This document shows positions 1 to 64,000 of a DNA stretch of 64,000 nucleotides, one piece after another (positions within the stretch are counted from its first letter, which is position 1; each line of letters opens with the position of its first letter). The notes beneath the pieces are model-generated. The model saw nothing but the letters and a program-made list of their open reading frames with translations, was not told where the DNA came from and did no database searches. The position numbers and the translations under genes were made by a program. The stretch is from Chiloscyllium plagiosum (taxonomy: Eukaryota): contig NC_057752.1 in the NCBI RefSeq assembly GCF_004010195.1, positions 826,123-890,122 of the forward strand, in the 5' to 3' direction.

Positions 1-242
1 AATTTTGCTACTCTTCTCTGTAAGTGCTGAAGCACCGTCTCTGAAACAATTTGCTCTGTCTTCTTCCAATTTCAGTAGTGAAATTAGTATACTGATAGAT
101 TGAACTGGAGATGGTCATTCTGTTTTTCTTCTTTATTTTCCTTTCACGTTTTGTCAAATCACCAAACAGAAAACTGAGCAAACTTTCATAATGGCAAAGG
201 AATTTCAGCAACAAAGAAGCTTTGTGCCCCAAACATTCCTCA

Positions 243-2800
243 TAGACCATAAGACCATAGATATAGGAGTAGATGAAAGCCATCTGGTACATCAAATCTG
301 TTCCACCATTCAATCCTCAACTCCACTTTCCTGCCTTTTCCCCATAACCTTGGATTATCTTACTGATTAAAAATCTGTCTATCTTAACGTTGAATATGCT
401 TAACGACCCAGCCTCAACAGCCCTCTGTGGTTAAAAGAAAACTGACAGATTCACTTCCCTCAGATGAAATTCCTCCTCATCTCTGTCTTTCATGGATGAC
501 CCCTTATTCTGAAATTACACCCTCTGGTCCTAGACTCTCCCACAAAGGGAAACAGCCTCTCCGCATCTACCCTGTCAGGTCCCCTAGGAATCTTTTATGG
601 TTCAGTGAAGTCTCCTCTTGCTCTTCTAAATTCCAATGCGTGCAAGCCCAAGCTACTCATTCTCTCCTAATAAGAAAATTCCTCCATAGCTGGAGTCAAC
701 TCAGTGAACCTTCTCTGGACTGCCTCCAATGCCAGCATATCATCGACAAGAGGACAAAACTGTTCACAGTATTCAAAGCGTAGTCTGACGATTGCCTTGT
801 CTATTTTTTAGCAAGACATAAATACTCTATTTCCTTTGAAATAAAGGTCGACAGTCCACATGCCTTCCTTATTACTGAGCTTGGATGCTAGCTTTTTGCG
901 AGTTGTCTATGAGGACCTCCCAAATTCCTCTGTGCTGCAACTTTCTGCATTCTTTCCCCATTTAAGTAAGTTTCATCTCTTGTACTCTTCCTGCCAAAGT
1001 GCACAACCTTATCTTCCCGCATTATATTCTATCTGCCAGGTGTTTTTGCCCATTCACTCAACCTTCCTATAACCCTCTGTTAGCTTTTTCATCACTACTA
1101 CTTACTTTTGTGCTTAACTTTGTGTCATTTACAAACTTGGTGATTGTACATTCACTTCCATCATCCAAATCATTAATATAGTTCCAAATAATTGTGGCCT
1201 CAGCATTGATTTCTGTGTACCCCATTAGTTGTACCTCGCAATCCTAACAATGCTCCTCTTATTGCAACTCTGTCTTCTAGTAATTAACCAATCCTGTATC
1301 CATGCTAATATACTACCCCACATATCATAGTTCTTATTATGTAACATTTTTGTGCAGTAACTTATCGAATGGCATTTGGAAATCCAAATATATTACATCT
1401 ACTGGTTCTCCTTCATCTATCCTGCTCCTTAAAGCTCTTCTTCTCTGTTTCTATATTACCTGCTAGTTTGCCCTCAGTTTTCTTTTCTTTCTGCTTTTTG
1501 GTAATCTTTTGTAATTTTCATGCCTTTCCCTATCCTCTGGTTTATCACAAATCTTTGCCACATTGTATGTTTTTTTCTTCCAACTTGATACTATCCTTAA
1601 CTTCTTTGGTCAATCATACTCAGTTTATCCCCTTCTTAGAATCCTTCTCCCTCACTGTGATATATCTTTGTTGTGAGGCACAAGCTATTTCTTAAATGTC
1701 TGCCATTATACCTCTCCTCATCCATCTTTTCTGCTAACTCCTTTCCCACTCCATCTGCCCTCATCTCTATGTAAATGCCATTATTTAAGTTTCGCATAGT
1801 TTTTTTCCACATTTCTTACTCTCAAACTGAATGCTAAATGTTACCATGTTATGGTCATTGTAACCAAGAGGACATTTTAATCAGATCATTTATTAAACCT
1901 GTCTCATTGCCAGATCCAAAATAGCCTGATCGCTGCTTGGATCCACAACATATTATTTTAGGAAACTGTCCTGAATATGGTCTGAGTTCCTCTTTGTGGT
2001 TACCTTTGCCAAATTAATTTTCCCAATCTATGCAAAGATTAGAGTCATCCATGATTGATATGCTGCCTTTTTACATACCCTCATTATCTCCTGTGTTATT
2101 CTATTGTTACTGTTACTGTTAGGGGGATAATAGATTACTCCAGCTAGTGTCCCTTTGTCTTTTCTCACTTCCACCCATATGGAACCTACATCATCTAATT
2201 TTAGATAATTTCTTGCTATTGTACTTATTTCATGTCATTACTAATGAAGCTACCCCACCACTCTTCCACTCCTGCCTGTCCTTTTGAAAAAGTTACATAC
2301 CCTGCTTTGATCTCCTTATAACCATGTCTAAGGAATGACTATAAGATCATACCCATTAACCACTGTTTGTGCCATTAATTCATTTGTTCTGTTCTGATTA
2401 CTATGTGCATTTCAGTAAAAGGACATTGCTTTTGCCTTTCTTGCCATTTTGTTCCACCTTTCACTCTGTTTGCAGCTTTTTTCAATGTTGGTACACTCTG
2501 TCCCTTCCTGTTCTATTCTGGGTATCATTATCAAAATAGTTTCCCTGTCATGCTACCATGTCCTTTTTCTTCGTAAGACAACTTAGCCCTCCTCCTGAAT
2601 GCACCCCTCCCCCCCCCCAATTAATATAAAGCCCGGTCTACAGCCCTAGTTATTAAATTCACAGAACACTGGGCCCAGCACGATTCAAGTGAAAGCCGCC
2701 CAACAGAACAGCTCCCTTCTACACCAGTGATGGTGCCAGTGCCCATGAACTGAAACGCATGCATCCCACACTAATCTTTAAGCCATACATTTAACTTATT
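243..2800 (-). mobile_element. Decayed CR1/HER1-type LINE (3' tail, RT and endonuclease remnants)
   Basis: CCATAAGA-type CR1 tail at ~243-260. The minus strand at ~1130-1240 reads as a degenerate RT block (..QKSMLRPQL..INDLDDGSECTITKF). Many stops and frameshifts. Ends approximate. Confidence 0.8.
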
Positions 2801-3234
2801 GACTTTCACAGTGATTGCATCCTCCAAACTTAAAATGGAATGCATATTCTCCCAAGTATTTTGGTAATTGTAAGTTAATTTTATGTGTATCATTCACAAA
2901 ATACGTTTCCTGCACCCTTGTGGTCCTGGAACTTATACACAGCAGCAAGGATCTTAATTCAATTGTGCTGTAATGACTAACTTTCCTTCTAATTTCAGGC
3001 CTTAGCAGGGTATATAAGTGCAGGCTCATACAGCTACCCAAGAGAGTGTGACATACAGGAAATGAAAACTTATGTACTGTTTTTATGAAACAGTTAATCA
3101 TGCCCATGCTTCCTGACCAATATATTTAACTGTTGCACTCAAATTTCAGCATCTCAGTTCTTCAAAAAGAAAATTGTTGACAAAGACGAGCTAAAGGAAT
3201 GCAAAACAACAGAACTAAAATGCAAATTAAAAAC

Positions 3235-3362
3235 CGAAAGAACTGTGGATGTTGTAAATCAGAAACAAAAATAGAAATTGCTGGAAAAGCTCAGCAGGTC
3301 TGCCAGAATTTTTGGAGAGAAATCAGAATTAATGTTTGGGGTTGAGTGACCTTTCCTCAGGT
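3235..3362. mobile_element. Penelope-like terminal-repeat fragment (family C) with decayed hammerhead motif
   Basis: GAAATTGCTGGAAAAGCTCAGCAGGTCTG...GAGAGAAATCAGAATTAATGTTT...TGACCTTTCCTCAG resembles copies at ~25000, ~35430 and ~46810. Confidence 0.6.
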
Positions 3363-5924
3363 CTCTCAATTGACTGTTGCATGAACTCACATAAAAGCAA
3401 TTAACTTTGCAGCCTTAAAGGAACAAATATTAACATTTTGATGGAAGAATTGTGTACAGTACATTTACAAAGTATTTTGACCATGGGATAATTAAGCTTT
3501 GAGCTAAGCTTCTCTTTACTTTCCTAATTAGATTTTGTTTGCTTTAAAAGGACAAAGCTGCACCTTATCAGAATAATACATTGTGAATGACAAAATTCCA
3601 GACTTTATTAAATAGCATGTCACAAGTAGTGTCACAGATCATGTGACACTAGCTGTTCTTTCAAAAGTTTTACATCGAACATGCATCTCAAAATAATACT
3701 GTTATAGATACAACCTTTTTTGGAAAGTGAAAGAAAGCCAGTCATTAACCGGAAACCTGAAATTCAGTGCAATGGTTTTAACTGCACAAACTAGATTACA
3801 CCCTAGATCCCAGACTGCAATGTGATTGGATATCCGATGTATGTCAAAATTCAAGCATCATGCAGGAAAATGTTTTTTTAAAAAACCGGAAGTTCAAAAT
3901 AACAATTAACTTTTATATGACCTCAGGATGTGTGTTTAACAGTAATTAGTTTATAATTCTAATTTAATCAGGATATGCCAATTCACAGCAATTAGAATTT
4001 GTGATAGATTAGATGAAGCATAACACTAACAGAATAACACATATATTCCTTCTTTACTTTGAGCAATGCCTGGGAGGTCTATTGATACACAGCTTTACCT
4101 TGAAAATCCAATTGGGATGTATAAATAATGCAGCCTTGAGGGTAGAATCAACAGTAAAGTATTGATTCTTCACAGTAGATCTCTTCATAATAAGGGAATA
4201 GTTCACTCAGAGGAGAGGGAGCAGGGCCATTGCATGAAGTCAAGAAATTGTAATATAATATAAATGTACCATCCACTAGGTTGACAAAACAATGTGATAT
4301 TTCTAAGTGCATTGCACCTCTCCTAAAATAGATTGCTGGTGGTTTATGGAGCTGCTGCCTGGAACCATGTTGCTCCAGAGAGTTCCATTGAATTTATTTA
4401 CTTCCAGAGCAGATTTCCCTGGTTTAGTGTGTGATGAATTTTATTTGGAAAATGAAAGAAAGCCAATCATTAAACTGGAACCTGAAATTTCCAAGTAGTT
4501 ACTACTGCCCTCTTGATTTATCTCAGTACTTTATCAGGATCCTGCAATGTGATGTAGGAGCACATTTGGTTTTTTTTCCCCCTTTGCATGTCTTCATTTG
4601 TCAAAATTTTGGCAAATGTGAGCAGCTTGTGGTATACCCAGGATTTCCAGTGAAATTTCCAGTAACATCAAGTTTGGCTCAAGTCTTCAGGTCAAGTTAA
4701 TAACTAAACTGAAGCTATATTTTAAAGATGAGCTGCATTTATAAATATTTACCAAATTTTAGCTTATTATTTCCCTTCCCTCCCCCAAACCAGCTTAACC
4801 CTACCCATTGTCAATATTTGCTTATGTTTTCTGCATGCTGGGGGACAATTCTATAGTGCTAAATACCTTTCAGTACCTTAAATGAGTGGTGATTAATCTC
4901 ACATGATGTTTGACCATGACTATTGAGCTATTCAACTGCAAGGAGTATCACTGATGAGCCCAGTCTTATTCTCTCATCGCTGAATGTCCATGCATGTGCA
5001 CTTGCTCCACAAAAGTTGTTGCTGACATGTTGGGTATGGTAATTCAGAGATTGTGGTACCGGCTAGGAACTTAGATGATGAGAGTTCAGCTCATACTAGA
5101 CTATGTTGTCAAATTTAATTCAATCTTGGTCATTTGTGGGCTAGCACCAGAAGGTGATCTTGTAATCTCCTGGATTGTGCCAACTGGTTCACAAAAGGCC
5201 TTCAGGAATGAGAACCTGTCACCCCAGCCTGATCGGGCTTTTTTATAGCCACATAATTGATCGACTTAAAATATCTACTGGGTACTCTACACTGGCTGGG
5301 CCAGTGTTCGCTGCCTCTCAAAAATACGTTTAAGTAATGGTGGTCAGTAGCATGAGCTATTTCTTCATGATATTTTCCAGAAATCAACTACATATCTTGG
5401 GTGATCAAGGGAGGTTAGGGACCAAAATTTATACTCATTGGAAAATGATTGGACTTTTATTTTCAGGTTGCCAGTTTCTGGAGTTGTTTCATTAAAGCCA
5501 TCGGGTATAAAAAGTCTAATTGTATAATTAAAAAGATTTTCTAAACCACACTCACACATACACACTCTCACTCTCACACACTGGTAATATCACTGAAAAG
5601 TTTCAGTGCTATGTAAAATGTATTTATTTGATTTAAACGAGCAACTGTCCTAACTTAAACTGAATGAAGCAGAATCTAACACATGAGGGTGGAGAGGAAA
5701 TGTTTACCAATGCACCTTCCCATGGAGCAGCAAAGATAATTAATTTATCGAGGCTCTTTGTTTCCATTTATTACCGATCATATTCCCAGCCTATCCTATT
5801 TGAATAGGAAATGAAACTTTAAACTGGCTGCCTCAAGCAACAAGGATTAGTAACTATACTGTCAACGTCAGTGCATTGTGCTATGCCTTATGCCATTGAG
5901 TCATCACAGTTGCCTCTCTGGGTA

Positions 5925-6135
5925 AATGATAAAGAACCCTGGGAGACAAGGAAGGAAATTCTCCATGTTCTGGTCAATATTCCTCCTTCAACCAACACCA
6001 CCTAGAGCAGACTGATTGGTCATTCCACAGTGCTGTTTGGGAGATTTTGCTGTGTGTTAAATTCTAACTGCATTTTGTTCGTGTAACAGCAGTAACTTGT
6101 AGGTGAAGTCATTTGAGGCGTATTCCCAAGATGTT
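5925..6135 (+). mobile_element. Deu-domain SINE fragment (SacSINE1-like)
   Basis: TGGTCAATATTCCTCCTTCAACCAACACC...TGCTGTTTGGGAGATTTTGCTGTGTG matches the recalled Deu core. Related copies lie at ~16750-17100 (-), ~24500-24830, ~31350-31610 and ~35070-35300. Confidence 0.55.
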
Positions 6136-6171
6136 TGTAAGGCCTCCTTTGAGTTGCCACTGTGATAAGTA

Positions 6172-6387
6172 CAGTCAGTTCTGCTATAACACGTGTTTCT
6201 TCCACATGAATTGGCTGTAATGTGATTGAAGAATTTAGACCATTATTTGTAGAACATGAACTTTCCCTACCTGTATTGGCTATAACATGATTCCAGTCTC
6301 ATTGGTTTAAATTGTGCTGCTATTACACGGTTTTCTTACACGGGATCGCATGGGAATAGAACTATCATTTTATATCAGAACAGACTG
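6172..6387. mobile_element. Tc1/pogo(Tigger)-like MITE
   Basis: Terminal inverted repeats (TIRs) CAGTCAGTTCTGCTATAAC / TTTATATCAGAACAGACTG match at 16/19. TA flanks both ends (6170-6171, 6388-6389). No coding capacity. Confidence 0.75.
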
Positions 6388-7265
6388 TATGCGGGAAGGG
6401 AGCTTTTGTTCATTTGTTATCTCTTTCTGTCCCACCCTCCCCCGACAAAACCCCCATGCCTACTCCTTTCCAGTCAGTAATTATGTAGAATGAGATAAAT
6501 TCAATGGAGCAACATCTCCCTTTCCTAGATTTGGAAGCCATGATCCCACCCTTGACTACTTGTTCCTGCATCCCCACATCTTTACAGAGAAGTAAAAGCT
6601 TCTATTTAATGTACAGCACACTGAGGCAAGTGGTTGCTCCAATTACACAGGGGGTAAGAAGGCTGGGGATAGGTTTAAAGTTTAACAACCTTGCCTGGGT
6701 TGGAGAAGCTTTTGTCTACATTTTGCTGGATGAAGTACATGGAAAATTAGAAATAAAGAGTTGATTGTTTTATGGTTAATGAGCAAAGTATGTATGTGTG
6801 TGTGTAATATGCAGTCATCTTGCACTATGGGTGGGAGAATAAAATGAGTTTGAAAAGCGGTAGGATTTACTAATTTTTCAGAAGGCAATAGGCTCCTGAC
6901 GTTGTGTTGTGACAAAAGGCTGTTCAGTCCCTCTTCAACAGCTAATTGCTACTCTCAGTGAAGGCAAACATCCACTTTAATGCTTGTTCCTAGTATGTTG
7001 GTGAAATAACAAAAGTAATTGGTATCAAGAACTTGACGTGAGAGGTGCATTTTGCAAATCAATTGCATGTTCTGAGTTTTTAAAATGATAATTGTTCTAT
7101 TCATGCCTTGTGAGATGCACAGGATCAACAGTGCCCACATCTGTACCCTAGATCAGCTGTTTCCTTTTGCAATTATTAATGTGAAGCTGTGCTCTGCAGT
7201 AATCTTTTCTCCAATGTCTTTCTCCAATTGCTTCTACTACTTGCTTTGCTGGATTCTGGGTGCAG

Positions 7266-7325
7266 CCAAACGCAGGGTGTGGAAATTAAAGCGTTTTGGT
7301 AGTTTAAGAAATATTTACAGAGCAG
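7266..7325 (+). CDS. AGAP2: AGAP2 60-nt cassette exon within the PH domain ([20 protein letters not shown])
   Basis: tgcag| acceptor, |gtaacg donor, symmetric phase 1/1, in frame with the next exon. Resembles the recalled human PIKE-L segment [20 protein letters not shown]. Confidence 0.85.
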
Positions 7326-8573
7326 GTAACGTTATTTTAAATTGCATCCAATGGCTAGAACCATTGTTAGTTGTTGTGTGTTCTGTCCAGAGTACATCTG
7401 TGTTCAAGCGTTTGTCCTGTGCCTTTGCTTTTCAGTGTCCTTTTGCGTTGTGAATGTTAAATCTTTACTCCTAAGCCTGCCTGGGCACTGAATCCTATGT
7501 TTTATTGTTCTTCTGGTTTGGCTGTGTGTGTGGAGGGTGTAAGGGACAGGGGAAAGAAGGGCCTGAAAACAGGCCGGCCCAGTATATATTTTAAGATAAT
7601 CGAAAGGAAAATTGTTTTCATGTTCATGTACAGTATGTGCAAAATAAAGGACAAATGTCCTACACATTTGAAAGAAGGCTACCCTGTTAATTAAACTGCA
7701 CATTAAAAAAAGGGTTATGTTAGCCTGAAAATCCATTTTGGTGGATGCACAATGAGGCTTGAGCAAAAGAAAGATTCCAGCTGATGGAACCCCTTTTAAA
7801 TCTGACGGAGGATTTCTTCAGGTTGCATGCAATTTGTGAGAAACATTGTCAGCATAATGGGGCAATCATAGGTGCTACATCTCACAAAGTTAGAAAATCT
7901 TTCTTAAAGAATATGTGACTGTAGAACAGATCCCCTCCCCTTCCTGTCTGATATCCTGGGATAAAGGTCCTTGGATTCTGGCCAACTCTTCTGTACTTTG
8001 GCTCTGTGACCTCCTGTATTGTCTTTAGATAGTGATTATCCACAGGCTAGTTGAACTTGGTACATCACATCAGAGCCCAATCTTGACTATTCATGTACCT
8101 ACTTTGCATTCTTTGATGGAATTAGTAGTTGGAATTTTGGCTGATTTTCCCATGACCCAAAGTTGGTACATTGAGGCAAATTGTTGTGCTTCTGCTATCG
8201 TTACTCAATAAAGACCAGGTTCAAACTTGGGATGCTCCTCAGTCTCATACTGGCCAGTAAATTTACTGACTGATCCAATAGGGGTGAAGGAAACCTGTTG
8301 ATTGTTTCAATCTCCATTTAAAAAATGTTTTTTGATATTCTTTTGTAACAATAACCTTTTACATTTTGTGTCATTGATTAATCTGTTCCACATAAATGTA
8401 CAATTCCGTTTGTCAAATATGAGTCAATATGCACAGCATGCTGTGAATTCACTGCTTATTCATAACCAACCCTGGGCAAAACAGCCAAGTTCACAGACCT
8501 TAACATTAATGACTACTTCATAATGCTGCTGGGGAATAAAAAATCTGTTTTCTCCTAATTATCCCTCTCACAG

Positions 8574-8728
8574 AACAAGAGGAGAACATTGAGTTCACTA
8601 TTGTCTCCAGCACCGGCCAGATGTGGTACTTTGAAGCAGTGAACTTTGAAGAGAGGGATGCCTGGGTCCAAGCCATTGAAAGTCAAATCCTGGCCAGTCT
8701 GCAGTCCTGTGAAAGTAGCAAGAACAAG
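8574..8728 (+). CDS. AGAP2: AGAP2 exon, PH domain C-terminus (EQEENIEFTIVSSTGQMWYFEAVNFEERDAWVQAIESQILASLQSCESSKNK)
   Basis: ctctcacag| acceptor, AAG|gtaact donor, phase 1 to 0. AGAP signature ERDAWVQAIESQILASLQ. Confidence 0.95.
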
Positions 8729-9844
8729 GTAACTTGGTCAGCAAACCTGGGTATGATTACTGTTAATGTACTTCAAGCAAAAAGATATCCCAATAGGTGT
8801 TTATGCTGCCTCCAAAGTTAATCCTTAAAGTGCATTAGATAAGATGCCTTTTTATGCAAATTTGTTTTATATCCTATAAGTGAACAGTTTCACAAAATTT
8901 GTGTTCATTGAGGATGGTAGTGCAGGGGCACATATTTTGACAATTTTGTCAGCTTCAGCTATGCTTAATGTTCTTCAAACTTGTTTTAAGGTACTGTGTA
9001 ATCCAAGATTGAATGAAAAGGAAACATATTGATTTAGTGAGACAGAGTCACTCCTAGCTCTACAACAGAGATTCAACACTTCCTGCCACATCAAGTTGAA
9101 ATTTTCAATGTCCTTCAACAATCATTCTACTCTGTCCAAGTTTTCTGGACCCGATTATCACCAGCCAGGCAGGCCTCAAAGAATTCCACTTGTGCCTCAG
9201 GTCACAACAGTCTTGATAACCCAAAATTCCAGATTTTCCTGCATTCACCATCTTTAAATGATTTAGTTATCTTTGGTAAAACTGTTTTTTCCCATAGAGG
9301 GGTTTTCTCTGCTCCCCATAATTTCCTCCAGAACAAAGAAGACCTATTCCTGAGAGAATTCCAGTTCTCATCTCCCTACCTCTCGGCAGCAGCTCTTCCT
9401 TTGTAAGTTTCCCTGAGAGGTGCCATTTGACATGTCAATGGGTCCAATTGACTTTATATTCCTTCTCAACTCTCATTCCCTTGGCAATATGTGCACTTCC
9501 CCAAACTGAGGTGTTCATTCTGAATTCCAAATACGCCTTTCCAAAATTCTCTTTCACTTTGGATTTAAAAAGACATTTCAAAACACAAAAGCCTTGCAAC
9601 ATTCCACGTTCATTACACTTTGGTCACCATCTTTAGCTTCAGTCAATGCAAAAGTAAACTACAGCAGACCAGTTGCTCAGTTCTAAATGCAATTGATTTT
9701 CCAATTCCTTGGCCAGATATTGGCCCAACTTGACTTTACCCAGACCAGAATTTCAGGTCTGCAATTTACTGGAAGAGAGCAGTCCTTTCCATACTGCCCT
9801 CATTTATCCATTGAGTTCCCTAAATTATACCTTTTATACCTTAG

Positions 9845-9935
9845 GCTCGGATGGACAGCCGGAGTGAAGCTGTTGCCCTTCAGGCGATAAGAAATGCCAA
9901 AGGAAATTCATTCTGTGTTGACTGCGCTGCTGCAA
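9845..9935 (+). CDS. AGAP2: AGAP2 exon, start of ArfGAP domain ([30 protein letters not shown])
   Basis: ccttag| acceptor, A|gtaaga donor, phase 0 to 1. Contains the first CxxC of the ArfGAP zinc finger. Confidence 0.95.
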
Positions 9936-10727
9936 GTAAGAATCTATATTTTCTTTTCAAAGTCATCAGCAAAATTAAACTTATTGGATTTGGTCAAAAT
10001 TTTGTCATCTTTTTGCAAAATGGGCCCAGTCTGTATGTTTAAATTGTCAAGTTCACTTCTGACTAGGGCACAGTATCACTTCAGTAAGGTGACCTAGTCA
10101 TGAAATTATGTGTGGCATAGAAGTATAGATAGTAAGTGTCCTCGAATCATGCAAACACTGCGGTAGGTGAAAAGTGGTTGTACAGGCTATGGGATAGGGA
10201 CAATTATAATTCCTGTACTTCCTGGCGTGTTTCCAGAAGTGTTTCTGGAAGCTTTGGTTGGCAGCCACAGAGGCTGAGTGGAGTAGGTCCGATATCTGCC
10301 CTACTCTTGAGGTAACCAATTTGTGAAAATAGATCTATGTGTTAGGCACTAAAAAGAAGGATCCCCACAAATTTGGCAATGTGAGCAGTGCTTGTATAGA
10401 TTGGGCAGAGGTCAGCTCAGAGCTAAATAGTTTGTTTTTTTCCTGAAAAATGGGTATGACTGGTGAAAAAACTAAATGTCAAACTAGAAGAACAGAATTT
10501 CTTATTCTCTATCAGCTAACTCTCCCTACACTCTGACTCTTTTGAAGGCACCGACTGCAGTAGCAAGGAGAGCAATCTGCTGCCAGATATGCCTGTTTTA
10601 AGATGGCCGTAGATCATGTACAAGACAGGTCTGGTGGCTCCACATGTGACCAATGTGCAGCACCTTCTATATCTGCTGACGCATTTATTTTCACATATTA
10701 TCAAATTTTGAAAACAACATAAAGTGA

Positions 10728-11027
<300 letters not shown>

Positions 11028-12976
11028 TGAGGGGACAAAGCCATAGTTCTGAATATCTTATATACGTGGTGAAATGCTGCTCATTCCCATCAGCAAATTG
11101 TATTGTATATGTGCATTACCCCATTCTTTGTATGTGTAGGAGACCCACTCCAGTTTGGCTGATAGCTCCAAGCATTGAAAGGCACTCTGTAATGCTTGGA
11201 ATCCCCATCTTCATTCGAGTGTTTTACCAAGCACTGTACTTGGAATGTGAAATTTTTCACACACACAAGAATAGAAGACCCCTCTTCTAGCTTGTTTTGA
11301 AAATTTGGAATTTTCAGCTAAAGTTAAGATTAGCCTTTCACTCAAAGATGAAATAAACTAGCAGGGTCTTTGACTGATTAAAAATAGGGATGGAGTCAGC
11401 CTGCAGTTCATGTTTTGAGACCCCAAACCAAGTTTGTCATGTAAGCCCTGTCTGAAGATTCGTAGTCCATTGCTCTTGTGGCTCAGTGAGTACATTTTTT
11501 GTTCGGTGTTGGATTGAACCATTCCAATACAAAAATGTCCAATTCGATACCAGGTCATAGATTAGTTGAATGAGACACTGTGGGAGGTCATTCAGTCCAT
11601 TGTGTCCCTGCTGAAGGAACTGACTTCAGCCAGATAGGTTGTGGGGATATATGATTGGTTTTAGTGCTCCGCAATAGGGAACTTGATCAAATTTGGAGAA
11701 GATAAGTTAGGATTTTGGCTGCAATCTCTTGTCTCATTGGGCAAATAGTCTGTCTATGTTGAATGAGGGACCAAAAGCTGCCAGCTGCTGTTCAAGTTGT
11801 AGCCCAGCACCGTTCAGATGTGAGGAAGGGATAAAACAGTCACAATTCATACTCTTAAGTGTCATTGTTACCACCTAACTAGGAAGAGTGTGCTGATAAT
11901 TGTGCTCCTCTGTTCCACAAGGCATCACTGAATGTTTAAAGTTCCAATGAGACCCCCAAGATGTCCAATTTACTGAACTGATTGCTATTCAGGACAAAAT
12001 CAATTCATACCTGTTTTCATCATTAACAGAAAATAATGTTTTAAAACCACTTAACTTTCAGAAATGGCAGAGAAAAGAGGATTTCTAATGTGTTAGACTG
12101 AAGGGTCTGTTTCCATGCTGTTTAACTCTATGATAACAGAAATCCCTTTAAAACTCAAAATAAGTACATACTCATTAACGACTAAAACAAATGAAAGACA
12201 GACAGTTTGACATTGATATTATTGGTGGAAAAGAATATAGATATGCTGAGCAAAGTCTGGAAGTTCATAAGTTCAGATTTCAAGGGTAGGTTAGGTTGTC
12301 TCACATGGTTCCTCCTAATTTTTTTTTAGCAATGATGATATGCTGCTCTCTGTAGAGTGTTGTTTGTTCTTCACTTTGATAGTTGATCGAGCAGACCTGT
12401 ATTTTTCTTATTAGAATTCTTTCTTTTAAGCATTCTTGTTTTTTTTTCTGTCTTTTTTTTTTTAACCCCCACACAGAGGGAGAGAAAGATGGAGACATGT
12501 TCAGTTTGCAGGCTCTGGAAGTCTCTGCTGTCCTGGCACTTCCAGCTTTGTCACAAACTGCAGCCTAATTAATCAGAGGACTGTGTCATTACACAAAATC
12601 TCCTTAAATCATGGACTCTTAATATTAGTCTCAAATTTTATCTCCCTTACTGCTTTGAAAACAAAATTTTTCTGGCACAGCTAAAAATATGCAGCACTTT
12701 ATTTTTCCAAGTTGCAAAACTCTCCTAGTATTTAATATATGCACCTATCCAAATTCCATTTTGGTTGATAATCCTAAAAAAGATAAAATAGTGGTATCTT
12801 ACATCATTATTATGTCAAATATAGGTATTACCAAATCTCAGTTTTAAAATTAAAACAATTTTCAAGAAAATAGTTTAGAATCTGGGTGGGGGAAAGTTTG
12901 CATCAAGCACTTCCAACTCATGAATTCTCCCAAAAGAGGTTCACACACCTTGCCACTATCTAACAAAATTTCACCC

Positions 12977-14328
12977 TTTGCAATTTTTGTGAAGGTTTGT
13001 AGCTCGGATTGTAAGTGTGCTTGCTGAGCTGGAAGATTTATTCTCAGACGTTTCATCACCATGCTAGGTAACATTATCAATGAGCCTCCATTGAAGCACT
13101 GGTGTCCTGTCCCGCTCTCTATTTGTGTGTCTTGGTCTGTTACAGTGGGTGATATCCCTTCCGGTTCATTTTTTGAGAGGTTTGTAAATGGGGTCCAAAT
13201 CGATGTGTTTGTTAATGGAGTTCCAGTTTGAATGCCAGGCTTCTAGGAATTCCCATCCGTGTCTTTGTTTAGCCTGTTCCAGGATGTATGTATTGTCCTA
13301 GTCGAACTGGTGTCCCTCGTTGTCTGTGTCAATGACAAGCCGACAACCAAATCAATGGGACACCCATGGGATCACCAATATCAGGATTCTTGGCAGAAGT
13401 AACTTGCAGATGTTGGAATGAGCAACCCTCCCCACGATCCAGCTCAAGCTTTGGGTCCGCTATGTGGATGACACCTTTGTCATCATGAAATGGAACAAAT
13501 TAGAAAAAAACCACAAACACATAAACAACATCCTTACTGATATAAAGTTCACCAATGAGGAAGAGAACAACAATAGACTCCTCTTCCAGATGTCATTGTA
13601 GAACGAAAAGCTAACGGAGAGCTGCAGACCAGCGTCTACAAGAAAGCGACACATACTGACCAGATACTCAACTACAGGAGCAATTATCCCAACACCCACA
13701 AATGGAGCTGTATCAGGATATTATTTAAACGAGCCGCAATACACTGCAGCACCCAGGAACTATGGGATGCCGAAGAAAAACACCTATACAATGTATTCAG
13801 GAACAACGGGTAAGCACAGTCCACCGATTCTCACGCAACAAACGTAAACATGAATGTACAACACGCCCAGAGACTCTCGCCACACTACCACACATTAAAG
13901 ACATCTCAGACAACCAGACTACTCCAGCCCCTTGGCATCATGGTGGCTCACAAACCTACCAACACATTGAAACAACTCTTGATGAATCTAAAGGACCAGC
14001 AGAACAAACGTCACATCCAAAATACCCTGCAAGGACTGCAACAGACACTACATCAGACAGACTGGCCGGAAACTAGCCACCAAGATACATGAGCACAAGC
14101 TAATCACCAAAAGACATGACCAACTATCACTAGTATCTATACATTATAGACAATGAGGGACACCAGTTCAACTGGGACAATACATCCATCCTGGGACAGG
14201 CTAAACAAAGATACGCACGGAATTCCTAGAGGCCTGTCTTCAATGGAGGTTCACTGGTGAAATTATCTAGTATGGTGATGAAACATCTGAGAACAAACCT
14301 TCCATCTCAGCAAGCAAATTTACAACCT
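12977..14328. mobile_element. Penelope-like element (family A), inverted-repeat structure with RT/GIY-YIG remnants
   Basis: RT motif WVRYVDDTFV at ~13453-13485 (+). HKPTNTLKQ segment leads into the GIY-YIG region. Terminal repeats are inverted. 11-bp TSD AAATTTCACCC at 12966-12976 and 14329-14339. Confidence 0.88.
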
Positions 14329-14503
14329 AAATTTCACCCCTCTAGACACACTAACACAGTTACTGCTAGTCTCCTGTACAGCCACATTGTGAGTAGGCAC
14401 TTCAAGGCTTAAATACAACTTTGTCCACAAAATTGTTGAATTCTTGCTGTTTTAATCACTGGTCATAATTGCCAAGATATCACTATGACTTGTCCTGTTG
14501 TAG

Positions 14504-14759
14504 GGAAGAAAGGGAGAACTGGATCAGAGCAAAGTATGAGCAGAAATTGTTTCTTGCATCCTTGAAATACCGCGACATTCCCATTGGAAAGCAGCTGTTT
14601 CGAGCTGTTATGGAGAAGGACCTTCACAGTATTTTACTACTGCTTGCTCATGCCAAAAAGGAGCACATCAATGAATGGACTGAAGATAAAGACAAACGGA
14701 CAGCTCTGCATCTCGCCTGTGAACGAAAGGATGTAGTAGTGACACAGCTTCTTGTCTGG
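14504..14759 (+). CDS. AGAP2: AGAP2 exon, ArfGAP end and ankyrin repeat (REERENWIRAKYEQ...RTALHLACERKDVVVTQLLVW)
   Basis: gttgtag| acceptor, TGG|gtaggt donor, phase 2 to 0. WIRAKY and TALHLA motifs. Confidence 0.96.
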
Positions 14760-15868
14760 GTAGGTGTTATTCAGCTGGCACAGATCTTGTTCCTCCGTGT
14801 TGGTTCTGTTCCACTCTAATTTGCTGTGCTTTCCATTGTCCTATCCCTGCCGAAAAGGTTTCATGTTCATGTCATCAAGCTAACAGTTTCTAATGCTAAT
14901 TTACCTGGGAGGGTAAAATTGATCAATTTTCAGTTGTGTTTACTTATTGTAGAAATGAGATGAATAATCCTTCCTGTCCTTTAATTTAGCTTGCTGTGGA
15001 CAAGCCATTCATAATGGACATTGTCTCCAACCTAGACTTGTACCATCCTTGCCAGTCCAACCTGTCACCTCATCTCCAACTTCAAGTCATTTACAAAAAT
15101 GTGGCCTAAGGCCTATCAGAAGAGCAAAGCTGGAAGGCAGTAGGACATGCTGACCCAAAGTCAACATTTCTGTTTTAGTAGTCAATTAATGGCATGTAAT
15201 CAAACTGAGATTTGTCAGGTCACTGGGTTATAATCTATAAGCCCCCTTCTCAACAGCACTATGGGTGTCCCCTGTTATGGACTAGGCCAGACCACTCAAA
15301 AACATTCTTGAGCAGGCAACCCAGACTATAACTTTGCAATTTGTTTTGGTAAGTGTACAGTGAAAATTACCCAGAGTAAGCTAGCTAGGTTGACGACTAT
15401 GTTTTAAAACAGACATTTTTTTTTTCACAAAATGATACAATGAAACACAAAGAACAGAATAAAGAACCCCTACAGAACTCAGTCTATCCAAACGAGACTT
15501 AATTATACTGTTCTGAATATACACAAAAGTCCCAATAAGCAAACCCCCTTAAAAACCAGTATACATGGAACAGATGCTTACAGGTTGAAGTTAGAAGGGC
15601 AGAAGGAGAGAGAGAGATTTTCCACACAGCTCACTGTTGATCTCCCAACTAGTTCTGGACTGAACTGAACTGCTAGAAAGCTGACCACTCCCCTTTCATT
15701 ATACGGGTCACTTCTAAAACATGACCACTTTGGCCTGAAGTCTCATCTGTTTACATATAAACAAAAGGCCTCTCAAAATTATTTTCCTCTCTGTACCAAA
15801 CCAGACTGATCGGTGCCCAGTCTGGTTTATTACCCCTCTGAAAAACAAATCAAGGACACAGTATCCTT

Positions 15869-16313
15869 TTTTTTAATACAGTGTGGAAACAGGCCCTTTG
15901 GCCCAACAAGTCCACACCGGCCCTCCGAAGAGCAACCCACCCAGACCCATTCCCCTACATTTTACCTCTGACTAATGCACCTAATACTACGGGCAATTTA
16001 GCATGGCCAATTCACCTAACATGCACATCTTTGGACTGTGGGAGGAAATTTTCGAGGAGAAAGTGAGGACTGCAGACGCTGGAGATCAGAGCTGAAAATG
16101 TTTTGCTGGAAAAGGGCAGCAGGTCAGGCAGCATCCAAGGAGCAGGAGAATCGATGTTTCGGGCACGAGCCCTTCTTCAGGAATCAATTGTGGGAGGAAA
16201 CCCACTCAGACACGGGGAGAATGTGCAAACTCCACACAGACAGTTGCTCAAGACGGAATTGAACCTGGGTCCCTGACCCGGTGAGGCAGCAGTGCTAACC
16301 ACTGAGCTGCCCC
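15869..16313 (-). mobile_element. HE1-type tRNA-derived SINE (3' half of a 5S-HE1 chimera)
   Basis: Minus strand reads CAGTGGTTAGCACTGCTGCCTCAC (A box) and GGTTCAATTCC (B box), with tail GGCCTGTTTCCACACTGTA plus an A-run. Confidence 0.88.
16049..16188 (-). mobile_element. Short Penelope-like terminal repeat (family B) with hammerhead motif, inserted into the HE1 SINE
   Basis: 12-bp TSD TGTGGGAGGAAA at 16037-16048 and 16189-16200. Minus strand reads TC-CTGAAGA-A-GGGC-TCGT-GCCC-GAAAC-ATC-GA. Confidence 0.8.
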
Positions 16314-16318
16314 TTTTT

Positions 16319-16428
16319 AAAGCCTACTGCACCTGGTATTCCCAGGTAGTCTCCCATCCAAGTACTAACCAGGCCTGAGTCTGCTTAGCTTCCAAGATCA
16401 GACATTTTCAGATTAGTATGGCCATAGG
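16319..16428 (-). pseudogene. 5S rRNA-derived sequence (pseudogene or SINE3-like head)
   Basis: Plus strand AAGCCTACTGCACCTGGTATTCCCAGGTAGTCTCCCATCCAAGTACTAACCAGGCC...CTGCTTAGCTTCCAAGATCAGAC...GTATGGCCATAGG is the reverse complement of vertebrate 5S rRNA, with substitutions and a ~11-nt deletion. Confidence 0.92.
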
Positions 16429-17329
16429 TATCCTTGAGAAAAGGAACAGCTTTTAGGAAAAAAGGGACCAGCTTTGTGACACCCTGCACCACACAGACAG
16501 CAGCAGTCCAAGAAGGCAGCTCACCATCACCTTCTCAAGGGGTAACTAGGGATGGGGAATAAATGCTGGCTCAACCAGCGACTCCTATTAGTGAATTTAA
16601 AACAAAATCTTTTCATTTCTGCATTATAAAAACAGAATTTCTAATGAGTTTCTAATACAAGTTTGCCTCTATTTTCCAGTTTCTGTGAATTATTGGTCTG
16701 TTATATTGAACTGTATGATTTACTGATTAGCTTATTTTGTATAATTTGGTGGCCTGCATTCATATCACTCTACTGCAGAAACATCCAAATGCGCGTCACA
16801 TAATGAATTACTTTGAACGCCAACAACAGTTGTTATGCTTGCAAATATAGTGGTTGTTCTGAGCACAGCAAGTTGCCATAAGCAGAAATGAGACTGACAG
16901 CCAACTGTTCATAGTTTTAATGGAAGGAGGATTGTTGGCCAGCTCACGTAGAGAATATGCCTTGCTTTTCTTCAACTTCTTTCATAGGAAATTTAACATT
17001 AATTTTGACCACTGGAACTGGTTGACAAGACGTCAGTTTAACATCTAAACTGCAGAATGGCACTGCTGACAACACAGTACCTCCTGAGTGCTGCAGTGGT
17101 AATTAGCCACAATGTAAGAGGGAAATAGAAGTATAATTAGAAAAGATGTAGCCACTGACTGTTGGAATAGACGCATATTCTTGCAGCTGTATCCCATATG
17201 CTCCACTTAACAGACAATGATCAGAAAAAGAGTTCAATGTGTGAACAGCAGGACATTCTTCAAGTGTAAACAACAGGGATACTAGAGTAACCAATGAATA
17301 CATTAAATAAGATACAATAGTGATAGCAG

Positions 17330-20300
17330 GATATGTGATGTGTTGCTGCTGAAGATGTGGTAGCTGTTGGACACTAAGGTGATCCAGGGTGAACACGTCT
17401 GTAGTAAGTACTTGCAGTTCAAGAAACCTCCAATCCAAGTTGAGCAGTTGGAGTCCAAGCTGAAGGCATTGTGTCACATCAGAGAGAGAGGTTACCTGAC
17501 ACTTTGTTTCAGGATGTAGTCCTATCCCTTGCATTAGATAATAAAAATATAGTCTATGAGAGGCCTTAAAATTGGGAATGGGAATATAAGTAGTGGTAAA
17601 GGGCAATACAATTAAGGGGATAGATACTGTTCTCTGCTGCAGTGAGTGTGAGTCCCAAAGGCTGTGTTGCCAGGGTTAAAGACATCCCCCTGGGGCTGGA
17701 AAGGAACTCAGAGTGGGAGGGGAGGAATTGTCATTATCCACAATAAGTAGCAATAATATTGATAGAACTAGAAAGGAGGATTTGCAGAAAACATTTGAAC
17801 AGTTGGGAACTGAATTTAAAAAGCAGTTTCCATGGTAATAATTTCAGGATTACTATCTAAGCCATGAGAAAACTTACATAGGATAAATAAAGTCAAAGAG
17901 TTAAATGCGTGGCTTAAAGATTGATGTGGGAAAAATGAGTTTCATTTCATGGCACAATGGCTCTAGCACTGGGGTAGAAGGAGTTGTTTCAGTGAGATGG
18001 GCTTCACTTGAACGAGGCTGGGAGCAGGGTCCTAAAGGACTTTAACCTAAATAGAGTGGGGTAGAGTTCTGGAGAGGGGATAATGGACGTAAAAAGCAAA
18101 TGGATATGGCAAAATTGTAGGCGACTAGATGGGTAATGATACCCAAAGTGCAACAGGAAGGGCAGAGTGTACAAGCAATAAAAATGCAGCATATAGGGAC
18201 AAAAGTGAAAGAAAAATGGTAAAAAGGGCGAAATTAATGACTCTTTACTTAAACGCATGTAGTATTTGGAACACAATAAATGAATTAATGGTTCAACTAG
18301 AGGTTAATGGGTATGATCCTATAGTCATTATGGAGACATGGTTACAAGGAGATCAAACCTAGGAACTAAATATGCAGGATATGTGACTTTTGAAAGGATA
18401 GGTAAGAAGGACAAAGTGGTAGGGTAGCTTTGTCAGTACAAGATGGAAAACGTATAATAGCAGGAAATGATCTTGGATCAGTAGATGGTAGAATCCATGT
18501 GGGTGGAGGTAAGGAATAATGAGGAGAAGAAGACCCTGGTGGAAGTAGTTTGTATGCCCCCTAACAACAGCTGTTGTGTAGGATAGAGAATAAATCAGGA
18601 GATAATAAGCACACATAAAAGAAGGAGTATATTAACCATGGGTGACTCTAATTTCTTTGCAAATTTGATTTTTCTAATATACACTGTGTATTTGGGATAG
18701 TTTCATCGGACAGTATGTTGCAGAACCAACCAGAGATTGGTTGTTTTGGGTCTGGTATTTATAATGAGGCAAGTTTAATAAATGATCACAAAGTAAGAGA
18801 GCACAGAGGAAACGGTGACCATAACATGTTAGAATTTAGCATTCTGTCAGAGAGTGAGAAACTTAGGTTGGAACCAAATGTGCTAAACATAAATAATGAT
18901 AGTTACAAATCATTGAGGATATAGTTGCCTGAAGTGGACTAGGAAAAGCGTTCAACAGAAAAGATGGTTAATGAACAATGGAAGACATTTAAGAAAATAG
19001 TTAATTACTCACAACAAAGATATATCTCCATGAGAAGAATGATTCTAGAAAAGGGATAAACATCCATAGTTAACCATGGAAGTTAAAGGTAACATAAAAT
19101 CAAAAGAAACAACATATAGTGTGCCAAAGATTAGAGATAAACCAGAGGAACGGGGTAAGTTTTGAAAGCCAACAAAGGATGACCAGAAAATAAACTGAGA
19201 TAAAAGGGAACGAGTAGATGTGATATTTCCAAAAGCCATTTGATAAAGTACTGCACATAAGGCTATTTAGTAAAGTAAGAGCCTATGATATTGGGGGTGG
19301 TATATTAACGTGGATAGAGGATTGACTGACTATAAGAATACACAGTTGGGATAAGGGGGGCATTTTCAGGATGGCAACCCATAACGAGTGGAGTGCCACA
19401 GGGATCAGTGCTGAGGCCACAGTTATTTATAATATGTTAATAACCTGGATCATGGAAGTGAATGTACCGTAGCCAAAGTTTGTGAGTGACACAAAAAAAC
19501 TGGGAAGGCAAGTAGTGAGGATAGCGTTGAGTCTACAGAGATGCATAGACAGATTAAGTGGGCAAAAACTTCGCAGATGGAATGGAATGTGGAAAAATAA
19601 AAGGTTATGCATTTTGGCAGAAATAAAAGAGCTGAATATTATTTAAATGGGAAAAGACTGCAGAAATCTACAGGAAAGGGGGAATTTGAAGGTCTTCATG
19701 CATGCATCATGAAAAGCTAGCGTTCAAGTTCAGCAGGTAATAGAGAAGGCAAATGCAATGTTGGCCTTTAGTTTAAAAATAATGGAGTATAAAAGGACAG
19801 ATGTCTTGCTGAAACTATACAATGCACTAGTCAGACCACAACTGGACTACTGTTCTCACTTTGGTCCCCTTATCTAAGATGGCATGGTGGCACAGTGGTT
19901 AGCACTGCTGCCTCACAGCGCCAGAGACCCAGGTTCAATTCCTGCCTCGGGCCACTGTCTGCGTGGGTTTCCTCCGGGTGCTCCAGTTTCCTCCTACAGT
20001 CCAAAGGTGTGCAGGTTAGGTGAATTGGCCATGCTAAATTTCCCATAGTGTTAGGTGAAGGGGTAAATGTAGGGGAATGGGTCTGGGTGGGTTGCTCTTC
20101 GGAGGGTCGGTGTGGACTTGTTGGGCCAAAGGGCCTGTTTCCACACTGTAAGTAATCTCATCTAATCATAAGATATTTTTGGATTGGAGGCAGATCAGAG
20201 AAGGATCCCAAAGTTGATCTTGAGTATGGAGGAATTTTCATAATGGGGAGAGGTTGAGTAGATTGGGCCTGTACTGACTGGAGTTCAGAAGAATGAGTGC

Positions 20301-20655
20301 AAACCTTATCAAAATATACAAGATTCTTGGGGGACTTGACAGGGTAGATAGGAGAGGTTGATTCCCTTTGTTGGCAAGACTATGACTGGAAGGAATAAAC
20401 TTAGATTAAAGGATTGCCAATTTAAGGTAGATGAGGAAGAGTTTCTTCTCTCACAGGGTAGTGAATTTGTTGAATTCTTTACTGGACAGGGCTATTGAGG
20501 CTGAGTCATTAAATATGTTCAAGGCTGAGAGACATTTTTTAATCAGCAAGGGAATCAAAGGGTTAAAGGGAGCAGGCAGGAAAGTGGATTTGAGGATGAT
20601 CAGATCAGCCATGATCTCATTGACTAGGCTAAATGGCCTACTTCTGATCCTATGG
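17330..20655 (+). mobile_element. Long decayed CR1-type LINE (ORF1 remnant, APE endonuclease, RT, 3' tail)
   Basis: Endonuclease start LYLNACSIWNTINEL...GYDPIVIMETWL (18240-18345). RT segment GVPQGSVLRPQLF (~19390-19430). C-terminal MRKSFFSHRVVNLLNSL and CR1 tail. Confidence 0.85.
19881..20168 (+). mobile_element. HE1-type SINE inserted in CR1
   Basis: GGCATGGTGGCACAGTGGTTAGCACTGCTGCCTCACAGCGCCAGAGACCCAGGTTCAATTCC head and TAATC-type tail. TAAGAT on both sides (19875-19880, 20169-20174). Confidence 0.88.
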
Positions 20656-21799
20656 CAGGAGAAATTCACTTCCATTTAATGAAATAACTTAAATATTTTT
20701 AACATGCTTTGTGGCAGCTGTATTACATCACACTTGCTGTTGGGATTAGCTATGACAGGATCTAATTGTCAACTACTTTGATACAAAATTAAAGGACTGC
20801 AGAGTGATTTGCTCAATGCACTTTGGTAGAATAGGCTGCGCAACTTCAAATTACTTCTGGTTCAACTGAAATTTAAATGCTTTATTGGACACTTAGCAAG
20901 ATGTTTTCAGTGGACAAAATTAGAAATTGGAGTCTTTGCATGATTCACCTATAATAGCACTCTTAAAATCATTCCTCTCAGTGATTAAAGGGTGGGCAAC
21001 TCCTCAGAGGAACAGGAATTTTTTTTTCTGATCTCACGCATCTCTCAATGTAAAGTACAAGCTCCTCAAGAATCATAACACTGAAGGAGGTCATTCAGCC
21101 CGTTTTTTCCTGTGCTGCTTCTTTGAAAGTTCTCTACTCTTTTCCTATAAATTTTTCCTCTTCTGGATTTCATCTGATTCCCTTTTGAAAATTATGATTG
21201 AATCTGATTACTTTCAGATCCTCTTAACTCACTGCATAGAAAATATCCTCATTTCTTTGCTGGATTTTTCAGTTATGTTAAATCCGTGCCCCCGGTTATT
21301 GATCCCTCTGTCAATGGAAATGGTTTCCTGTGCAGAGTATCATGGCACATGGGTGAATGCTCAAATAAACTTACCCAGTATAGATTGCTGTCCATCAAGG
21401 GCACAATTTACCCTCATGTTCCTGATCTTGGTGAAATCAGAAAAGGGAGGCATCCAGTGGGGAAGGGTCCTTCAACCAGAGAGAGATAAAGCTCTTGTTC
21501 GATCTCATCTAGTGCTTTGACATTAAGTGCAGCCAATGGAAGGAGGTGCAATTATTTTCTCCATCACCTAACATATTTTGTAATGTGAACAAACCCAGCT
21601 GCTTTATCTCAAGAGTGCTGTCAACCATGGAAAATGTGGGTCTGTAATTCTGTTGTCTGTATAAAGCAATGACTTTTAGTAATGTAAATGATAGGGAACC
21701 AGGTCCTACACATGCGCTGTCTGAGAAGCTACATAAAACCTGAGGACCAGGTACATTTCCTGGCTCCTCATTCAGGAACTAAAGGCCACACTTCCCCAG

Positions 21800-22047
21800 T
21801 GTGGTGCTAATATAAAAGTGCACAGTGAAATAACTCCACACAGGTAGGTATCCTGTCACCAAGTCACCCTTTATTCACACGCGGAGAGTCCTTGACACTA
21901 ATCCAGCTCTCTCAGAGTGAACAGGATGTCTGACACTCCTGTTTATATCTGTCAGCCAGGGCTCCATAATTGGACCAGGTTAACACCCCAGTCAGGGACC
22001 CCATATTCTATGAGGTCCTCTTGGCTGACCTTATTACAATCACTGCA
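21800..22047 (-). mobile_element. Probable solo LTR
   Basis: TGTGGTG...CACTGCA imperfect inverted termini. On the minus strand a TATA-like GATATAAAC (~21941-21949) precedes AATAAA (~21870-21875). No clear TSD. Confidence 0.5.
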
Positions 22048-22177
22048 CATAGTATGATCAACTGAAGTTTGACTGTTCATCTTAATGGAGGAAACATGGG
22101 ATTTGTTGCAGGAGCTTAATTTTGGATGATGAACAAGTGAAAGGGTGCATTTGAGAACAAAAGGGGAAATTGTATAA

Positions 22178-22405
<228 letters not shown>

Positions 22406-25400
22406 ACCGAAGCTTTTGAAGCACTGTGTATCCACACCTTTTTCATTCTCAAAGGGCAGCTACTGCAGCCTCCAGGCTTTCCCACCCTTACCAACTCCCA
22501 TCTCATTCTGATGCAGAATTTGGTGACCAGGAGGTGCAATTCTTGGAAAGCACATACTAATTTACCACAGTTGATTATATCAATTGTCCCAAAGCCTTCT
22601 GACCAAGAGATTGAAACTGCTGTTCTTCAATGTAAGAGCTGTTTGATGTTTTAAAGCCCATTTCCTGGACAGTTCACCCCAGGTCGTATTTAAAGTGTCG
22701 AGCGCCATGTGACTTGCAGGACAGCACTGTCAGTATCGGAATATGGGGTAGATTAAGGTTTCTGTTCGATCTACTGATTTACAATTCTTAGAAAGAATTG
22801 AAGGTTGTTTACAGAAAGCATAACTGTGATGTGCTGGAGTCATGAATCTGCAGTAAGTTATAGACCCCAATTTTCAGCTCCAAATGTTTTATATTTGACA
22901 TAATGAAAATGTTGTCAGTTTTATTTTCCAACTGTTTAAATGGTGGTCCTATGAGTACTGATTGTTCCTTTTATTCCCCCAGATGTGCACTTGTATTTAA
23001 ATTTGTAAAGGGAATTTGTGCGTAATATCAGATATTACAGTATTTAGAGAAATGTGAAGACCTACAGAACATTCTTTCATGCGATCCTCTGAAGTTCCAA
23101 ACAAGAAATAGTTGGATACAATTCTTATTTTGGGGAATGAGAAAGTAGTCACTGGAGCGGCAGATATCTCAATTGTCAACTGTAAAAGGTTCCATTTACA
23201 TTCTTTTGGCAATGAAGCTTCATTCGTGCTGTATTGTGCACAAAAACCTTTAACCTTACATAACCACACCATATTCTGCCATAATAGCATGAAGCCAACA
23301 ACCTGCAATGGCTTACCCGCAGTTTTATTTGAAGCTGGACCTCTAATTTTGGTACAATGCACTGTTGAACAAAAACAATTTTTTTAAAAAAGAGGCTTGT
23401 GCTGAAATAAAGCACCATGGTTGCAAATGAAAGAAAATTCTGCAGCTCAAATAATCCTGCTGTTACAACCAAAGGAGCACTGTCTGACAGGAAGGTAATG
23501 AAAGGAGATAGAAGCAAAGGGTGGGGGGTTGGCAAATAAGTGAAATAAAGTGTTTTTAGAAAGCTTTTTTTTTTAAAATAGATGACTAATGTGTAGTCCC
23601 ATGAAATCAACTGCTGCTTGGAGACCAGACGCTTCACCACAGGGAATATTACATCAGGAATCATTACCAGGCACTTGAGCAAACTGCCTAATGGCAGATT
23701 TCAGAGTGGCATTGGCAGGTGGTTCACACGTCTCAGTGAAAGTGCATGGAATGCAAGGCTAGAAGGGATAAGAGAAAATTGAGAATTTAAATTCAAAAGA
23801 AAAAAATTATCCTTGTAAGGTGCTGCAACTTCAGTACAATGTACAATTCCTAGTTATCTTGATAATGCCTCTTCAGTCTTATTACACTGTCAGTGCACAA
23901 GCTTTTAGCTGCCAAATTACTAGGTCATAGTAATTTAGTAGTTAGACACTGCTAGAATGGTGGGAGAGCTTACTGTATCTATAAGGTCTAAGTCAATGTC
24001 TCAAGACTTTGTTTTTGATTCTGAAATATAGGGAAAGAGCCAATAATCACAATGCATGAGACTTCCCAGATTGAAACAAATGGGATAGGAGACTGGATAA
24101 GATAAGAAATAGGATTTGGATTATATCAAACTTGGATTTTAAAGATTGTAGGAGAAATTTGCGGTGGTGAGCTTTGAGGTCTCACGTCACCTACCATACT
24201 TTCTATACCGTAACCGAATGACTGGGCCATTGAGATCTTCTGCATTAATGCTTGCATGCTTTTTGATGGAAAAAAATATATTCCCATAGATTGTCAATCA
24301 CTGCTTCAACAGATGAGACAAGCCATTTTGTCCAAGCACCTAGCAGTTAAAATTGAACCACTGTTTTAGCCACACGTGGTAAAATCAAAGAGAATGTAAA
24401 CATATGCAAAATGCAGGCTGTGTTTACTTGATTTGCTTGGTAGTTTATCTTTGAGCAAAAAGATTGTAGGTTCAGATCGTTCGTTCTCGATTAACATCAC
24501 AATGCAGTACTGACGGAGTGCTGCATTACCAGCTAAGACTTCAAATGAAATTGAGATTGTCTCTTCTGGTGGCACAGGTGAACATGAAAGATTCAATAGC
24601 ACAGTTTGTCTGGTCAATGGCATCTCCCCCTGCTCACCCCAACAAACCACCACCAAAAACAGATTAACTGCTCTACGATTTATATGCTGCTTCTGCAATT
24701 TTGCTGTGCGCAAATTGGCTGCTGCATTTGCCTCCATAGCAACAAGCATTGCATTTCAATAATTTTGAATATGAGTGCTTTGGAGCAGTTTCTGGGAGCT
24801 GTGATAAGGCGCAAAATAAGTGCAAGTATTTTTAACGCAAAGTTCATATCACGCTTGGGGCAGAGGGAAGGAGTAAGCTAATATTTACAATATCAAATCT
24901 GAAACTCACCTGACAGTAGGCACTTGTCTAGTTATTAATATGGCTCATACTCTTGATGTTTCACAAAGAGTCAGAGTGTAAGAGTAATGAAATAAAAATA
25001 GAGTGCTAGAGAAACCCAAATATCTGCTAGCATATGTGGAGAGAGAAACAAAGTTAATGCTTCAAGTCTGATATTCCTCTTCCTCAGAACCCGAAGATAG
25101 GTCCTTGATTTTCTCTCCACAGATGCTGCCAGACTTGTTGAGTTTCTCCAGCACATTCTATTTTTATTTTAGACCTCTAGCATTCTCAATACTTTGCTTT
25201 TATGTGACAGTAATGAATTCTATGTATATAGAGTGCTACACACTGTAGTAGTACTGTTCTCGCAAATATTCTGGGGAACAATTTCCTCCATGTGTCATAT
25301 CTAGCAAAATTATAAACACATTATTTGCAACTTTGCTATGTATAACACCTAGGGTAATTTCCCCATTATTAAGCCACTGTTAGCTTTTAGTACTTCTTGT

Positions 25401-27057
25401 ATTGCTCACTTTAAATAGACAATCTGCTTTTACATTTTAGTGGAAAAGAAATCCAAACAGATGTTCTGTTTCCTTCTAGCTTAATGGTACAAGTTGTCAA
25501 TGTGTGAAAATTGTGTCGAAGTTGATTACCTTTAAATGGAGATTGCCCTTGGTGACTGTTTTGATCAGTTTCAGTCATTCACTGTTTTAATTACTTTTCA
25601 GCGTTTATACCCTTTAGTCCCCTCTGTATCTGTGACTATTTTACTGTCTAATAAACTCATCACAACTTTAATGAACAGAACCATTTTTAAAATTTTCTGT
25701 TGTGCTCCTTTCTCTCCCAAAGGCACTGCCTGGCCTTTGCTGGGATAAAGTTTTTTGCTGGTTCTGATCCTCCAATATCTCTCCCTGGCAGAGGTATCAT
25801 GTGCTAGCCTACACTGGTGGCGTCAAAACTGAGCTTCTTCCTGCCTCCAAGCAAATCCCACACCTACACATTTCCCAGCAAAAGTCACTGTACAGCAAGA
25901 AGAAACAGGAATCCACACTAATTTTGTCTCTTTTACTGCCTTGCCCGAAAGCAGAGTTCAACTTTTTTGTTGTGTTGCCTATTCCTCCTCTGTCTGGAGT
26001 CAGCAAACTCAGCACGGACTGTGTGTCCTGGAACCAAGTGTGTGTTTCAAACATTAGGTCACAACTTTGTGATGAAAGAACTGTTTCCCTTCCCAAGTTG
26101 AAATTGTTTTCAAGCTGATTTTAGGATGCAATTTAAAATGTTTTTACTCCTCTGAAACATTCAGTTTTGTTAAATTAGAAGTGTCTGCTTATTGTTGCTT
26201 TGGTTCTTATAAAAATAGCTTTTTAACTAATGGTTTACAAAAAAAGGGGGGGAAATAGCTGATTTTAAATTAAACTGCATATCCACAAATTTTCATGGCA
26301 TTTCCTGTCTCCCCTCCACTAAAGTGGTCACTAATTTAAAATGTACAAAAGCATTTTATCTGTTCATCAGAAGTCTGCAAGATGAACCAATATAACCTCT
26401 GTATTACAGTAAAAGCCAAAATTACTCTGAAGGATTTTGTGTATTTGCTGTGCCAGAATTAAACAAAATGTGCTCTGCATGCCCACATTGCATGAGATTT
26501 GTGGCAATTGTATGTCACTAATCAAGTACTGACTATAGCTGACTTAGAATAACATGAGCACAGCAGACTAAAGTTACGCTGCTGTGAAGCCAGTTGTATA
26601 TGACCAGGCAAAACTAACTTTTGCTAGCTTCTAATTGCCAATTTTAATACTTTCAGTGGCAACAAAGAACTAATCAGCTGTCCACTAGCCTTAAAATCAT
26701 AAAACATTAATTGTAAAAGTTTCTAGGTAGTCATTATGTCCACTTAAAGAGCTTTATATGGTTACTTTCATGCTGGAACACAGATGGCTCAGAGCAGGAG
26801 GAAGTCATTCAGCCTGTTGAGGTTGTTCCACCATTTAAAGAGATCATAGTTGATTTGACCCTCAATTCTATTTTTCTGTCTCTGTTCCATATCCCTTGAT
26901 GCCTGATCTAAAAAAAAAATCCAGTAGTCTCACTCTTTAAAATTTTACTTCACCCGAGGCTTTTGGAAGACAGAGGGCTAGATTTTTATTATCCTGGGTT
27001 TGTGGAAAATTGCTTTCTGATTTCACCCCTAAATATCCTAGCTCTAATTTTAACACT

Positions 27058-28665
27058 GGGCTGAATTTTTCAGGTGTCCAAGTTGCATCTAGTTTATTTC
27101 AGGATTTATTGCCATGAGGCCAATGAGTTTTCTCACTTGATCTTAGCAAACGCCTCATTAATTACCCACGCAGGCATTTCTCCCATCTAATTCCAGACCC
27201 ATCTTACCATGCACTGTTCCTGAATCAACTCATCACTCAGCAGATATCCTGGGATGCAGCAATATCCCCTGTGTCTGTGCCATTTTTAAAAGCCGTTGTG
27301 CAACCAGACAAGCACTGTCACTCCAGAGGTCCCTGCGCAGTACCTGACATTTGCTCCACAGATGCCAGACAGGGAAATCAGTGCCCAACTTTCTGGACAC
27401 GGACCTGTAAGTTGTGGTGGACTGGTTGGTGCAGAGGCAGGACATCCTTTTCCCCCAGGACCAGCAGAGGAGGCCATGATACCAGATCATGCCAGTGCGG
27501 TCCGAAATGGCCACCAAGGTCAGCGCAGTCTCCGCATCTGGAGGAATGCCCCAGTGCTGAAGGAAGAAGATCAACTATCTTCTCAACTCTGTCAGCATAA
27601 GTGCCAACATCTGATACCTCACACTCACGCTATTTCTGCTACTATACCCACCTCCCACCCGTGTTTTACCACACTCACTCTTGCCTGCAACATCTTCTCT
27701 CACTCGCTGTCACCAACCCTTACACCGCTGCATGCCTTCAGCATTGCCTTGTCACTTACTCGGGACATCTCCCCATCTCTAACAACTGTAACAGCTGTGC
27801 CACTCACTTACCTGCCTTTGTCTCACTCTAGGAGGAAAGTGGCCCTATAGGGCAGAAAGAGTCAAGACAAATGGTGAGCTGCCTCACCCCTAATGTGGAA
27901 ACCATCCTGACTCTAGCCATTCTGTATGGCTGGACAGGTACCAGAGATTGCCCTTGTCATTATGCCAGTGCCTCCTGACTGAAGGCTATCCTCTTGACTT
28001 AACTGAGGTCTGCTGCCAACCATGACAAGCTTCCTTCCTTTGTATTTGTGCCAAATGGCAAGAGTCTGCACTATGAGAGTGAGTGAACAGGCCCGGGATC
28101 CAGCCTGGTGCAGGCCATGATCTCGGAGAGGTGGGGGTGTCCCTGAACAGTGTCCTCACTGCAGCATTACAATGAGAGTTCCAGGACATCCTGAGGGGCA
28201 ACATTGAAGGCAGAAGGGTCCTCCAAGTATTTTGGAGATGGACCATGAGGGTTCCTGGAGGCTGGCACATGTCAGATGTCAGTGTTGACAGATGTGAGGT
28301 GTATGTGGCATGCTCTGAGATGCTGGTTCCCAGTGTCCAGCACTGATCCTTTGCAGGCAGTAGTGAGCTGAAGTGGCCTGGTACCCTCCCAGACCTTCAT
28401 GTAGAGGTTTCTCAATGTCTAGTTTGTTGGGTGAGTTTGCTAAAATAGGGAGAATTAATTAGGTGATCTGGGCCAGCAACAAGGTGTTTAACAAGCAATT
28501 ATCCCCCACTAATTGACAACTTGCCAATACCCAGTACGAATCTCACCATGCCACTTGAAGTGAGTTGCTCCCAATATCGAAATGGGCCTCAATGGTCTTC
28601 TCATCCCGTTCTGCCACAAATCTCACCATAGCCCTCATTGCTCAGACCACAATAAGATTCTGTTC
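27058..28665 (+). mobile_element. PIF/Harbinger-like DNA transposon remnant
   Basis: Degenerate TIRs GGGCTGAATTTT / AAGATTCTGTTC. Frameshifted Myb/SANT-like remnant (..TKVSAVS..WRNA..RKKIN..) at ~27440-27580. The element cleanly interrupts a CR1 fragment. Confidence 0.5.
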
Positions 28666-28935
28666 TATGTCCTCATGTTCTGGATTCCCACACTAAAGGA
28701 AAAACTCTAGCAAATCTTTTTTATCATTTTAATTCCCTGAATTAAATTACCTCTCAGTCTTCTAAATTTGAAGCTCAACATGTCAGTTTTATGCATCTTA
28801 TCCTTATAATATAACTGTTTAAGGCCTGGTACTATTCTGGTGAAAATGTTCTAATTTGCCTTTCTCAGATCCAAAGAAAATAAATTGACACTTTCTCACA
28901 TTAATCTCTGTCACACTGCCCACTCACTCAATCTA

Positions 28936-29110
28936 GGCGAAAGTGAGGACTGCAGATGCTGGAGATTAGAGTTAAGAGTGTGGTGCTGGAAAAGCACAGC
29001 AGGTCAGGGAGCATCCGAGGAGCAGGAGAATCGACGGAATGGCTTTTGCCCAAAACATTGATTCTCCTGCTCCTTGGATGCTGCCTACCTGCTGTGCCTT
29101 TCCAGCACCA
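28936..29110. mobile_element. Short palindromic Penelope-like family-B element
   Basis: Arms GTGTGGTGCTGGAAAAGCACAGCAGG...GAGCAGGAGAATC and their inverse. CACTCACTCAATCTA repeats at 28921-28935 and 29111-29125. Confidence 0.8.
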
Positions 29111-32100
29111 CACTCACTCAATCTATGTCCTGTTGTAACTTCCTGCTCTGATTTACTCAACTTACTATGCCATTTATTGTAGTGTCATCTACAGACTTGA
29201 ATAGACAACTTTCTGTTCCTTCATCCAAGTCATTAATATCACTGAATGATACAACACAACCGAAGCTCCAGTACAGATCCCTGGGAACATCATTTGTCAC
29301 ATTATGCCAATTTCCTTCATCCCTAATCTTTGTCTCCCATCTCCTATCCAGTTGCCATCCCACATCACAAGGTCACAAGGTCATTATACTGTGCATTCAT
29401 TTTTGCCAATTATCTTTTATGCAGAGAATTCTGCAGTTTCTTCTTAAAGTTTGCATTGGCAAGATCAATAGACACTCTCCTATGCACAATGCTAGGAACA
29501 TGCTCAAAACAATCAACTAGATTAGTCAGACTTGACCCACCCTTCACAAATCCACTTGATTCTCTTTGATCAGTTCATACTTGCCCAAGAATTCAGTCAC
29601 TTAGACTTCGTTGATAAATTCCAATAGCTTCCCCTCAACTGATATTAGAAGCCAAAGGGGTCTTCACCATGGGCTCATGTGACATATTTTATGTTGATAC
29701 AGAACAAGCCCTGTTTCATTACCACTACTGTGTTACAACCTATGAAACAAATAGTTTGGCAGTTATTTTGTTCCTCTACTATTACTCTTGTGCCTCCACC
29801 ATGTTTTTAGAAAGTTGGCCAATTATCTTTTTCAGCATTGATGAAGCTGGGTTTTTGAATATTTCTGTCTCAGTAGGTACAGGCTGGCTTTGAAAACAGA
29901 AATAAAAATTTCATTAAGAATATCTGTTGTGGGTATCTGTGCAAAAAAACATTAAAAAGGTGTTAAATAATTGCAACCTTTAGCTTGTAAATGCTTCTTG
30001 TGAACATTTTCTCTGTGTATTGGCCATTTCTTTATTGGGTATGTAATGCTTGCAATTAGTTTCCATTTTACTTGTTTTTACATAAAATGATTGTATACAG
30101 TGTCTGTAAACTGTTTCTTAAATTGTGAGTTCCCTTGTGAATTCCATTGAAGTGAATTTACTTTCAAAAGTTTACGTTGTACTTCTGTAATTGTAAGAAG
30201 TAATGTTCAATAGATGGAAGGGAAAAAGATTTTCTCTTTCTCTCTTAGTCTGGTCTGGTTATGGGACAGGGTCGAAATCTGATAGACTACATTTAGATCT
30301 GGTTTACTATTTAAATGGGGACCTGAGGGTTTCATTTCTACTGCTGTGTAATTTCAACACACTTCTTAACAGGTTTGTTTTAAATTTCTGTCTATGCTAT
30401 TTTATTGCTATTATCAAGCCATTTAAATTAAGAGAAGCACCTTAATGTTATGGCAGAGCTGATTCAAGCGCAGTTGCCTCTTCATTCACATCGCACACAT
30501 TCTCAGCAGAGAACTCTCTTGTTGCTGATCATTAAGTGTGATATGAATCTACCCAACTACAGAAGTACGGAGACGCTGGCGCTGTGGTTTAAACTGCTTT
30601 GCTTCTCAAAATATTCCAATGTGAAACTGACCCAAGCTGGCTGTCTGTCATATCAGGCTAGTTCAAAAAGCAAAATATTTACACAGTTTACATTTTTTTA
30701 ACAATTTCATCTGCATTAAAACTGACTAGATTAAATGTGAATAATTGTTAATCTTGAGGATAGCTAAGGTATATCTATCATTATGATGAATCACGAGTGT
30801 TCACTGTGTATTATTTAAGTGGGTGCACGTACAAATCACCACCAAGCCTTTACCATTGATGCCCATGAATCCCTTGACTAGGAAGTGAATAAAAGTGAAA
30901 TGTGGAGGCTTGACCTCTATTCGGATCCCTGACTCAGCTCTCCAACCCCTCACCAGCTGAAGGTTTCAAACTCGCCATAGAGAAGTCATTGGCACGAACC
31001 ATGCACCACCACTTCAATGTCCACTGCCACGATATCTCTGTTCTTTGTGGATGTTCATGGATTCAATATTTTGTAAAAACTAAAATTTTCAATATTCAAC
31101 AATGAGTCCAGGTTTATTCCAGTATCTGGCAGATGTGGAATGCGAGGCCTCTGTCTGATTACAGTTTAGTGTACTACTGGAATTCTCTGAAAGATATCAA
31201 GTTGCTCACTCCTCCACAATTATTCACTTACATTATCTCTGCCCGATTTGAGGTTTTGAGGCCTGTCATTCAATATTTTTAAAGGTCTCTATCAATTTAG
31301 CTCAGACATTGGCACTCCCACCTCTGGCTTCAGATTTCCTGCACCACCATGTCACCTTATCGTATTAAAAGCAGATGCTCTCTATCTTAGCTAAGTGGAC
31401 TTTAAAGATCCCACAACATTGTTCAAAGAATAGCAGAGCCTTCTCCTGATATCCTTGCTATTGATTTTAAGCAACAATGAATTTGCTGTTTGTGGAATGG
31501 TGCTGGTGTAGATTGGCTCTTTTTTTTGCTGTGCTGATGGTGGAGTTCATCATGTGAAGTACTATCAACAATGCAACAAAGCGCTTTAAAATGCAAGCAT
31601 TTTCTTCTTCAAGAGATCATATTTCAAAAGAGATCAGTGATTAGAGGCCAATGATGTTGTCATTTATCACATTGCAATTTCCCAGCTCCCCTGAGTTGTT
31701 CCTCCAGTGTCCGCTAGCATTGTTTGTGCCCAGTGTGACTGGACGCTACCACAATTTCAACTGAGGAATATACAAGACTGTAAAAGTTCTAAGTTGTTCA
31801 CCCTGTATCTAGGAAACATTCCCAATATCTCTCATATTTCTCTCTAATTAGATTTATAAAACCCTGCTATTTTCTCCCCTTCATCTCCATTCTGGTTTAT
31901 TTGCCTTCTTTGAAATTTGGAGGAATGCACTCTTGTACTTGAAATGGTAGTGCAGAATTATTTTCACCTGTAATCAATATTTCTATTCATTTTCTTCCAA
32001 TAAGCAAAAATAACTCCAATCTAGGCACATGCAATCTTTATAGTATTAAAGATGCATCAGGAGAATAAATCTCTCCCTTTTGTGCCATCACACAGTTTTG

Positions 32101-33429
32101 TGAGAATACACTGCATTTGCAAATGGCTGTTACTGCAAAGAAACTTTGATTACTTTTTAACTGCATTTGAACGCAAATAACCAAACTACAAGGAGTTGAA
32201 CATTAAGACAGCTCTGTTTGCTCTACTTAAAGCGAAGGCATTGACTCTGGCAACAAGTCTGAACTACCTGCTTATGTAATGGTGCAGCCTCTTTTGGTGT
32301 TTAATTGCCTGCAATGTTTGTTTAGAAATACACTGCTGGTTAAAGGTAAAGTCCCGATTATCCAATAATGGGAACAATCCAATTGAATTAATCCAATACA
32401 TTAGCATTGTTGCTGAAGCTCAAGCTAGCAGGTCTTGATAACTTTTCAAATAATCTGCATAAGTTGCAGACGCAGGGAAGGTTTGGTGTACAGTGCTTAG
32501 ACTGTAGCATGCTTGGCTGGAGATTGAAAAATCCAGTAACACTGCAACTTTTAAAGGTCTGCAAGTAGCCAATAAAAGGGAAAGTTGTAGTCAGGACAAA
32601 AAAGTCAGAGTTCTCACAATGACACAGCTCAGACATGTTGGTGTGTTCTCTTTGTTGGTTATTTGGAAGTTCTGCTGCAGAAGGGACATTGAGAATGACC
32701 TAATTTGAGGTCAAAGACTTCTATGTACAATAAAAGCACTACTTTGATGAATGGTTTTGCCCAAGTACATGCATTCACTGGGCCCTTTGCATCTGACTGT
32801 GATTGACAAAGAAGTTGTTGGTGTCAGCAGGGTGGTGAAGGTAAGTGTGCTTTTTACGTGAACACATATTGTCTGTGGAACCATCAAGCATGACACAAGT
32901 GTTGGGGAATGCACCATTTCAAGTAAATCACACTATCCATTTCTTTGCAAACATACTTTAAATTTTGTCTATGCTGACTGTACATTTTTCTTGTCGTTGG
33001 AGGGAGCAGATGTGAAATAGCAAATAGACTATTGGATTTCCGGTTTCCTTAGACTTGGAATTTTGCAATGGGATCACCAGGCTGTATGCAGTAAGGCCCT
33101 GAATTTCCCTCATTGCTTCTCTCCCTATTTCAAAAATGCAATCTCTGTGGAGTACCACTCACTCATGGTTTCATGGTTGCTTCCTAAAAAAAATGTCAGC
33201 TAATGCACGTGATGATCCTTCTATGACTGTTCACAATGTGCACATTCTTTCCAGGCAGACAAACCCTGGGCTAATCCTGATGCCCAAATTAATGCGATTT
33301 GAATATCACAAGAAAAAGCCAATCATGGTTCAACATCCTATCCAGTTGGCACCTTCTTTCCACAAAAAACATGATGATAATACCTGTTGCAAACATGGCA
33401 ATTAACATAGTGATACAGGCTTGCTCTGC

Positions 33430-33965
33430 AAGACACATGATTGGCATGTCCATAAAGACTTTTGCCAATTTTTTTAGATGCACCATAAAAAGCATCCTAC
33501 GTGGATGCATCACAGCACAGTATGGCAACTGCTGTTCCCAAGACTGCAAGAAACTACAGAGAGTTGTGAATACAGTCCAGTCGATCATGCAAATCAGCCT
33601 TCCATCCCTTGACTACATCTATATTTCCTACTGCCTCAGGAATGCAACCAACATAATCAAAGACCCCTCCCATTACGGTTATACTTTCTTCCACCCTCTT
33701 CCATTGGGCAGAAGATATAAAAGTTTGAAAATGCGTGTGAACAGATTCAAGAACAGCTTATTCCCCGCTGTTATCAGACTTTTGAATGGACCTCTCAAAT
33801 GTTAATGTTAATCTCTCTCACTGCACCTTCTCTGTGGCTGTAACACTGCACTCTGTCCTGCTATCCCTGATGCACTTTGTATGGTACAATCTACCTGTAT
33901 AGCAAGCAAAATAACAACGCTCTTCAATGTATCTTGGTACATGTGACAACAATTAATCATACTCA
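33430..33965 (+). mobile_element. Rex1/Babar-type LINE 3' fragment
   Basis: ORF 33299-33805 ends FRCTIKSILRGCITAQYGNC...KKLQRVV...IIKDPSH...LPLGRRYKS...RFKNSLFPAVIRLLN, a typical Rex-Babar C-terminus, followed by a 3' UTR. Confidence 0.8.
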
Positions 33966-34834
33966 AACTCAAACATACCCCTTAGGTGGTTTGAAAGAAT
34001 CTGTTAATGTTCACATTTTATACTCTGGTAACCTTCTACAGGAAGTGGTGTCCCTATCCCAGACATTGTGTGAAAGCCACTCTGTATTAGCATTGTTACA
34101 GCCTGCCTTATGGACTGTGATATGTCCAGACTTGTGTCGAGTGATCCCAAGGTAGTGATTTTGTTGCACTTGTATTTGTTTGTCCTTTATGAATTCCTCT
34201 TTCTTTCCTAAAGAAGCCTAACAGAACGTTGTGCACACCACTTTGGATGGTGTGGTTTGGTTATTAGCAGTTACCAAAAATAATGAAAGAAAGCTTTACC
34301 CTTTGATTTGGCATTCAAACTTCCATAACAAAAACAACTAATGTATGGAACCAAATGCAGCAAATTTGAACAAAAACAAAAACAAAATGTTTTAAGACCC
34401 GAAAGAATCTTATTGAGCAAGTCCCAGAATCCCCAAAACATTTGAATAAATATTTAATCTGCTTGCAGACAACACGTGTCACTTGAAGGGTCTAATTTTT
34501 CCTTCAAAATGAGTCATTAAAAAATTAAGTTTATTACACCTTCAGTGCATGGTTGAAAGACCAATTTATGCATGTGCCCAATGATAATGAGGCTCCATGC
34601 CTTGAGGTTACAGAGCTTTGTTTCCAACTTTAAAAATAAATAAAATGTGTTTCATATCAGAATTCAGTTTTGAGACTCTCAAAGAAGAGTTAATATTTTT
34701 GAATCAAATTATGCATTTTGCTGAGAACACAATTCATCTCCAAGGGACTGGACACTAACTTTCCATGCTGTACTCTTTATGACTGCACTTTGGAAATCCA
34801 TGTACAAAAGTCAAGCCTGATACTCTAGAACAGA

Positions 34835-35055
34835 GTCAAAAATCACATGACACCAGGTTACTTTGTGGTTTCAAATGAACCTGTTGGACTATAACCCGGT
34901 ATCATGTGATTTTTGCTTTTGCCCGAAACGTCGATTTTACTGCTACCTCGGATGCTGCCTGAACTGCTGTGCTCTTCCAGCATCTGCAGTCATTGTTTTT
35001 ACCAAGTTGATTTTTGACTTTGTCTACCCCACTCCAACACCGGCATTTCCACATG
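34835..35055. mobile_element. Nested Penelope-like terminal-repeat fragments (palindromic element with a family-B insert)
   Basis: Inverted pair AAAAATCACATGACACCAGGTTA / TAACCCGGTATCATGTGATTTTT. An internal GCCCGAAACGTCGA...GATGCTGCCTG piece is flanked by TGATTTTTG at 34907-34915 and 35008-35016. Confidence 0.6.
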
Positions 35056-35973
35056 ACTCTATGACAGTACTAAGGAAGTGCTGCACTGTTGGGTGAGTTG
35101 TTAAGCAGAGCCTATTCGTCTGCGCGGGTGGAAGTAAATGATTTGTGGCACTATTTTGAAGAAGAGCAGGGAAATATCCCACATTGTCTTGGCCAATATT
35201 AATCCCTCAACCAACTTCACAAAAAAAATCTGATCATTATTACATTGTTATAGGAGTTTGCTTTGCACAATATTGACTTGTTTCCTACAGTGGCTAATTT
35301 TTGTGGTAACAAATTCCAGACTCACCACACTCTGGATGAAGGAATTTCTCCTCATCTCAGACCTAAATGATCTACACAGGATCCTTATACTGTGACCCCT
35401 TGTTCTGCACTCCCCTGTCATCAGAAACAAAAACAGAAAGTGCTGGAGAATCTCAACACGTTTGGCAGCATCTGTAGAGAGAAACACAGAGTTAATGCTT
35501 TGAGTCCAGTGATTCTTTGTCAGAACGGAAACTAGCTGGGAAAGGGAGGGATTTATGCTGATGACAGGGTCGGGTGAGGGTAGGGAGGACATGCATGGAG
35601 AAGGGGACTAGAGGGAGAGAGAAAAAAAGGGTAAGCCATCAAAGAGATTGTTAATGATGAACTGAGGGAGAGATAAATGCTGGGTAGAGTGTTAACAAGA
35701 AAATGTAAATGGTTGAAAATGGATTGGTCGTGCGAGGAGCAACCCATTCGGGACAGAACCGAAAGGTATGGGGGTGCTTGTTCACACCGAAATTGTTTGA
35801 GCCCTGAAGGCTATGAGGTACTCAGGCTGAAGACATCTCAGTTTATTCCTGTGATGAGGGAGTTATGGCCCATACCAGTTAGAGTTTAGAATAAGTAAAG
35901 GTGAAGTTATTGAAAATTTCTGAGATTTGCTTTTATTTTCAATTCTCCAATATCTACAGTATTTCAGTTTTAT

Positions 35974-36259
35974 GGGCAGCACGGTGGCGCAGTGGTTAGC
36001 ACTGCTGCCTCACAGCGCCAGAGACCCGGGTTCAATTCCTGCCTCAGGCGACTGACTGTGTGGAGTTTGCACGTTCTCCCCGTGTCTGCGTGGGTTTCCT
36101 CCGGGTGCGGGTCAGGTGAATTGGCCAGGATAAATTGCCTGTAGTGTTAGGTTAAAGGGGTAAATGTAGGGGTAAGGGTGGGTGGCGGTTCGGTGTGGAC
36201 TTGTTGGGCCGAAGGGCCTGTTTCCACACTGTAAGTAATCTAATCTAATCTAATCTAAT
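35974..36259 (+). mobile_element. HE1-type SINE, CpG-rich copy
   Basis: GGGCAGCACGGTGGCGCAGTGGTTAGC...CCCGGGTTCAATTCC head and (TAATC)n tail. Confidence 0.9.
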
Positions 36260-36377
36260 TAACTCCTTCCCACCAATAGGGCGACTTGTATGGAGTCCTC
36301 GCTCCTAGATTAGAGTGGTGCTGGAAAAGCACAGTAGGTCAGGCAGCATCCGAGGAGCAGGAAAAAGCCCTTCATCA

Positions 36378-36773
36378 GGCGCTCCCATGTGTCCGATGTA
36401 TGGAGTCCTCTTGGTCGATAGGGCGGCGCTCCTCGGTCTCGATGTATGGAGTCCTCCTGGTCGATAGGGCGGCGCTCCTAGGTCTCGATGTATTGAGTCC
36501 TCCTGTCGATAGGGCAGCGCTCATAGATCAGATGGGTTTGAGTCCTCCTGGCCGATAGGGCGGCGCTCCTCGGTCTCGATGTATTGAGTCCTCCTGGCCG
36601 ATAGGGCGGCGCTCCTAAGTCTCGATGTATTGAGTCCTCCTGGCCGATAGGGCGGCGCTCCTAGGTCTCGATGTATTGAGTCCTCCTGGCCGATAGGGCG
36701 GCGCTCCTAGGTCTCGATATATTGAGTCCTCCTGACCGATAGGGCGGCGCTCCTAGATCAGATGGGTTTGAGT
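36378..36773. repeat. 46-bp GC-rich minisatellite, ~8 copies
   Basis: Unit GATGTATTGAGTCCTCCTGGCCGATAGGGCGGCGCTCCTAGGTCTC starts at 36395, 36441, 36487, 36531, 36578, 36624, 36670 and 36716. Confidence 0.95.
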
Positions 36774-37027
36774 AGTGATGGTGCGTTGTGTTCAGGGTTA
36801 ATGTCTTTGATGTTTTTTAAACAGACTGTTTAACAGCTGTGGGCCTTGGATATATCGATGTTGCTATGGTGGTGAAAAGGCTTTAATTGTATTGTACTCC
36901 AGCCGGTAAGCGTGTGGAGAGGATGTGGTGAAGATGCACCGGGATTTATTTCCCCCGGCCTGGGACAGCCCTCGGGATCCCGAGTAAAACAAAATGTCTG
37001 AGCTTGTGAGGCTCTGCCTTTGTTACC

Positions 37028-37092
37028 GGGGCCGGGGCCGGGGCCGGGGCCGGGGCCGGGGCCGGGGCCCTGGCCCTGGCCCTGGCCCTGGC
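37028..37092 (+). repeat. (GGGGCC)7 followed by (CTGGCC)3-4 hexamer repeat
   Basis: Read directly: GGGGCC x7 at 37028-37069 and CTGGCC units at 37070-37092. Confidence 0.97.
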
Positions 37093-38842
37093 GGTAAGCG
37101 AGCTCCCTCTTGGCTACTTGCATATTCAGGCCCCTTGGCCGCGCTGTGAGACCTGTGCAGTCCTCCCACCTGTTCAGGAGCAGAGCCTTCGTGGGAGAGG
37201 GAGAAAGGGCTGTCACCTGCTTCCTGACACCAACTGACTGCACACCAGACAGACCTTCTCCTGGCACTCACTTCACACACACCCCCCCAGTCCCAACTAC
37301 ACTCGAGCTTAAAATATCCTCTTACCCGAAATCCAGGGGTTTATTGGGGAAGAGAATCGAATTTGTAGTGTCATGCCAATTTAGAGAAAAAATGAGCAAA
37401 AAGGAACTCTTATTGAATGTCTTTGCCATATAATATACCAAAGTAAATCATGCAAGCTGACCACTGCAGTTTTATTGCACTTAAATCCAGTGCTGTTTAT
37501 AATGGTATAACTGTCACCAGAATTAGCAGATCTTGGTTACTTGAAGTCTTAACATTTAAATTTAACAAAATTCAAAACATTTTTTATTTCACTTTAAAAA
37601 TCACCCTGCTTTACTTAACTTGAGCCCAGAGTGAAGTTCTACCTGTGAAGTGATTTAAGGAAAATCCAGTAAATTCTCATTTACTGCAATACCTCAACAA
37701 ATCCCATCTCAAAGGAAGGATTAAAGTTCAGGTAAAGTCAGTGAAAGCCAGTCATTTTTGCAAGCAGGTTTCAGAGTGCAAGAATGTGTTGAAGTCTGAT
37801 GTTTATGTAGTCCAAAGAGCTTCAAACTTGTAGATATTTTACGCTGATATTGGCAAACGCCTTGAAAGACTGCAGTGGTTTTTCTTTGCATTTCATTTTT
37901 CTTGTGGTTTGATTCAAAGAATAATGTAGTTTCATGCCATTTAAAAGCTTTATGAGGCATAGTTATGCTCATTTGGTCAGAAAAATCTTTGGAATTTACA
38001 TGAGAAATATTTTGTAATGTCGCATTGTTACAGTAAATCTGTGAATGAATTTTTCACAATTTCTGAATGCAATGTGAACTATTAAGAAATTAACACCAAA
38101 ACAATATTTGTGTTTTTGTATTATCTGCTTTTTAAATGTATAAAATTAAATCAAAGATGATATCAAAGATTAGTTTTTGCAGGAATAAAGGTTATGGAAT
38201 GCCAGCTTCTCAAAAGTGGATTCAAACTTTCAAACCGCCATGATGCGATTTGAACTAATACCTAGGCTTCTGCATAACTGGTCCAGTAGTACAACCTGTA
38301 TTTTTCATGTTCCTTAATATTAGGTTATTGATTGATTGTCAGTATTCAATATAACTACTTGCTATCTGCCCACTTGTCAAATCAGTAACTAACACCAGTC
38401 AGAAGATTGATTATGGGAATTTTTCAATTGAATGGCTCAGCTACCTCACATTAGCAAAGTTATCAGGGAGCCAAGATATAAATTCTGAAATGAACTTTTA
38501 TGTAATTTTCAGAGCTTTCACTAAAATATTTTACGAGACCTGTAGTAACAGGTTCTGCGTCTACTTGTGGGTATCTTGTTGAGAGATATTTTGAGAGAAA
38601 ATGCCATCAATGTTTGCTTAGTGGAACCTCTGGATGCTTCCAACAGCTGGTTAGGGAGTCATATTTAATTTGGCTCAATCAGGTTAAACTGATCACACAA
38701 CAAACAATTTTGAGATTTAGCACCCTCAGAACATTTACTTTTGAAATTTCTTGAAATATTCTCAACTTCTATTGTATACAATAACTCAAACAAAATTTTA
38801 GAAAATAAATCAGTGCAAAATTTGTGATATGAAGTGTATTTT

Positions 38843-39773
38843 GCAAGGTTTGTGAAGGTTTGTAGCTCAGGTTGAGATTTAGGGTGTAGGTTTGCTCGCT
38901 GAGCTGTAGGTTTGATATCCAGATGTTTCATTACCTGGCTAGGTAAAATCATCAGTGGCGATCTACAAGTGAAGCGAAGCTGTTGTCTCCTGCTTTCTAT
39001 TTATATCTTTCTCCTGGATGGGGTTCCTGGGGTTTGTGGTGATGTCATTTCCTGTTTGTTTTCTGAGGGGTTGATAGATGGCATCTAGATCTATGTGTTT
39101 GTTCAAAAAATGCAGTGCGCAGATTCCTCAAGAACAAACCACGACAAGCAGACCAAACACAGCCAGAAACCCTAACCACCTTACCATACATCAAAGAAGT
39201 TTCAGAAATGACAGCCAGACTACTAAGACCCCTCGGAATCCTAGTAGCGCACAAACCCACCAACACTCTCAAACAAAAACTAACAAACTTAAAAGACCCA
39301 GTACATCCCATGGACAAAACCAACGTCATCTACAAAATTCCATGCAAGGACTGCCACAAACACTACATAGGACAAATAGGAAGAAAGTTAGCCACCAGGA
39401 TACACGAACACCAGCTAGCCACAAAAAGACACGACCCCATCTCCCTCGTAGCCCTACACACGGATGAAAAAAGCCACCATTTCGACTGGGACAACACATC
39501 TATCCTGGGACAGGCTAAGCAAAGGCATGCCAGAGAATTCCTAGAGGCCTGGCACTCCCAACCACAATGCCATAAACAAACACACAGATCTAGATGCCAT
39601 CTATCAACCCCTCAGAAAACAAACAGGAAATGACATCACCAGATATAAATATAAATAGAAAGCAGGAGACAACAGCTTCGCTTCACTTGGAGGGCGCCAC
39701 TGATGATGTTACCTAGCCAGGTAATGAAACATCTGGATATCAAACCTACAGCTCAGCGAGCAAACCTACACCC
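38843..39773. mobile_element. Young Penelope-like element (family A) with GIY-YIG endonuclease fragment and inverted terminal repeats
   Basis: ORF 39115-39633 contains NVIYKIPCKDCHKHYIGQIGRKLATRIHEH (GIY-YIG). Inverted arms are near-identical. 13-bp TSD TGAAGT(G/A)TATTTT at 38830-38842 and 39774-39786. Confidence 0.92.
39697..39736 (+). ncRNA. Minimal hammerhead ribozyme motif in Penelope terminal repeat (mirror copy at 38919-38958 on -)
   Basis: CCA-CTGATGA-T-GTTACC-TAGCCA-GGTAAT-GAAAC-ATC-TGG: helix I CCA/UGG, intact core, helix II, AUC cleavage triplet. Confidence 0.72.
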
Positions 39774-40930
39774 TGAAGTATATTTTATTCAATGCAAAGG
39801 CTGATTAAGGTAATTGGAAAAGGAGGCTGAGGTAGGGAGATTTACTTGATGTGTAAAATTGAAAGTCCTAGATGGAGTGAATAAAAAATGAAGAAAATAA
39901 TCAGTACATCAATTTAAAATAATTGACACAAAGATTACAGAGAAGTTCAGGAAGTTTTCACCTTCAGGATGGTAGGGGTTTGGAATTCACTGTCTGAAAG
40001 AATGGTAGAGGCAGAAACCCTGAAGCAGATGGCCATCTCTTTGTTGTAAATTTTTTACCTTTCTTTTCAAGTTTCTTATCATTTGGATGTGAATAAACTG
40101 CAAACGAGATGGAAGAAAACTGATTTGGTTAGAGTACTAAGACTATTTTCAGTTAAACTCTGTTTGACGCAGTGTTCTGCTGGAAAGTGAATTCTATTTT
40201 TATTACAAAGTTCTAGGACCTTTCTTAATTGCTATTTTGGAGATTGTGTCCTTTTAATTCTCTAGTTGTAATACAGTTTTTTGAGTACGGGGAGCTCTGT
40301 TTTTATGACGTGGGTTATTGGGATTTTCAGCATGCTTTGGAGACAATGATAGTGTCTCATTTATTCTTGTAAAACTGCTCACTAGTTATCTTCAAGGATT
40401 TGTTTTTCACATTTATTCTGTGAATTATATTGAAGTAGTTGAGCAAGTTGGAAAAGATCTATTGGTTTCAGTAGACTTAATGCTCAACACTCCCAGTCAC
40501 TCTGGAACTGTAATCAACAAGAAAGTGAATATAAAATAGAATCAAACAGAATACAAGTCAGAGGAAGATAAGCTCAAATTGTATTCTTCTGGATATACCA
40601 CACTTTGAGTACTCTGTCCATCTCTGCCATTGTTTAGAAGATGGCATTGAAGGATGGGAATCTAATGATAGATGATTAATAAACTGCGAATATTACACCA
40701 CAGGAAAGCTGAAGATGTGAAAAATGCCTTAATTAAGACCATAAGACATAGGAGCGGAAGTAAGGCCATTCGGCCCATCGAGTCCACTCCGCCATTCGAT
40801 CATGACTGATGGGCATTTCAACTCCACTTACCCGCATTCTCCCCGTACCATTTAGGAAGTTATAGAATTGTAATTTAACAATTTTCCTTTTGTAGACCCA
40901 ATCAGTAAATTTGGCAGTGACAGCCTTTGA

Positions 40931-42505
40931 GAGAAAGTGAGGACTGGAGGTTAGAGGCGAGGTAGCATCCAAGGAACAGAAGAATAGATGTTTCGGGTAT
41001 AAGCCCTTCATCAAGGATGTGTGGGGGAAGGGGGCTGAGAGATAAATAGGAGGGTGGAGGTGGGAATTGGGAGGGGAAGTTAGCTGGGAAGGCGATGGGT
41101 AGATGCAGGTAGGGAGTGATAGGTCAGGGGAGGGTGGAGCAGATATGTGGGAAGGAAGATGGACAGGTAGGACAGTTCAAGAGGGCGGTGCTGAGTTGTA
41201 GGGTTGGATCTGGGATGAAGTGGGGAAATGGAAGGTAAGGAAACTGGTGAAGTCGATGTTGATGCCGTGTGGGTGAAGGGTCCCAAGTGGAAGATGAGGC
41301 ATTCTTCATTGGGTGGCTTGGTTTTGGTGGTGGAGGAGGCCCAGGACTTCCATGTCCTTGATGGAATGGAAAGGGGAGTTGATGTGGTCGGCCACAGGAC
41401 AGTGGGGTTGTTTGATGTGTGTGTCCCAGAGATGTTCCCTGAAACGTTTTCCGAGTTGGTATGCTGTCTCTCCAGTGTAAAAGAGACCACATCGAAAGCA
41501 ACAGACACAGTAGATGAGGTGTTGAGATGTGCAGGATAATCTCTACCAGATGTGAAAGGGTCCTTTGGGGCCTTGGACGGAGGTAAGGGGGTGGGGAGGT
41601 GTGGGTGCAGGTTTTATACCTCTTGCGGTGGCAAGGGAAGGTGCTGGGAGTGGAGGATGGGGGGGCGTGGACCTAATGAGACCCCACCACCAGAGATATA
41701 TTTCCCTCCTCACCCCTATCTGCGTTCCGCAGAGACCATTCCTTCCACGACTCCCTCGTTAGGTTCACGTTCCCTAACCAACCCACCTACCACTCCCAGC
41801 ACCTTGCCTTGCTGCCACAGGAGATGTAAAACCTGCACTCATACCTCCCCCCTCAACTCTGTCTAAGGCCCCAAAGGATGCTTTCACATCTGGCAGGGAT
41901 TTTCCTGCACATACAAACCCCTCATCTACTGTGTCTGTTGCTCTCGATGTGGTCTCCTCTATATTGGGGAGACAGGATGCCAACTCGCGGAGCGTTTCAG
42001 GGAACATCTTTGGGACATATGCACCATACAACCCCACTGCCCTGTGGCTGACCACTTCAACTTCCCCTCCCACTGCCAAGGATATGCAAGTCCTGGGCCG
42101 CCTCCACCACCAAATCCAAGCCACCTGACAACTGGAGGAAGAATGCCTCATCTTCTGCCATGGCATCAACGTCGACTTCACCAGTTTCCTTACTTCCCAT
42201 CCCCCACTTCATCCCAGATCCAACCCTCCAACTCGGCACTGCCCTCTAGAACTGTCCTACCTGTCCATCTTCCTTCCCACATATCCGCTCCACGTTCCCT
42301 TCTGACCTACCACTATCATCTCCCACCTGCGTCTACCTATAGCCTTCCCAGATATCTTCCACACACCCCCCAACCCCACCCTCCTATTTATCTCTCAGCC
42401 CACTTCCCCACATTCCTGATGAAAGGCTTATGCCTGAATCATCGATTCTCCTGCTCCTCAGATGCTGCCTGACCTGCTGTGCTTTTCCAGTACTACACTT
42501 TTAGA
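40931..42505. mobile_element. Older Penelope-like element (family B), long inverted structure with GIY-YIG remnants on both arms
   Basis: Plus arm IYCVCCSRCGLLYIGETGCQLAERFREHL (~41920-42010) has an inverted counterpart at ~41430-41520. 16-bp TSD CAGTGACAG(C/T)CTTTGA at 40915-40930 and 42506-42521. Confidence 0.88.
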
Positions 42506-42705
42506 CAGTGACAGTCTTTGATCAGTCCATTAAGCTACACCAAAAGGTTGGTTTTTTTCCTGGCTTAGTCATTTGGACATATTTTGTGCATATTTGTATC
42601 TGTGTAAGTGTTTTATTAGTTTATTATCAACAAATCAAAAATCTTGTTGCTTTAGAGATCACCCTTTTAAGACAGAGAAGAATATTTTTCTGAGGATTTG
42701 TGGCA

Positions 42706-43029
42706 TTAGATTAGATTTCCTACATTGTGGAAACAGGCCCTTAAGCCCAACAAGTCCACACTGACCCTCCGAAGAGTAGCCCACCCAGACTCATTCCCCT
42801 ACATTTACCCCTGACGAATGCACCTAACACTATGGGCAATTTAGCATGGCCAATTCACCTGACCTGCACGTCTTTTGGAATGTGGGAGGAAACCAGAGCA
42901 CCCGGAGGAAACCCATGCAAACACTAGAGAATGTGCAAATTCCATGCAGGTAGTTGCCTGAAGCGAGAATCAAACCCGGGTCCCTGGCGTGGTGAGGCAG
43001 CAGTGCTAACCACTGAGCCACTGTGCCGC
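42706..43029 (-). mobile_element. HE1-type SINE
   Basis: Reverse complement of the HE1 head (GCAGCAGTGCTAACCACTGAGCCACTGTGCCGC) and a (GATTA)n tail. Confidence 0.9.
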
Positions 43030-43620
43030 TCCTTTGGCTTTGGAACTCTGACTCGGAAGGTGGTAGAAGGCAGTCATTATTTTTAAGATGGTGGTAGACA
43101 AATTCTTATTAGACAAGGGGAGGTTATTGGGGTTAGATGAGAATATGGAATACAGAACGCAAACAGATCAGCTGTGATCTGATTGAATGGTAAAACAGGC
43201 TCAAGTGGCCAAATTATCGTCATCTGCTCCTATTTTGTGTGTATGTTTATATGATAAATACTCCTTAAAACCTCTTTCACTAAGTGTTTGGTCACATTGC
43301 CTAATGCTATGTTAAGTTTTGTCTGATTATTCTTTGGGACTATGTTATTAGGTTAAAGGTGCTACAAGCAGCAACAGACTGTGTTATCTTAATGCCTTTC
43401 AGTTTTATTGATTTAATTTCAAGCCCTATGTTGGAATGCAAAGATCCATAAAGTTTTGAAAAATGTTATTTTTGTAAAATCTTGTAACGTGACTGACCTA
43501 ACTGTTCTCATTTGCAGGCTTGTCTTTATACAAGATAATGTTCATGGAACAGTGTAAGGCAAAGTACTTTATTGGCCAGCCAATTTGCATTTAGTGGAAG
43601 TTTCCAAAGCACTAACGGAG

Positions 43621-45759
43621 ATGGGTATGAGAATTAAACTACACAGTGCTGACCACCCTAATAACCTTCTTAAGGAACTTAATAAGTTTAGGTTGTCCGA
43701 AACCATGTGTGATGTAATCATCATGGTTGGCAACAGGACATTTTCAGCACACAAATCAGTGCTTGCATGTGCTGCTGGCTACTTCCAGAAGCTCTTTCTG
43801 AATTCTGAGGTTAATACTGCAAGAACATACGTGGTAGACTTCATCACCCCGGCAAATTTTGAAAGAATCTTGAATTTTATCTATACAGCTGAGCTTTTTA
43901 CTGATCTCATTAATGTTGGTGTTATCTATGAGATGGCAGAGAAGTTGGGAATGCAAGATCTTCTGAAGGCTTGCTACTCCACGTTTCCTGACTTGGAAAA
44001 GACAGAAACCAATAAACCAACAGATCAATCACCCGAAGGCTATGCACCTCTCACTGGGGCTTCAAATGACCAAAACACCCCCATGTCAGACTCCAGGGGC
44101 CCAGGCCCACAATTTTGTCAAAACAGAAGTTACATAATGCAGGTTGAAGTAGGAGAGAGTTTTAAAAGTGAAGAGCGAAATCTTGTGAATGAAAATGGCC
44201 CAAGTATGCCAGTGATGTACCAACAGTCAACAAAAACTGAAGATAACCTGGAGATGGAATACAGCCAATGCACAACAAGTGAGAATGTGCCTTTGACCTC
44301 TAATAAAGGCCCATGTGAGCTGTATGAAATACAGAGTAATGGATATTATAATCAAACCAGTTTACTGGTCACTGGAGAATCTCTCAAAGAGAGTAGTAAT
44401 TCCTGTGTCAGTAACAATGTCGACCTCCAGGTTCAATCAATGAAGGAAATGGAGTGCATGCAGTTTGATGGTATTGAACAGGATGGCCTTAATTTTGATG
44501 ACCATCAAGAGAGCAGAGGTCCTTCTGAAGAAATAATCGAGTTAACAGATGACAGTGAAGATGACAATCTTGTCTGTGTTAAGGATAGTAATGGTGAAGG
44601 TAAGAGTATGCCATGCCAGGTGTGTGGCAAGGTCTTGGCAGCCAACATAGGAATGATTAGGCAACACGGTAAACTCCACATTGATGCAAAAGAGGGGCTG
44701 TGTACTGTGTGTGGCGCCAAGTTCACTGATAGGAGCTCTCGAATCACCCATGTTTTGTCTCATGTTGGAATTTTTCTCTTCTCGTGTGACATGTGTGAAA
44801 TGAAATTTGTAACACAGTGGCAAGTGGCTGGACACAGGAAAGGGAAGCCACATGATGCTAACATTATTGTCCAACCAAATACCATCTTGCCTGCTGAAGC
44901 TAATTTTGGTGGCTCTCCCACAGAACTGTTTTGTGCTGTCTGTGGAAAGACAGTGACTAAAGACTATCTTGCTGTGAAAGACCATATCCTTTCCCATCTT
45001 GACATGAAAAGTCTCTCCTGTTGTGTCTGTGAGCAGCCATATAGATCAGTCTGTAGCTTAATGTGGCATGTTTTATCCCACATGAATATATCAATCTTTT
45101 CCTGTTCTGTATGTGGTAATAGCTTTGTAGACCGAACTGTTCTAGAGCAACATATGGCTTCACACCAGGGTATGGAGTATTTATATGAATGTAATTTCTG
45201 CTGTAGAAAGTTTCGGTTAGAAGCCTCTTATCAGAACCATGTGAAGATACATAAGAGGAATAACTTGGATGGCACAAAAGGTCTAACTACTCCACACCAG
45301 TGGCTCAAAAAAACCTTAACAACATCACCATCAGATGAGTCTACAAGTGATGGACATGTGCCTGGTGTACACCAAGAGACCCTTCTGACCCTTCCCTCAA
45401 ACCAAGGCAAAGCCAACTCCAAAGGGAACTGGTATGAATGTGAATTTTGTGGTAAAAGGTTTTCCCATTCTAGTGAGTTTCAGTATCATCTCCGAATCCA
45501 CTCAGGAGAGAAGCCCTATGAATGCAAGCTGTGCCACAAGTTCTTCAGGGGGCGATCGACTGTCAAAAATCATCTAAAGACTCATTCAGGTGCCCTTATG
45601 TATTGCTGCACGGTTTGCCAGAAGTATTGTCCCACCTTGAACCTTATGATTAAACATGTGGAGATGCACAAAGATGGGGGCCTACCTCCTGACTTTAACA
45701 TTGCACAGACATTCATGTACATCGTGCATTCCAAACAGTCAGTAAAAATGATGGACTAA
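43621..45759 (+). CDS. ZBTB39: Zinc finger and BTB domain-containing protein 39 (712 aa, single coding exon)
   Basis: Starts MGMRIKLHSADHPNNLLKELNKFRLSETMCDV, nearly identical to the recalled ZBTB39 N-terminus. BTB domain, multiple C2H2 fingers, HSGEKPY linker and C-terminal LPPDFNIAQTFMYIVHSK. Splice acceptor tttgcag ends at 43517. AATAAA at 45826. Confidence 0.95.
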   Translation: MGMRIKLHSADHPNNLLKELNKFRLSETMCDVIIMVGNRTFSAHKSVLACAAGYFQKLFLNSEVNTARTYVVDFITPANFERILNFIYTAELFTDLINVGVIYEMAEKLGMQDLLKACYSTFPDLEKTETNKPTDQSPEGYAPLTGASNDQNTPMSDSRGPGPQFCQNRSYIMQVEVGESFKSEERNLVNENGPSMPVMYQQSTKTEDNLEMEYSQCTTSENVPLTSNKGPCELYEIQSNGYYNQTSLLVTGESLKESSNSCVSNNVDLQVQSMKEMECMQFDGIEQDGLNFDDHQESRGPSEEIIELTDDSEDDNLVCVKDSNGEGKSMPCQVCGKVLAANIGMIRQHGKLHIDAKEGLCTVCGAKFTDRSSRITHVLSHVGIFLFSCDMCEMKFVTQWQVAGHRKGKPHDANIIVQPNTILPAEANFGGSPTELFCAVCGKTVTKDYLAVKDHILSHLDMKSLSCCVCEQPYRSVCSLMWHVLSHMNISIFSCSVCGNSFVDRTVLEQHMASHQGMEYLYECNFCCRKFRLEASYQNHVKIHKRNNLDGTKGLTTPHQWLKKTLTTSPSDESTSDGHVPGVHQETLLTLPSNQGKANSKGNWYECEFCGKRFSHSSEFQYHLRIHSGEKPYECKLCHKFFRGRSTVKNHLKTHSGALMYCCTVCQKYCPTLNLMIKHVEMHKDGGLPPDFNIAQTFMYIVHSKQSVKMMD

Positions 45760-46061
45760 CCCTTACCCGAAAAGGAAACCGTTCCATTGTTGATTTGAAA
45801 AAACTGTATTCAGACATAAACTTCAAATAAAGTCTCATTTTAGTGTACAGTGAAACCTTCAATTCTAAGATCAGATTTTTAAAAAAGGTGTTAGTTATGG
45901 AACTTTAAAAAAATTATAAAAATTGCTACCTAATGGTGCTAACTTTACTGTAAAATGAAGTTGTCATTTTATTTTTATCTCTGGTAATAGTGAATGTGCT
46001 ACTGTGTAAAAATCAAATGTCTCTATTGCACTGTAGTTTAAGCATCAAAATCCACATTGAT

Positions 46062-46413
46062 ATCAATGAAGGAAATGGATTGCATGCAGTTTGATGGTAT
46101 TGAACAGGATGGCCTTAATTTTGATGACCATCAAGAGAGCAGAGGTCCTTCTGAAGAAATAATCGAGTTAACAGATGACAGTGAAGATGACAATCTTGTC
46201 TGTGTTCAGGATAGTAATGGTGAAGGTAAGAGTATGCCATGCCAGGTGTGTGGCAAGGTCTTGCCAGCCAACATAGGAATGATTAGGCAACACGGTAAAT
46301 TCCACATTGATGCAAAAGAGGGGCTGTGTACCGTGTGGTGCCAAGTTCACTGATGGGAGCTCTCGAATCACCCACGTTGGAATTTTTCTCTTCTCGTGTG
46401 ACGTGTGAAATGA
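46062..46413 (+). pseudogene. Partial decayed duplicate of ZBTB39 CDS (copy of 44436-44803)
   Basis: Colinear 352-bp copy of a 368-bp segment, with several substitutions plus 2-, 12- and 2-bp deletions. Confidence 0.95.
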
Positions 46414-46804
46414 TTCAGTGATTGACAGTTTTCTGCTTTAGGATTTGCTCTCAAAATGTACAGAGTTATATGGTAGTGTTGGCTACTGCTGTCACAGTCT
46501 CCAAGGAATTAAAACTCTGGGCCAGTGAGGGCAGTCACCTAAAGGTGGGTTTACACTTAATCTGGAACCAGGGGAAATGTTTACCGTATTCAAATCAAAC
46601 TCTTAAGCATTTGCTGTATTGTCATACAATCTGAATTTCTGCCATTGCAGGCAAGCTATGTACATCCATTAGTATGAGAAATTGTGTACTGTAACTCAAT
46701 GCTTCAGCAATACAATTTTTTTCTACCTTGTCTAATCTCTTGCTTATATAGGTCCTTTGAATTGGATGATTAAACTGTTGAACCTCATTTTATTTGGACA
46801 AGTC

Positions 46805-46908
46805 CAGTTCTGAAGAAGGGTCACTGGATTTGAAACATTAACTCTTATTTTCTCCACAGATGCTGCCAGACCAGCTGGGTTTTTCCAGCAATTTCTGTTT
46901 TTGTTTTT
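46805..46908 (+). mobile_element. Penelope-like family-C terminal repeat with hammerhead-like motif
   Basis: GTT-CTGAAGA-A-GGGTC-ACTG-GATTT-GAAAC-ATT-AAC (46807-46842), followed by TCTCCACAGATGCTGCCAGACCAGCTGGGTTTTTCCAGCAATTTCTG. Confidence 0.7.
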
Positions 46909-49074
46909 GTGGCAAAACTCATTGATATCCAGTAACAATATGAACTTAAGGTAAAATCTTCAGAATGCTGATGAAATTTACTAACCCACTTAATAGTGTC
47001 TGCTCTGACTCCTAGTTCTCACATTGTTTATGTCTCATTTGGAGTATATTAATAATCTGACATTGTTCATGGGTGGTTATTTGAAAGAATTGTCTAGGTA
47101 AATATTCAGATCTCTTTATTGATTTTCTTGAACTACCAGATAGTTGTTTGACATGGATTTTGTTTTAACTACAGGGAGTACTTGCACTTCAAGGTCATTA
47201 TACAAAGTAAGAGTGTGTTAGTATCTGAGGCTGAGGAAGATCCAGTACTATGGGGAGAGCACAGTATAGTAGAAACGTTCCAAAGGCATTATGGGATTCA
47301 GAGCCGCCTCCTGCTCTGTGAACCTTAATGATTCTGTGGAAGGTTTTGAATAATTTTTTTCTGATAGCTCAGTTTATAAATGTATAATGTAGTATGGTAG
47401 TGAACTGTAGTGACCAAGTTACCTGAGACCCTAGAATTGATTATTTGTCTTCTGCTGATATCACATTTTTCTTTTACGAATGGGGACAACTTCTCCCCTT
47501 CAACTCTGAAATCTGAACATGATTTTGAAAACCACCTATAAATCTCCTCTCAGACACTTTCTCTCCAAGGAAAACAGTCCCAACTTCTTCAATCTACCCT
47601 CATCACTGAAATTTCTCATTCCTAGAATCAGTCTTGTAAATTGCCTCTGAACTGTTTCCAGTGTGTTCACATTTTTCCTATACCCATAGCTGCAATAACT
47701 GACAATAACTGCAGCTCAGGTTAAACAAAATAGGGAGAATTTAAGGTGATTGGGAAAAAGATAAAGGCAACATGTGGAAAAACTTTTTTTCAGTGCAGGA
47801 TTAGGATCTGAAAGTGTGGTGGAGACAAAATCAATCAGTGCTTTCAAAATGAATTTAGATAAACATCTGGAGAGAGAAAATATGCAGGGTTATGGGGGAG
47901 TGGGACTTGCTCTTGCATAGTCAGTGTGGATATGATGGGCTTGAATAGCTTCCTGTGGTGTAGGCATTCTACATTTTTTTTTATAAAGTTGCAAATCTGC
48001 TCCACTGGCTAGGAAGTGAAATAGCTCTTCTGCCAGGAGCATCAACATCCAGTGCTATGGTATGTTGGCAGGGCTGGGTTTAAATCTGTGAACCTTTACA
48101 CACTGAATTCCTCATTTCTGCTGAGTTGCAAGGTTGGATGCCAGTTAGATGTAAAAAGAGCTTTTCACCAGCAGAGAAGGTAACCTGGCAACCAGCCTCA
48201 CCTTGAGCCAATCTTATACACCTCCAGCATGTTTTTGGCAAAGGCCTAGGAATCAGCTCACACAGCTGTGGATGGAGCTTAACCAGAGATGCTGTTAAGT
48301 ACAGGAAAGGAGGGAATTACTATGAACCCCAGTTAAAGGGACCAAGGCAGCACCAAAGTTGGAAAGAGTTCGGAGAGTTGGTTTGAAAAGCTCATAGTTG
48401 TGGATAGGAAAGTCGAGTGAGGTAATCAGTTCTGTAGTTTGAGGTTCTGGCAAAGATTAATTTAGTGTAAATACTTATGATAGACCTTGGAGGAAAAATT
48501 ATTCTGAACACAGCAAAAAAAGCATGAGTACAGGTAAGATTTCCTCTCTGCAGCACGTAAGACACATTCTGTGATTTCTATAGAATGTACATATGGATGT
48601 ACATAGAATGTGGTAATTGGAGTTTGAGGAATAAGTAGTTCTGGGTTCAAAGCCTTCTCAGCAGAATTCTTAGTCTGCTTGTTAATTCATAACCACATTG
48701 GAGAATGTGTCACTGAACCAGGTTGTTTTCATTTGAGAGGAAATTAATTCAGGTGATTAGGGAAAAAAACTCAATTTAGAGGATTTATAATATGCTAAAA
48801 CAATGTGGCTCAGGAACAACAGAGACCTCAACTTTGAACTACTGTAAAACTGGCACCTTTTTTGTACAAAAAAGCATTACCACATTTTACCCTTTTAAAA
48901 AACCGTTTGAGACATGTTTTCCAGATTGTTCTGTTAAGATGTCAAACAGATAGCATACTGGTGCTGTGGATTACCTATTTAACAGGCAATTTGATTAATA
49001 GATGTGTATGTACCAACATTTCATATTTCCAAATGAAACAGATTCAAGTGTTCACACACACACAGTTGTTATGA

Positions 49075-49710
49075 TGCATGAGGCCATTCAGCCCATTATG
49101 TCTGCACCAACTCTGAGCATTATGATTCAGTGTCATTTTCCTGCCTTCTCCCCCCCCCAACCCTGCACATTTGTTTCTATTTAAATAATCATCCAGTACC
49201 CTCTTGAATGCCTCAATTGTATCTGCCTCAATCACACTTTCAAATGGTGCATTCCAGTTCCTAATTACTGTGAATTGTTTTTGCATTAAAAACTGCTTCC
49301 GTTGCAAGTCTGTGCGCTCTCATTCTAAATTCTTTTACGAGAAGGAACAGTTTTTCTCCATCTATTCTTTCTAGCCCCACCACCCCCCATGATTTTGAAA
49401 ACTTATAGAAAATCTTTGTTTTCTCATCAAGGAAAGTAGTCCTAACTTCTCAAATCTATATTCATATCTGAAGTTTCTTAACCCTGGAATCATTCTCATA
49501 AACCTTTTTCTGCATGCATTCCATAAGTTAACATCCTGTCCATCTGAGGTTGAACCAGTGTCTTGTCCATTATAACCACCTTGCACCTGTACTCTGTGCC
49601 TCTATAAATAAAGGTTAGGTTATTATGCATTTTATTAACTGCTTGCTCTACCTGTCCTGCCACCTTTAGAGACCTATGCACATATACACCAGGTCTCTGT
49701 GCTCTGAATG
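49075..49710 (-). mobile_element. Decayed CR1-type LINE 3' fragment
   Basis: Minus ORFs read GVYVHRSLKVAGQVEQAVNK, RMIPGLRNFRYEYRFEKLGLLSL and NWNAPFESVIEADTIEAFKRVLD. Confidence 0.8.
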
Positions 49711-50779
49711 ACAGGAATCGAAGGTAATAGAACACTATTTAATATGATTAATCTATTTTGATTTTTCTTCTTAATTGTCTGTGTTGAACCTTTGAGCTGT
49801 GAATCCATGTGTTATATTGCAGTACCTCACCTAAGTGACCTTTATCCACCTGATTCTACTCGTGTTCAGTGTCTCCATGCATTCTGAATTCTGTCCAGTG
49901 GCATCTTCTGAGTGAAAATCATGGGTGAGCGTTTTCTTTCCCAATCGAATTCCAGGGTATCAAAGCCAGTTGTAGCTCCCAGCATTGCTCAACATTGAAT
50001 GGTGGATCAAACCTGGACCCTTTAAAAGAACTGTCAGAATATTTATTTTCCACATATACTTAAAATAATACTTATGCATTGCATTTTATTATAAATGATA
50101 TTGTTGTAATGTTTTTGCGAGGTTTTGAAGCGCAATCCAAGTTTGTTTCTATTTTGGATAGTTGACGATGTTGTAAAGTATTAAGTGGAGCCTTTAAAAC
50201 ACAGCGAAATAGTTTGAGGGAAATTGGGCACCAAGTGAGAATTTGGACAAGGTGGTTCGACGGACATTGAGTGGGGCCGTGGAAGGTTTTGAATGTGGGA
50301 GAGATGCAAGCTAGGAGGTTTGAAAAGAGGAACAGGTTATTGAATAGTCTAGAATCGGAACGAACAGTGAACATTACACAGCAGTTTTAGGTCTTTGGGT
50401 CTCCCAACAACACACACACAAAATAAATCTTTATGAAGTTTGTACTCAGCGAGGTCCTAAAATAGTGGGTGTGGATTTGATATCCTAAAATTACTTCAAT
50501 TTGACATTTACCTAGTTGTAGAGGTGGGGTGTAAACAGTGGCCTGGATTTTCTGACCTGACCTGTTTGTGGTAAGAGATCCCGGAGGAGAATAATGCAGG
50601 ATGTTGGGAGGGAAGTGATCAGGGCCGTCAAACTGACTTGTGCGTCCATCGGTTATCTACATGCCTCAAATCTTCAAACAAATGGAAAGCATACCTGGGG
50701 AGGGGGAAGATGGTGGGCTTTGGGAACTCTCCCGGTGTGATTCGGGATATCACAGAGTTTGATTAAAAGCTGCTGAGGG

Positions 50780-50890
50780 GAGAAAACGGTTGCCTGGCAA
50801 CCACGGCCTGGAGTCTGCGTGCTGTCGTCAGTTGAAGAGCCAATGGAAACGCACATTATTTGAGACCTCCACCAATGAACGGGCGGGGAG
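50780..50890. promoter_or_regulatory. Candidate promoter: RFX X-box, two CCAAT boxes, GC box
   Basis: GGTTGCC-T-GGCAACC palindrome at 50788-50802. CCAAT at 50840 and 50872. GGGCGGGG at 50881-50888. Locally raised CpG. Confidence 0.6.
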
Positions 50891-52585
50891 AGAGAAAGCT
50901 GCAGTTGGAAATGCTAAGGACAGGGGCTTTCAGTGGCAAGTCTTGAATGTATAGTCTTTTCTGATCTAGTCGTTCATCAACTTATTTGGACATGTTATGA
51001 CACATCTCCACGACCATCATGTCCAGAGGTGTGACTTGAACCTGATCTTATGGTCTAGAGGTAGGGACGTTACTACTGAGTCAGCATCCTCGAATACCAG
51101 AATGTTCTTTTAACTAACCTCGATATGTTATGGCACACTTCCAGGGCAGGTGGGACTCGAACCGAGCTCCCCTCATACCGTATATGATAAATTTCATTCC
51201 CTGTCATATTCATCATATTTAACTCCATAATCCTCCAGTCCACCTCTTTTGCCCTTTGACCCACTATTCAACATATCTTGATTTCCTTTTCATTTGCTCA
51301 CTACTTCTACCCTCACCCCCCCCCCCCCCCCCCCGCACACCAAAAGTTTGTCAAGAAACTAGAGGAGTCTCCTGCCTATTTTCTCCTTCAATCCACTTCC
51401 CATCCCTACAACTCGATACATTTGTTCACAGTTGTATGATAAAAATCAGTTTGAACTGAAGAAAAAGTATTTACTTTTCCCTTTATGTATCTCTGTTTGC
51501 CCGTCCCTCGCCACGTCCGCCCTTACTGTTTCACTCTGACTTTTGTTTCAAAATTTTAACTTTAAAGCAACAACCTTAACTTCAGAAATCCATCTAATCC
51601 AATTTACTCCAGTATTAGCCAATGCAGCCGCTCTAATTTACTGTTTAAAACATGCAGGCTGAACATATATTCCACTATTATTTTTCCCAACAATTTTTAA
51701 TTTCAGTCTATTCAGCTTTGTTCTTGCCCCATTAAAGCCTGGCAGTTAATTATTTTTACTCTGGATTAATCGATGTCATATTCTACCATCACCTTCAACC
51801 TTATGGTTCAATGATTACCGCCCCCTTAATATTCACTCAATCAATACTTTTTCTTTTCTGTACGCAGACCTCTTAATCTACTTGGCCCACCTCATTTCCA
51901 AGAACCAGCTCTAGCATTGCCTTTTTTGTTTGACTGGACATAACTGCAGTAGAAAATTCTCCCAAACACATTTAGGAACATTTGTCCTTTGCTACCATTA
52001 TCCCAGACAATGTATTCAATTAAAATTCCCAATTATAACTGTGGTGTTTACACCTCTCTCAAATTTACTTGCAGATTTGCTTCTCCATATCCTTCCCACT
52101 AGGTCGTGGTCTGTATATCACAGAGCAAGGTAATTCCACCCTTCTTATTCCTTGGGTCTAGTCAAATTGATTCTGACCTTGAACTCTTTGAAACATCCAC
52201 ATTTTCCAAAACTGCAATGCTCTCAACCAAAAATGTCACCCTTCTCCTTTCCTCCTTCTTTACTTTTCTAAACACCCTGTAACCAGGAATATTTAATATC
52301 TGGATCTGCCCTTAAGCTAGGTCTTATTGCTGAAACATCATAATATCATTTGGCAATCTGTGTCTTAAGTTCATTGCATTCCAGAACTGCATGAAGAAGC
52401 TTTTCTTCCTCTCACTTTTGCTAGTTTGACCATTGCTTTCAATCTATGCGCTGTTGTTCTTGATCCTTACATGAAGGGGAACAGTTTCTTCCTATCCACT
52501 CTGTCCAGATTCCTCATGATTTTGAATACCTCTATCAAATCTCCTCTCATTCTTCTCCTTTGCAAGGAAAACAATCCCAAAATAT

Positions 52586-53010
52586 TGTTGGGCTTGTATA
52601 CCCTTGAGTTTCGAAGACTGAGAGGGGATCTGATTGAGACGTATAAGATTATGAAAGGATTGGACACTCTGGCAGTAGGAAACATATTTCCACTGATGGG
52701 TGAGTGCCGAACCAGAGGACACAGCTTAAAAATACGGGGTAGACCATTTAGGACAGAGCTCAGGAGAAACTTCTTCACCCAGAGAGTGGTGGCTGTGTGG
52801 AATGCTCTGCCCCAGAGGGCAGTGGAGGCCCACTCACTGGATTCATTTAAGACGGAGTTGGATAGAGCTCTCAAAGATAGTGGAATCAAGGGTTATGGAG
52901 ATAAGGCAGGAACAGGATACTGATTAGGAATGATCAGCCATGATTATATTGAATGGCGGTGCAGGCTCGAAGGGCTGAATGGCCTACTCCTGCATCTATT
53001 GTCTATTGTC
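52586..53010 (+). mobile_element. Young HER1/CR1 LINE 3' fragment inserted in an antisense CR1 fragment
   Basis: Open LGLYTLEFRRLRGDLIETYKIMKG...RTRGHSLKIRGRPFRTELRRNFFTQRVVAVWNALP and a (CTATTGT)n tail. A closely similar copy lies at 58905-59245 (-). Confidence 0.9.
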
Positions 53011-53104
53011 ATAATATCAAATCTATTTTCACATAACTAACAAACTCCTCATACGTGGAAGTATTCTCTTGAATCTTTTCTGCAATTTCTCCAAAGCCTT
53101 CATT

Positions 53105-54105
53105 CTGCTCAACTCTTTGCTGGTTGGAGTCATACCTGGCACATCAGAATATGGTCGTGGTTGTTGAAGATCAATTTTCTCAATCCTAGGACATCTCTGC
53201 GGGAATTTCTCAAGGGAGTGTCCTAGACCCAACCATCTTCAGCTGCTTCATCAATGACCTTCCCTCCATCATAAGGTCAGAAGTGGGGATGTTTGCCGAT
53301 GAATGCACAATGTTCAGCACCATTCACGACTCAAATACTAAAGCAGTCCATATCCAAATGCAATAAAACCTGGACAATATCCAGGCTTGGGCTGACAAGT
53401 GGGCAAGTAACATTCATGCCACACAAATGACCATCTCCAACAAGAAAGAATCTAATCATTGACCTTTGATATTTGATGGTATTACCATCACTGCTTCCCT
53501 CACTATCAATAACCTGGGGGTTAAAATTGACCAGAAACTGATATGGACTTGCTAATGTATTATAAGTACATTAACTACAAGAACACGTCAGATGCTTGAA
53601 ATACTGTGGCAAGTAACTCACCTCCTGACTCCCCACAGCCTGTTCACCATCTACAAGGCACAAATCAGGAGTGTGATGGAATATTTGTCACTTGCCTGGA
53701 TGGGTGCAGCTCCAATAACACTCAAGAAGCTTGACCCTTCCAGGACAAAGCAGCCCACTTGATTGGAACCACATTCGCAAACAATCAGTCACTCCACCCT
53801 TGTTCAGCAGCAGCAGTGTGTACCATCTACAAGGCGCACTGCAGAAATTTGCCAAAGATCCTCAGACAGCACCTTCCAAACTCAACTACTTCCATCAGGA
53901 CAAGGGCAGAAGATACTTGGGACACCGCCTCCTGTAAGTGCCCTCCAAGCCACTTACTATCCTGAGGGCATTATGAGTCGACCTTCAGCACATGGACCGC
54001 AGTGGTTCATGAAGGCAGCTCACCACCATCTTCTTAAGGGGCAACTAGGACAAGCATTATATGCTGGCCCAGCCAGTGATGACCATGTCATATGAACGAA
54101 CAATA
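53105..54105 (+). mobile_element. Decayed non-LTR retrotransposon 3' part (RT domain; clade uncertain)
   Basis: GISQGSVLDPTIFSCFINDLPSIIRSEVGMFADECTMF at ~53200-53315. The same family's 3' end occurs at 55740-56235 (-) and 16482-16585. Confidence 0.75.
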
Positions 54106-56535
54106 AAAATAAGGCCCAAGATATGTTATGCTTTACAAACTGTTCTCTCAATATGTTCAGTCACCTTCAATATTTTTTTAAAATTTAACCTATTTTTCTA
54201 ATCAACCTGTTCAGATATGTTATTACGCACCTCTAGAGCAGCTGTCTGGAATGTTACCTCACTACTTAAATAAGGCAACATTGTAAATGCAACTATGTGT
54301 ACCAGTGTGTGCCAGTAACTTGGTTTTAAATCTGCAAATATATACTAACACCATTTCCTTGGTTTAAAGCAGTATCCTTTCCCATATTTAGTACATAATC
54401 AAGAAACAAAAGTGTTCTTTACAATTTGCCTTGAGAGAATTTTGGAATTCCTTTTCATAGTCTTTTTTCTCATACTCCCTCTTTGCTTTTCCTGTGTTTT
54501 CTCTCACCTTCCCTTTGAAAATTCTGTATTCAGCCTGATGCTCAATTATATTTTCTACCTGACATCTATCATAAGCAGACTTTTCTTCTTTATCTTAGCT
54601 TCTGTCTTTTTTGTATCCTGGGAACTCTGGCTTTGTTTGCCCTACCTTTACCTCAAGTGAATATATCTTTGATTGTGCCTGAACCATCTCTTCTCTGAAG
54701 GTATCCCATTCTTCAATGATCACTTTTTTAACAAACCTTTGACTCAAATTTACTCAGCCCAGATCCATTGTTCCCCCAATAAATTATTTTTGCTCCAGGT
54801 TGCTCTTTGAGCTTTTCCACAGCCATCCAGAATCTTCTTATACAATGATCATTGTTCTCTCAATGTTCACCCATTGACACTTGATCTACTTGACCACATT
54901 CCCAAGAAGCAGGTCTAGCAGGGTCTCCTTTCTCATTGAACTGGACACTTAATGCTATAGAAAATTCTGCTGAGCATACTTTAGAAACACTTGCCCCTTT
55001 CCGCCCTTTACTACTATCCCAGTCTATATTCAGATAATTAATGTGTCCCATTATAGCTTTTGCATCTCTCTAATTTCTTTACATATGTGTTCCTGTATAT
55101 CATCCCCGCTAATTGGTAACCTATAATCTACATTGAGCAATGTAATTGCACATATTTTTATGTACCTTAGCTCCAGCCCTTGAATCCTCTGAGACATATT
55201 CTTCCTCCAGCACTGCAATGCTCTCCTTGCTCAACACCACCACCCTTCCCCATTTTTCCTTTTCCTACATTTCTAAGCACCTGGTATCCAGGAATGTTCA
55301 ACACCAGTTTTTGCCCTTCAAACCAGATTTCCATATGCAGTTTAATCCCTTGAGCCTGTTCTGCCATTCAAATAGGTTTTGACTGATGTTTCTCAACCCT
55401 GCTTACCCATATTTGATCTGTTTCCTTTCATATCCTTCCAGGTCTACAATCTAAATACCTTAATCTCCAAAGCTCACACAGGATATGAGTCTGAAAATCT
55501 ATTGACTTGTTCCAACAGTTTTGAACAACTTGTAATGGCCCAGAATATGAAACTTTGTTTTGTCAGTAGTCAGCTAAACTGCTAAGCAGAATGCCACTGG
55601 TCCTACACTTGAAAGGCACTAGTCTGTTTGTGCCACAGGAACAATTCATGCATGCACGTGCAATGCCCCTCATTTATCTGATCCTATTGTGTATGTTTAT
55701 TACAGCTTTCAGAAATGAAGGGCTAAGCCTTTGGGTTCTTAAAAAAAATTCATTGACGTGATGTAGGTGTCACTGGCTAGGCCAACATTTTTTTCCCCAT
55801 CCCTAGCTGCCCATAAGATGATGGTTCTGGTGAGCTGTTGTCTTGAACTGTTGCAGTCTTGTGTGATATAAGGACACCCAAAATGCTGTTCGGAAGCAAC
55901 TTCCAGGATTTTGACCCAGCAATGGTGAAGGAATATCCAAGTCAGGGTGGTGAGTGGCTCAGAGAGGAGCTTGCAGGGAGTGGTGTTTCCACGTATCTGC
56001 TGCCTTTGTCCTTCTAGATGGTAGTGGTTGTGCGCTTAGAAAGTGCCGACTCAGGAACCTTGCTGAATTTCTGAAGTGCGTCTTGAAGATGGTACACACT
56101 GCTGCTACAGTGTGCCAGTGGTGGAGGGAGTGAGTGAATGTTTGTTGATATGGTGGTAATCCCACAGGTTGCTTTGTTCTAGGTGGTGTTAAACCTGAAG
56201 CGTTGTTGGAGCTGCACCTATCCAGCAACTGCAACTTAAAATTCTGATGCATCCTTGGAGATGAAGCTTGTTTTCTGCTGTAACCTAAAGCCTTTCAAAA
56301 CATAGACTTATGCTGCTGCAGCAACGCCAGGGCATTGCAGCTCACCAGTCTCTTTGATTTCCTTTACAATGCTCTGTTCCCTTAGATGGGGGGGGTCCAT
56401 GATTGTAGTTTGTTTATGGTGTGCACAAGGGCAGTGTCTCTCTCAAGCTTTATGTGCTACTGTGAACTAAGGTTATTTACCCTTCAGCATTTTCTCTGTT
56501 CTTTTCATTCGGTTTTCTTTTTTTTTCAGAAAGTG

Positions 56536-56632
56536 ATGTCATCATTGAATAATTCTTGGTCCTCATCTCAGGATGAAACTGAAAGTTCCAAGCTTCTCAG
56601 AAAGTCGAAGGAGTCACCGTTCATTCCATTTG
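56536..56632 (+). CDS. HIGD1C: HIG1 domain family member, first coding exon (MSSLNNSWSSSQDETESSKLLRKSKESPFIPF-G)
   Basis: Long polypyrimidine acceptor ending cag at 56529, ATG at 56536, TTG|gtatga donor in phase 1. SKLLRKSKESPFIP matches the HIG1 motif (recalled HIGD1C SRLIRKSRDSPFVP). Confidence 0.82.
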
Positions 56633-56707
56633 GTATGAATCTCTCTGAGGCATAAAACAGTACCATCTATTACAGTGGTGTCTCAGTATCAGCTCTTTCA
56701 CATGTAC

Positions 56708-57663
56708 AGGGTGTAGGTTTGCTCGCTGAGCTGGAAGGTTCATTTCCAGATGTTTTGTCACCCTACTAGGTAACATCCTCAGTGGGCCTCCGGGCGAAGC
56801 ACTGCTGCTGATTCCTGCTTTCTATTTATATGTTTGGGTTTCTTTGGGTTGGTGATGTCATTTCCTGTGGTGATGCCATTTCCTGTTCTTTTTCTCAGGG
56901 GGTGGTAAATGGGATCCAAGTCAATGTGTTTGTTGGTGGCATTCCAACCAGAACTCTATGCTTCTAGGAATTCTCGTGCGTGTCTCTGTTTGGCTTGTCC
57001 TAGGATGGATGTGTTGTTCCAGTTGAAGTGGTGTCCTTCCTTATCTGTATGTAAGGATACTAGTGAGAGGGTCATGTCGTTTTGTGGCTAGTTGATGTTC
57101 ATGTATCCTGGTGGCTAATTTTCTGCCTGTTTGTCCAATGTAGTGTTTGTTACAGTCCTTGCATGGTATTTTGTAAATGACATTAGTTTTGCTTGTTGTC
57201 TGTGTAGGGTCTTTCAAGTTCATGAGCTGCTGTTTTAGTGTGTTGGTGGGTTTGTGGGTTACCATGATGCCAAGGGATCTGAGTAGTCTGGCAGTCATTT
57301 CCAAGATGCCTTTGTAGGGGAGAGTGGCTAGGGTTTCTGGACGTGTTTTGTCTACTTGTTTAGATTTGTTGCTGAGATATCGGCGGACTGTGTTCATTGG
57401 GTACCCATTCTTTTTGAATACACGGTATAGGTGATTTTCCTCTGCTCTGTGTAGTTCCTCTATGCTGCAGTGTGTGGTGGCTTGTTGAAATAATGTTCTG
57501 ATGCAGCTTCATTTGTGGATGTTGGGATGATTGCTTCACCTGGAGGCCCACTGAAGATGTTACCTAGTCGGGTGACGAAATGTCTGGAAATGAACCTTCC
57601 AGCTCAGCAAGCAAACCTACATCCAGAACCTCAACCTGAGCTACAAATCTTCTCAAAACTCGC
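56708..57663. mobile_element. Penelope-like element (family A), GIY-YIG on minus strand, inverted terminal repeats
   Basis: Minus ORF 57041-57397 contains NVIYKIPCKDCNKHYIGQTGRKLATRIHEH. Hammerhead-like motifs at 56746-56785 (-) and 57548-57587 (+). Confidence 0.9.
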
Positions 57664-58255
57664 TTTACGTATACAGTATGCAGTCGGTAACAGGGAATGA
57701 TTCACTCCCAACTGGTACAGTATGGTCTCTGTGTGTGCTAGTATTATGTCCTGTACGAACACGGGTCGACCCGCTCAATTAACTAGACGGCTGTTTTGTG
57801 ATGCCGAGTAACGCAAACACCGGTTGTTCAATTTCTGCACTGGCTGAGGTTGCCATGAAGGACTCTCCTCCTCAACCTCACCCCTTGCCTGAGGTGTCAT
57901 GACCTTCAGGCTAAAACGCCACCAGTTATGGACTATGGCAGATTTACCTTTTATATGTACACGACACTGTGGGTAAAAGAGAATGATTCACTCCCGTCTG
58001 GTACAGTACATGCAGGGTGTGTCTCAGTTTCAGCTACTGTACATGTACGCTATACTGTGAATAGAAGGGTATGATTTACTCCTGTCTGGTACCATATGAT
58101 GTGTCTGTGTTAGTTCCTGTAGATATAGAGTACTCAGGTAAACAGGATGGAATCATTTCGCCTGGTACAGTATGTGTCTCTGTCTCAGCTCCTGCACATG
58201 TACAGTACACAGTGGAGAAAAGAGAGCGGTTCATTCTCACCGGGTGCTGTAGTCA
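57664..58255. repeat. Degenerate ~75-90 bp tandem repeat interrupted by a SINE
   Basis: Recurring GATTCACTCCC(G/A)..TGGTACAGTA...GTCTCAG..CCTGTACATGTAC units at ~57699, 57986, 58073 and 58153. Similar sequence lies at ~56660-56708. Confidence 0.6.
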
Positions 58256-58904
58256 CTAATTGCTTGTGTCAGTGGCTATATGTGCATGATGTGCAGAAAA
58301 GATTTATGAGGGATTATTATGTTGAGTTTAAAGAGAAAGTGCAACTGGTAGGCAGAAGCCTCCATGTCTTTCTCCACAGTAAATGCTGACGCAAAATATT
58401 CACTTAGAATCTCATCCATCTCCTGTGGTTCCACACATAGATGGCCTTGTTGATCTTTAAAGGGCACTATTCTCTCCCTTGTTGCTGTTTTGCTCTTAAT
58501 GTACTTTTTCTTTAGAATATTTGCAGTTCTCCAGCTCTCTGGCTTACCTGAGTGTCTATTGGAAAATTGTGGCTATAATGTCTGTAGCTTCTACCCCTTA
58601 ACAAGCTAGGATCCCTTCCATCCAGACTGGGTAACTTATCACCTTTAACTACAATCAGCCTTTCTGGTACCACCTCTTCATCTATTTTTATCCTATCTGG
58701 TATCTCAGCACCCTCCTCTTCCTTGGTAAACACTGATATAATGTACTTGGGCATCAGTAGATTTCCATTTTAGACCCTATTCAGCCCCAGCACTCCCCTG
58801 AAAACCTTTTAAGGTGCCTTTGGATTATCTTTCTATCAGCTGCTGTTTTGTGCTGTCTCTTTGTCCCTCTCACTTGCTTTTATATTTCTGAATAGTTGTG
58901 TTCA

Positions 58905-59245
58905 ATAGACAATAAGTGCAGGAGTAGGCCATTCTGCCCTTCGAGCCTGCACCGCCATTCAATATGATCATGGCTGATCATCCTTAATTAGTATCCTGTT
59001 CTTGCCTTATCTCCATAACCCTTGATTCCACTATCCTTGAGAGCTCTATCCAACTCTTTCTTAAATGAATCCAGAGACTGGGCCTCCACTGCCCTCTGGG
59101 GCAGAGCATTCCACACAGCCTCCACTCACTGGGTAAAGAAGTTTCTCCTCATCTCTGTCCTAAATGGTCTACCCCGTATTTTTAAGCTGTGTCCTCTGGA
59201 TCAGCACTCACCCATCAGCGGAAACATGTTTCCTGCCTTCAGAGT
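58905..59245 (-). mobile_element. Young HER1/CR1 LINE 3' fragment
   Basis: Reverse complement closely matches 52670-53010. Confidence 0.9.
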
Positions 59246-59767
59246 TCCAATTCAGCTTGATTCCTCCTTCTATTATCAAACAAATATTGGTCATATGTCC
59301 TTTTTTTCCCCCTGCCTCATCCTTCTGTAACTCCATCATCCAGGGAGCTCGGGCTCTGTTTGTCCACCTATTTTGAATCTGAATCATCGCTTCTTTAAAG
59401 CTTCCCCATTACCTGATTACAGGATTGTTTGGCTGTCGTTGGTTCCAAATTTACCCAGGCTACATCCTTCCTCAATTCATTAAAATTAGTTTTGCTCTCA
59501 TTCAGTATTATTTTATTTCTAGATTGCCTTCCTCATAACTATTCCAAGCTGATGACATTTGTGATCACAATTCCAGGGGAGCTGCACAATTGTGTCATTC
59601 TGCTCTTGAGCCAGTTCATTCCTGAAGATCAGATCATCAAATAGAAAACTCACTGATCCTGAACATTCTCCTGAATATGTTTAGAATTCTCCCTAAGCAC
59701 TATATTCAATATTGGGTAGTTAAAGTTTTGTATTATCTATACTTTTCTATACTTTATTATTATAAAA

Positions 59768-60000
59768 GGCATTAGTTTAGCTCAGTTGGCTGGATTGTTG
59801 ATTTACAGAGCGGTGTGACGCCAACAGTGTGGGTTCAATTCCCATCACGAGTTTGAGGTTACCATGAAGGACCCTCCTTCTCAAACTGTTCCCTTGCCTG
59901 AGGTCTGGTGGCCCTCAGGTTAAATTACCACCAGTTGCTTCTCTCTAATGAGAGAGCAGCCCCTATGCTCTGGTAAGACTATGGCGACACAACAACAACT
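59768..60000 (+). mobile_element. tRNA-derived SINE distinct from HE1 (second copy at ~57762-57950)
   Basis: A box TAGCTCAGTTGG and B box GGTTCAATTCCC. Both copies share the body TGAGGTT.CCATGAAGGAC...CCCTTGCCTGAGGT...CACCAGTT...GACTATGGC. (CAA)n tail. Confidence 0.7.
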
Positions 60001-60034
60001 GTTCCACAAAGCAGACTTGTGAGCAAAGTTAGAG

Positions 60035-60351
60035 CTTAGCGAGTTTTAAGAAGATTTGTAGTTCAGGTTGAGGTTTTGGATGTAGGTTTGTTCACTGAGC
60101 TGCAAGGTTCATTTCCAGATGTTTTGTCACCCTATTAGGTAACATCTTCAGTGGGCCTCCGGGCGAAGCAAAGAACAGGAAATGACATCACTACTGGAAA
60201 TGATGTCACCAACCAAAGAAACCCAAAGATATAAATAGAAAGCAGAAATTATTAGCAGTGCTTCGCCAGAGGCTCACTGAAGATGTTACCTAGTAGGGTG
60301 ATGAAACGTCTGGAAATGAACCTTCCAGCTCAGCGAGCAAACCTACATCCA
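60035..60351. mobile_element. Non-coding palindromic Penelope-derived mini-element (two inverted family-A terminal repeats)
   Basis: Inverted arms, no ORF. 10-bp TSD AAAGTTAGAG at 60025-60034 and 60352-60361. Confidence 0.88.
60274..60313 (+). ncRNA. Best-preserved minimal hammerhead ribozyme motif
   Basis: TCA-CTGAAGA-T-GTTACC-TAGTAG-GGTGAT-GAAAC-GTC-TGG: full core, GUC triplet, palindromic ACGU in place of helix III. Confidence 0.78.
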
Positions 60352-60491
60352 AAAGTTAGAGGTCATACAATAAAGGGGACATCTGTAATGTGTATACAAA
60401 ATTGACTGACATAGTAACCACAGAGTAACATATAAAGGACATTTCTGGGGCTTGAGTCAGATTTGTTGTGGAGTTCTCTAGGGGTCACTAT

Positions 60492-60822
60492 TAGAATTTC
60501 TACAGTGTGGAAACAGGCCCTTCAGCCCAACAAGTCCACACCGCCCCTCCAAAGAGTATCCCATCCAGATCCATTACCCTACATTTCCCCTGACTAATGC
60601 ACCTGACCTATACATCCCTGAACATTGTGGACAATTTAGCATGGCCATTTCACCTAACCTGCACATCTTTGGACAGTGGGAGGAAACCAGAGCACCTGGA
60701 GGAAACCCACACAGATGCGGGGAGAATGTGCAAACTCCACACAGACAGTCACCCAAGGCCGGAATCGAACCCAGGTTTGTGGCGCTGTAAGGCAGCAGTG
60801 CTAACTGAGCCACTGTGCCACC
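60492..60822 (-). mobile_element. HE1-type SINE
   Basis: Reverse complement of the HE1 head (GGCAGCAGTGCTAACTGAGCCACTGTGCCACCC) and tail (CTACAGTGTGGAAACAGGCCC). Confidence 0.9.
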
Positions 60823-63347
60823 CCTTGAGATCCTTGCTTTTCCTGATACATATTAATGATCTGGACCTTGGTATACTGAGGACAATTTCAAAGTTTGCAG
60901 ATGATACAAAACTTAGAAGCATTGTAAACTATGAGTAGGACAGTGTAGAGCTCTGAAAGAAGATTGGCAGGTTGGTGTAGTGGGCAGATTGGTGGCAGTT
61001 GAATGCAGAGAAGTGAGAGTTGATTCATTTTAATATGTAGAACATGGAGAGGCAGTATAAAGTTAGGGGTACAATTCTAAAATGGGTGCAGGAACATAGT
61101 GACCTCGATGTATATGTTTATGTCATGAATGGTGGCAGGGCAGGACTAGAGTATGGTCAATAAAGCATGAAGTAATAAGAGCAAGGAGGTCATATTGAAC
61201 CTGTATAAGTCAGTAGTTAGATCTCAACTGGAGCACTGTGTACAGTTTCGGGCACTACGCTGATCACGTGAGTGCGCACTGAAGCGATTTACAAGAATGG
61301 TTCCAGGAATGACACATTTCAGTGAGGAGGATAGATTGAAGAAATTGGGACAGTTCTCCTTTGGAGAGGAGGTGGGTGGTGGTGGTGGTGGTGGTGGTTG
61401 GGGGGCGGGTGGAGGAGGAGGAGGAGGAGGAGGAGGTGGAGGCGTAGTAGATAGGGAGAAACTGTTCCTGTTTGCAAAATGATCGAGAATGAGAGTGCAC
61501 AGATTTCAGGTTATGTGAGAAACTTCACATGATGAGTGGTTTATGGATGCACTGCCTGGAGGTATGATAGAGGTAGATTCAATTGAGGCAAGAGAGCATT
61601 GGATGATTAAATAGAAACAACACTCAGAGGTATGGGGAAAATGCAGGAGGATGGTACTATGTCCGAATGTTACTTTAGAGAGCTGGGGCAAACAGGATGG
61701 GCCAAAAGGCTGCCTTCTGCACTATAATGTTTCTCTAGTTCGCTGGTTCATGCACCTCCCAGTAACTTCCTTGCATATTGTTCCTCAACTCCAACCAAAT
61801 AGATTTTGTCTTTTCTAACTCTGTTTCTAACATGGCAACAGTTTTCTTCATCCAGACTGTGATTCCATCTCCTTTTCTTTCTTCCATCTCTTGCCTGAAT
61901 ACTTTGCACCCAGGAATGGTGAGCATCCAACCCTTCCTTTTTGATTGAACCAGTTCTCCATTATCAGCACTGCATCATAGTCCCACATGGCAATTTGTAC
62001 TTGCAAATCACCAATATTCTTAACATGCACTCCAACTCTAACTTAGACCTCTTCATAATTTCACTGAACCATTTAATTCTGTATTATTTCTCACTTAGTC
62101 TCCAAGCCCTCTATTTCTATTGTGGAATATTATGACTTGGTGACTTAATCCCTTGATGAATTAGTTTGTTCTCACCTCTGTACCTGCATGTGAGAATATC
62201 GGTCCCAACTCTGTTCAGGTTCAACCTGTCCATATTGAACACATTCTTGCTGTCACAGACTGGTCTCCGGAATCTAAAGCTCTTTCTCCTTGGAGTATCA
62301 TGAGTTAGGTCTGACAATGTCATATGCAAATTGAAGCATACCAGTACATCATCACAAGAAGTGATGCAATGTCACATGGTCTTTCACTTGCAGCCTCATG
62401 ACAAGATGAAATCACAGTAAAGTATTTCTTAACTGAAGTTTGTGCTTTTGTTTTTGTATGGTTACCTCTAAATATTCTTTATTTAGGGAGGGGAGGAGGT
62501 GGGGGGGGGGGGGGGGGGGACATGGAGGGGTTCCACTCCTTGGCTGTTCCCTCTCCATTCCTAGCCAGTTTGTACAAACTGGCACTTCACCCAGTCTCCC
62601 TATCCCAAGGACAGAGGTTAATTGGAGCTCATTATGAATTCCCAGCCCTAGGATCTTGATACTGCACTGGGAATTGTCTTTTTTTCATAGAGTCAGTGTC
62701 AGAGCTCAGATACGGGAGAGTAGATCTGTAGAAATAGGATGTCAGTCTTTCAAGTAGACATGGGAGAACGTGAGTTGGTGGCTGGATGATTGGGCTCCCA
62801 AACAGTGTCCAGGTGTCTCATCTGCTTCAAACTAACTGTTCATTATTCACAATTACTGTGGCATAAAGCATCTTTAATTTTTACAGTTAATTCAGTTTAC
62901 GTCATTAAATTTAGTAGCATCCTCTTCCTTTTTTCCCTTTTCCAACTGATTTCAATTTCAGCATTGTTTGTAAAGCTGGGCATTTAGTGAACCCCTCCTG
63001 TCCTTTTCTCTGCTGATAGCTCAGATATTGGCTACCCTGACACTTTCCCCAAGGATCCATTTTTAATGTGAGATTTAACCATGTGGGCTTGCAAGCCCCA
63101 CCAGTGCTGTCTTGACTTTCCAAATTCCTGAACTGGTCTCTTTGATGATATCCCCCTTCCCAGTTCTTGTAAACTGAGGTCAATGGCAAGACTCCAATCA
63201 TTCCCCACCTGTGACCATCAAGTTCAGCAGAGATTGCGAGATGATAACTGGGATTGTAAGTTTGCAAACTGAGGCAGCAATGAGCTAAACTCCTAATGCG
63301 AAAGAACAGTGGTGACCCAGTAATGTTGAAATTTCAATCTTTTGCAG

Positions 63348-63400
63348 GTGTTGCCTATTCTATGTACAAGGATCACATCAGGAAACCTCGGCAAAAATAA
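63348..63400 (+). CDS. HIGD1C: HIG1 domain family member, last coding exon (GVAYSMYKDHIRKPRQK*)
   Basis: cttttgcag| acceptor, phase 1. YSMYKD matches the recalled HIGD1C C-terminus GVLYSMYKDYIRP. Stop TAA at 63398-63400. Confidence 0.8.
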
Positions 63401-64000
63401 CAACCCTCTGCAAAAGTGAGTTTAGTTTTTGGACAGTAGTTGGGCCTGGGAGCATGACTTGTTTAACTGATCTGCCATGGATTTTAGAAGCATGTTATAT
63501 GCCTCATGCTGAGGCTGGATGCGGACAGTGCAGTTTGTTTTCATTAACGTAACTTTAAGGATTTAATAACGTTTTCTTCCTAAGACTGTGGACCTACATG
63601 GGGTCTTCTAATTCCTGAAAGGCACTAGCTATTGGGAGATACAATAGCTTTCTGTAAATTGTCTAAGATTCCTCTTTGGAGGAAAGTGCAGTTTGAGAGA
63701 CTGCAGAGGGTTACTTAGTTTGCTGCTGACAGAGCTGTCAATGTTTGGTGTTTTGTCCTGTTTTTGGATCTGCTCATTGCCACATAACTCCCACTCTTGC
63801 TGTCCAGAAGTCCTCTGCTGTGGCGGCTTGGAGCTATAGGTTCTGCACCTTAGTTTCGCTATCTCTTGCTGACAATTAGTCGGCAGTCCAGCCAATATCT
63901 TCCTACTGTGTTTCTTTGCGTCACTGTTTGCCTACAGCTGTATTTTTCTTATTTCTCAATTGTTCTTCTGCCTCTTTGAAAATAAAACAAGACTGTGTAG

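What the first reader, a model, noticed from the sequence alone, without database searches (positions are those of the whole stretch)
56530..63420. Hidden HIGD1C-like gene that appears to lack its transmembrane middle exon
Seen: intact first (97 nt coding, phase 1) and last (53 nt, phase 1) exons with good splice sites. The 6.7 kb between them is mostly TE and tandem repeat, and by eye I found no exon encoding the expected G.AG...GLYKLK...MS.HL.HMRVAAQGF.VGA segment on either strand. Direct splicing stays in frame and gives a 49-aa peptide (MSSLNNSWSSSQDETESSKLLRKSKESPFIPFGVAYSMYKDHIRKPRQK) lacking the HIG1 membrane helices. A donor-like AAA|GTGAGT sits 15 nt after the stop. Established: HIGD1 proteins are mitochondrial inner-membrane complex IV regulators. 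Inference: lineage-specific exon loss (recent pseudogene or new soluble microprotein) or an assembly drop-out.
Basis: partly seen in the sequence, partly recalled or inferred. Interest (0 to 1): 0.72.

Follow-up and report, generated by a model that had tools for sequence, protein, structure and literature searches.

The report
Shark HIGD1C lacking its membrane exon
This shark assembly holds the first and last coding exons of HIGD1C, a gene needed for oxygen sensing in mice, but not the middle exon that related sharks and rays have; a real recent deletion that would kill the gene is slightly more likely than a sequencing-assembly gap.

Summary
Exons at 56530-56632 and 63348-63415 are the HIGD1C orthologue, next to SLC11A2. 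The 44-codon middle exon is not in the 6.7 kb between them, and whole-assembly searches found only paralogues. All 20 homologues fetched, from 13 shark and ray species including the close relative Chiloscyllium punctatum, keep it. New lead: at 58357-58362 a unique flank joins the inside of a CR1 LINE at a 6-nt microhomology. A contig from a same-species run follows the assembly across this junction without a mismatch, while a related species' contig leaves it there for probably 248 letters. That looks like a real lineage-specific deletion, but the letters were not shown, so it is not known whether they hold the exon. Only 1,733 of 6,715 intron bases were bridged by listed contigs, the run may be the assembly's own source, and this draft drops exons elsewhere. 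Odds: real deletion, dead allele 0.48; assembly drop-out 0.43; working 49-aa microprotein 0.04.

The parts
50710..51062 (+). Likely upstream (5') exons of the gene; approximate ends
   Evidence: tblastn matches to the N-terminal extensions of C. punctatum models P0014 (50710-50985) and P0009 (50997 on), with stops or frame shifts here
56530..56632 (+). First coding exon, ATG at 56536, phase-1 donor
   Evidence: 97% identical to P0009; same-species contig matches 56400-56731 with no difference
56707..57664 (-). Penelope-like element with inverted terminal units
   Evidence: repeat matches and self-matches; weak GIY-YIG hit below cut-off, E 0.0009; the name Penelope is recalled and also noted in e1-8025531
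58357..58362 (.). Candidate deletion junction: 6-nt microhomology between unique flank and CR1 interior
   Evidence: family matches start at or near 58357; hexamer exact in 3 of 11 copies; run X5 contig spans it, run X13 contig of organism B stops fitting at 58362
58357..58506 (-). CR1-like LINE ORF2 fragment cut on its 3' side
   Evidence: 40 scored copies at 83-88% identity; three copies compared run on about 1-1.5 kb beyond this point, one does not; CR1 label recalled
58903..59251 (-). Younger LINE 3' end, not bridged by listed contigs
   Evidence: 92% identical to 52659-53008; contigs of both organisms end just inside it
60036..60357 (.). Pair of Penelope-like terminal units
   Evidence: about 90% identical to 56709-56891 and 57531-57664, inverted
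62487..62519 (+). G-rich tract with a 19-G run behind an acceptor-like AG; alternative, untested place for a mis-join
   Evidence: one of 32 acceptor-like sites, beside the only homopolymer of 10 or more in the intron
63348..63415 (+). Last coding exon (stop 63398-63400) with 15 nt of 3' UTR up to a donor at 63416
   Evidence: 88% identical to P0009; whale shark model P0020 reads through the same stretch into a further exon

Best explanation
This is the HIGD1C locus with its middle exon absent from the assembly, likely because a real, recent deletion joined unique intron DNA to the inside of a CR1 LINE at a 6-nt microhomology (58357-58362), which would leave a dead allele. Shown: the exon is absent, the junction sequence exists in reads of a same-species run, and a related species departs from the assembly at that point. 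Inferred: that the departing DNA holds the exon, that repair was microhomology-mediated end joining, and that the remaining exons would splice in frame to a 49-aa peptide with no membrane helix, unable to sit in the inner membrane or tune complex IV. Whether the deletion is fixed in the species or one allele of one animal is unknown.
For: No middle exon anywhere in 101,977 contigs, though paralogues at 57-59% identity are found. No N gap in the window. X5 record 22 fits 57840-58390 over all 551 letters with no difference, at depth 2.9 like its single-copy neighbours (2.9, 3, 3.5); it runs 34 letters past 58356 and 28 past 58362, and 6 shared letters cannot fuse contigs built from 31-letter words (last step is inference). 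X13 record 14 (organism B, 719 nt, minus strand) fits only 57929-58362; read in its own direction, 248 letters go on past 58362 unlike the assembly, too long for a young high-copy insertion, since contigs here stop 21-30 letters into such repeats. The CR1 piece is cut on its 3' side at that very hexamer, whereas LINE insertion truncates 5' ends (established). The repeat that gives P0001 its alternative tail after the middle exon is also absent from the window and the next 50 kb. C. punctatum carries three private changes (Q12P, H58Y, A73V), a hint of relaxed selection in this lineage.
Against: The 248 letters were not printed; they may be an unrelated indel, and small indels between A and B are common here (32 gap letters in one 589-nt contig). 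The direction of record numbering is my inference from X1 record 1 and three records ending at 57537; read the other way only 36 letters depart at 58362. Organism B is coded, so that it has the exon is assumed. X5 is flagged as a possible source of the assembly; the independent run X1 shows no listed contig across the junction (its record 7 ends at 58216). A similar LINE-LINE junction near 58506 is shared by A and B, so cut LINEs are not rare. Both remaining exons and their splice sites are intact, with one private amino-acid change in 46 positions. Other species also carry private changes (0-8 each), so the three in C. punctatum are not significant.
Confidence: 0.48

Rival explanations
1. Assembly drop-out: the gene is intact in the animal, and a short unique island with the exon was lost when repeats on both sides were collapsed or a gap was closed wrongly; the 58362 difference is an unrelated indel.
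For: Draft assembly of 101,977 contigs with N gaps in 3 of 9 fetched stretches, two within 35 kb of the window. Nramp-family exons that the second C43 copy does not show lie on unplaced contigs C83435, C63035 and C97450, so exons do appear to fall out of scaffolds. Four repeat stretches in 56731-60700 are unbridged and 60701-63347 is untested. All 13 other species keep the exon. Flanking exons and splice sites look healthy.
Against: No N in the interval; no unplaced contig holds the exon; a read-supported, deletion-like junction exists at which a relative has extra DNA.
Confidence: 0.43
2. The deletion is real and the exon-skipped 49-aa peptide is a working soluble microprotein, for instance a decoy for partners of the HIGD1 N-terminus.
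For: Both exons are phase 1, so the join is in frame. The stop lies 15 nt before a donor, so the transcript would likely escape nonsense-mediated decay (established 50-nt rule; inference).
Against: In-frame skipping follows from the ancestral exon phases, which both paralogues share, not from selection. No such short homologue among proteins of 34-111 aa. Best 19-residue hydropathy 0.13 against 1.9 and 1.5 for the full-length protein. No read on exon 1 in about 2% of RNA run X21 (weak, tissue unknown).
Confidence: 0.04
3. The exon is present but too diverged to see, or has moved elsewhere in the genome.
For: Genome searches use a loose first look and withheld stretches read N (tool note).
Against: An exhaustive profile search of the intron gave -5.3 bits; DNA of relative B differs by only about 3% here, far too little to hide an exon; none of 16 open phase-1 candidate exons resembles it.
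Confidence: 0.03

Closest known systems
Elasmobranch HIGD1C-like proteins (e.g. C. punctatum XP_072423278.1, Rhincodon XP_048474749.1, Cetorhinus XP_078390785.1)
   Same: First and last coding exons 71-97% identical to these models in alignment; same phase-1 boundaries; same donor after the last coding exon.
   Different: All 20 fetched proteins keep the 44-residue middle segment with most of PF04588; the assembled locus lacks it.
Mammalian HIGD1C (PMC9635879; section 5 and passages read)
   Same: Orthologous locus beside SLC11A2 (one human SNP is assigned to both genes on chromosome 12 in passages of PMC8538638).
   Different: [quoted passage not shown] The product predicted here has no membrane segment; no shark function is known to me.
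Paralogues in the same genome, HIGD1A-like (C5), HIGD1B-like (C33), HIGD2A-like (C14); labels recalled
   Same: C5 and C33 genes have the same three coding exons and phases.
   Different: Their middle exons are intact, with introns of about 0.4-1.5 kb; they are only 52-63% identical to window exon 1.
Unitary pseudogene formed by whole-exon deletion; also false gene loss in draft assemblies
   Same: Single-copy orthologue with one exon missing and repeats around the gap.
   Different: Nothing in kind; which of the two applies is the open question.

Membership tests
HIGD1C orthologous locus | Closer to HIGD1C-labelled proteins than to paralogues | tested here: met
   97% and 88% to P0009 against 52-63% (exon 1) and 50-60% (last exon) to in-genome paralogues; no tree built; labels are NCBI's, one S. 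torazame member is labelled 1A-like
HIGD1C orthologous locus | Adjacent to SLC11A2 | tested here: met
   Nramp exons on the minus strand at C43:916360-949793, starting 26 kb past the window; human adjacency from passages of PMC8538638
HIG1-domain protein (PF04588) | HIG_1_N domain | tested here: not met
   No Pfam hit for either exon; no PF04588 match on C43; P0009 and P0020 score 60 and 56 bits
HIG1-domain protein (PF04588) | Two membrane helices (PMC10363561 passages) | tested here: not met
   Hydropathy peak 0.13 for the skip product against 1.9-2.2 and 1.4-1.7 in three full-length homologues
HIG1-domain protein (PF04588) | Inner-membrane location and complex IV binding | not testable with these tools
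   needs experiments
Unitary pseudogene by exon deletion | Lesion is real in genomic DNA | tested here: inconclusive
   Junction at 58357-58362 is in reads of X5, but not shown to remove the exon; most of the intron unbridged
Unitary pseudogene by exon deletion | No intact copy elsewhere in the genome | tested here: met
   within the limits of an incomplete assembly
Unitary pseudogene by exon deletion | Fixed in the species | not testable with these tools
   no listed contig of the independent run X1 covers the junction
Unitary pseudogene by exon deletion | Relaxed selection on the remaining exons | tested here: inconclusive
   one private change in 46 positions; no relative's DNA for dN/dS, and 150 nt at about 3% divergence would have no power

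The most novel reading that the evidence does not exclude
A bamboo-shark-like species has lost HIGD1C outright by a recent, fixed exon deletion while its closest relatives keep a copy that may already be decaying: a natural knockout of the complex IV modulator that mammals use for acute oxygen sensing, in a lineage recalled as hypoxia-tolerant, and a direct test of whether HIGD1C serves oxygen sensing in cartilaginous fishes.
Probability: 0.25. Interest if true: 0.6.

Novelty: new member of a known kind. Interest (0 to 1): 0.38.

Why it matters
HIGD1C is required for the hypoxic breathing response in mice and knockouts are viable (PMC9635879), so a natural loss is plausible. A loss confined to one shark, with an intact gene in a close relative, would give a matched pair for asking whether fish-type oxygen sensing uses HIGD1C. 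I found no paper holding both HIGD1C and shark (0; 'HIGD1, shark, hypoxia': 3 unrelated listings; none of 12 listed mention HIGD1C). If it is a drop-out, it matters only as an annotation fix.

Tried and rejected
One search used the wrong frame; its result is void and was replaced. (whole P0001) was swamped by a repeat-derived tail and was replaced; no RNA holder listed; no evidence either way. laid nothing, so 60701-63347 has no read test. A further own-genome protein search aimed at the middle-to-last exon boundary was not run. (proteins longer than 172 aa): 0 of 24 candidates scored. Rfam on 56400-63600: one chance match far below its threshold, no hammerhead at E 0.1, so e1-8025531's ribozyme claim was not confirmed by this search. 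The two Penelope-like units are inverted, not direct, repeats, so they do not explain a deletion between them. The AATAAA near 63981 as poly(A) signal was considered; a further exon is more likely. The acceptor-like site beside the G run at 62487 was considered as a remnant of the lost exon: only 3 letters fit and it is one of 32 such sites. Passages of PMC7677710 were read for background on shark draft assemblies; nothing from them is used. Papers were seen as listings only, apart from those cited as read. No supplements were read.
Full report
Observation. The first coding exon runs 56530-56632 (ATG 56536, 97 coding nt, GT at 56633); the last coding exon starts at 63348 after a clean AG, stops at 63398-63400, and has a GTGAGT donor at 63416. 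Joined by coordinates they give 150 nt, 49 aa. The window has no N. The middle exon is not between them: motif scan and 16 open phase-1 candidate exons, tblastn and blastn with the two paralogue exons, and a profile of 8 elasmobranch middle exons, which scores the intron at -5.3 bits and the paralogue exons at 59.9 and 50.9.

Identity. Protein searches returned HIGD1C-like models; with cluster members these are 20 proteins from 13 shark and ray species, and all 20 contain the 44-residue middle segment. The closest is C. punctatum P0009: 97% over exon 1, 88% over the last exon, against 52-63% and 50-60% for the paralogues on C5 and C33. Nramp-family (SLC11A2-like) exons lie on the minus strand from 26 kb past the window; a human SNP assigned to both SLC11A2 and HIGD1C on chromosome 12 (passages of PMC8538638) fits the same neighbourhood. 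So this is the HIGD1C locus. Its product as assembled is not a HIG1-domain protein: no Pfam hit and no hydrophobic segment (peak 0.13 against 1.9-2.2 and 1.4-1.7 in three homologues). The gene is larger than the finding: upstream exons match near 50710-51062, and whale shark model P0020 reads through the stretch after the stop into an exon matching L009:9560-9656, about 40 kb on and antisense inside an SLC11A2 intron. The donor at 63416 is therefore likely real.

Whole assembly. PF04588 finds three matches over cut-off (C14, C5, C33) among 23 candidates and none on C43. The C5 exon finds itself and C33. The C. punctatum middle exon finds only C5 (59%) and C33 (57%), 2 of 2 candidates. A copy at 90% or more identity would have been found unless withheld or unassembled.

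Reads. One search listed 24 runs. One lay succeeded (56400-60700; X1 and X5 of organism A, X13 of organism B, RNA run X21 of A; only the longest 8 contigs per run are listed). A contigs match the assembly with 0-2 differences over 56400-56731, 57840-58390, 58436-58930 and 59216-59803: 1,733 of 6,715 intron bases. B is about 96-98% identical and colinear in the same blocks, with one exception: record 14 (719 nt, minus strand) fits 57929-58362 with its letters 249-683. Record numbering appears to follow the contig's own direction (X1 record 1 would otherwise start exactly on the first base of my reference and break off inside exon 1; three repeat records end together at 57537), which puts 248 unmatched letters beyond 58362. 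Read the other way, 36 letters depart there. The letters were not printed.

The junction. In A, 58357 is where a CR1-like ORF2 fragment begins: family matches start at query position 92-109, most often 96, which is 58357. Eleven copies were compared: the hexamer at 58357-58362 is exact in 3 and similar in the rest, the bases to its left differ from the window, and three of four pairs checked stay alike for 1-1.5 kb beyond it. So the element is cut on its 3' side, B follows the unique flank through the hexamer and then leaves, and A goes on into the LINE. That is the pattern of a deletion joined at a 6-nt microhomology (inference). X5 record 22 crosses it with no difference over all 551 letters at single-copy depth, so the junction exists in reads; X5 may be the assembly's source, and the independent run X1 has no listed contig there. 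What is not shown is that the exon lay in the removed DNA. The repeat that supplies P0001's alternative tail behind the middle exon is absent from the window and the next 50 kb, which fits a lost segment but also a C. punctatum-specific insertion.

Against. The assembly is a draft (101,977 contigs; N gaps in 3 of 9 fetched stretches), Nramp exons sit on three unplaced contigs, three quarters of the intron is unbridged, indels between A and B are common, and the remaining exons look healthy (one private change in 46 positions). C. punctatum's three private changes, one at an otherwise invariant histidine, are within the range of other species (0-8). RNA says little: X21 has no read on exon 1 in about 2% of the run, and HIGD1C is strongly tissue-restricted in mammals (PMC9635879 section 5).

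Weighing. I started at about 3 to 1 for drop-out. A read-supported, deletion-like junction at which a relative has extra unique DNA is roughly three to four times likelier under a real deletion than as background (my estimate, not computed), which brings the odds to about even: dead allele by deletion 0.48, drop-out 0.43, working microprotein 0.04, hidden exon 0.03. If real, the predicted consequence is loss of function: both helices (PMC10363561 passages) depend on the missing exon, and in mice loss of HIGD1C is viable but blunts the hypoxic ventilatory response (PMC9635879).

Novelty. Exon-deletion pseudogenes and false losses in drafts are both known kinds. I found nothing in print on HIGD1C in sharks (the library lacks most subscription papers). 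Interest 0.38; 0.6 if a fixed species-level loss is shown.

Noticed in passing
L009:9519-9660 (G000:C43 about 929640-929780): Likely fourth HIGD1C exon, antisense inside an SLC11A2 intron; whale shark models P0013/P0020 have lost the stop and read through it as a 62-aa tail, while this genome has stops there. The two genes would overlap antisense over many kb.
   Followed up: partly
G000:C43:14436267-14471357 and contigs C83435, C63035, C97450: A second Nramp-family gene on the same contig whose missing 5' exons seem to lie on unplaced contigs; a third family member on C7.
   Followed up: no
protein P0009 (C. punctatum): Private changes Q12P, H58Y, A73V; H58 is invariant in the 11 other full-length rows compared. 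Isoform P0001 ends in a repeat-derived exon.
   Followed up: partly
window 43558-45759 +: 733-aa BTB and C2H2 zinc-finger ORF, ZBTB39-like by recall.
   Followed up: partly
window 14469-14819 +: Exon with ankyrin repeats, ArfGAP/AGAP-like by recall.
   Followed up: no
window 57900-57960 versus 59905-60000: SINE-like copy with an internal deletion of about 35 nt at 57927; organism B's contig stops fitting there, so this small deletion is likely specific to A.
   Followed up: partly
window 56655-56708, 57665-57760, 57955-58260: Diverged tandem-like units of about 80 nt interrupted by the elements; seen by eye and in 40-nt self-matches, below the TRF threshold.
   Followed up: no
protein database: No HIGD1C-like model from Hemiscyllium or Stegostoma appeared among the hits; may only reflect database content or the word filter.
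   Followed up: no
window 56511: G in the assembly and X5, A in X1 and in organism B: a likely polymorphism in the acceptor tract of the first coding exon.
   Followed up: no

Follow-up and report, generated by a model that had tools for sequence, protein, structure and literature searches.

At positions 60274-60313 of the window, the 64,000-nucleotide stretch of Chiloscyllium plagiosum DNA analysed here, the plus strand carries a short motif that resembles a hammerhead ribozyme, and related motifs lie on both strands of the same stretch. What kind of element brought these motifs here, are the copies in the window working ribozymes, and has the family left any trace of having cut RNA in the animal?

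A complete minimal hammerhead motif at 60274

Read directly from the sequence, 60274-60313 (+) runs UCA / CUGAAGA (60277-60283) / U / GUUACC / UAGUAG / GGUGAU / GAAAC (60303-60307) / GUC (60308-60310) / UGG; all the parts claimed in a first-pass annotation of this DNA are present as it listed them, and the cut that it expected after GUC at 60310 follows from the predicted hammerhead fold. These parts form a 3-bp helix I (UCA/UGG), a 6-bp helix II with a 6-nt loop, and one bulged U after A9, and the type-I order of the core, CUGANGA ... GAAA ... UH, is complete at 60274, with the conserved bases kept in four of the eight copies in the window. We find that 96% of helix cells pair, compared with 27-42% in slid controls; the 10.1-11.1 pair is G-U at 60274 and in the majority of subfamily A2, and G-C in the majority of A1a, A1b, and A4. 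Helix III is absent, and the sequence ACGU, palindromic at 15.1-16.1, predominates in its columns in each of the four subfamilies and is kept in two of the eight window copies. Since motifs of this kind have no helix III, the absence of any hammerhead match at E ≤ 5 in an Rfam scan of the window is expected; a PDB sequence search gave no match.

Minimal hammerheads have been known in Penelope-like elements (PLEs) since 2014, and these motifs are of the same known kind. They share with the min-HHR of Cervera & De la Pena (2014, PMC4209133) a type-I core, a long helix II, a short helix I, one extra base between A9 and G10.1, and a palindromic 15.2-16.2, as well as the occurrence of many sequence families per genome, mostly truncated copies, and opposite-strand pairs 100-700 bp apart; min-HHR are reported there in the Xena, Poseidon, and Neptune elements of fish. 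The 3-bp helix I of the shark motif is listed as a difference from that work, of which the accessible text and two supplements name no sharks, and copy number is higher in the shark, where our own looser descriptor counts ~77,000 core-intact motifs per Gb, all families together, against ~4,000 (coelacanth) and ~9,000 (Xenopus) per genome by a different one. The dimer-cleaving PLE hammerheads of Lunse, Weinberg & Breaker (2017) are, going by the paper's title and a summary of it in a review, of the same motif class and proposed dimer mechanism, and minimal PLE hammerheads are described as having low activity as dimers. A literature search, with Repbase and Dfam outside its scope, returned no paper naming these shark families and none on truncation at the cut.

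Eight copies form four inverted two-arm insertions

Self-BLAST and a fuzzy pattern search find exactly eight family-A copies in the window, where the first-pass annotation had placed them, and none in shuffled controls; that reading stands for the positions but not for eight independent copies, which resolve into four inverted two-arm insertions flanked by target-site duplications (Table 1). In each, the truncated 5′ ends of a left-hand minus arm and a right-hand plus arm meet, and a 10-13 bp duplication lies outside. The variable core position N7 is A, U, or G and helix II pairing is mostly kept, as had been noticed, with six of six pairs in seven copies and five of six in one. Copy-by-copy inspection confirms the core changes in the four copies described as decayed (13045, ~14252, 56746, and 60115). 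The three others described as core-intact, at 39697, 38919, and 57548, do retain the conserved bases, but not ACGU (ACAU, ACAU, and AUGU, respectively), and 38919 also has G10.1>U; core and ACGU are found together only at 60274, one of the eight.

Both anatomy and element context bear out the assignment to minimal type-I hammerheads in Penelope-like terminal repeats. The motif is very probably a minimal type-I hammerhead in the pseudo-LTR of a Penelope/Poseidon-type retrotransposon, and its eight copies the ends of four truncated inverted insertions, likely inactive relics.

Table 1. Family-A insertions in the window, with their target-site duplications, hammerhead motifs, and reading-frame remnants
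Feature	Position	Strand	Remarks
Insertion 1 (subfamily A1b type)	12977..14328		Inverted arms; minus-arm tail partly deleted
Target-site duplication, insertion 1	12966-12976 and 14329-14339		11 bp
Hammerhead motif, decayed	13044..13083	-	C3>U, G8>A
Hammerhead motif, decayed	14251..14290	+	A6>G, ACAU
Insertion 2 (subfamily A2)	38843..39773		Inverted arms; tail on minus arm
Target-site duplication, insertion 2	38830-38842 and 39774-39786		13 bp (12/13 alike)
Hammerhead motif, core bases intact	38919..38958	-	G10.1>U, ACAU
188-aa remnant frame	39067..39633	+	Thumb and endonuclease end of element
Hammerhead motif, core intact	39697..39736	+	ACAU
Insertion 3	56709..57663		Inverted arms; tail on plus arm
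Target-site duplication, insertion 3	56697-56708 and 57664-57675		12 bp, decayed (9/12 alike)
Hammerhead motif, decayed	56746..56785	-	G12>A, ACAU
155-aa remnant frame	57041..57508	-	Weak GIY-YIG match, E 9e-4, under Pfam cut-off
Hammerhead motif, core intact	57548..57587	+	Palindrome AUGU (wobble only)
Insertion 4	60035..60351		Two head-to-head 5′-truncated arms: minus arm ~60035-60171 with tail, plus arm ~60172-60351 without tail
Target-site duplication, insertion 4	60025-60034 and 60352-60361		10 bp
Hammerhead motif, decayed	60115..60154	-	G12>A, ACAU
Minimal hammerhead motif (subfamily A1)	60274..60313	+	Every conserved core base and ACGU present; predicted cut after C60310
AUG within motif (A9-bulge U-G10.1)	60283..60285	+	Opens the element's reading frame in ORF-bearing copies

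Genome-wide, the exact core-plus-ACGU pattern has at least 4,740 matches (reversed control, 0) and a looser pattern that includes subfamily A4 and CpG decay has 17,939 (controls, 0). Eighty 10-kb stretches at round coordinates, 779 kb in all, contain 22 family-A motifs, which extrapolates to roughly 10^5 family-A copies per genome, a number that makes the mechanics of PLE insertion countable and the shark genome useful as a data set. Per 64 kb, fuzzy patterns applied to 75 of these stretches (C43 left out) give 1.6 motifs of family A, 4.8 of B, 0.5 of B2, and 1.9 of C, a sum of 8.9, compared with 11 in the window. Because random stretches give a similar number, the density here is ordinary, and we reject the idea that the window is unusually rich in all families together; the dense, multi-family ribozyme-retroelement set proposed at first pass is a property of the genome, not of this stretch in particular. 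For family A, four insertions in 64 kb are a mild local excess (Poisson P 0.045, or 0.10 when 20 kb of flanking sequence, which holds none, is included).

The motif overlaps the start of the element's reading frame

Along most of its length, the 188-aa frame in insertion 2 matches carpet-shark proteins at 61-89% identity, some of which carry RVT_1, and it has 86,339 first-look candidates in the same genome. In a longer genomic copy, L037, RVT_1 (E 2e-8) and the motif IY..C..C...YVGQT...R..EH are found in one 370-aa frame, in which the endonuclease (EN) end lies downstream of the reverse transcriptase (RT); the GIY-YIG Pfam match is weak. An extra Zn-finger-like RT-EN linker is a feature of Neptune and Nematis (PMC8557442), and no such cysteine cluster between RT and EN is seen by eye in P0020; because this linker is missing, the element fits the Penelope/Poseidon group, in a placement made by motifs and not by tree, as none of the protein matches bears the name of a clade. 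Conservation across sharks was judged from protein matches and from aligned contigs. Twelve stretches picked for long frames contain no complete unbroken element, and what looked like a '900-aa' frame at C9 is explained by a gap in the assembly.

In partial tandems the motif comes after the GIY-YIG frame and overlaps the ORF start, the AUG made up of A9, the bulged U, and G10.1 opening the element frame (273 aa in L119). Helix II, GAAAC, and GUC coincide with codons 1-10, and the ORF covers two thirds of the motif. Copies have two discrete ends, ~41 nt (without tail) and ~78-85 nt (with tail) past the predicted cut. The arrangement resembles that of PAc, the Poseidon element of Anolis carolinensis (Frangieh et al. 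2024, PMC11167929), where the ORF start codon also lies at the start of stem II, 26 nt ahead of the cut as compared with 28 nt ahead of the predicted cut in the shark, and where two internal RT start sites likewise define an optional tail, of 30-40 bp, with uncut RNA as the main template.

Several further features of the element were noted. In the pseudo-LTR (window 60170-60210; L037:6190-6290), a TATAAATA box lies ~80 nt ahead of the predicted cut, and that of A2 has an initiator-like TCACT ~50 nt ahead of it; the 5′ ends of ORF-bearing copies do not pile up at the TATAAATA box or at TCACT. Pieces of the element occur inside predicted shark host proteins (P0008, P0016, P0018, and P0019; MAP3K7, CUEDC2, EYA3-like, and WBP2-like), through exonisation or annotation error. 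Outside sharks, the named sequences most similar to the RT-EN frame (P0021-P0076) come from tapeworms and a liver fluke, at 42-52% identity, which may reflect database bias or an old transfer.

Neutral decay among copies, constraint between subfamilies

Conservation was compared within subfamilies at non-CpG positions, using 97 copies not selected on the core from 117 aligned. Departures from the column majority make up 36 of 1080 core cells (3.3%) and 111 of 2739 flank cells (4.1%; p = 0.35), and because the two differ alike, genomic copies decay neutrally after insertion. CpG positions differ from the majority in 22-27%, and core and ACGU are kept in only 28 of the 117 aligned copies; the CpG in ACGU and that before G12 explain most of the copies called decayed. 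Most differences between copies are subfamily differences or CpG decay and do not indicate selection on the window copies. Recurrent short core deletions at direct micro-repeats were seen at L256, L258, L265, and L230.

Comparison between the four subfamilies gives a different picture, with 11 of 12 core columns fixed and 0 of 11 upstream flank columns; the twelfth core column, G12, is a CpG tie in six A4 rows and is G in the looser-pattern listing. Core conservation above the flank, on which the first-pass proposal had staked itself, is thus missing among genomic copies and present between subfamilies. The outer pair of helix I covaries, being C-G in eight subfamily rows, U-A in five, and G-C in two, in a count made on 17 hand-picked related rows, whose shuffle figures are hence not probabilities. 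The bases fixed across subfamilies include C3, U4, G5, A6, and G8, upstream of the AUG, together with U16.1 and A15.1, at third codon positions, and because bases ahead of the AUG and silent third positions are among them, the pattern points to RNA-level constraint in the source elements. Part of the conservation may be protein-level, given that helix II, GAAAC, and GUC overlap coding sequence.

Inverted arms and the one-tail rule

Across all the loci compared, 60 of 68 adjacent motif pairs are oriented minus-then-plus. Six of these could not be scored for tails, which left 54, and with 11 from ORF-selected loci set aside, 43 were counted; the ~36-nt tail is on exactly one arm in 41 of the 43, and in the other two, inspected by eye, one arm has a tail that is partly deleted. 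Identical flank words of 10-16 nt are shared by 26 of the 43 pairs and by 0 of 300 mismatched pairings. An inverted 5′-truncated arm, a one-sided tail, and a short target duplication have been described qualitatively in canonical EN+ PLEs (Arkhipova et al. 2013, PMC3846280; Craig et al. 2021, PMC8557442), which also have 8-10 bp target duplications, a pLTR with the first ~12 codons, and palindromes at the inverted junction; beyond the accessible parts of these accounts, the shark insertions provide a counted one-tail rule (41/43) and junctions mapped relative to a predicted ribozyme cut.

In PAc the tail marks two RT start sites (PMC11167929). We propose that in the shark the element's protein would make a staggered cut in target DNA, that each target 3′ end would prime reverse transcription at one of two internal start sites, and that both cDNAs would stop early and then be joined head to head. 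The source elements would be head-to-tail partial tandems, in which two same-strand motifs could pair through ACGU and cut after GUC, a cleavage that is probably weak and aided by the element's protein; cleavage of the upstream motif would also take away the AUG. Because the cDNA runs through the motif, most of it would be templated by uncut RNA, with on the order of 1% seemingly derived from cut RNA. Once inserted, the motif decays at the neutral rate, quickest at the CpG of ACGU. If the junction reading set out below is true, the strict one-tail rule would tie insertion to two primers and two start sites. Partial tandems, with same-strand motifs spaced 0.4-1.4 kb, are found at L114, L115, L117, L121, and L125, where a cis dimer is possible.

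An excess of arms begins at the predicted cut

Arms starting just past GUC were a first lead from a search set that lacked intact A2 copies and gives no denominator. The junction test used downstream anchors, with filters rejecting intact copies, on the first 100 of 552 A1 and the first 61 of 134 A2 places. With 59 internal deletions removed, 20 of 101 arms start at +1 under strict matching, against 6.9 expected from a uniform null plus chance matches (p = 1.4e-5), and 22 of 101 do so when one mismatch is allowed; by strict matching A1 contributes 10/56 and A2 10/45. A count by eye, at loci that partly overlap the strict set, places 12 of ~56 at +1 over the range -10 to +9. The effect is about threefold and affects on the order of 1% of arms, an estimate that has no exact denominator. 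Sixteen of the +1 arms have an inverted partner, with no microhomology in 12 and the partner also at +1 in five; L281 is a sixth insertion with both arms at +1, and in some insertions the two arms form a perfect head-to-head palindrome whose centre is the predicted cut.

These data suggest that the genome may preserve a fossil trace of in vivo cleavage by Penelope hammerheads, a reading to which we give an even chance. The excess of arms at the base after GUC, which arises independently in two subfamilies, would represent cut 3′ fragments that kept both RT start sites and were copied into cDNA and inserted at each end of a single staggered cut in the target. If true, this would be the first genomic evidence of these weak ribozymes cutting in the germ line: the accessible parts of PMC4209133 and PMC11167929 report no evidence of in vivo cleavage of PLE hammerheads, and PMC8557442 calls their function unclear. 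Cleavage of PAc has been shown in vitro, where it is protein-assisted and is not required for insertion (PMC11167929); PAc has no RNA ends at the cut in that report, whereas in the shark a minority of genomic copies start there. The junction excess and the one-tail rule make both in vivo cutting and double-ended priming directly testable.

The main alternative is that the motif is kept as a structured signal, for translation start, protein binding, or RT pausing, and has lost its cutting activity in this lineage, with the pile of 5′ ends produced by RT stalling or local joining preferences. It would be consistent with the ORF overlap over two thirds of the motif, with an inactive predicted fold of the monomer, and with the PAc results just cited (PMC11167929). 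Single-position lumps also occur away from the cut: nine of ~44 truncations fall at one position in a control window 60-75 nt upstream (by eye; 11 scorable among its 30 loci), and A2 has a second, smaller pile at -3 (5/45). We nevertheless consider this alternative as a whole improbable, because subfamilies share the fixed bases C3, U4, G5, A6, and G8 ahead of the AUG as well as U16.1 and A15.1, at third codon positions, helix I covaries, and the joints at +1 mostly have no microhomology (12/16) and in five of 16 cases involve both arms. RT stalling at the structure may still account for the pile itself.

Other features of the junctions were as follows. Symmetric joints are also found at +2, +3, and +8, and junctions 5′ of the predicted cut are depleted in A1 (3/56, expected 15.8) but not in A2 (9/45, expected 12.1). 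The 5′ ends of 30 ORF-bearing copies are spread from -1325 to +21, with one (L136) at +1, a spread that gives no support to a fixed transcription start, or to the cut, as the point where full-length copies begin.

The window copies are probably not working ribozymes

Cleavage in source elements, as favoured above, is distinct from activity of the copies in the window, which might be imagined to cut host transcripts or to pair as dimers. The motif at 60274 is fully intact, family-A insertions are locally somewhat more frequent than the genome average (Poisson P 0.045; 0.10 if flanks are counted), and family RNA is present in a related species. The partners of each pair sit on opposite strands, however, so the window motifs cannot dimerise in cis, and they are predicted to be locked in a hairpin: the read-through RNA of insertion 4 folds into a single long hairpin with a helix II probability of 0 on either strand. 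Two further predictions also count against the hammerhead reading of the family itself: the strand-swapped dimer comes out at -6.7 kcal/mol compared with -20.8 for the co-fold minimum, and in the predicted minimum-energy fold of the 60274 monomer GAUGU pairs with ACGUC, which is not a hammerhead. The core or the palindrome is lost in seven of the eight copies, and core conservation among genomic copies is not in excess of the flank.

In one single-cell poly(A) run from a related species, 240 reads align to 60172-60460 at 85% likeness, and almost all of them derive from other copies. No pile-up of RNA ends is listed at the predicted cut, where depth is continuous across the site, in agreement with PAc but a weak test given a fragmented poly(A) library from a related species. 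CpG-decayed alleles make up 35 of 149 and 44 of 160 in the reads, against 23% and 32% in a large contig set; being about as common in both, they give no support to an enrichment of intact cores among transcribed copies. Working ribozymes in the window are largely refuted by the conservation comparison and the copy-by-copy and folding results, and are very unlikely, and the dimer system suggested by the first-pass annotation does not hold up here.

To the idea that these are non-LTR retrozymes, tandem non-coding repeats that give small circular RNAs, we attach next to no weight and rule it out for the window, since no tandem array there contains the motif and all four pairs are inverted, two with endonuclease-frame remnants, even though retrozymes derive from PLE pseudo-LTRs and are reported in one cartilaginous fish genome (bioRxiv 10.64898/2026.07.22.740005, as far as its accessible part goes) and same-strand pairs at 0.4-1.4 kb spacing occur at a few other places in this genome.

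Other features of the window

A second PLE family forms an inverted pair at 40960-42502, with arms 80% alike; family-B hammerheads, both decayed, lie in it at 41013 (-) and 42413 (+), and the frame at 41867-42472 weakly matches GIY-YIG. A spurious MIR1858 match arises from this inverted repeat. Further family B/B2 remnants or tails lie at 16183 (-), 29037 (+)/29036 (-), 34920 (+), 36362 (-), 46810 (+), 3360 (-), 35526 (-), and 25111 (+), with the core kept only at 16180 and 46810, and family C is represented in the window only by tail remnants near 34830-35038. A 733-aa open frame at 43558-45759 (+), with BTB and C2H2 zinc-finger domains (Pfam), is a ZBTB-type host gene exon. A 5S rRNA-like sequence at 16321-16429 (-), scoring 70 bits with an 11-nt deletion, is a pseudogene or a SINE head. 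Finally, a 46-bp tandem array of eight copies spans 36378-36756, and a (CCGGGG)7 run lies at 37026-37092.
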